Below, in pieces: positions 1 through 64,000 of a DNA stretch of 64,000 bases (position 1 is its first letter; every line of letters starts with the position of its first letter). A program made the translations under genes and the position numbers. Origin of the DNA: Paecilomyces variotii (lineage: Eukaryota); the NCBI GenBank assembly GCA_004022145.1, contig RCNU01000003.1. One strand, 5' to 3'. The notes beneath the pieces were generated by a model, which was not told the DNA's origin, made no database searches, and saw nothing but the letters and a program-made list of their open reading frames with translations.

Positions 1-24318: not shown

Positions 24319-25581
24319 GTTCTGTCGTTTATCGCAATACCAGTAGCGAGAATATACTTAGGAACGTGTTGATATAAGTTGAAAAGAATGATAATTACCG
24401 CTTAAAAGGAACGGACAGCCTTCCAGAAGGCCCTGATTGCAACATAAGAGTAAGTGAAAGTAGAGAACTGGCCCGTCTCATATCGAGGGTAAGAAGTACT
24501 CCATACCGGATACTATGGCCGAGAGCAAACTACGAATAGTTAAATGGAAGAAAACATCGCACTCGTGTGGAGCTCCAACACGAAACCCCCTCGTGCGCTT
24601 TAGGTATCGCCCGTGAAGACGAGACGCTTCACGGGCGAGACGGCAGGGGCTTGCTAGGTACGCTGACATCTCGACCAAGGATCATGCCTGAGTAGACTGT
24701 CCGCGGCTCGAGCGGGTATAAATTAGCCGTCAGGCGAAAGTCTGGACATGATGGTGTGGAAATTGCTTCTCGACAACAGAACCAGTGAGCGCTCATGCCC
24801 TCACATTCTGGAGATCGCTATCGACGTGTCCCGATATGCTTATTTCACCAGCTGCGAATAGTAAACGTGCGCTGGTCTACAAGCAGCACGAGATGGCGCA
24901 CGCATCTAAGTAGAGATCCGTGAGTTGGGCTCGGACGTCAAATGGGCATCTTTGCATTGCTTCAACTGACTGACTGACCTTCTCCATCTTTTGTCCAAGC
25001 ATAAATAACTAACAGTTGACGAGCATTGAGGGGACATCGCACGATAACCTCCTGGAGGCCATCTCTGAGCGGTCTGTGCATTCGACGGCGTTGCGGATTT
25101 GAAACTGCCAAGCTCAACGGTCGGAAGCATCGCTGCCGAAGATATCTGGAAAGGCCCTGTAAAGGAACAAAAAACACAAGGCCAGTGGGAAAGCAGGACT
25201 GATGCAAGGAAAACCCTGGCTTTGGTTTGATTGCATCTCTAGCCGAATACCGTGCTTGCTGCTACGCCGACGGTGTATGCAATTATGGAAGCTCCAAGAG
25301 GAAGTGAAATAACAGGCACATTGCAGCAAAGTAACTTCAGATCGTGAAACACGGCTCGGAAGAGCTAATCCAGCTAACTTAACCCATCTTAATTCAGCCT
25401 TAACTCGGTACAAGTTTCTTGTCAGGCGGCATTGAATGTACAGTATTAGTTAGGATATGACAAGAATATTCTCACTACCTGCGAATACAGCATTATCTAC
25501 ACCCGAATTGGAATGAACCCTCGACTACCAGGCATCTGAGTCGGGTGACCGTCATAGGTTAACTAGATGACCCCCTTGAAG

Positions 25582-25729
25582 TCAAAGCAATTCCTTACTA
25601 CGAGAATTATCTGGTGTGGCCCCGAGTTCCGAATTGTAGATATCATATGCTCCTTTCAGCCATTTCCCAGAGAAATCAACGAATCCGAATACGTTGAAAG
25701 TTAAACCTATCGCTGTCAACGGATCTACG
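25582..25729 (-). pseudogene. Truncated duplicate of the first ~48 codons of the NACHT gene
   Basis: VDPLTAIGLTFNVFGFVDFSGKWLKGAYDIYNSELGATPDNSRSKELL* versus MDPLTAVGLVSNILSFIDFSGKWIKGAYDIYNSELGSTPDNSRSKELLD. ATG is replaced by GTA and a stop follows the breakpoint. Confidence 0.9.
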
Positions 25730-27774
25730 GGGGCCAATACGACCCTGTTGCAATACTGGCCAACAATTATTATGTGGTTTGTAATACTATAACTCAAACT
25801 CAAACATGAAACTATAGGCCCAGAGAGGGCTTGCTTCTCTAAGACTCAATGTTGGCAGCCACCATGCTGTTTACACCCGACTCAGCCTTGTACCTTGACT
25901 TAGAGCATACCGCCGCCATTTATTTTGCTTCAAGGACTGGGGCAACTGAATTTCTCAGATCCTGGCAGGGATTCATTCCTCTTCTCATCCATACCATAAA
26001 GACAAGCAAGTTGCCGCCGCACTTGATGCCGTAGGAATTAACTTGTGAACCGACACCACGCGGAACATTTCCTAGTAGCGTTATCTTAGTGCTATAGTAG
26101 CGCAGTCACAGTCTACTTAATAAAGCGCGCTGATTTGGCGCATGTTTTCCATGGATTGCTAAGCACAATAATTCCCGAGACCCTTAAACATTCCAAGGGG
26201 TGCCAAATCAAGGTCAGTTTGAAAGCTGGTTATTATATCTGGAATATGCAAACTCCTTGGTTGTCAACAGAAGGTACCTATAATCAGAAGATTGATATGC
26301 AGCCGGATGTTGCAATAGGCGTGGGCTTCATCTGAGGTCAGAAACCCAGCTGTGATCGCCAGTGTCAACGCACAGCAACATATATAGGCCTTCCTGAGCG
26401 AATAACTGATTTCGATATCACTGTCAAGGCAGTGCTTTGTATAATTATGTTTTATTCCCTTGATAATTAATATGGGTATGTAAATAGATGTCTCGGCTAA
26501 TAATTATGTTTATATGGCACTCAGGACTGAGTAACGGACACAATGCGCCCATTGTCTATATTTTTAAATATAGACTTATAGTAATGCAGCACTTCAAGAC
26601 CTAATATATAAAAGCTGTCGGCGTATAAAGCAAACGCCAGGTGATCTGCAATGATCTGTTACACAACATTCCCGTATAGAATTGGATCGAACCTACTAGA
26701 TTACTAGATTACTAGGATCTAGATTCTTTGTATGCTAGAGATAAATATGGGATCAATCCCCCCTAGACCTAGAGTAAAGCAAGCAATTCAGATTCTGCTT
26801 CCGTGCTAAAGGATTCGACAAAAGCACAGTAGATGCTTATGATTGTCCAACAGTAATCTCCAGTGGACAACTCTGCGATATTCTAATGCGACAAGAGACT
26901 AATTAACCATCTCTCAGCTAAAAAGCACTAGCAAGATGATGTCAGTCATATTTTCGTCGCGATTTTGAAAAGGGGCACTGAGACTTTAACTATTGCAATG
27001 TTTCTCTTTCCCCCAAGATAGTTCTACTGAGCCGAATATAGATCATTCTCCGGTGCGAGTTAGAGATAGGAACCTGTCGGCGCCCAACTAGCTGCAAAAC
27101 GCCACTAGCACCCTATATGAAGGGCATAGAACAAACAACAAGAAGCCACCTATTTCCATCAATATAGGATCAGAGCAGACATGCCGGAAGTAGGAAATGC
27201 TCAGGAATAGTGGCGGAGGCAGTGCTCCAAGCAACAATTGATCAGGATGAAGTCCGAGGACATAAATAGTCTATTGATTCCAGTACCCTCCAGTTCTTTA
27301 AGCAATCAAGATCCTATTCCCGTATCAAATGATTTTCTACTATTCTTGCTTTCGTGGTCTTGGATTATGAGAGAACCTGTGTGGTAATCCAACCAAGACC
27401 TGGCTAAACTCAGAAGAGCTGCTAGCTTTATCTAGCGAAGCGCAGAAATATTACCCATCTTCTTCCAGTCGTGCATTACCAAGGCTACCGCCTGCGCTGC
27501 TCCTACGGAGCCGAGGAATGCATATGTACTGTAGATCCTCTATACTATTTTTGTTGTAGAAGGAAGAAAAGATATATTAAAATAGCCAGTTGCCAGATAC
27601 TGATAAGGCTGCGCGCTCACAGCATCACTTGATATTTCCAGGTTACAAAAACCGACACAGAAATTGTATAGGGTGACTTAGTTATATAGTTAAGGAGACA
27701 GCGGTGGTACAGAGGCCAGAATCCCTACCTCAGTTGGAAAAGCGGTGATATGTTGAACATACGGTAAAGCTCTC
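25586..27774 (-). repeat. Right arm of the inverted duplication, carrying ~1 kb (about 26375-27377) absent from the left arm
   Basis: See left arm. Junctions read CGCCAGTGTCAACGCAC... and ...GTGGTAATCCAACCAAG. Confidence 0.88.
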
Positions 27775-28782
27775 ATCTTAGCTCAACTTCTTGCATATGC
27801 TCAGTGTCATCATCAATGATCAAACCATCCTGAGTGAATGTAAACGTGTCCCTTCTGGTTGGTCAGTGTCGGTTTCAATAGCAGACCGGGTAAGCCATAG
27901 CTTTCAGTCGTCTGGCCTCTTAATCAACTTCTCAAGCGATCTGCCATTGAGGCCTAGCTCGAGAGCACACGGTTGGATTAGACAGCAGGGAGTTCTGCTG
28001 TACATCCCAACGGTCAAGATCCCAATGCAGACCGCCACGCGACATGACATGCGAGGCGTTCTGCGCCGAGAGCAGGTGGGTCACCGGCGCGTTCGGTCTT
28101 GGCAGCTGGTGCTCTTTTTATGGCAATCCCTGACGCCTTCAATTGAGGGCAAGTATAGATACACCTGAACAATCCTCAGAGAAATCAGTATGGGACAGTA
28201 GTCGGCTATATGCTGGCTTCAGGATTCCCTTTGCCCTGCTCGCCATAGCATCCTTGATGCCTGTTGATGCCTCCGTTCTTCTGTTCCGTGGACCCGGCTG
28301 AGCATCCTTAGTGGAGGTTAGGCCCGCACCTTGAGACAACTCTGTCACCGCTCCTGTGGGCGAGATGGACAACAGCAGGTCATGAAGATGGATGCCAGAG
28401 TGTGCAGATGGGGTACAGAAGGATGGCGTGGGAATATAGGATGAAAGCAAAGCGAAAGCTCATCTCCGGCAAAAAGGATATGGGGGACATTTTTGGGGAC
28501 AAGTTTCAATGGAGAGAAGAAGACGAGAGAGAAGCGATGCAGTCATCCCGACGGCGGGGCAGGTACGCCAACACACTCTCACCCCACCTAGCCGGTCTCC
28601 TTAACTCTTCTCCCACAACCTGGCCATACTTCCCATCAACAAACACCGCCATCTCCCGCTTTTATTAGAGACAACTTCCCTGGGATTCCTTTTACGGAGG
28701 ACGTGCACCTTTTCTTCTTGTCTCTTGCTCTGCCTTATCATCTTATCTGTACTTCAGTCTCCAGGAGAGACTTACTATCACC

Positions 28783-29523
28783 ATGTCTTGGGACGGTATG
28801 TGGCCTGGTTCGGACATTAAGAGCTCTTGCCCTTGACAATTCGTCATATCCTGCTATAAAAGCTACCAAGTCCATTACTGACATTGTTTGCCAAACAGGA
28901 TACCTTAACGACCAGTATATCACCCTTTTCGTTGATTCGCATAATACCAGGAGATCCACTGACATGGGCTAGCGTTGTCGGCTCCTTGATTGACAAGGCC
29001 GTTGTTATTGACGTTACCGGTGCTGCTGTGTGGGCCAAGTCCAACGGTGCTCAGGTATGGATGCTCCTCAGTTTATCTGTGGCAGAGGCTCTGCAACTTG
29101 CGGTTACCGTTATGATCTTCCGCTGACCTGGGAAATACCGTTACAGATTTCTCCAGACGAGATGAAGACGTTCGCTAGCGCATTCAGCGACAAGTCGAAG
29201 GCTGAAGAAAGCGGAGTTTCTTTCGGAGGCTCCAAGTACTTCTTCACAAAGCTTGAGGATCTTACACACGAGAGTCTCCCCGAGCGGACTATCCCTACGC
29301 TACACGTGGCTAAGGTGATTATTAATATCATTTACTTTCCCTGGTACTCCATCAGATAGGACGCTAATCAAGTTCTTTCGAACTACAGGGAAAGGAGGGA
29401 GTCGTGGCAGCGAAGTGCACCCAGGGTATTCTGATTGCCCACTACCCCGAGGGAGTCTTCTTCGGCGACGCTATTGACGCTGTCGTTAAGAACGCTTCGC
29501 ACCTTGTGAAGAACGGTATATAA
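28783..29523 (+). CDS. PFY1: Profilin
   Basis: Five exons give MSWDGYLNDHVVGSLIDKAVVIDVTGAAVWAKSNGAQISPDEMK...GVSFGGSKYF...KGKEGVVAAKCTQGILIAHYPEG...SHLVKNGI*. Confidence 0.88.
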
Positions 29524-30170
29524 GAGGTCATTGGGGTTCTATAATCGGAAAATTTGGAGGTATTCGCACTACATGCTAGACGGGATCAGCAAAGAGGTGG
29601 TATCTCGCACAATCAGCAGTGAAATACCCATGTTGCAAGCGTGTTATTGGCCCAACAAGGCAAATGTCATGTTAGGTCCATTGTAATCTATTCAGTAAGA
29701 GGCACAAGAGGACACCCTTAAATTCAGAAACTCTGGACACTTTCTAACAGGCAACAATTGGATATTCCACGGCGACGGGCATGAGCCCAATGACATTGTG
29801 AGCCTTATAACCACGTGGAACGCCTTTATAATTGTAAGGGCAACATAGTCCGATTTCTGAAGAAACAAATACATAGCAAGGTCTACTGTACATTTCTTTG
29901 CCTCTGGTACGAGTCAACCGAAATCGAAACTAAGCACCCGCTGTAGGCTAAGGAAAATATGTTTCCAGGAAGCATCTCATAAACATCCACAACATTCCAT
30001 CAAAACAGCGAGTATACGCTCTCTTGCTTAATATCATTTTTCGTCCAAACTTAGGAGTATCACTAGTGAACTATATTCTATGACATGAACACACGTTGGC
30101 TAGCAACTTTTACAAGATGGAAAACGACGCCAATTAGGGTATATTGATTGATATTGTGATCAAGGTCCAT

Positions 30171-31337
30171 TTACATCCTAACAGGGACCCCGACTTTGGT
30201 GCGTAGAAAATCAACTAGATCATCGATCTCATCAGGGACTTTATACCAATGCCCAAAGCCCTCATACCGCTTCCAGGTCACATCCATATCCAACGGTCCA
30301 GCAAGGAGCCGAACCATCTCCTCCCCAAGCCTGACGGAGACCTTTGGGTCCGCCGCGCCATGTCCTAGGAAAACAGGGGTGCGAAGGTGGTTGACATCGG
30401 CTGGTGTGGTGATTCTTGATACGGAATTGTGCTCTTCACCTGCATTCAGGAGAGGTGGGAGATCAAGAATATCGCGCAAGTGGTTGATCGCTGAGATAGT
30501 TCTTGAGAATTCTTCGGTGCTTGTGCCGGGGTCCGAGTCGTCACTATCCTCCCCAAATGGATCGAACGAACTCAGATCTTCGTTATTGTTGTATTGTTCA
30601 TGTGGATCTTCATCTGAGGAGCTGCTATCCTCAGTGTCATCATCGTTGCTTTCAAAGTCGTTATTATCGTCATCTTCTTCATGAACGTCCGCGTCCTCGT
30701 CTTCCTCTTCATCATCGCTTCCCTCTGAGAATTCTATATCTAATTGATCCATTCCTTCGTCCAGCCCACCTAGGGACTCGTGGTCATTCTCGATTCCGAA
30801 ATTTAGAATTTCACTCAACTGCCCCTGGAACGGTAACCATCCACTCATTCCACAGAACGCACCCAACGTCTCCCGTCCATTCTCACCCCATCCACCACCC
30901 AGCAAACTAAAAGCTGCCGCCGCGCAACCTTGACTTAGCCCTCCAAGCACGATGCGTGAATACGAATCATGGTCCTCATACCCCTTCTCACGCAGGATCC
31001 CCGCCTCCTGCACAACGAGCTCTCTCAGAAACGCTGCCGTTTCACATAACCCCTCCACCTGCAGATCCGTCCGCTGGTTCGGGTCGTCGAGTGAATAGTT
31101 ATCGAACCATTGATGGATAGGGATCTTTTTGAGAGCCGTCGAGCGTCGTCGACGCGCGGTCGGGAAGACGAATTTGACAGTTGGTAGCCGCGCGGGGAGA
31201 TTCGCGGAGCGGAGGAGTTCGTGGCCGAATCGGGAAGCATTGCTGCCGCGGCCGTGGAGGAGGATTAAAGTGTGAGTGTGTTCGGATGCAGACAAAGGGG
31301 AGATCGAGAGAGGTTCGGGATATGGTTTTGGAGGCAT
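30171..31337 (-). CDS. Phospholipase/carboxylesterase (acyl-protein thioesterase-like alpha/beta hydrolase) with a long acidic insertion
   Basis: LHGRGS, nucleophile GLSQG, HGAADPKV (Asp) and GFGHW (His) complete the catalytic triad. Confidence 0.9.
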   Translation of the reverse strand: MPPKPYPEPLSISPLSASEHTHTLILLHGRGSNASRFGHELLRSANLPARLPTVKFVFPTARRRRSTALKKIPIHQWFDNYSLDDPNQRTDLQVEGLCETAAFLRELVVQEAGILREKGYEDHDSYSRIVLGGLSQGCAAAAFSLLGGGWGENGRETLGAFCGMSGWLPFQGQLSEILNFGIENDHESLGGLDEGMDQLDIEFSEGSDDEEEDEDADVHEEDDDNNDFESNDDDTEDSSSSDEDPHEQYNNNEDLSSFDPFGEDSDDSDPGTSTEEFSRTISAINHLRDILDLPPLLNAGEEHNSVSRITTPADVNHLRTPVFLGHGAADPKVSVRLGEEMVRLLAGPLDMDVTWKRYEGFGHWYKVPDEIDDLVDFLRTKVGVPVRM

Positions 31338-32046
31338 GGTCAGACTGAGGTGTAGATTAGGCTGAAATCAATCGAGTTTTTGAAAAGTGAAATCCGGAAG
31401 GCAAACTATTGACAGCAGGGCACTATATCATTTCTGAACATAGCAAAGCCAGGTTCTTTACTCTTGTAGACGGAATTTTGACGATGATGTTACATAGTAG
31501 GTACTTTGTGCTATTAAGATCTTAGTAGTATCTGATAACACAGTTAGCCGCCCTGGTCCGCCTAGTATAACAGAAGCCAATGATCGCTCTGCTCTTAAGC
31601 GCCAGACATCACGTTCCTTATCAACACGCGTTCAAACATAGCGCTGGGGCTTCTAGGAAAATTGTTCCAAAAAAAGAAAAAGAGGGAGAAAAGGAGGGGC
31701 TCTCATCATTCTCAGTCTAACTGTATCTGACTTGGAATATCAAATATTTTGAGAAAGACATAGTTACTAAAGTGTACAGGAGTGTTGACTCCCAGATGAG
31801 ATAGGGAGATCGTATTTTCCCTTCCCCGGAGAGTATTCTGTTGATGGCAAGAATGAAGAGATTATAGCTTCTGTCATGGATGCTACAAACGCCGATGTCC
31901 TAGGTTGTCTTCGCGGCGCATTCGAACGTTTGAGATGTAGACTACGCATAGCTTTTCCTCGGCGCTAGAACATTATCTTTGTGAACCAAAGAGCTCACGG
32001 TCCCAATACTGTCTGTTTCATATCCCTGGGAGCAAGGGCCTACCAC

Positions 32047-32508
32047 TCAGATCAAGCCGTCGTTGAATTCATCTTCTGTCTTGTATGGACCAAACCATCC
32101 TAGTTCAGCACGGAAAACGGGATCCTCGCAAGTTATATCATCGAAAGATTCAACTAATTTCCCTTTGATACTCCGTAGTCCCGCTATAAAGCCTTTAAGT
32201 TGTTGTATGATCTTCTTGCGTCGTTCATCGTCCATATCGTCCCACACATCGCGCAGAACCTCACCTTCCACATACTCCATAACTATAACACCACGGTTGA
32301 GAGATTCATCGACATATGCATTCAAGACTTTTGGGACGGGAATCGAGGTCCGAGAATGGACGTATCGTAGAGCCTCAGCCTCAGAAAGTCGGAACGGCTC
32401 GCATAATTTGACCACGGTTTTCTCATCAACTCGATAGATGTTGATAAGATCGTCAGGAACTAACCGGTTGGAATCTACAAGCTCGGACTTGTCAATGATT
32501 CGCGACAT
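32047..32508 (-). pseudogene. Truncated APH/choline-kinase-like phosphotransferase (N-terminal part only)
   Basis: EAEALRYVHSRTSIPVPKV, IVMEYVEG and GPYKTEDEFN match fungal APH-family N-lobes. It stops before any HGDL...N/DWE catalytic motif and none was seen downstream. Confidence 0.75.
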
Positions 32509-33151
32509 ATTGCACTTATGTCAGGGGCGTGTCTTTTCGTAGTTCAAGGTAAATGTAGATGTAGTGGTAGCGTAAATAAATATCTCTTAACCTAAAACTC
32601 CCCCACCATGCGGGGTCGGTATCTCACTGCGGCTGCTTTTTTCATTGTTCTACTCGACATTTTGATCCTTGGAGATAAATATCGGCATGCATAACTTCTC
32701 TATTCACGGCCTCATCATCACTGTGTTCCCGGATAGATTCCTTGATGATTATCACCTAGGGGAAAATTAGATACTGGACAGAGATCCGCCAGATACATAA
32801 GACAGTAGCAGTAAGAGACCCTGGATCACTGACCGTTCATACATGAATTATAATATGCTGTACATACGTATAAAGTGTCTATCCCTAAGCATAGAATGAG
32901 CTGTAGACATCATGAAAGCAATCCTTGAATTATCCATCCGTCATATCATCGCCTTATTCCGGGCATTCTGTCGTGTCAATCAAAAGGAGACACGGCACGA
33001 TATCCACCCGACGCCTCATACATAACACCATAGGCAGGCATTCCCAAAGAACAAGGAAAGCCAGGAGCTTCAAATAATATGAAATATATCAGAGAAAAAG
33101 AACAAAAGCACCAGATCTATCTGGGCTCTTTCTTCGCTCAATCCAACGTAA

Positions 33152-34173
33152 TTATACTGGCAATTCAGCGTTTCTCCTTCCTCCAGCCAACGTCTCCAGG
33201 GCGGTCTTGATGTAGGGTCCCACGACGGGAATGTTGCCGGCAAATTGACCGATGGTGACGAGGAAATCTCCAAACAGGATGAATATGCCGTAGAGCTCGA
33301 TGAGAAAACCGGTCAAAGGCCAGCGGAGGAGGATGAGAAGGATACCGAGGGCAAATGCGACGGTTCCTTTCAGCTTATGTGGACGGGAGAAAAAGGCGAG
33401 AGTCTTCTGAAAGCCGATGATGAGAGTCAACCCGATGAGGAAAAGGATCTAGACAAGCGGGAAAGCTCATGTTAGCGGTGAAGATGGGTGCTGGGCGTAT
33501 GGTCCAGATCTGCAATAAAGGGTTTCGTGCGGTATATATGGGCGCAGACGTACATTTCCCATGGCAAGCCTTTTGTTATAAAAGGTATAGAGATTAGTAT
33601 TTGTGATCTTTTCATACGTAGATTGAGGATTCGCCCTGCGGATTATACGTACATTGACCGATCAAAGAACATCAAGACTCCAAGAAATAAGAACAACCCG
33701 CCTATAGAGAGCAACAAAGAATCATCGTTAGACGTCAATGGAAGAATCTTGTGATATTGTGCCAGTTTGTCGAAGTTACTTGACTAGTATGGTGAAGTAT
33801 CCGCTAGGTATACATGCAACGGGTGCCGTAGGGAAGTAGTATGGCTATATTTGCGAAATAGATAGAGTTCACCTACCAGCAGAGCAGAAGACCACCCCGA
33901 TCTCTATATATCAAAGCACATGTTAGCAATGGTGTTATGAGCAAGTGAGTCGTGCGCGTTGGGCCAATGGAATTGCCCTCAGCTACGGTAATCAGAGTGC
34001 GAGGAAGATGCCGATGCAGAGAAACATCGGCAAGTCACGCAATCAAGCATGCGACCAAGTCCAGGGTCAAGACAAGGCGTCGGCCAATATGGTGGTGGCC
34101 AATGTCTCCAGTGACATTATCTGGAAGGATATTCTCGCTTACTCTGGTTTTCTGAGAGCCACATGGTTGGCAT
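33152..34173 (-). CDS. GOT1: Got1/Sft2-family Golgi transport membrane protein
   Basis: Five exons: MPTMWLSENQ / KIGVVFCSA / GGLFLFLGVLMFFDRSM / LAMGN / ILFLIGLTLIIG...NAELPV*. Confidence 0.93.
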
Positions 34174-35493
34174 ATTGGGCACCCTCTGAAAGGATGTATA
34201 ACCGCGCGCAACGCCGCAACTGTATTATTCCGAACTGCAGATAGACGTTTTCGGAGTCGTCCGCTCGGGAAATGCTGTATATATCGGAACAGAAACTGTC
34301 GGCAATCTCCTATAACAGGGGAAGGGTCTAGCTATCGAAAGAGATGTCGCAAGGACAAGCAAGAGTCCAGGGGAAGCAGCGCAACGGGAACTGTTATCTG
34401 TTTCCGGAATCTCGTAACGAATTCAACTGTAGGGATCGAAGGTCCTCTATGCTGAGGAAGACACTGGGCCGGAACAAATGGGTGTCTGCAAGTCAGTCCG
34501 CTCCCTTGATGCCAGCAGAGCCCTCTGACAAGCTGTTATGCCTGGACTTGCGCGGTCGCAAGAAGATTTGATCCAACCAAATAATGGGTTTTTGCGCGCC
34601 TTTCTGCCACGTTTTCAGTGTCCGCCCGCGCCCTCAGCAGTCATGGAGCTAGCGTTATGTAGTAGGCGGTGAATACAGGAACAGCAAAGCTTTTAAAACT
34701 CACACATTCGCTCCATTTGTTCTTTGTAAATATATGTGACCATGTTCACGCCAATTAGTAACGATGATTGTGTCGCCAGAGTTACTTGATTGACCCTCTA
34801 ATGCGTCCAGATCAGACCTCCATTATCTAACAGTACAGTGTTCAAGAGGATGTTCAAGAGGAGACAACAGTTCGAAGGCAGTCGCCCAGACTCCTTGACG
34901 GCCACCGATGAACAAATATATGGAATAATGATTTGCCTATGTTCATTGCTATGCCGGACAGCTCTATAAGGACATGTGATACCATATCCACTGGGAACAG
35001 AAGCTGGTCATGCAATTGATACTCGACGTGCTCAGCGTGTTCCGTATGGATGATTTTCATGGCTGTCTATCCAGTCTCCGTCTCCTAAATCCACCCAGAA
35101 ACCAACTGCATTCCTTCACTCACTCCACCCCTGATGTATCTATCTATCCGCCGCGACCACAGCGTCCTATAGACGTTGTAACTGATATTCCTTTCTGTGG
35201 AATGTCGGTACCAGTCGAGTGCTCTAGCACGTGGCGAAGAACGATGCCTTTGGGGTTACGATTAAGCCGGAGTGCTTTCTTGAGCCTGTCTCGAAAGGGG
35301 CACGGTGGGTGGAAAGGACTTGACTTTGATAACCCGACATAATGCGCAATCCGCAAAGATAGAGTAACCAGTCCTGTAGTCAGGACGTCAGAATCAATGG
35401 CAAGACTTGTATCAATAAAACACCATCATACCCGTATTTCCAAATGGGCTCTTTTAGAGCATAACCCCTGTATTCAGCAGGGCAGAAGTCCCT

Positions 35494-36048
35494 CTATTTG
35501 AGGACCACATGAGCTCCTCTTACTTCAAGGTAGCTCTCCGCCACGCCCTGGCCGAGAGTCCTGACCACCCCGAAAATCTCCTTATCATGATAGCGCAGTC
35601 TGGTCTTAGGATCCGTGTACGGCGCCGGGAGCCCGGTGATATCGCAGTAGTGCTTCTGATGGGAAGGATGCAAGGACGGAGCGGACTCGATATTCGTATA
35701 GGTGACTGCCGGGCCACTAGGGTACATAGAGCGAGCATTTTTCTCCCGTACAAGATTCGACAGATTCTCTGCTGCCTGCGCGATAGCGCCACCGCTGGGG
35801 GGTTGCGTGCCATCGGTCGTTGCTCCTGTACCAGCCGCACCTGGAGTCGCTGCGCCAGAATTATTCTGTGTGGCCATCACTGAAGCCTCCTTTCTTGAAG
35901 TCTCTGCAAGAAGTTGCTTGACATTCTTGTTGCGTCGTTGCGATGGTTTCCAGTTCGGGTTGCGGAAGGGGCGCGGAAGATGCGCGATGTCAAGACGATC
36001 GAGAAGCTGCTGGTGAGAGTCATCGGACGCGGTAGCTGGAGGAGCCAT
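35494..36048 (-). CDS. IES6: INO80 complex subunit Ies6 (YL1_C domain)
   Basis: YTNIESAPSL, KHYCDITGLPAPYTDPKTRLRYH, YLEVRGAHVVLK. Confidence 0.95.
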   Translation of the reverse strand: MAPPATASDDSHQQLLDRLDIAHLPRPFRNPNWKPSQRRNKNVKQLLAETSRKEASVMATQNNSGAATPGAAGTGATTDGTQPPSGGAIAQAAENLSNLVREKNARSMYPSGPAVTYTNIESAPSLHPSHQKHYCDITGLPAPYTDPKTRLRYHDKEIFGVVRTLGQGVAESYLEVRGAHVVLK

Positions 36049-36480
36049 CTTGGAAGCTGTGATTTATATCGTTGCGGTGAGATTGGCGTCTGGCTTGTGG
36101 TAGAAGAAGAGGGGTTTTCCTGCTTTTCAAGAGCTTCCCAGCGATAGTTATCCAGCTATCCGCAATGTAATTAAGCCTTAGTCGTTACGCGATGAGCGCG
36201 TTGGATCTCCCAGGATATGTTGCAAAGATAAGGGTTTATGGTGTAACAGCGACACTATAGTGCGGCATGAATGTCAATTTCTTAACGCAACTGCGAATAA
36301 GGGGCCTCTTTCATTGAGCTGATCAGGCATTTGACTCTTGCGGTTCCCGTCCGAGCAGTCAGTAACCTTGAATGTATCTATCTAATCACGTGCCAGGATT
36401 GTCTCGGGTATCAACACCAGATTCAACGGGTAACAAAGAGGTTCCCCCCGATCAATAGACAAATTTCATACAGGTCCAAG

Positions 36481-36934
36481 ATGGTGAGTACTCAGATGGA
36501 TTGAATCGGATGTTTCAAAGTCATCTGAAAGTCGAGACTGATGCCATGATCCTCAGGAGAGCCCTCACGAGCATCAGCAGAGTCTGCTACTCTCCCGAAT
36601 CATCAACAACGTTGTAAGCAGCGACGATGGTTGAGCCTCATGTTTCTTACACTAATCATTGTTGTACTAGGAAAAACTCAATGAAGCAGTCATGGTACTC
36701 AACAAAAGCTTGCAAGTGGGTGTCTTTTGTGTTCTCATTGCGCGTCGTTGATACTGACCAACAAATCCAGGAAGTCAACATCCAGAATATGAATGTTGAG
36801 CTCGTTGCGCAGATGTTCAAGAACTACCAGTCGAATGTTCTCTTCCATCTAGAAGGTATGTGCCCCTATGCTTAGGATATTTAGTAAGATGCTGACTCTG
36901 TATAGCTACGGAGAATCTCAAAGACCCATCCTAA
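36481..36934 (+). CDS. DAD4: DASH/Dam1 kinetochore complex subunit Dad4
   Basis: Five exons (the first coding exon is only ATG) give [72 protein letters not shown]. Confidence 0.93.
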
Positions 36935-37364
36935 ATACGTCTGCATGGTCGGAGTCATGATGAATTTACGAATTATGGTGGAGACGGTCCTGTAGTCAAT
37001 AATGCTTGTTCGTTTGTAAACAAATCTGTAGGGAATCTGATCTAAGACTTGTGCTGCCTCTGGTTGTCAATAATGATAATCATAATAATAAAACACCCCT
37101 TCAAGAGCATATTTAGCGCGCCGCCACATATAAGGGTTACAGCTCCGGGATTCTCGTCCACCCCCGGGAAGCTGTAGCCTCAACTCACAAAAGTCTGCTC
37201 TGCCTCCCCAACCTCTGCTCCATTTCAAGGCAGCATCACGGTCTATCATTATTTCTTCAGTTGCTGGACTTTCGGGGCTCACTCCCTTTTCATCCTTGCC
37301 ATGCGCTGAATCCGCTCTATTCTTTGCTCCGCGTACGCCATTTTGACCTGACCTAGACGCCGCG

Positions 37365-39855
37365 ATGACCATCGCAGCAGCGACGGTTCTACCGACTCGC
37401 TCGGCGGCGATTGTGACGGATAAAGATAGGGTCAAGCCGCCTCCAAAGGTGTACCCTGTCCAGGATCATCCGTTCAAAGGGTACCATCCTCCGCAGCCAG
37501 ATGGCTATGAGCAGAGCAAGTCTACGGCCAACACAAGTGCCATAGTTATCGACAATGGTAGGGAGAAATCTTGTCGCTATGGTCGCGCACTGTTCCTAAT
37601 ATGATTCGTGTGATACAGGCTCCCATCTTGTCAAAGCCGGTTGGTCGTTCGACAAGAACCCACGATTCATCATCCCACCTGTGATGAGCCGTTATCGAGA
37701 CCGCAAGCTCAACAAGGCGTGCCAATTCGTCGGTTACGATGCGTACGTCGATGCGACAACGCGTGGACAGCTCCGCTATGCCTTCGATCCGGGCACGAGC
37801 ATAGTGGGTAACTGGGATGTTATGGAAGGGCTTCTGGACTACCTGTTCCTGAAGCTAGGAGTGGATGGCGCAAACGGAGGCGTTGACAGGCCGATCGTTC
37901 TCACAGAGCCGATCGCAAACCTGACATATCCTCGACGGAGTATGTGTGCCTTGTGGTTTGCTGATGAATACATGACTGACGTGATTCAGTGATGAACGAG
38001 ATCCTCTTCGAATGCTACAACGCGCCGTCCGTCGCCTACGGTATCGACTCTCTCTTCGCATACCGCTACAATAAAGGAACAGACGGTTTGATCATCTCGT
38101 CGTCACATACTTCTACACATGTTGTGCCTGTGCTGAATTCGAAAGCCTTGCTCTCAAATTCGTCCCGGTTGAACTGGGGTGGTGCGCAGGCTTCGGATTA
38201 TCTGTTGAAACTCATGCGATTGAAGTATCCAACATTCCCCGCACGGATCACAGAAAATCAGATGGAGGATCTCATTCATAAGCACTGCTACGTTTCGCAG
38301 AATTACGACGAGGAACTAAGCCACTATTTGGACTGGTCCGGGCTGGAAGATAGGGACCATGTCATTCAATACCCATATACGGAGCATGTGGTACAGGAAA
38401 AGACGGCGGAGGAACTCGCGCGCATTGCAGAGAGAAAGAAGGAGAGCGGACGCCGGTTGCAGGAGCAGGCCGCTAAGATGCGCCTTGAGAAGCTGGTGAA
38501 GAAGGAGCAAGAACTTGAATACTACAAGGACCTGCAGCGTGGTCTTGCTTCGGAGCCTAAGAGAGAAGTCAAGAGGATATTGGACGCTGAAGATCTTAAG
38601 GATGAGGCTCATCTTGAGAGGACTATAAGGGATCTTGAGCGGTCAATCAAGAGGTCGCGAAACAAGGATTTAGGGGTAGAGGAGAACGAAGAAACTCCGG
38701 AAGAGGCATCTTTTCCCTTACTTGATGTCCCTGACGAGGAACTTGATGAGGCTGGCCTTAAGGAGAAACGTCACCAGCGCTTGATGAAATCAAACATTGA
38801 AGCAAGGCAGCGTGCGAAGGCGGAGAAAGAGAGGGAAAAGGCCCGTAAGGAGGAAGAAGAACGACTTGACAATGAGAGGCGAGAGAATGACTTCGAGAAC
38901 TGGATTGCTGAGAGGAGGGCTGCGCGACAGGTACAGTCTATCAATCTAAATTTCCGAGGATTCTACTAACCCCGCGCAAGGCTCTTCTTCAGAAGATCAA
39001 GGAACGAGAAAGGCTAAAGGCCGATCTTGGAAACCGCAAGTCCCTCGCAAGTCAAATGCGCATGAAGACACTCGCCAACCTCGCTGCCGACGGTCCCAAG
39101 AAACGTCGCAGAGGCGGTGATGATGACACTTTCGGTGCAAACGACGAAGACTGGGGTGTTTACCGTACCGTGGCGACAGGCGAACAAAGTGACGACGAGG
39201 AAGAAGAGGACGTTGAGGGTATGCTGAAGTCAGTCGAGGAACAGCTCCTCAAGTACGATCCAGAATTCACAGAGCAACACACCCTTGCAGCGCAATCGGA
39301 TTGGACAAAGAGCCTTGTTCACTCCTTCTTACGTGGACCCTGGCCATTTGATCCAGAAAGCCAGCGAGAGGCTCACCAGCTCCATCTGAACGTGGAAAGA
39401 ATCAGAGTACCTGAGGTAGTATTCCAGCCATCAATCGCCGGTGTCGACCAGGCAGGTCTCGTAGAAATCGCAGCCGACATCGTCAACCAGCGCTTCTCAA
39501 ATGCTGATGATCGCGCTCGTTTACTACGTGATGTATTCCTTACCGGCGGAAACACCCTATTCCAAGGCTTCGAGGAGCGGTTCCGCCAGGAATTCAGGGC
39601 TGTTCTTCCTCTCGAGGCGGAGCTCAAAGTTCGCCGTGCAAACGACCCAGTCCTCGATGCATGGAGAGGTGCTGCGCAGTGGGCCTCAGGACCAGAACTG
39701 GCCAAGTCTTCAATATCAAGACAGGAATACCTCGAGAAAGGAAGCGAGTATATCAAGGTATGCACTGACAAAAAATTTGTCTTTTCGTAAATCATTGATT
39801 AACCATTGTTTCCCTACAGGAACACGATCTTGGAAACATGGCAAACATCGCATGA
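37365..39855 (+). CDS. ARP5: Actin-related protein 5 (INO80 subunit)
   Basis: Introns about 37558-37618, 37940-37989, 38931-38980 and 39758-39819. Actin-fold motifs IVIDNG, EILFECY, ERIRVPE and FLTGGNTL, plus the long charged Arp5 insertion. Confidence 0.95.
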
Positions 39856-40752
39856 GCTTCCACATCGGAAAGAAAAACTTTCTCGTCCTTGTCTCTACTA
39901 GCTGCCGTAAGAAAGCATATCGTGCCTAGCTAGCTAGCTAGGTATGGGTTGGTCCGGACCATCAATATGGAGTATGGAGTACGGATGTGTATGGGGTTCG
40001 TGGCAGATTTGTTTTTCAACTTGGAAGAAAATGAATAGTAGCAAAATTGATATAATATTATACAAGTACTTTACGTGTCTAGGCTGATATCTGCAGCATC
40101 ACAAGCATATACTCTGGTCTACAGCTACGCTGAATAGGCAGGGTTTATCATGGGTAAAGAATGAATAGAGGGCAGGATCTACCTAGTCCATTATGGCTAC
40201 TGCAAGAGATGCTGCGGGCTGTACATACCATCTGAGGAAAATAGTGTAGAACAGACTCGATGAATAGCCGGATCCGGAATAGAGACGGATCGTCCCGAAT
40301 ATCATTGTCATTGCAAGAAATATCATGTCCTGTTAAACAACATCATTAAAAGGGGTATTATCAATATTCCATCGTGTATTAAGATCGTATTCGGGGCATC
40401 AGACAGTAGAAAGCTCGAGACAATCGTCCGAGAACCTCGACGCCACCTTCCAACCGTGAGACCACCGTTGCCCCAAGGGAATATGTACAGCGTCGCGAGT
40501 GCTCGAATTGCCTGACGCAGTGCAAACCTAAGCCTGGCCGATAATATGAGGATCGAGAGAGGCCTTTTGTCCTTTCCTGTGCCATAGTGGATTGAGAGAT
40601 CATCAGATTAGCATCAAACCATCGCGACCTGACGCCGGACGAATGCATATGCAGCAGAAATCCCCGCACTGGTATTATTGCGATCCAAACAAATAATTAA
40701 ATATCAAATAGCCAGTAAGGTGTCAACAAGGAATGGACGGGCAGACAACGGT

Positions 40753-42266
40753 TCACCGAGTGAGGACTCCATGACCCAGTTCCCCATGATCGCTGTCGTC
40801 TAAATATTCGTAAACGTCGACAATCTCTTGCTCAGGTTTATGAATCCGAACCAGCCAGAGGAAATAGTCCTCCAGAGGTAGGAGATTCAACAACACAGCA
40901 TTGCCCCACCACCCCAGAGCGCAGACAATAGCACCGGCAACTGCATCCAGAATAAAGTGGTTGGCGGTCGAGACGATGGCGACGAGGATAATGAACGGAT
41001 ACGCGAACCCGATGAGTAGGCAGGCCAAGCGGCGCCATGACGGCAGTCGTACTTTCGGAGACAGAGACGGGTGGAAACGATTAAAGAAGCGAATCACGAT
41101 GGTCTTCGCACGGCGATGTTGAGGGGGAAGCGGGATGGTCATGATCGTAAGACCGATCATCAACGAGTAGCCGAAGTGCAGGGAAGGCATGGCAGCTGGA
41201 AATCATACTGTCAGCGCCGTGGAAGAAAATATATACAGAAAATCATGGATGACAGAGGAAACTCTTACCGTATTGATTGCAGAACCTATTTTCTGTCCAG
41301 ACGCTACCAACGCCCGCGACTCCATGGACTGTATCTACGAAGCCATAGCTGCGCGCCTTGTCTCCCACCGGACCCTTGACGTTCTTGTCGCTCAGCAAGC
41401 GAGGAGGCATACAGGGCCAGAAGGTGAACACGACAAATGCCAGCAGGTTACACACGGCCAGAGTTCTCCGGCGCGCCTCGTACAGCGCTGGTCCCGCTGG
41501 TGATCCGTTCACCATTCCCCTAGGCTTCCCCGGTTGTCGTTCATCCAGGTGGTTTCGTGTCGTGGTGTAGTAGTAAAGCCATACGAGAAAGGCGATAGTG
41601 CCTGGAATGTGGATAAATGAGTATGTCCAGTTTACCCAGGTCATGATATGGGGGTGCGCGAGGAAAAATCGCTGGATGCCAATCTCCCAGAAGATACCCA
41701 GCTTCTGCTCGATCGCGATGATCTGCAGCGCATGTTTGCGGGCGACGTCCACAGTGCCTTCCTGGAGTGTCACCGCAGTAAAAGCACGGCCCAGTTGGTA
41801 GGTCTGCAATCGTTGTTAGAACCTTTTGGACGAGCACGAGTACTTCAGCATCTGCGTTGCTTACCCAGTAGACCAGAGCCCAATACCAGCACTCAACCAG
41901 GAAGGGAAACCGACGTAACAGCCGACTGAGCAGACGATTTCGAAAAACAGCGGTATTCGGGGAAGTCACATCAACTTTCCAGGAGCCAAAACCAACCTGC
42001 CTTTTCTGCCAGGGTTCCTCATGGGTTTCGAGCAGCGACGGCGAGAGTGATCGACAGGTGAGCAGCGCATCTTTCGGGGTGGGGCTGATCAGTCCCGACT
42101 CCAACGAATCTGGAGAAGTGTCGCGTGAGTACTCTGTATAACGGCGCCCGCTGCGGCTGCCTTTGCGCGACGGCGATATTGAGCTGTCGACCGCACGGTT
42201 GATCCAGGTGCCTCCAAAGAGAAGGACGATGACTGCGAGCGGTTCGAGAATGGCACCCGCGCCCAT
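40753..42266 (-). CDS. PAP2_3 / Aur1-Ipt1-like integral membrane phosphotransferase
   Basis: Exons 42266-41865, 41803-41269, 41195-40753. Motifs PCMPPRL, NQYAAMPSLHFGY, TANHFILDAVAG. Confidence 0.9.
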
Positions 42267-45200
42267 GATAACCGCTGCGGTCGTTTCTGTTGACTTTACT
42301 GGGACAGGTGACGGGGGAGGAAGTGACGAGGGGGACAACAGATGAGGGTAGAAGAACAACTCAAGGATCAGGATCAGGATCAGGAAAAGAAGACTCAAGA
42401 AGACACAGTAGCTTGTCACCGGGGGGTAGGCGTCATTAAAGGACCAAGGGAGCGGACCCCACGAGGAGCTGAGCTCTCGAAACTGAAAGCAAGAGAGCTC
42501 TGGTTCGTCCCCAGGCACGGAGAACGGACGAAGTTGGAGAAGGACCAAGAGAGCAGCACGGAGCTCGGAGGCACCGGAAAGTTCAGAGGCCGATTGATTC
42601 GTAACTACTCTAATAATACTGTATGGTACTTAATAATAATGATAATCATAGTTAATAATAATAATCGTGAAGGGGCCGTGATGGCGAGAGGCGCACCGGT
42701 CAGTGGAAATAGCAATAATACCGGGGAAAGGAGAACGAACATGCGAGGGAAAGACGGGGCTAGACTGGATGAGCTTATCGGTGATGTTCTTGTTTGTATG
42801 GAAGAGAACTAACTATCTGATGATGCTGCTGACTCTGTCCCATCGTCAGATATCTCCCCCCATCAGAGATATTTCCCTCGTTTTTCGCTGGGGTCTTCCC
42901 TCTGTATGGTATCTGCTTCCTGTTTCATCATGATGTTCCCTTTGTGGTGACTGCATCTGCCCGTCAGCGCACACGACCAGATGCCAGCGATGGGACTGGG
43001 CTGGATGATAGCGCGTTGACCACTGCCCAGCTTGAATCTGTTGGACGAGCGGGGCAGGTAAGCTGACGCCGAGGATGACCAAAATGCGCCACCTTGGCAG
43101 GACAAGAGTCAAGATAGCCTGGTTTGGGTCGAAACACGAAGAAACACTAGGCGGTAGGTGGTTGAATCCGGCGGTTAAAGTACGCCCTCGTCGACGTTCC
43201 CTGGCATTTCGACTCTGGCAATGCTACTAGTGAGATTCTTTAACCACAGAGAGCGCTGAACTAGAGTACTGACTACTAAAACATTACTCAAGTAGGATTA
43301 GTTTTCACGACTAGTGTTGATCTGCGATGTCTGCACAACGTCAACGCTGGCACAATGACCAGAATACAAAAGAATACTCGTTCTCCAAATAATACACCTT
43401 GGCTACCGTTTTCTATGGTATAGGTAACTATACTGAATCACTTGTTGCGTACTAAGCGGGGGAAATCCAGTCCATCGCAGCGCCACGCCGATATCGATGA
43501 CAATAGACTTGGTAACAGCCTCGCGACCACGAATTCCGTCACCACCTCCCACGTCGGGGTGCCACCCCGATCATATTACTCCGTATAGACCGAAGAGATT
43601 TCTTAAGAGCACTTCTCAGAAGAGAGGACCCTGCGGATGACGGATGGTTAGTTAGTTGGATATACCGCTGACAAACAACGAGGCTCAATCTGATGGAGAA
43701 CACCCCCCGAAAACTTGCGGGCTAATTAAACATTTTGCCTCCAGCGGGACGCGCTGTCTGTCACTTCTCCGCTTCGTCGACGGTCTCGACCAGAGGGTGA
43801 CGATACGTTGGCGTGGCCGTACAGGGAAAAGAGAGGGCCATAATGATGATATCCTTCCTAAACAACCTCTGCTTTCACGTTCCTGAGAGAACATGATCCA
43901 GCCAGAGGACTCCTTGCATGGCCAGGAAACGATAACTCGTTACACTATGGTACGTACATAAGTACATACATGCTTCCTATCTCCAGCAGCGAGGCCGAAC
44001 GCTCTGGAGACGGACGCACTGCGTTTGACGCTCGATGGTCTCGTACTAAATTCGTAGAATATTCTACTACAGCGGTTGAACTTCCCGCCGCCCCGTATGA
44101 TTATTATTCTTAGGCAGTAATAATAATAATAATACATAATACAGCATCTGTCTCCACGCCGAGACAGCGGAAAACGATTGCGGTCGGCCTCGGAATCAAC
44201 TAGATCCGTCGGGATCTTGGCGTTATCTTCTGATCTGTCAGCCCTACTCCGTACTCTAGATATGCCAACATGGTAGATCAGCCCTGGAGGGCCTCCACAA
44301 CCGCAAAGCTTAGCAGCACTTCAAGTCATTCATTATTAGTTGCTAACAGTACCTCTTTCACTTTAGACCTCAGGAAGATCATGGATCATCATCATGATTC
44401 CATTCAAAACCGCCCCCTCTGAGATAGAACGAAGCGCCGGTCTGGAGGGATGCATGGATGTAACTAATAATCACTCCTTTGTCAACTGATGGTCTGGATC
44501 TAAATCTCGTGACCTCGGTGCTCGGCCTTTTACCATATGGTTCATCCAAATCCGGGTCGAGTGGGTCCGGCAAGCCAACCGCCGACGGTCCGTTCGTTGA
44601 AGTTATGCCGATTTGCACAAATCACGGGGCGACATGGCATAATTGGCACGGTTGCAAATTGACTCCGTTCCTGTTTGGGCTCATCTCTCGGCGGTTTCCT
44701 CTCGATATACTCTCGCGTTCCCCTGAAATCTCTCCTGAAACGCGTTATGGCTAATCGTATAGATAGTATACTTTGTTTCAGGATCCTTCGTGAGGGAAAT
44801 TCTATTAATTCTATCAATCCTATCCCCCTGAATCAATAACCTAGGTAACTACCAAAACCAAAAAATGATTCAGCAGTGTCCTTTGATGACCCACGTGACA
44901 TGACATCAGCTACGTACTTCTTTGAGCTGTCTGTCGACATCTTGACTTCATGGAGGACAACCCCGCCCTGCTCTGTCAGAAAAGCCGCGTTTATGCGACT
45001 GGCAGCTATCTCAATATTGGATCATCCCTTTACCCTGAGAGGAAACCTGCTACGTCAACTTGGCGTAGCAATAGGTAATGCTGCAGCTGGCCATTGACTG
45101 AGCTTCGTAGGACGTTTCTTTGGTCGGATATTCACATGGTGCATCGAGGGATACAATCATACAGACAGTGAAGAACATTCTTCAAGGAAATGATGTGCAA

Positions 45201-45427
45201 GTGAATGGTGGGAGCACATGTCCTTTTCAAATGGCTGGATTCCCGTGTCCTGTTCTTGATATACTACTGTGCTCTAGAACACTCAAGCTTGCTTGATAAC
45301 TAACCAACTCACTGGAATCAACCGTCTTTTGCCCTTGAACCAGCGTCCTCTTGTCGGATGGAACTAGTCTCCTCTGTTTGACTCCACTCACAGGATCTAG
45401 ACTGGCACAGCATCATCCAAAGCGAAA

Positions 45428-46730
45428 ATGTTCCCGGCAGTCCGTCAGGCCGTTGTGGCTTCCTCCAAGCCATTCACATCTTCTCGACAGCAACTCCTCA
45501 AGGCTACTACGCCTGTTGCGGCGTCACGATGCTTTTCCACCATTCCTCCCGCCCAGAAAGATATTATCCTCTTGCAGGATAAGGAGAATGGCTTTGGATT
45601 CGCCAGGTCAAACCCACGACCTCCTAAGCCTAGGACCAAGGGCGTGACGGAGATCAGGGGACCGTACTATACTGTATGTCACAGTAGAATGCGATCTCTT
45701 AGCGATCACATCAGCTGGTGTTCTGCCTAGATGCGGCCACTAACATGAGGTTACAAGGTCATGGGGAAGAGATATCTAGCGGACGTTCTGGAGACGTAAG
45801 TCTACAACATATGTCTCGATATTTAGTAAGCATGGCCTAACAACATGCCAGTATGGGAACGCATGTCGATGGTCTCAAATTCGCCGGAGGTATGTCCTGA
45901 ACGGTCGCATCAGTTTACAGACACACATTGATTAACTCCTTCAACTAGGATCCTTCTCCTTGTTCCCCGAGAAGCCACTGCGCGAATTGATCGATCTGGC
46001 TCACTCACACGATGTCTATGTCTCGACTGTATGATGTTACACTACCAATTGGCAACAATATTGTGGGTCGATGACTGACCTGGTATATAGGGCGGCTGGG
46101 CCGAGCATCTTCTCACACACCCAGACCCCAATACCGTCTTTGATAAATACCTCTCAAAGTGCAAGGATCTAGGGTATGTATCCTAAAATCTTTTCTATCA
46201 ACCTGTCTGCTTGAACGACGACTGATCGTCTCAGATTTGACGTCATCGAGCTGTCTTCCGGCTTCCTCTCATTCCCTGCAGACGACTGGCTCCGTCTCGT
46301 CGACAAAGTCCACTCTTACGGCCTCAAGGCCAAGCCAGAGCTCGGTATCCAGTTTGGAGCTGGTGGTGACACTCCTGCCGCTGACCTCGAAGCCATTGGC
46401 ACCTCAGACCCCGGCAAGCTGGTCAACCTGGGCAAGAAGTTCCTCGACGCTGGTGTCGAACGTCTCATGATCGAGTCTGAGGGTATCACTGAGAATGTCA
46501 AGTCGTGGCGCACCGACGTCGTCTCGACCATCATGAAGGAGTTGCCTCCCGAGAGGGTCATGTTTGAGGCGGCGGATCCGAAGGTCTACACCTGGTACCT
46601 TCGCGAATTTGGTGTCGACGTCAACGTCTTTGTCGACCATTCGCAGATCGTCCAGCTGAGCTGCCTCAGACACGGTATCTGGGGCACAGCGGATACGTTT
46701 GGAAAGCTGGTCACTTTCCGTCCAGAGTAG
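45428..46730 (+). CDS. ComA / phosphosulfolactate-synthase-like TIM-barrel protein (HSA32-like) with a predicted mitochondrial presequence
   Basis: Seven exons: KPRTKGVTEIRGPYY, VDGLKFAGGS, STGGWAE, FDVIELSSGF, KAKPELG, LMIESEG, MFEAADP. N-terminus is R/S/A-rich and free of acidic residues. Confidence 0.88.
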
Positions 46731-48071
46731 ATGCTACATCCCATACCATCTACCCTAATTCTCGTCCTCAGCTGTCGTATCGGTACATCTAGCAGCCTTA
46801 GGAACGGACACCTCATATCGTAATAACATATTTGAATAACAATGACCCTCTTTTTACTGGCACTTCCCCGTATTAATAAATAGTATATAAACCATAAGTA
46901 TGACAAATGGCGTAATAATAACTACCAAGGTCACCTCATTCACCCCCAAACGTCATATCCAGCGGATGCAATGATACCCTTTCTGAGAGCTGCTTCTCTT
47001 AGTTCCCAACCCACCACGGGCACGGAAGTCAGTCTCATAGTTTTAAGAAGGGGGAAGATTCATCATAATCCATTATTCATTGGAAGAAAAAGATAGTTAC
47101 GTTGAAGAGATTAGAACATCCACAACTCGACGCGATCTTCGATCTCAGCCAAGGAATTCAATGCATAGTGGTATCATATCGACGGGCTCAAGCTTGATAG
47201 GATGGAAAGTTCATTGAGTTTGTTTCGATATGGCGCATCTTCAGTTCCTAGAGTCTGTACAGTAGGTCTGTCTTTTCTTTTCTTTTCTTTTCTTTTTTTT
47301 GAGACAGATTCTTGGAGAAAATCTTTGCGCAGTTTCATTATCTGCAAGTTCAATAAATAAATAGAAAAAGGACTAGGTAATACATAGATCTATCTAGATA
47401 TGATGCCAAGATACGCGCGGTCGAAACCCACGTGCGGAAGTGGAGAAGAAGGAAGGGTCAAGGTGGGAAATCCACATGGCACCCACAGGCGTCATTTCGA
47501 GCTTCTATATAACTACTATGTACTTAGCAGACGGAATCTAGGTATTTATTCTTACACATTCCGTAATTCGGATATAGAATCAAGAAAGGCCCATCTAGTT
47601 CAGTTTAGTTGATTTGAATTTGATTCTAAGCTAAGTTTTTTCGCTGGCTGATGCTGTGCGGGAGAGATGTCCCATCTCAGGACTTATCTTAAGAACGGGG
47701 GGCATATACAGAATGAAAAAAAAGTCAAGATTGAAGAATGACTTCGACTTAGAATTCGCTGCGTTGGGTGGATGAGCAAAAGGAATAAATGACTTCAAAA
47801 AAAGAAAAAGAAAAAAAGGGTAGCCGTGGCATCCAGAGTGGAAACTGCAGTTGTGTAATAGGCACTAGTAACAGATGGCAACCATACGACAAGCAAAGAA
47901 GTCAACAAGAAAGGGAAAAGCGGGTGGTCCTATGTGAGATGCAGTTACCGATGGGGGATGATAAGAAAAGAAGAAAGGTCCAGTGACAAGAAGGGTTACT
48001 AGCAGGCAAATAAGATAAAATAAATGCAGAATTATATATCACGTGTTATTCACAGATTCCCCTGACATAAA

Positions 48072-51000
48072 TCAAAAACCGAATGGGTTGGAAGGACCTT
48101 GAAGCAAAGTTTGTCAGCATGCATTCAAAACTACAGATATAGTATCAAGATTGATAGCAGACAGGGAACTTACTGGCTTGGGCGAGATTTGCCCTCAGAC
48201 CCGTAGGCTGCGGGGCAAGCCTCTTCGCTTCGGGCTTGACTCCAAACCTGACAGGAGGCGGAGGACCCGTCTTCTGGGGCTGCAAAGGTGCTGCCGTTGG
48301 CTGCTGCGGAATCGGTGGAATCGGAGGCGGAGTAAACGTCGTGTTACCGAATCCATTCAGACCTGTAGGCTGCGGCTGCAACGGTGGAGGCAGGACCGAG
48401 TTGATACCACCCGTTGGCATAGGCTGCTGTTGCTGCGGGAATCCACCAAAGCCGGTAGGCTGCGGCGCAAGGCTCTGGAAAGGAGGACGGGGAACGGGAT
48501 CCGCAAATGGGCTAGCTGTCGGCTGCATGTTCATGAACTGCGGCTGCTGCTGCTGCTGGATTCCAAATTGAGACTGGGGCTGGAACCCTGTTGGCTGCGG
48601 CATTAGGCCATTCTGGAATTGACCCTGAAGAGCAAACCCAGTAGGCTGGGCTTGCAATGGTTGCTGGAAACGCTGCTGGCTGAGTTCGTTCAAGCTCTGA
48701 CCAGCCGGTGCAATATGGGGAGCATTATGGGGAATGCCGGTCAGTTGAGGCTGCAGTGGCGGCGGCAGTCCAAACGAACTCTGGGCCTGGAAATTTTGAG
48801 GAGCAGATAGAGGGCGCTGCGGAGGAGGCGGGATAAGTGAACTCTGACCAACATTCTGCGGAGGCTGCGGACGCTGCCTTGCTGGCTGGAACCCTGTAGC
48901 TTGAGAAGCCAGCCCTGTAGCTTGAGGTGCCAATTGAGCGAAAAAGCTCGGGTTAGCACCAGTCGGCTGGGGCTGGACAGGTGCCGGCTGCTGCACAGCA
49001 GTGGGTTGAGGCTGAAGCGGTGGCTGAGTTATAGTTGGCTGGGTATTCTGCACGGGCTGAGCAGGGGTAGGCTGCAGAGGAGCCTGCAAGAGGGTTAAAT
49101 CGGCCATAGCACCAGTCAAAGAAGGCTGCTGCTGCGGTGCTTGCGTTGTAGCTGGAGAGGCCGGAGCAGGTTTAGAAGCAGCAGCGGCGGAAGTAGGGGC
49201 AGCTGGCTGTTTCGGCGGCTTCACTTCCCATGCATCATCGTCAAAGCCCTTCTTAACAGGCTCGTCACTGGCAGGGGTGGCCTGCTGGGACTCTGCGGTC
49301 GTTGAAGCGTCCTTCTGTTCGAAGGCCTTTGGATCGACAACGTCGCTAGTCTGTACCGGAGGTGCTGGTCGGCCCTTGCGTGTATTATTCCGCAGTGCAC
49401 CTCCGGGGCCTGAGAATAGTCCACCTTCGCCGTCGATAACCTCCTCTCCACCGAAACTGACATTGCGCAACTTCGATTTCGCACCGGTGCGACCGTACAA
49501 GTTGTCCAAATAGCGCATCACTCGCAAAATATCACCCTCTTTGAGCCCAAGAGTGCGCAAAGTTTCGGGCGTGATATCCGGAAGAACGCTTTCGTCGATG
49601 GAATCCTTGTTGAAATTCTGAGAATATCTCTCACACTGGTGAGGGCCGACTCCTGCCTTCAAGAAGAAGTCGAACCAGTCATGCTCCTTGACAGCAGCAC
49701 CAGCCCGGCTGGTTTCCTTGGGCTTGTCGGTGGTTCGACGACGGATATCAGACAATGGCTTGTCTTCATCCAGTGACTGACCGGTGACCTTCTCGACATA
49801 TTCCAGATCTTCGGCAGACATCTTGGCGACTGGTACGGCAATCTTGACTCCATTCATCTTGTGAAGATGGATCTTGCCATCCTGGAGTGCGAGGAATTGC
49901 GCTTCAACCGTGAATGAGCCCGTTCGGTCGGTCCACGATCGCGTCTTTGAGGGGTCAGGCTCTATTTCTCTCGTCAGCTTTTTTCATTTCTTCTGTAAAA
50001 ACCGAGCAGATATTCTTACTTGGCTTAGAGATCGAACCCTTATCCACTCTGCTTTCTCGTTTTCGCTGTGAAGGATGGTTATTACTCAATGCCAGCAAAC
50101 TACCGCGCCTTTGGGGCACTTTGATTCCTGGGCCTACCTCTGACATCCGAGAATCATTGGAATCATGTCTTGATTTCTGCGCAGCTTCCTTGGTCATCCG
50201 AGATTCCTCCAGTCTGTTCTGTTCGACAGTCGATAGGCCAGCATTGACTCCGGTTGTTGGGACGGAAAGGAATCCAGTGATCTCGATATAACTGCTCGGC
50301 ACGACACCTTCCCTGCCGTTCTTTATACGTCGCACCATCCACCACTCATCCGACTTGGTGTCATCCAAAATAACTACTTCATCACCGGTTGCCACCGTAA
50401 CCTCATCATCTCCCTGGGCCATGAAATCGTACAAAACCTGCCCTTTCTTCTGAGCCGGACCGCCTCTTCCAGCTGCAATCACCTCCTTCAGTCCTTCGGC
50501 TCTGTAAGCTCCGGCGATCTCACCTAGGGCGGAAACGATTTCTCGGGCAGTATCCTTGGCCCCCGCGTGGAAATCGATACTTCTACTAGGCCGAACCAGA
50601 TCCATAAAGACGTGCTTCCCCTCGATGGAGTAGTGGCTGAGCTTGTCAGCTGTCCATTCTTGGTGAGGTCCATCGTCGTGGTCGGGCGATATGAAGATTG
50701 TTCCCGTGGCAATGTTGATACCCAAAGTCGTAGGCATCTTCTTGCGTTTACCCATCGCTTCGACCATCTCGTTGACATTATAGATATGATATCCGGAAGG
50801 TGAGCGTGGTGTAGCCTCTCCGACACGGTTGTAAGGAGGTGATTCCTGAATACCACCATTGTGCTCGCGCTGTCGCACAACGGAGGAGTGAGTGCGAGCG
50901 GGAGGAGAGGGTTCAGAAGGCGAATATGGCTGCGCTGGCGGAGATGTGCGTTGGGAGGTTGGTCGCTGCGGAAGAGGTGGGGAGGGCACAGCTTCTTCCA

Positions 51001-51870
51001 CGGGCTCTTCAGGGACATATACCGGACGCGGAGGCTGCGGAGGCGCGGGTACCTCTCGAGGAGTCTCCGCTGAGCTCACAGAGCCATGCTGTCTATGGAG
51101 AATACCTGCAATGGCGGCAGCAGGACCCTGCGCTGCCTTAGCTGGCGAAGGTGGTGTTGGAACAGACTCCTCCGGCTCAACCTCTGGACGCTGAGGTAGT
51201 GAGGGGACTGCGGGCGATGCGGGGGCTGCAGGAACAGCCGGAGCAGCTTGGGTCGTCGAATCTTCTATAATCTCGATATAATTCGACGGTGCGAATCCAT
51301 ATTCACCATTAATCCCGACCAGTGTCCAGTCCGGATCCGAGGTGTCGTAGACTACAAGCTCCGCATCTTCCGAAAAGGAGACCTCCTCATCCGTCTGTCG
51401 CGTGTAGTCGTAAAGCGCTCTAGCTTTGTGGGTGGGTTTAGCCTGATATCAGTGAGCATTTGTTAGTGATGATTCAATCAAGATCCAAGTCTCCTGTAAC
51501 GAACGATAAACACAATCTCCCAGGAAGTACCGGCCGCATTCCGGTCAACCGCACAGCGAACTACTTCCGGGAAGACAATACCAACTGTCCCCTAATGAGC
51601 TCCCCTTTTGAGAGGCCGATGACAGAAATGAAACACGCGAGATCACCAGGAGGATCGCATTGATGTCCTTACCTCCTCGACATAATTGTTCGGCACCAGG
51701 CCTTCGGGCTCGTCCTCGTCCTCACGTTCGGCCTTCTTCTTCGCCCTCCACCAGTCGTCCTCCGCGTTCTTATCTAGAACGTACAATAGATCACCTTCAT
51801 GGATCTCGAGCTCCCCTTCTGCTTGCGGCTGGTAGTCATAGACCGCGGTGTAGACGCCTAGAAAGGCCAT
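48072..51870 (-). CDS. SLA1: Endocytic adaptor Sla1 (three SH3, SHD1, SAM/SHD2, C-terminal QPTG repeats)
   Basis: Exons 51870-51673, 51442-50020, 49961-48174, 48097-48072. SH3 motifs AVYDY, ALYDY, VLYDF; SHD1 WTDRTGSFTVEAQF; DWFDFFL; ends NPFGF*. Confidence 0.95.
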
Positions 51871-52926
51871 GGTGGTGGGAGGTGATTATCCCCGGTCCAA
51901 GTCCCCTCCAGAATCGACTCCGTCAGTGGTGTTTCTGCCACTCTGCCAGCTTGACGGGGGTCTGTTGCCGGTAAGCTTGGTGCTGCTGATCACGCAGACG
52001 TGCGACGTCGCCCACTCGGGATCTGTGATTATTTTCCCAGGTACTCTGGTCCGATGGTGCTGGTTAGAGGGGCGACTGGATGATCAGGGTACAGTCCAGG
52101 AACAAGAGGGATCCGATCAGGTAGCGGACGGGGCTGCGTTACTGGCCCAGCTGGGTCGAACGAGTCGGTCTTGGCGGAACTGGTTGCGGATCAAGAGTTA
52201 TTAGCGGCATCAACTGGAGTAACTCGTGGTGGCGCCGTTGAGGAACGAGATTCTGCTCGAGCAATTAATTATTTTCTGAGAAGCTGCTGGTCTCTGTTTC
52301 GAACAGATAAAAAAAAAAAACAGACCACCTCGTGCGGTCTTGAGTGCAGTCGCAATCCCAGTCACTTTACCTGGAGACGAACTCTCGATCCACCGAACAG
52401 AGGATGTACTGTACTACTAGTACTTATCGAGTAAACATGAACCGCCACAAGAGAAGAAGAGCACAACACCAGCCACGATATGCTGAACTGCCAAGAGAGA
52501 TGAGATGATAGCAACTGACAATAATAGTCGATAGGGCCGTGATGAAGAATACCAAGACGCGATGATGTCGCGGTGGCTTCTGCTCTCAGCGTTGCTGGTC
52601 TCGACCCACCGCCTGACGTCCTCGTGCACTCCGTTCCTGGCCGTCCTAACTTGCTCCGGTTCTTTCGTCCTTCTGGAAAACGGTGGGATTCCAGAAGATG
52701 AGGATCAAGAAATAGTAGTAGTAATAAAAGAAGCGACAACTACAGATATGTGACAACTGAACAACTCTTGTCTATATTGTACAATCGTGATGATTCTTCT
52801 GCTGAGAAACTAATTAAAACAAGGGACTTCATGCAGGTCTACACCTGAAACTGGATACGCTTGAAAAAGATGACCACGGCTCCGTAGAGCAAATCACTAA
52901 GGCAATACTCCGTATATCCATCAAAA

Positions 52927-54560
52927 TTACAATTCTTCCTTGAAGGTCTCCTCGCTGCCTTCTTTGGAATCATCGTTGGTAGACTCTGGAGGAGGAGGTT
53001 GGTGCGGTGGCCGCGTCTTTTTCTCCTTGAGCGGCTTCGTCTGATGCTCGTCCTGAGCGGTCTCCTGCTCCTTTCTAGCGTCTCCCTTCTTATCCTCGTC
53101 GGACTGCTTTGTCGAATCGGTCGATTTCTCTGTGCCCTCTGCGGATCCGTATTCGTCTTCGTCGTCATCGGGGTCTAGGATCCCACGGATTTCCCGACCC
53201 CCGTTCACTTCAATCACCTCCAGCTTCCAATCCTTGCCCTTTGCCAGCTCCTCAAGTCGCTTCTTCAACAGCTCGATCTTCTCCGGGTCGAGGTCGAATT
53301 TCTCCAGCTCCTCCTTGGACAGCAGTTGCACCTCCCCGCCCTCCTTCTTAGCCACGACTTCCACTCTCTCCTCCCCAGCAGTCGCCACACGTCCCTTTTG
53401 GATCTCCTTTCCTTCCATGCCTACCAATTTCTGCGCGCCTACCTCGATCCCTCCCACCAGGGGGAATTCAGCGCTGGCAGCCTCAACAAGCTTCTGCGCC
53501 AGTCGATGAGCCCGCGCCGCTTCCCAGTCACCGATTTCGTCCGGGGTAATGATTTCCCGGCATTCAATCAGGTGGACGTCGTCATGTTGCGGTGGCAGGA
53601 ACGCGACATCATGGCAGAGCCGGGGAGTGTATATGATCATCAAGTACGAGCACGTTGTGAGCTCTTTAATCCACCCAATGCGGTCTGTCGACTGCGGATG
53701 GCAGTGGAACTGGATCTCGATCTTGCGCTCCTTGCCCGTCAAATCGCACTTCGTACCTCCGCCCAGCCGCTGCACGAGATATCTTGACTCCCCTTTGGTT
53801 TGTAGTTCCGCGACATCCGTGCTCATCTTCCTGTCTTCAGTCGCTTCTTCTTCCTCGTCATCCCCATGTCCAAATTTGCCTAGGACAAAAGAATGCGTGG
53901 TCGGGTCTTCGACAGGCGGGTAGCTCGGCACACCCATTCCAGACGGAAGAGCATGGAACTGCTTGACTTGGTTCTTGTAGCAGAACGAGTATGACCACCA
54001 TCCGGACACGTAGTACATGCACTTTCCCTCCAACTCGCGCAATAGTTCCAATCCGCGGTCCGTGGCGCGGGCCAGCTCTTTCTCCTCTTCTTCCTTATTC
54101 CGGGCATCATCGGTAGCTGTAGACGTTTCTGTTTCGACCCGGGGGATCTGACACAAGTATGGTTGACCCTGCAGAATCATCTCCTCATACGTGCCGGCAA
54201 ACCCATCCTGGGAACCGGGCGACGGATGACTGTTCTCTCCTTTTTGTGCCTTTGCCAATCGCACCTGTTTGTCCTTGTCTCCTTGCTCGTCTGAGGACGT
54301 AAATGCTGAATCTTGCGCTTCTAACAGTGCTTGTGCGTCGGACTCGAGGACAAATTCATCGGGGTAGACCACTCGAAACTAACAAGAAGAATCGAGTCAA
54401 CATCATCACCAAGAACTCTCAATGTAAAAGGTAGACTCACCTGCGGAAAAGCCAGAATATCATCATTAATACTGAACGTCTTGGAACCAGCCAGCACGCC
54501 TGCCGTCGCACATGCCAGCATCAGCAGAGGCGCAAGCTTGCTTCTCGTTGAGCGCTTCAT
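52927..54560 (-). CDS. YOS9: ER lectin Yos9/OS-9 (MRH domain)
   Basis: Signal peptide; intron 54440-54379; CMYYVSGWWSYSFCY, GTKCDLTG, KELTTCSY; C-terminal KEEL. Confidence 0.93.
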
Positions 54561-55302
54561 AATTCCGTCCGGTCCCTCACGGTAACCTAGCCTTCCACCC
54601 TGCCCATGCACTTGTAGATTGTTCTCTTCAACGACGTCCTGACCGGCTCAGGCGTAAAGCGGAACAAGACCGGACAATAACCCAGCCGAAATCACCGACC
54701 GGCAGACATTACACCAGTGCACTCGACAACTCTCCCTCACGAGAAGAAATCCAGCGCGTGAGAAGGAAGTAAGATTGCCGGATGCAGGAGGACTGTTCTG
54801 GACAGTTGTGATGATTGATCGGCACATGCGACAGGCGATAGTAGTCTTAAACTCCGTGCTTGACTTGGACCCACTGAGATCTGGCCTGTATATATATCCG
54901 CGTGGTTCGCGGAATCGGGCTTGGCGTCTAAACACATAAATAATTAGCAGTAGCAGAGTATGACCGTTGGTATCTTCAGTTGATTAATTGAAATTCACTG
55001 AGTATTAAGATTGATTCTGGTTACTTATTCTGTGTCGAGGTGCCAGATTCGAAGCGTCAGGTTTTATTAGGCTTGGAGTCAATATTATTGCTACAGTACT
55101 ACTGTAAGTTAACTACTCCGTGGTAGGTGCGTTTATATAGTTCCATCTCGAGCTCAAACAAACGTCTACAGTCTCTCAAGCTATCATCGATTCGTACTTT
55201 GCAAAACCATCCCCATATACGCAGATAATGCACCATATATACTAAATTCGTATCTATGGTACAAATCCCCTACCCTCCATATAGATACCCTACACAACCA
55301 AC

Positions 55303-57269
55303 CTACAGATAAACCAACACCGCCTCCGCCGCACCCACACTAACCACCGTCTCGCCATTTTCTCCCACATCCACATCCTCCACGACCTTATGACCCTGGA
55401 TCGTACACGTCCCGTTCTCAAACGTCTGACCCGCAACAGTGACAATCCCACCCTGATCTATCCTCGCCGTGGCCTTATCCCCCGTCAACCTCACTGCCGT
55501 CACTGTACTAGAAGAAGATGAGGTCGATAGACCAGCCAGTGTGAAATTAACACCACTTCTTGTTCCGGAGCTATAGTAGTCGGAATTATAGAGGAGGATT
55601 CGAGAGACGGTGTCGTTCTGGTAGATGGCATATGCGGCGTAGGGCGTGGTGCCGGAGTCGAGGGGAGCGATGCGCGAGGCGCCGTTTAAAGACAGAGCGG
55701 CCATGTAGGCGCCGTAGTAGGGGGCGCCCATGGTGTAGTTGCCCCACCAGCAGTATTGGCCTATGTGGATAGAATATAATGTTGGTGAGGATGCTGGTGA
55801 TGAATGAATGAATAGTGGAGATGGGAACGTACAGTTTCCAATTGTCCCTTGGTGAAAGAATAGTTGCTGTTTTGAGTCGGTGGATTAGTTACCTAGGTAC
55901 CTAATGTATATTCAGGTCCCGATGAAGAAGAAGAAGAAGAAGATGATCATCATTTAAGATTGTATAGGGGCCTCACCTTTGCTCCCAGAATCACGGCTTG
56001 CATAACATAGTCCAAGATCCAGAGGGCGGCGCCATAGGTTGGACTGATTCCACCACCGCCTTGAGTTGCTTTATTCGAGTGTCAGTGCATCTATAGAATC
56101 GTCACAGAGATGGCTTTACTCCGATGGATTAGGTACAGAGTGCTACATACCAGAATTGGTCTCCCCAAACACAAAGGGCTTATCCAGCGACGAAGCTGCG
56201 TTGATATCATCCTCAAATGCCGAAACACCACTAACTATGGAACTGTGGCTCATCAGATCTGTCAAATTCGCCGTAGACCCTGACTGCGGATAATAATGTT
56301 CACTGAAAGATCGTACGTAACTTGCAGAAGCGCCTTCCTTGGCAACTAACTCCTCGACGCTGAATGATCCCGTGCCGAAGAAGACGCCTGCTTGGATGAT
56401 GGACTCTTTGTCAAGAGCCGTAGCAACTGACTCCTGCCACGATACTTGAGAAGATGCATCTGCTGCAGCTGTCCAAGAACTTCCGTTGGCGATGGGGTCG
56501 GAGGAGACGAAGACTGGTATGGGTATTAGAAATCAATTTTTATGCTGTCATATAATAGAAGTATTATGCTTACAGTTTGGCTCATTGCCTAGTTCCAAGG
56601 CGTATAAATTTGGGATCACTGATACTGCTACCTTGGCTGCAGCAATTGTGTTTGAGATGCTATTGAGACGTCTATCCAGGCCTGTAATCATAGTAATGAG
56701 AATCAGTCAGTTATGTTGACTGTCATTTGAACAACGAGTCCAATACTCACCTAAAGTTACACTTCCATCATAGGAGCTAGCAATTTGCATAAATGATGGT
56801 CCAAAGGTAAGAGAATCCGGTGCGTCGGTAGATGATGCTACGGAGTAATTGACTGCGGTGCTTAGGCTGGGATCATATGTTGCTCGATCTCTGCAGAGCA
56901 AGGCTTCAGTTAGACTATGATCGTTGATATCACTACAGGTCTTCACTCACTGCGTGGTACCCCCGATCCTGATTGGAACTGCAGTACCCATAGCTTTTTT
57001 GAGGTTGCTCAGACAGACATTTGTTGCGGCTACATCTTGCATATATGCTGAAAATGCGAAGAACTCGAATCTAATAAGGAATATTAGTGAGGTCAGCTTT
57101 GATATTAGAATTGCCATGACACTTACGATACACCAACAGGAGCGGAGTCGAGTGTTCCACTTGCATTGGATGGGGGCGAGGAAGGGACAGCAAAAGTGAG
57201 GCTATAGATTGTTCTAGCGGAAAAAAGTAGGGCTGCTACAAGGAACCCTATACTCTGATTCGAATGCAT
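55303..57269 (-). CDS. Secreted glycoside hydrolase family 79 (beta-glucuronidase-like) with a GH79 C-terminal domain
   Basis: Eight exons. Signal peptide MHSNQSIGFLVAALLFSARTIYS; IRIGGTTQD; acid/base ELGNEPN; nucleophile FGETNSA; GAALWILDY; FFHQGTIG. Confidence 0.9.
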
Positions 57270-57782
57270 CTCGATACGATATTGGTTGGAGGTGTCTTTT
57301 CATGAGGGATCCTCTGGCTGCGCTTTATCACCCGTTGTGAACTCAAGTTGTAGTAAAAGCCATATACTTGCCTGGCCACCGAAGAATGAAAGCGGCGCCG
57401 TTTTCCTTTCAGACTTATCTTGAGTAGAAAACGGAACCATTTGTTTGACACAGAAAGCATTCAAATTTTATTGTTCTTGAATTTGTACTTGACAGGGCTA
57501 ATCTCATAGGGTTCAATGCCTATACTATCGTTGTTTAGCCGACATCCCTGCTAGAGCCCATATCAAGAAGTCCTCCAGGCGATCCAACTCCAATAAAAGC
57601 CCCTCATCAAAAGCGAGAGCCGATTGATGGAGAAATCTAAGCTTGAGAATGACATGGTTCACAGTAGTCGTTCACTTTTGCCTCACTGGGTCGGAGAGTA
57701 TTGCCAGCTTCGTCGTATGATTGAATATTGTACTGTAGATTGGTTTGCCTCCATTATTTAATACAACTCTCCACAACAGCAT

Positions 57783-57807
57783 TTCCCCGAATCACACTAC
57801 TTCCCCG
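57783..57807. promoter_or_regulatory. Paired TTCCCCG motifs in the divergent GH79/lyase promoter; the second overlaps a CreA-type SYGGRG site on the minus strand
   Basis: TTCCCCG at 57783 and 57801; the reverse complement CGGGGAA occurs at 59979, upstream of the transporter. Confidence 0.3.
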
Positions 57808-58089
57808 CATCCGTACTACTCCGGCGGCTCAATGAGATTCTGACAAGCTCCATGCCAGGACACAAGATAGTGTAGCTCTTTTCATGTGCTCGTAATGAGA
57901 TAATCTCTTTGCTCAGAACGTGCTCCGATTCCCGTCCACGGTCTAGACATTGCATTAACAACTGGGCGTTACATCAATACGAGCAGACAAACTTGTCCTT
58001 TTGAGGTCAAAGATGTACAGAATCATTAATTGATTGAGCTCTGAATTATTCTTCGGACATCTGTCTCTGTATCTCTGGCCTGTGGCATT

Positions 58090-59516
58090 ATGTTGTTGGC
58101 ACCTGAGATCAGCGTCCTGGGAGAGGACCCTCCCACCGTGCACCGCCTAAACGCTTGTGTGTATCAACAATCCGCAATCACAAGCTTCGGTGGACTCCAA
58201 TATGTCGCTTTCTACTCCAGAGATGGATCTTCAAATGCCAGATTTGTTACCCTTGCGCGGCGTAATATCCAAGAGGCGCCTTCGAACTGGCGTCAAGTGA
58301 CCTTCACAGACTATGAACAAACCACAGATGACGGCCACAACACGATTTCGATTGGAATCTGTCGAGGCGATGGAACCATACATATTGCATTCGACCATCA
58401 TTGCGATGTGCTGAAGTATCGGGTATCTCGTCCAGGCTTGGCTACTGATTTGAACGAAACAGCATGGAGTACAGAGAGTTTTGGGCCTATCCGCCATTCT
58501 CTTCCGGGCAGTTTGACAAACGAACCTCTAGTTGACGTTACATATCCCCGTTTTCTATCAACGGATGATAAGATGTTTTTCGAATGTCGTATTGGCAAGT
58601 AAGTCTAGACATTCACTTCGTTTATCGGATGCTGGGAAAAGGAGACTAACGAGTAATTCTCTACAGAGCCGGAGCAGGATCAGAAATCCTCTATCTGTAC
58701 GATGCTGCAGGACAGTTCAAGTTGATTGGGAATTACCTGATCGGGAGACAATGCAACCCTTATCCCAATGGTATTTCATGGCATCGTCCGACACGTACAC
58801 TACATGTAACATGGACAAATCGGCACTTTATCGACTACGAGGGGGCGACCAACCCAGAATCTACCGCTCACAAGGCGCAAACTGGCCCAAACGGTCCTGA
58901 GAATAACGAAGGGCTCTATTATGCTTACAGCTCTGATTACGGTCGAACGTGGAAGAGCCATTCGACAAAAGAAGAGGTCGCCACTGTCTCCTCGAAACCA
59001 GATACTGGGATGGACTCCCGTGACCGCCGGCTTTTGGCGCAAGAGATTCCCAAGAATAGCGGTATCATGAACCAAGAGGGCCAGATGGTGTGTCGTGATG
59101 GGGATATCCACGTTTTGAATCGGGAGAACACTAGTGGAGAAGAGCGCTGGATACATTACCATCTCGATGTTACTCATGGATGGAAGTTCTCAGCACTACC
59201 TTTTCTCAAGCCGACCGAATCTGGCCCACGCGGGAAAGTGGTCCAACACACTCAGTCCGATAGCATACTTTTCGTCCTTCCCTCCAACACAGATTCCAAT
59301 CTGGTCATCATCCGAGCCGCCCGTGGTAAGACACAGAAGTGGTACGATGAATACGATGTCGTCTGGAGGGAGGAAGGGTATACAGGAGAGCCACTAGTCG
59401 ATGAAGAAGCACTGAGTGAGCATGGAATATTATCCATCTTCACGACTCGCTCACAAGGAGGAAAGAGGGAAATTGTAGTGTTGAATTTCGATTTGAGCAA
59501 ACTAGTACTCGCATAG
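58090..59516 (+). CDS. BNR_4 beta-propeller protein, PL42 (Rha-alpha-1,4-GlcA lyase)/PL24-like, no signal peptide
   Basis: Exons 58090-58598 and 58667-59516. DDGHNTISIG...HIAFDHH, TYPRF, RIG, Asp-box YSSDYGRTW, IMNQEGQ. Confidence 0.8.
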
Positions 59517-60309
59517 GGTAACATGCTACGACGCCATTCCATCATGGATAAAATATGTAATTATATGATTCAAATGCTTCCTTACCCAAAAAAGAAAAGC
59601 GCCAGTGATTCTCAGCATGTCCATAAGAATCATTTTTATAAACGATTCATATCATTTTGGTCCCGCTCCCTTCTTCATATTTATCGCCCATCATCTTGAT
59701 GCCTTAAACAAAACGAAGCCATTATTTAGAAACAGTATCTACGGTGAATACGCTTTGTGGTTGTTCATCGAGATCTAACAATCACGGACTCATTGACGCA
59801 GCCCTTATGAGCTCGGGGTCCATTGAACCGAGCAATCCCCCTTAATTCCAACCTGGTTGGTGGAAACAATATCAACGAGACCTATTAGCGCCCATGCTAA
59901 TACTTATATTTTATCCCCATTGGTATGTGGCACCGCAGCATACCGCCTGGTAATAACCCCGGGATTAAGTTGAAAGTCCGGGGAAAGCATTAGCTTCAAT
60001 TCAGAATGCGGGGTTCCGTACCTAAAAGTCGCATTGTGACCGGCCATGGATAGGCCTGGCTAATCAAACAAAGAATGGATGGTGGTAGAATGGTCAGATC
60101 TATAGCTCAACAACCATGCAGAGATTCTCGTAGATGACTCGATCATAGTAATTTCCATTGTCACTTCCGGAGCTCTTTTACTAGGTACATATGCAGATAA
60201 CATCTGCCCATATTTGAGTCCGTCCCCTTAATACGACACGAATTGAACCTATGAATCGCATATAATCAGGCGTAGCGACAGTCACACGTCCTCCAGAACG
60301 GCTGTATAG

Positions 60310-62399
60310 ATGTCTTCCAAAATGAGATTCAGAACCCAGCAACATGTTGACCGTCAGGCATTGGAACATACGAACTTAAGCAATAACAAAAACGTGCCAT
60401 GGTGGGAAGATAGGGGCCTTCGGAAACTTAATTCCATGTTATTCTTTCTCATGTTCAGCGAGTTTACGCAGGGCTATGATGCGTCGTTGATCAATAATGT
60501 GCAACAGTTGACGGTTTGGCAGCGAGGTATATCCCATTCTGTTTTCATTGAGCTCTATTGGAAGAACTTGTTAACAGTATGCGATAGAGTTTCATCATCC
60601 ACACGGTAACATTCTCGGTGCCATGAGCGCTGCATATTGGATAGGTGAGTGTCTAGTACCAATCCCCCTTTCAAGCCTATCAGCACCAATGTTTACTTTC
60701 AGGCTAGGAAACATTATCGGGGTCGTATTTATTTCCAGCGTATCAGATCGATTCGGTCGACGGTGGTGTCTTATGCTAGGATCTATTTTATGCCTTGCCG
60801 GTACTGGTCTCGCTACAGGGGCCTCGGAAGCTGGAATGTTCATTGCAGGAAGATTGCTGCTGGGAATCGGGGGTGTCATTACAGGAGCAATTGGACCGAT
60901 GTGGATGGGAGAACTAGCATATCCAGCACATCGGGCTACGGCCACGTCCATGTCCAATACGACTTATAGTGCTGGATCGATTTTGTCTGCGTGGGTTACA
61001 TTTGGGTCTTTCCATATGGCAAGTTCATGGTATGGAATCTATCCGTTAAGATCTTCGAGATGGGAGTATCTTCTCGGCTTACTGACGTGCAGTCAGGGCG
61101 TGGCGCCTACCGACTATCTTCCAAGCTTTACCATCCATCCTGCAAGCAATTGGATCCATTGTTTTGCCAGAGTAGGTCAACCAGACCCCTCATTGTGAAT
61201 CTCCCTAAAAAGCGTCCACTATCTCCTATAGGTCGCCCCGTTGGCTTATCAGTAAAGGCCATGAAGAAAGAGCTCTTGATATCCTCACCGAGTACCACGG
61301 GAACGGAAACAGTGACGACCCCGTCGTCCGGTGCGAATTCAGAGAGATACGTGATACTATCGAACTGGAAATTGCCGCAAGGAAGACCTCCTGGAAAACC
61401 CTTATCAGCACCAGAGGGAATCTACGGCGATCATTCATCTTAGTCTGGTGCGGTACGTAGCCATATCCCATTCTCTGTAGTGGTTACCGCTAACTGGCGA
61501 AATCTATTCTATACAGGCGTCTGCAAACAATGGTCCGGAAATGGCCTAATTAGCTACTACCTTAGCAGCATGCTCAAATCCGCCGGCATAACCAAGGAGA
61601 TCCAAACTACCCTGATCACCGCTACAAGCGCCATGTTCAGCTTCGCCAGTTCCGTAGCGTTCGCATTTCTCCCCGGTCGAGTCGGTCGACGACCGCTTAT
61701 GCTATGGTCAATGGCTCTCATGTGGCTAGTCTTTTCGCTCATCACGGCCTGTACGGGAGTATATGTTGAAACAGGTAGTAAATCGGCCTCATACGCAACG
61801 GTTGCTTTCATTTATTTATACAATGCGGCACATAATCTCGGTTGGACGGGTGCTATGATGTTATATGGTGAGTGACTCCTCCGAAAACAAAAGCTTTCTC
61901 CCACATGTTTTCTATATTAGAATAAACACTGAAACTTGCAATAATACAGTTGTTGAAATCCTCCCCTTCGCCATCCGCGCCAAAGGCCTCGCACTTTTCT
62001 GGCTAGTCACCGGCGCAACGGGTGCATTCAACACCTACGTTAACCCTCTCGGCATCGACGCTTTCGCGTGGAAGTACTACTTTTTCTATGTCGGGTGGAT
62101 TATCATACAGTTTATTATTGTGTACTTGTTTTTTATAGAGGTATGTATATTCCGTTTTCCTTACCTAGATATATTTATTTTTTTCTCTCTCTCATGCTCG
62201 ATTCTGCTTCAACATGCTGTAATTCATACTGATGAAATAAAAAAAGACCAAAGGTCCAAGTCTGGAACAGATTGCGCTTCTATTCGATGGAAAAGACGCC
62301 ATCGTTGCGCATGTCAATCCCGTAGCGAAAGAATTCTTGGAGACGAAAGCTGAGAGTAAAGATGGGTTGCAGACAGTGCAGGTTGAGAGAGTTGGATAA
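60310..62399 (+). CDS. MFS sugar porter, lactose permease/cellodextrin transporter-like
   Basis: Eight exons. QGYDASLIN, SDRFGRR, ELAYPAHR, PESPRWL (across an intron), QWSGNGLISYY, VGRRPL, EILPFAIRAKG, ETKGPSLE. Confidence 0.92.
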
Positions 62400-62629
62400 G
62401 GTATTCGTCGGTGCATAAAGACGCTTACAGGTGACCTGTGATATCATAGGTCTGCAGCAGATTGGCAGATTATCTTGATTATTTTAGTCATAGTAGGACC
62501 TAAAGAAAGGTATCTCTTAGAAAATATGACCGTATAAATAGGCCAGTGAAAAATGACTTTGATATTCCCGCCTTCTTTTGTACATATGCAAGAGAAGGGT
62601 ATCGAAGGCTCTATAACTATAAGAATTAT

Positions 62630-64000
62630 CTATGTTCTAGGCACCCGTTTATACACCACGACTGTTGTCCCATCGTTCAGTTTCTCGTGCTGGGGAACAA
62701 GTTTATACTTCCCAATCCATGGCAACAGCCTATACCAAACAGCCCAGTAAACAACCGCCGCGACCAACACGCCGATCCCAACCACGGCGTATAACGAATA
62801 CGGTAGAGAAGTATCTCCTTTCCCACCCGGCGGACGGAGGAAAGGAGCAATAAGCTGAAATGCTTGTGCAGCCATGAAGAACGCTGCGATTGGCCACCAC
62901 ACCTTAAAGGGGCGTGGTATTTTGGGTTCCGCCCATCGTAGATAGAACAGACCGAGGACAACGAGGAAGTTAATCACACTTGAAGGATACCCTTCCAGAT
63001 CGAGGATAAAGTCATATGCATCACCGAATGGAATGGCCACGATGACGATGAACGATGGGATGAAGTGCAGTAAGAGACCGGCAGAGGGTGAGCCAAATGG
63101 CCAGTTCGATGCCCAGAAGCGGGGGAATGGGATGACTCCCTCTTTGGCCAGTTCCTGATTCACACGGGCTTGTGCGAATGTGATTGACATGACGTTTCCT
63201 AGGGCAGATATCGCGACAAGGACGCTTTTGCAGCTGTTAGTCCGGAAAAAGGTAGGCGCTGAGGTAAGTGTCTTACATACCTCAATGCGCGTTGTGCAGC
63301 TTTCCCAAACACTTTGAGCATGAAGTAGGCGGCGACGGTTGATCCACTGTTTGCGATCTCCTGAGGTGTCGCGGCAGAGAAATAGGCTACATTGGCGAGC
63401 AGATATAGAACACCACAGATAAGCAGACCCAACGGGCCTGCAATTTTCAAAGTATGAACGGGGTTCTTTACTTCATTCAGGACGTAGGCTGCATTGGACC
63501 ATCTAGGATGAATGTCAGTGGTAAGAACATAGAGAGGCTCAATATGACGAGAAAGCACTCACCCGGCATAGGAATTTAATACTTTAAATAGAGCCGTGGC
63601 GTAGACATTGCCTGAATGCACTGAGCCTGCAAAGGCATTGCGGAAACTCGCATGAGGGTCTTGCACTCGATGGACTCGGCCACTGAGGACTACCCATCCT
63701 GTAACGACGATAAAAAGAAGGGTGATAATCTTAACCGTAGTAATGAAGTTCATCCCACGAACGCCTAACTTTGGCAAGAATGTATGAAGCAAAGTCACGA
63801 AGACAATGACAACAATTGCGATTCCACGCTCTTCCCATTCGCTCGCTTCTCGATCCGCAGCAACCACGATATTGGAGGCGAAAATGATACAACCGGACGC
63901 TATTATTTTGCGTTAGTCGTATTCCACCATTCTCGTTCTGATCGTCGAAGGCAATGCCAGGAAAGATAGCACATACCTGTAAATCCTAATGCGATCGCCT
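62630..64000 (-). CDS. APC-family amino acid permease (high-affinity methionine permease Mup1-like); the 5' end lies beyond the window
   Basis: SYAGWSNAAYVLNEVKNP, ARVNQELAKEGVIPF, PRPFKVW; several GT-AG introns. Confidence 0.88.

Follow-up and report, generated by a model that had tools for sequence, protein, structure and literature searches.

Three carbohydrate genes lie together in a 64-kb window of Paecilomyces variotii DNA, the whole stretch of 64,000 nucleotides analyzed here, and they raise the question of whether they serve one pathway and whether each step takes place outside or inside the cell. We lean toward reading the trio as a small P. variotii catabolic island directed at the alpha-L-Rha-(1,4)-GlcA cap that gum arabic and other arabinogalactan-proteins carry. 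A secreted GH79 enzyme would first cut the beta-1,6-glucuronosyl bond and free Rha-GlcA outside the cell, as its close homology to FoBGlcA suggests. The neighboring porter would then import the intact acidic disaccharide; this is the weakest step, to which synteny and pocket residues point. A cytosolic PL42 lyase, with His83 as the base/acid and Arg167 as the charge neutralizer, would finally split the disaccharide by beta-elimination, as its catalytic residues and missing signal peptide suggest. In P. variotii the cap is probably cut outside, carried in, and split inside, which, if true, would be an undescribed fungal uptake route for an acidic sugar.

The arrangement of the genes agrees with the sequence-only reading of this DNA. 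That reading had called a GH79 with a signal peptide, lying head-to-head at about 820 bp from a BNR_4 gene of a PL42-like lyase family without one, and a sugar porter following the BNR_4 gene; each of these calls holds on the evidence given below. The ATG-to-ATG gap between GH79 and BNR_4 is exactly 820 bp (57270–58089), and into this divergent promoter region RNA contigs extend to about 57443 from GH79 and from 57909 or earlier for BNR_4. All 15 introns (7 + 1 + 7) of the three hand-placed gene models coincide with joints of spliced RNA contigs from runs X1 and X3, whose sequence matches the window at 100% identity. The seven GH79 introns are joints in contigs of X1/X3, the seven porter introns are joints in a contig of X1, and X1 holds spliced contigs of all three genes. 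The intergenic region that contains the porter promoter spans 59517–60309, and the RNA contig of the porter begins in it no later than 60138.

The GH79 gene occupies positions 55303–57269 on the minus strand and encodes 485 residues in eight exons (57269–57127, 57070–56951, 56890–56751, 56681–56574, 56513–56151, 56068–55977, 55866–55833, and 55760–55303). The protein is letter-identical to P. variotii (Byssochlamys spectabilis) P0344, and its C-terminal exon matches Pfam Glyco_hydro_79C (PF16862; E 7.9e-24). The match to Fusarium oxysporum FoBGlcA (7dfq) has an E value of 5.1e-180 with ~61% identity over the mature protein (283 of 461 columns, manual count), as against only 3e-11 for plain beta-glucuronidases. 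Both catalytic Glu motifs (NEP and ETNS) are present and align with chain positions 173 and 287 of AcGlcA79A. The proposed kinship to FoBGlcA, which frees Rha-GlcA from gum arabic (PMC8377490), is therefore a close one.

Signal peptides were called by a crude hydropathy rule combined with alignment to mature or secreted relatives. The first 23 residues of the GH79, MHSNQSIGFLVAALLFSARTIYS (57201–57269, minus strand), contain the hydrophobic core IGFLVAALLF with a KD10 of 2.89, and residue 24 (LTF...), the first after the predicted signal peptide, pairs with residue 3 of the chain in the FoBGlcA crystal. Among the GH79 relatives listed, 44 of 45 have a KD10 of at least 1.4 within the first 30 residues, and most continue into a conserved (L/V)xFxVPxxPP start.

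The BNR_4 gene (58090–59516, plus strand; exons 58090–58598 and 58667–59516) encodes a candidate cytosolic L-rhamnose-alpha-1,4-D-glucuronate lyase of 452 residues that is letter-identical to P. variotii P0316. Both exons match Pfam BNR_4 (PF15892; 1.3e-27 and 2.8e-22), and the protein matches the FoRham1 structures 7esk/7esl (E 1e-30 and 1.6e-22) at ~31–33% identity. Its structure model (pLDDT 88.5) has 7esk_A as the best Protein Data Bank match, with TM scores of 0.86/0.92. Of the 13 ligand and catalytic residues named in the FoRham1 paper, 12 are kept, including the base/acid His, the helper His, Tyr150, the neutralizer Arg, Arg220, and the rhamnose-binding residues; the equivalents in the window protein are Y25, H83, H104, Y152, R167, Y202, R222, N305, Q306, R358, and E411. 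The sole change is Ser170 to Ala, and the S170A mutant of FoRham1 has 89% and 30% activity remaining according to the same paper. Across all 28 aligned relatives, the core catalytic residues show no variation. Judged by these residues and the modeled fold, the protein is a member of PL42.

Several observations bear on the location of the lyase. Its ORF begins nine residues ahead of the conserved propeller core, which leaves no room for a signal peptide. The transcript contig is colinear with the window from 57909 to the first intron and holds no upstream coding exon, and an in-frame stop lies upstream of the ATG at 58042–58044, so that there is no signal-peptide exon upstream. Under the signal-peptide rule, whose cut-off is 1.9, the lyase reaches 1.79. 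In a quick tree a single change separates 36 signal-less from 16 signal-bearing lyase sequences, with the FoRham1-like representative P0373 on the signal-bearing side. The window lyase is accordingly placed in a signal-less clade, apart from the secreted FoRham1, by a branch with only 63% support. The signal-less state is found in all 36 clade members sampled and in the further loci checked, which argues against an accidental loss of secretion. FoRham1 itself has a pH optimum of 7.0, is stable only at pH 7–10.4, and prefers free Rha-GlcA five-fold, with GSO4–7 also serving as substrates (PMC8377490). The neutral optimum, the stability range, and the preference for the free disaccharide would suit a cytosolic enzyme.

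The porter gene (60310–62399, plus strand) encodes a 528-residue MFS protein of the Sugar_tr family (Pfam PF00083) in eight exons: 60310–60526, 60588–60644, 60708–61029, 61097–61171, 61232–61452, 61517–61867, 61950–62140, and 62247–62399. It is 98% identical to P. variotii P0077 and 59–78% identical to orthologues in other classes. The label "LAC12/CDT-type" that it had been given derives from source names ("Lactose permease") alone and not from sequence comparison with LAC12 or CDT. Alignment identifies two clade-specific basic residues, both at positions that pair with the GLUT sugar pocket. Lys301 (codon 61525–61527) lies in the TM7 motif CKQWSGNG, where it replaces the first Gln/Ser of "QQxSGxN," and it pairs with GLUT1 residue 282; position 301 is Lys in 23/23 clade members and Ser in 33/33 outgroup porters. 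His403 (codon 61831–61833) lies in TM10 and pairs with a His of GLUT7; position 403 is His in 23/23 clade members and 3/3 intermediate sequences and Tyr in 30/33 outgroup porters. Lys301 is kept in the BNR_4-adjoining porters of loci L014, L018, L020, and L021, and His403 in those of L014, L020, and L021.

These two residues are equally compatible with a monosaccharide uronate and with a disaccharide. The enzymes might act as described while a monosaccharide product, be it D-glucuronate, the unsaturated uronate, or L-rhamnose, is what the porter transports, with the lyase substrate entering through another transporter or the lyase leaving by an unconventional route. The basic pocket residues suit any uronate, and source names of the orthologues include "hexose transporter." In addition, among signal-less lyase loci whose flanks are long enough, about one in two lacks an adjoining porter, none being found beside the lyase at L002/L003, at L005 and L012 (10 kb of flank on each side), or at L007 and L017. 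The lyase-porter pair is therefore not obligatory, and those fungi must have another importer or route. We nevertheless consider this alternative unlikely, because a Rha-GlcA-specific lyase in the cytosol depends on a glycoside brought into the cell, and the porter is its only conserved neighbor. The uniformly signal-less clade and the neutral pH optimum of FoRham1, which fits the cytosol, also speak against it.

The import of Rha-GlcA by the porter is further addressed by gene order in other fungi. Lyase and porter have neighboring locus tags or accession numbers in Aspergillus niger (three strains), P. lecythidis, Cirrosporium, and Dothideomycetes sp. NU459, and their matches fall on contigs of one size in A. 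steynii and three Logan contigs. A porter match (38–61% identity) stands head-to-head with the lyase gene in 8 of 42 metagenome loci. The adjacency thus spans several fungal classes and two orientations. The whole trio recurs in one of the 42 metagenome loci, L021, where the gene order differs, the GH79 but not the lyase has a signal peptide, and identity to the window proteins is only 44–61%. Apart from L021, a clustered GH79 was found only in Paecilomyces and, probably, Penicillium verhagenii, where the BNR_4 and GH79 locus tags are two apart; in A. thermomutatus and Onygenales sp. PD_12 the GH79 and the lyase are on different contigs. The conserved core of the predicted system is the lyase-porter pair, which GH79 appears to have joined in a few lineages. 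The expectation of a trio linked across ascomycetes is consequently borne out for the recurring pair and for L021, but GH79 is only an occasional member. The proposal of a single three-gene pathway is partly supported: GH79 kinship, PL42 membership, the signal-less clade, and the porter coupling favor it, and the rarity of GH79 in the cluster does not. The window also holds no downstream gene for the unsaturated uronate or for rhamnose, which counts against the proposal.

The three genes could also be unrelated and together by chance. The flanking genes (SLA1, an OS-9-like gene, and an amino-acid permease) are housekeeping genes, the island holds no transcription factor gene, and GH79 is seldom linked elsewhere. 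Against this stand the lyase-porter adjacency in several classes and two orientations, the diverged trio of L021, and the fact that GH79 and lyase represent two consecutive steps of a characterized pathway. The promoters also share an 8-mer, ATGCGGGG, located at 57803–57810 (minus strand) in the divergent promoter and at 60006–60013 (plus strand), ~300 bp ahead of the porter ATG. It is present in seven of eight lyase/porter promoter regions, the exception being that of L021, and none of 500 shuffles exceeded five. The element is single copy in the whole 21.6-kb L014 and in the whole 20.2-kb L020; beyond it, the number of words common to the two window promoters does not exceed that in shuffles. 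We take it to be of the CreA/Mig1 SYGGRG type, and its sharing suggests a common, probably glucose-repressed control. A chance neighborhood is very improbable on these grounds.

A different composition is seen in L011, a yeast-like metagenome locus. As in the window, a signal-less PL42-type gene is clustered with a sugar porter, and 11/11 checked residues match the window protein or FoRham1. Unlike the window, L011 lacks GH79, and its BNR_4 gene adjoins a signal-less GH88-like unsaturated glucuronyl hydrolase (E 1.9e-36 to 3wiw), with a DUF2264/"GH154" protein, of a uronate-dehydratase family (PMC12269599), and two transcription factors. Such a combination of enzymes is understandable only if the imported GlcA is still attached to another sugar. 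In P. variotii, too, the substrate taken up could be a longer, still capped oligosaccharide (Rha-GlcA-beta-1,6-Gal...) that the lyase uncaps inside, the GH79 being a separate, optional extracellular shortcut. The activity of FoRham1 on GSO4–7 is consistent with this, as is the import of beta-1,6-galactobiose inferred for F. oxysporum (PMC13259613). Yet no GH88, GH105, or DUF2264 gene was found in the window. With only 34% identity and neither K301 nor H403, the L011 porter belongs to a different transporter clade. The free disaccharide is the preferred substrate of FoRham1, and it is exactly what the secreted FoBGlcA-type GH79 that adjoins the lyase in both the window and L021 would yield. Import of a longer oligosaccharide is for these reasons improbable here.

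Import of the disaccharide itself can be compared with known systems. The F. oxysporum 12S gum-arabic pathway, FoBGlcA (GH79, 7DFQ) followed by FoRham1 (PL42, 7ESK), has the same families, predicted chemistry, and order, and the window lyase shares with FoRham1 the fold and the catalytic His, His, Tyr, and two Arg. There the culture supernatant was the source of the purified FoRham1, and both steps are depicted outside the cell; a term search of PMC8377490 finds no mention of a transporter or gene cluster. In P. variotii, by contrast, the lyase is signal-less, in a separate clade, and porter-coupled, and the genes are clustered.

Fungal import-then-cleave pairs include LAC12-LAC4 of Kluyveromyces lactis, the MAL loci of Saccharomyces cerevisiae, and, in Neurospora crassa, CDT-1/CDT-2 with an intracellular beta-glucosidase and CBT-1 with cellobionate phosphorylase, the last being a precedent for an acidic disaccharide. 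The trio resembles these in setting a sugar-porter-family gene beside a signal-less cleaving enzyme, often divergently in the known pairs. It differs in that the intracellular enzyme would be a polysaccharide lyase acting by beta-elimination instead of a hydrolase or phosphorylase, the substrate a deoxyhexose-uronate disaccharide, and the porter one of a clade with its own Lys/His pocket signature. That the trio follows this "import a disaccharide, cleave it inside" scheme, here with a lyase, is partly supported.

The fungal LAC, MAL, or cellodextrin scheme is a closer analogy than the Bacteroides PULs to which the locus had been likened, a likeness that proves loose. The Bacteroides arabinogalactan-protein PULs (BT3686-type GH145/PL42 and PL27 Rha-GlcA lyases) do remove the Rha-GlcA cap with clustered enzymes after fragment uptake, but the window represents a eukaryote with an MFS symporter-type porter and has no SusC/SusD, periplasm, or hybrid two-component regulator. 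The Bacteroides structures 5mul/5muk belong to the same propeller family as the window lyase (TM 0.66–0.67), at an identity of only 18–19%.

The island lies in fungal DNA with short GT-AG introns, and its three gene models were built by hand. The GH79 gene (57269-55303, minus strand) has 8 exons encoding 485 residues with a Pfam Glyco_hydro_79C domain, and the BNR_4 gene (58090-59516, plus strand) has 2 exons encoding 452 residues of the Pfam BNR_4 family. The third gene (60310-62399, plus strand) has 8 exons encoding a 528-residue sugar porter (Pfam Sugar_tr). The 7 + 1 + 7 hand-placed splice joints are exactly those of spliced contigs, 100% identical to the window, from the RNA libraries of sequencing runs X1 and X3. 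Spliced RNA contigs also fixed the one ambiguous GH79 acceptor at 56068. The GH79 and BNR_4 models agree letter for letter with the Paecilomyces variotii (Byssochlamys spectabilis) database proteins P0344 and P0316, and the start-codon positions confirm the 820-bp start-to-start spacing that had been read from the sequence for this divergent pair. No deposited P. variotii model (annotated versions range from 407 to 524 residues) agrees exactly with the RNA-supported porter, and the public annotations appear to contain small errors in one or more splice sites or in the start. The flanks of the island encode housekeeping proteins: SLA1, an OS-9-like lectin and an amino-acid permease. Within GH79 intron 6, a short run of CTT/GAA trinucleotides (55913-55957) was skipped as a repeat in read mapping.

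Spliced RNA contigs of all three genes are present in X1. This shows that the genes are expressed but does not imply co-induction, and the RNA contig depths give no basis for ranking the three. Runs X2 and X7, RNA libraries from food-fermentation metagenomes, also contain contigs 95-99% alike to the island. These were dropped as evidence of expression because they are unspliced across the introns and indicate only the presence of a relative. In X2 they comprise contigs of 17.5 and 2.3 kb, 95-99% identical to 55200-62212 of the window, and represent DNA of a related strain in the sample.

The GH79 protein matches FoBGlcA, the GH79 of Fusarium oxysporum (PDB code 7DFQ), with an E-value of 5.1e-180 and 283 of 461 columns identical by manual count. 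Its matches to bacterial β-glucuronidases reach only about 3e-11 (3.2e-11 to 5g0m), so that by E-value the protein is nearer to FoBGlcA than to plain β-glucuronidases. The motifs LGNEPN and FGETNS have aligned counterparts in 7dfq and in AcGlcA79A (5g0m), where manual counting puts them at chain positions 173 and 287. In GH79 enzymes the Glu of NEP is the acid/base and that of ETNS the nucleophile of the (β/α)8 domain. The C-terminal β-sandwich domain PF16862 is matched over the full profile length (E-value 7.9e-24). The start of the 7dfq crystal chain falls opposite residue 24 (LTF...), and residues 1-23, which hold the hydrophobic core IGFLVAALLF, are therefore assigned as a signal peptide. 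A hydrophobic N-terminal stretch with a KD10 hydropathy score of at least 1.4 precedes the conserved start in 44 of the 45 relatives printed. The leader and the 7dfq match uphold the sequence-only reading, in which this gene was a FoBGlcA-like GH79 with a signal peptide. According to the available text of PMC8377490, FoBGlcA cuts the β-1,6-glucuronosyl bond of gum arabic, freeing Rha-GlcA.

In about 25 database proteins of roughly 1220-1320 residues, an N-terminal FoBGlcA-type GH79 is linked to a six-hairpin domain of the GH78 rhamnosidase type (PF17389). They include P0210, P0217, P0231, P0234, P0237, P0239 and P0242, and their hosts are Aspergillus section Nidulantes, Fusarium oxysporum, Setomelanomma, Paraphoma and Bisporella. 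Whether these are true fusions or neighbouring genes merged in annotation, they again tie the FoBGlcA-type GH79 clade to rhamnose removal.

Both exons of the BNR_4 gene match PF15892, a seven-bladed β-propeller family, and both match FoRham1, the F. oxysporum PL42 Rha-GlcA lyase (7esk/7esl), with E-values of 1e-30 and 1.6e-22 and about 33% identity by manual count. In the numbering of the FoRham1 paper, which is the PDB chain index minus 2, twelve FoRham1 residues are kept. These are the anterior-side catalytic set His85, His105, Tyr150, Arg166 and Arg220 (H83, H104, Y152, R167 and R222 of the window protein) and seven of the eight residues that bind Rha and GlcA (Tyr26, Tyr202, Pro223, Asn275, Gln276, Arg331 and Glu381). 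The eighth, Ser170, is replaced by Ala. In the available text of PMC8377490, His85 serves as base/acid and Arg166 as neutralizer, and the S170A mutant of FoRham1 retains 89% of its activity on gum arabic and 30% on Rha-GlcA. All 28 aligned relatives keep the two His, the Tyr and the two Arg of the catalytic set, as well as the rhamnose-site Asn-Gln, Arg and Glu, without variation. For an AlphaFold model (pLDDT 88.5) of P0001, a database protein 98% identical to the window lyase, the best PDB match is 7esk_A (TM 0.86/0.92, rmsd 2.3), followed by Bacteroides GH145/PL42 proteins (TM 0.66-0.72) and PL24 ulvan lyases. The BNR_4 protein is thus a member of PL42 (formerly GH145), and its residues predict that it is very probably an active Rha-GlcA lyase. 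Compared with FoRham1, about 19 residues are inserted after Arg222, and this stretch was considered as a +1-subsite lid conferring disaccharide specificity. This idea was dropped because secreted basidiomycete relatives carry most of the insertion and the model has low confidence there (pLDDT 53-69).

The lyase reading frame begins nine residues before the conserved LGxDPxTxHRLN core. Its transcript contigs are colinear with the genome between 57909 and the first intron, a stretch with an in-frame stop at 58042-58044, and the sole ATG upstream opens a uORF of six codons. The lack of a signal peptide, noted earlier from the sequence, is borne out by the absence of a hydrophobic leader, by a start fixed through the RNA contigs and the in-frame stop, and by the signal-less clade to which the protein belongs. 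The N-terminal signal peptide of the secreted FoRham1 subgroup is missing from the window lyase. All full-length ascomycete relatives start as the window lyase does, and basidiomycete relatives have clear leaders. A quick maximum-likelihood tree was made from 52 sequences, chosen from about 220 as full-length fungal-type plus five bacterial-type proteins. With signal peptides called by a crude hydropathy cut-off, a single change parts 36 signal-less from 16 signal-bearing sequences, across a branch with only 63% support. P0373, which was picked as FoRham1-like by eye from its likeness to the 7esk alignment, begins MRLATCLLALAATVVSA and groups with the bacterial sequences (support 99). The FoRham1 peptides in the available text of PMC8377490 occur in none of the proteins fetched. 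The same text describes FoRham1 as purified from culture supernatant and calls its gene "mature". It gives an optimum of pH 7.0, stability only from pH 7 to 10.4, and a five-fold preference for free Rha-GlcA over the tetrasaccharide GSO4 (PMC8377490). Such a pH range and preference would be more in keeping with a cytosolic enzyme than with the medium of a mould, which is acidified.

The porter belongs to the Sugar_tr family by PF00083 matches on two exons and by the motifs DRFGRRW, PESPRWL, IETKG and KQWSGNG of the RNA-supported model, which place it among the MFS sugar porters. Several orthologues from Colletotrichum, Cytospora and Lachnellula bear the source name "Lactose permease", and the putative link of the porter to LAC12 and the cellodextrin transporters comes from such names. 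An ESM Atlas search with the porter returned generic MFS clusters only. Orthologues 59-78% identical over the full length occur in Aspergillus, Rasamsonia, Onygenales, Colletotrichum, Cytospora, Botrytis, Monilinia and Dothideomycetes. Three relatives are intermediate at 48-54% identity, and no other sugar porter found exceeds 43%.

To compare pocket residues, the window porter and 22 full-length orthologues were set against 33 more distant porters, chosen from 120 listed, with fragments and short models excluded. Lys301, in the TM7 motif CKQWSGNG, is Lys in 23 of 23 clade members, Ser in 33 of 33 outgroup porters and Tyr in all three intermediates. His403 in TM10 is His throughout the clade (23/23) and the intermediates (3/3), and the outgroup has Tyr in 30 of 33. 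In this alignment Lys301 and His403 are clade-specific basic residues of the porter. A phmmer alignment places Lys301 at residue 282 of GLUT1 and His403 opposite a His of GLUT7, positions that presumably contact the sugar in GLUT structures. Both residues recur in the lyase-adjoining porters of three metagenome loci (L014, L020 and L021), with Lys301 also in that of L018, and both are absent from the unrelated porter of locus L011. The cationic pocket that these residues would form fits an anionic sugar, without distinguishing a disaccharide from a monosaccharide.

A lyase-profile scan of metagenome contigs yielded 42 loci. At eight of them (L008, L009, L014, L018, L019, L020, L021 and L029) a porter match of 38-61% identity lies head-to-head with the lyase. 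L014, L018 and L020 share flanking housekeeping genes (Mnd1, arrestin-like and desaturase) and were therefore counted as one lineage; no catabolic gene was found near their porter-lyase pairs. The lyase lacks a signal peptide at all seven porter-paired loci where its N terminus is visible, and the two loci with a leader-bearing lyase, L023 and L032, have no porter. Among annotated genomes, lyase and porter are numbered consecutively, by tag or by accession, in A. niger (3 strains), P. lecythidis, Cirrosporium novae-zelandiae (002757/002756) and Dothideomycetes sp. NU459 (g3397/g3398), and their source contigs are of equal size in A. steynii and three Logan contigs. GH79, lyase and porter stand under three consecutive accession numbers in at least 12 P. 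variotii records. The whole trio is found at L021 in an order that differs from the window's, porter-lyase-GH79, with 61%, 44% and 46% identity to the window's porter, lyase and GH79, a signal peptide on GH79 and none on the lyase. The lyase and GH79 tags of Penicillium verhagenii differ by two. Of the linkage proposed for the three genes, the lyase-porter pair thus recurs, but GH79 is rarely joined to it, being present at only 1 of the 42 loci. The pairing is itself not universal, since several signal-less lyase loci have enough flank and no porter: none was found near the lyase at L002/L003, L005 and L012 (10 kb on both sides), L007 or L017. An intronless, signal-less PL42-type gene, 48-49% identical, occurs in several metagenomes (L005:1-20154, also L001-L004). 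It is an exception to the lyase-porter pairing, with no porter or GH79 within 10 kb, and its neighbours encode cell-wall proteins (PIR/But2, GLEYA) and GH31.

By word count, ATGCGGGG is present in seven of eight promoter regions. The eight were both island promoters of the window plus the spacers between porter and lyase at L008, L009, L014, L019, L020 and L021; the L021 promoter lacks it. In 500 shuffles no 8-mer was common to more than five regions. In the window, one copy lies in the GH79/BNR_4 divergent promoter (57803-57810, minus strand) and one in the porter promoter (60006-60013), and these are two of five copies in the 64 kb. The element is the sole copy in all of L014 (21.6 kb) and likewise of L020 (20.2 kb). 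Its GCGGGG core matches the CreA/Mig1 consensus, SYGGRG, and on this match glucose repression would be the simplest reading of ATGCGGGG control; a dedicated factor acting at the element is possible. Other words shared by the two window promoters are at chance level for 9- to 12-mers. The CGG/CCG pairs listed there were given no weight.

With moderate confidence, we propose a pathway in which the secreted GH79 would free Rha-GlcA from arabinogalactan-protein side chains, the porter would bring the disaccharide into the cell, and the PL42 lyase would split it in the cytosol. Release and cleavage are suggested by close homology and conserved catalytic residues, and the cytosolic site of the lyase by its gene structure and the clade-wide absence of a leader. 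Import is suggested by synteny and pocket residues only. No candidate gene for further metabolism of the uronate was seen within the window.

A different gene set is found at L011 (3274-15620), a yeast-like, intronless metagenome locus whose BNR_4 protein is 58% identical to one from Yamadazyma tenuis. It encodes a Zn-cluster transcription factor, a sugar porter, a GH88-like unsaturated glucuronyl hydrolase (E-value 1.9e-36 to 3wiw), a PL42-type BNR_4 protein, a DUF2264/"GH154"-family protein and a C2H2 fungal transcription factor. DUF2264/"GH154" is a uronate-dehydratase family in the available text of PMC12269599. The three enzymes lack signal peptides, and L011 has the look of a complete cluster for handling uronate-capped oligosaccharides in the cytosol. 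Its pairing of a signal-less PL42 with a signal-less GH88-like enzyme independently supports intracellular PL42 action in fungi. The same enzyme set, GH88-like, DUF2264/"GH154" and PL42, also raises a less probable alternative, in which longer capped oligosaccharides would be what is imported.

Import of free Rha-GlcA, the reading we favour, can be set against known systems. In the F. oxysporum pathway the same enzymes both act outside the cell, whereas the window lyase is signal-less. Fungal LAC, MAL and cellodextrin systems import their sugar and then cleave it inside. The window system follows the same logic and shows the conserved adjacency of porter and signal-less enzyme seen in LAC/MAL-type pairs, but would use a lyase where those have a hydrolase, on a substrate that is acidic. 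The likeness to Bacteroides PULs drawn in the sequence-only reading is a loose one: the island has only GH79, BNR_4 and Sugar_tr genes, with no SusC/SusD-like pair, between housekeeping flanks, and does not qualify as a PUL as defined for Bacteroides.

More tentatively, these features together could define a conserved, hitherto unrecognized Pezizomycotina porter clade for anionic uronate-capped disaccharides, marked by Lys301/His403, that feeds the first described fungal intracellular polysaccharide-lyase step under shared ATGCGGGG control. Secreted FoRham1-type and cytosolic PL42 enzymes would then be alternative strategies for the same plant-gum cap. Rha-GlcA caps block enzymes from degrading gum arabic and other arabinogalactan-proteins. 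If the proposal is true, the porter would be the first fungal transporter named for Rha-GlcA and among very few for any uronate-containing oligosaccharide. A polysaccharide lyase would be at work in the fungal cytosol, the existence of a pH-7 lyase in fungi that acidify their medium would be explained, and the three genes would form a compact cassette for engineering yeast onto gum-derived sugars. A split of PL42 into secreted and cytosolic branches would matter for CAZyme-based secretome predictions. A literature search at abstract level found no publication linking fungal PL42 or GH145 to a transporter or the cytosol, and the words "transporter", "intracellular" and "gene cluster" each have 0 occurrences in the available text of PMC8377490.

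Elsewhere in the window, an open reading frame at 46215-46727 has a strong Pfam ComA match, (2R)-phospho-3-sulfolactate synthase (E-value 5.6e-44), a family best known from archaeal coenzyme M synthesis. A long open reading frame at 19923-22580 encodes an NPHP3_N NACHT-type NTPase domain with DUF7791, typical of fungal NLR-like proteins.
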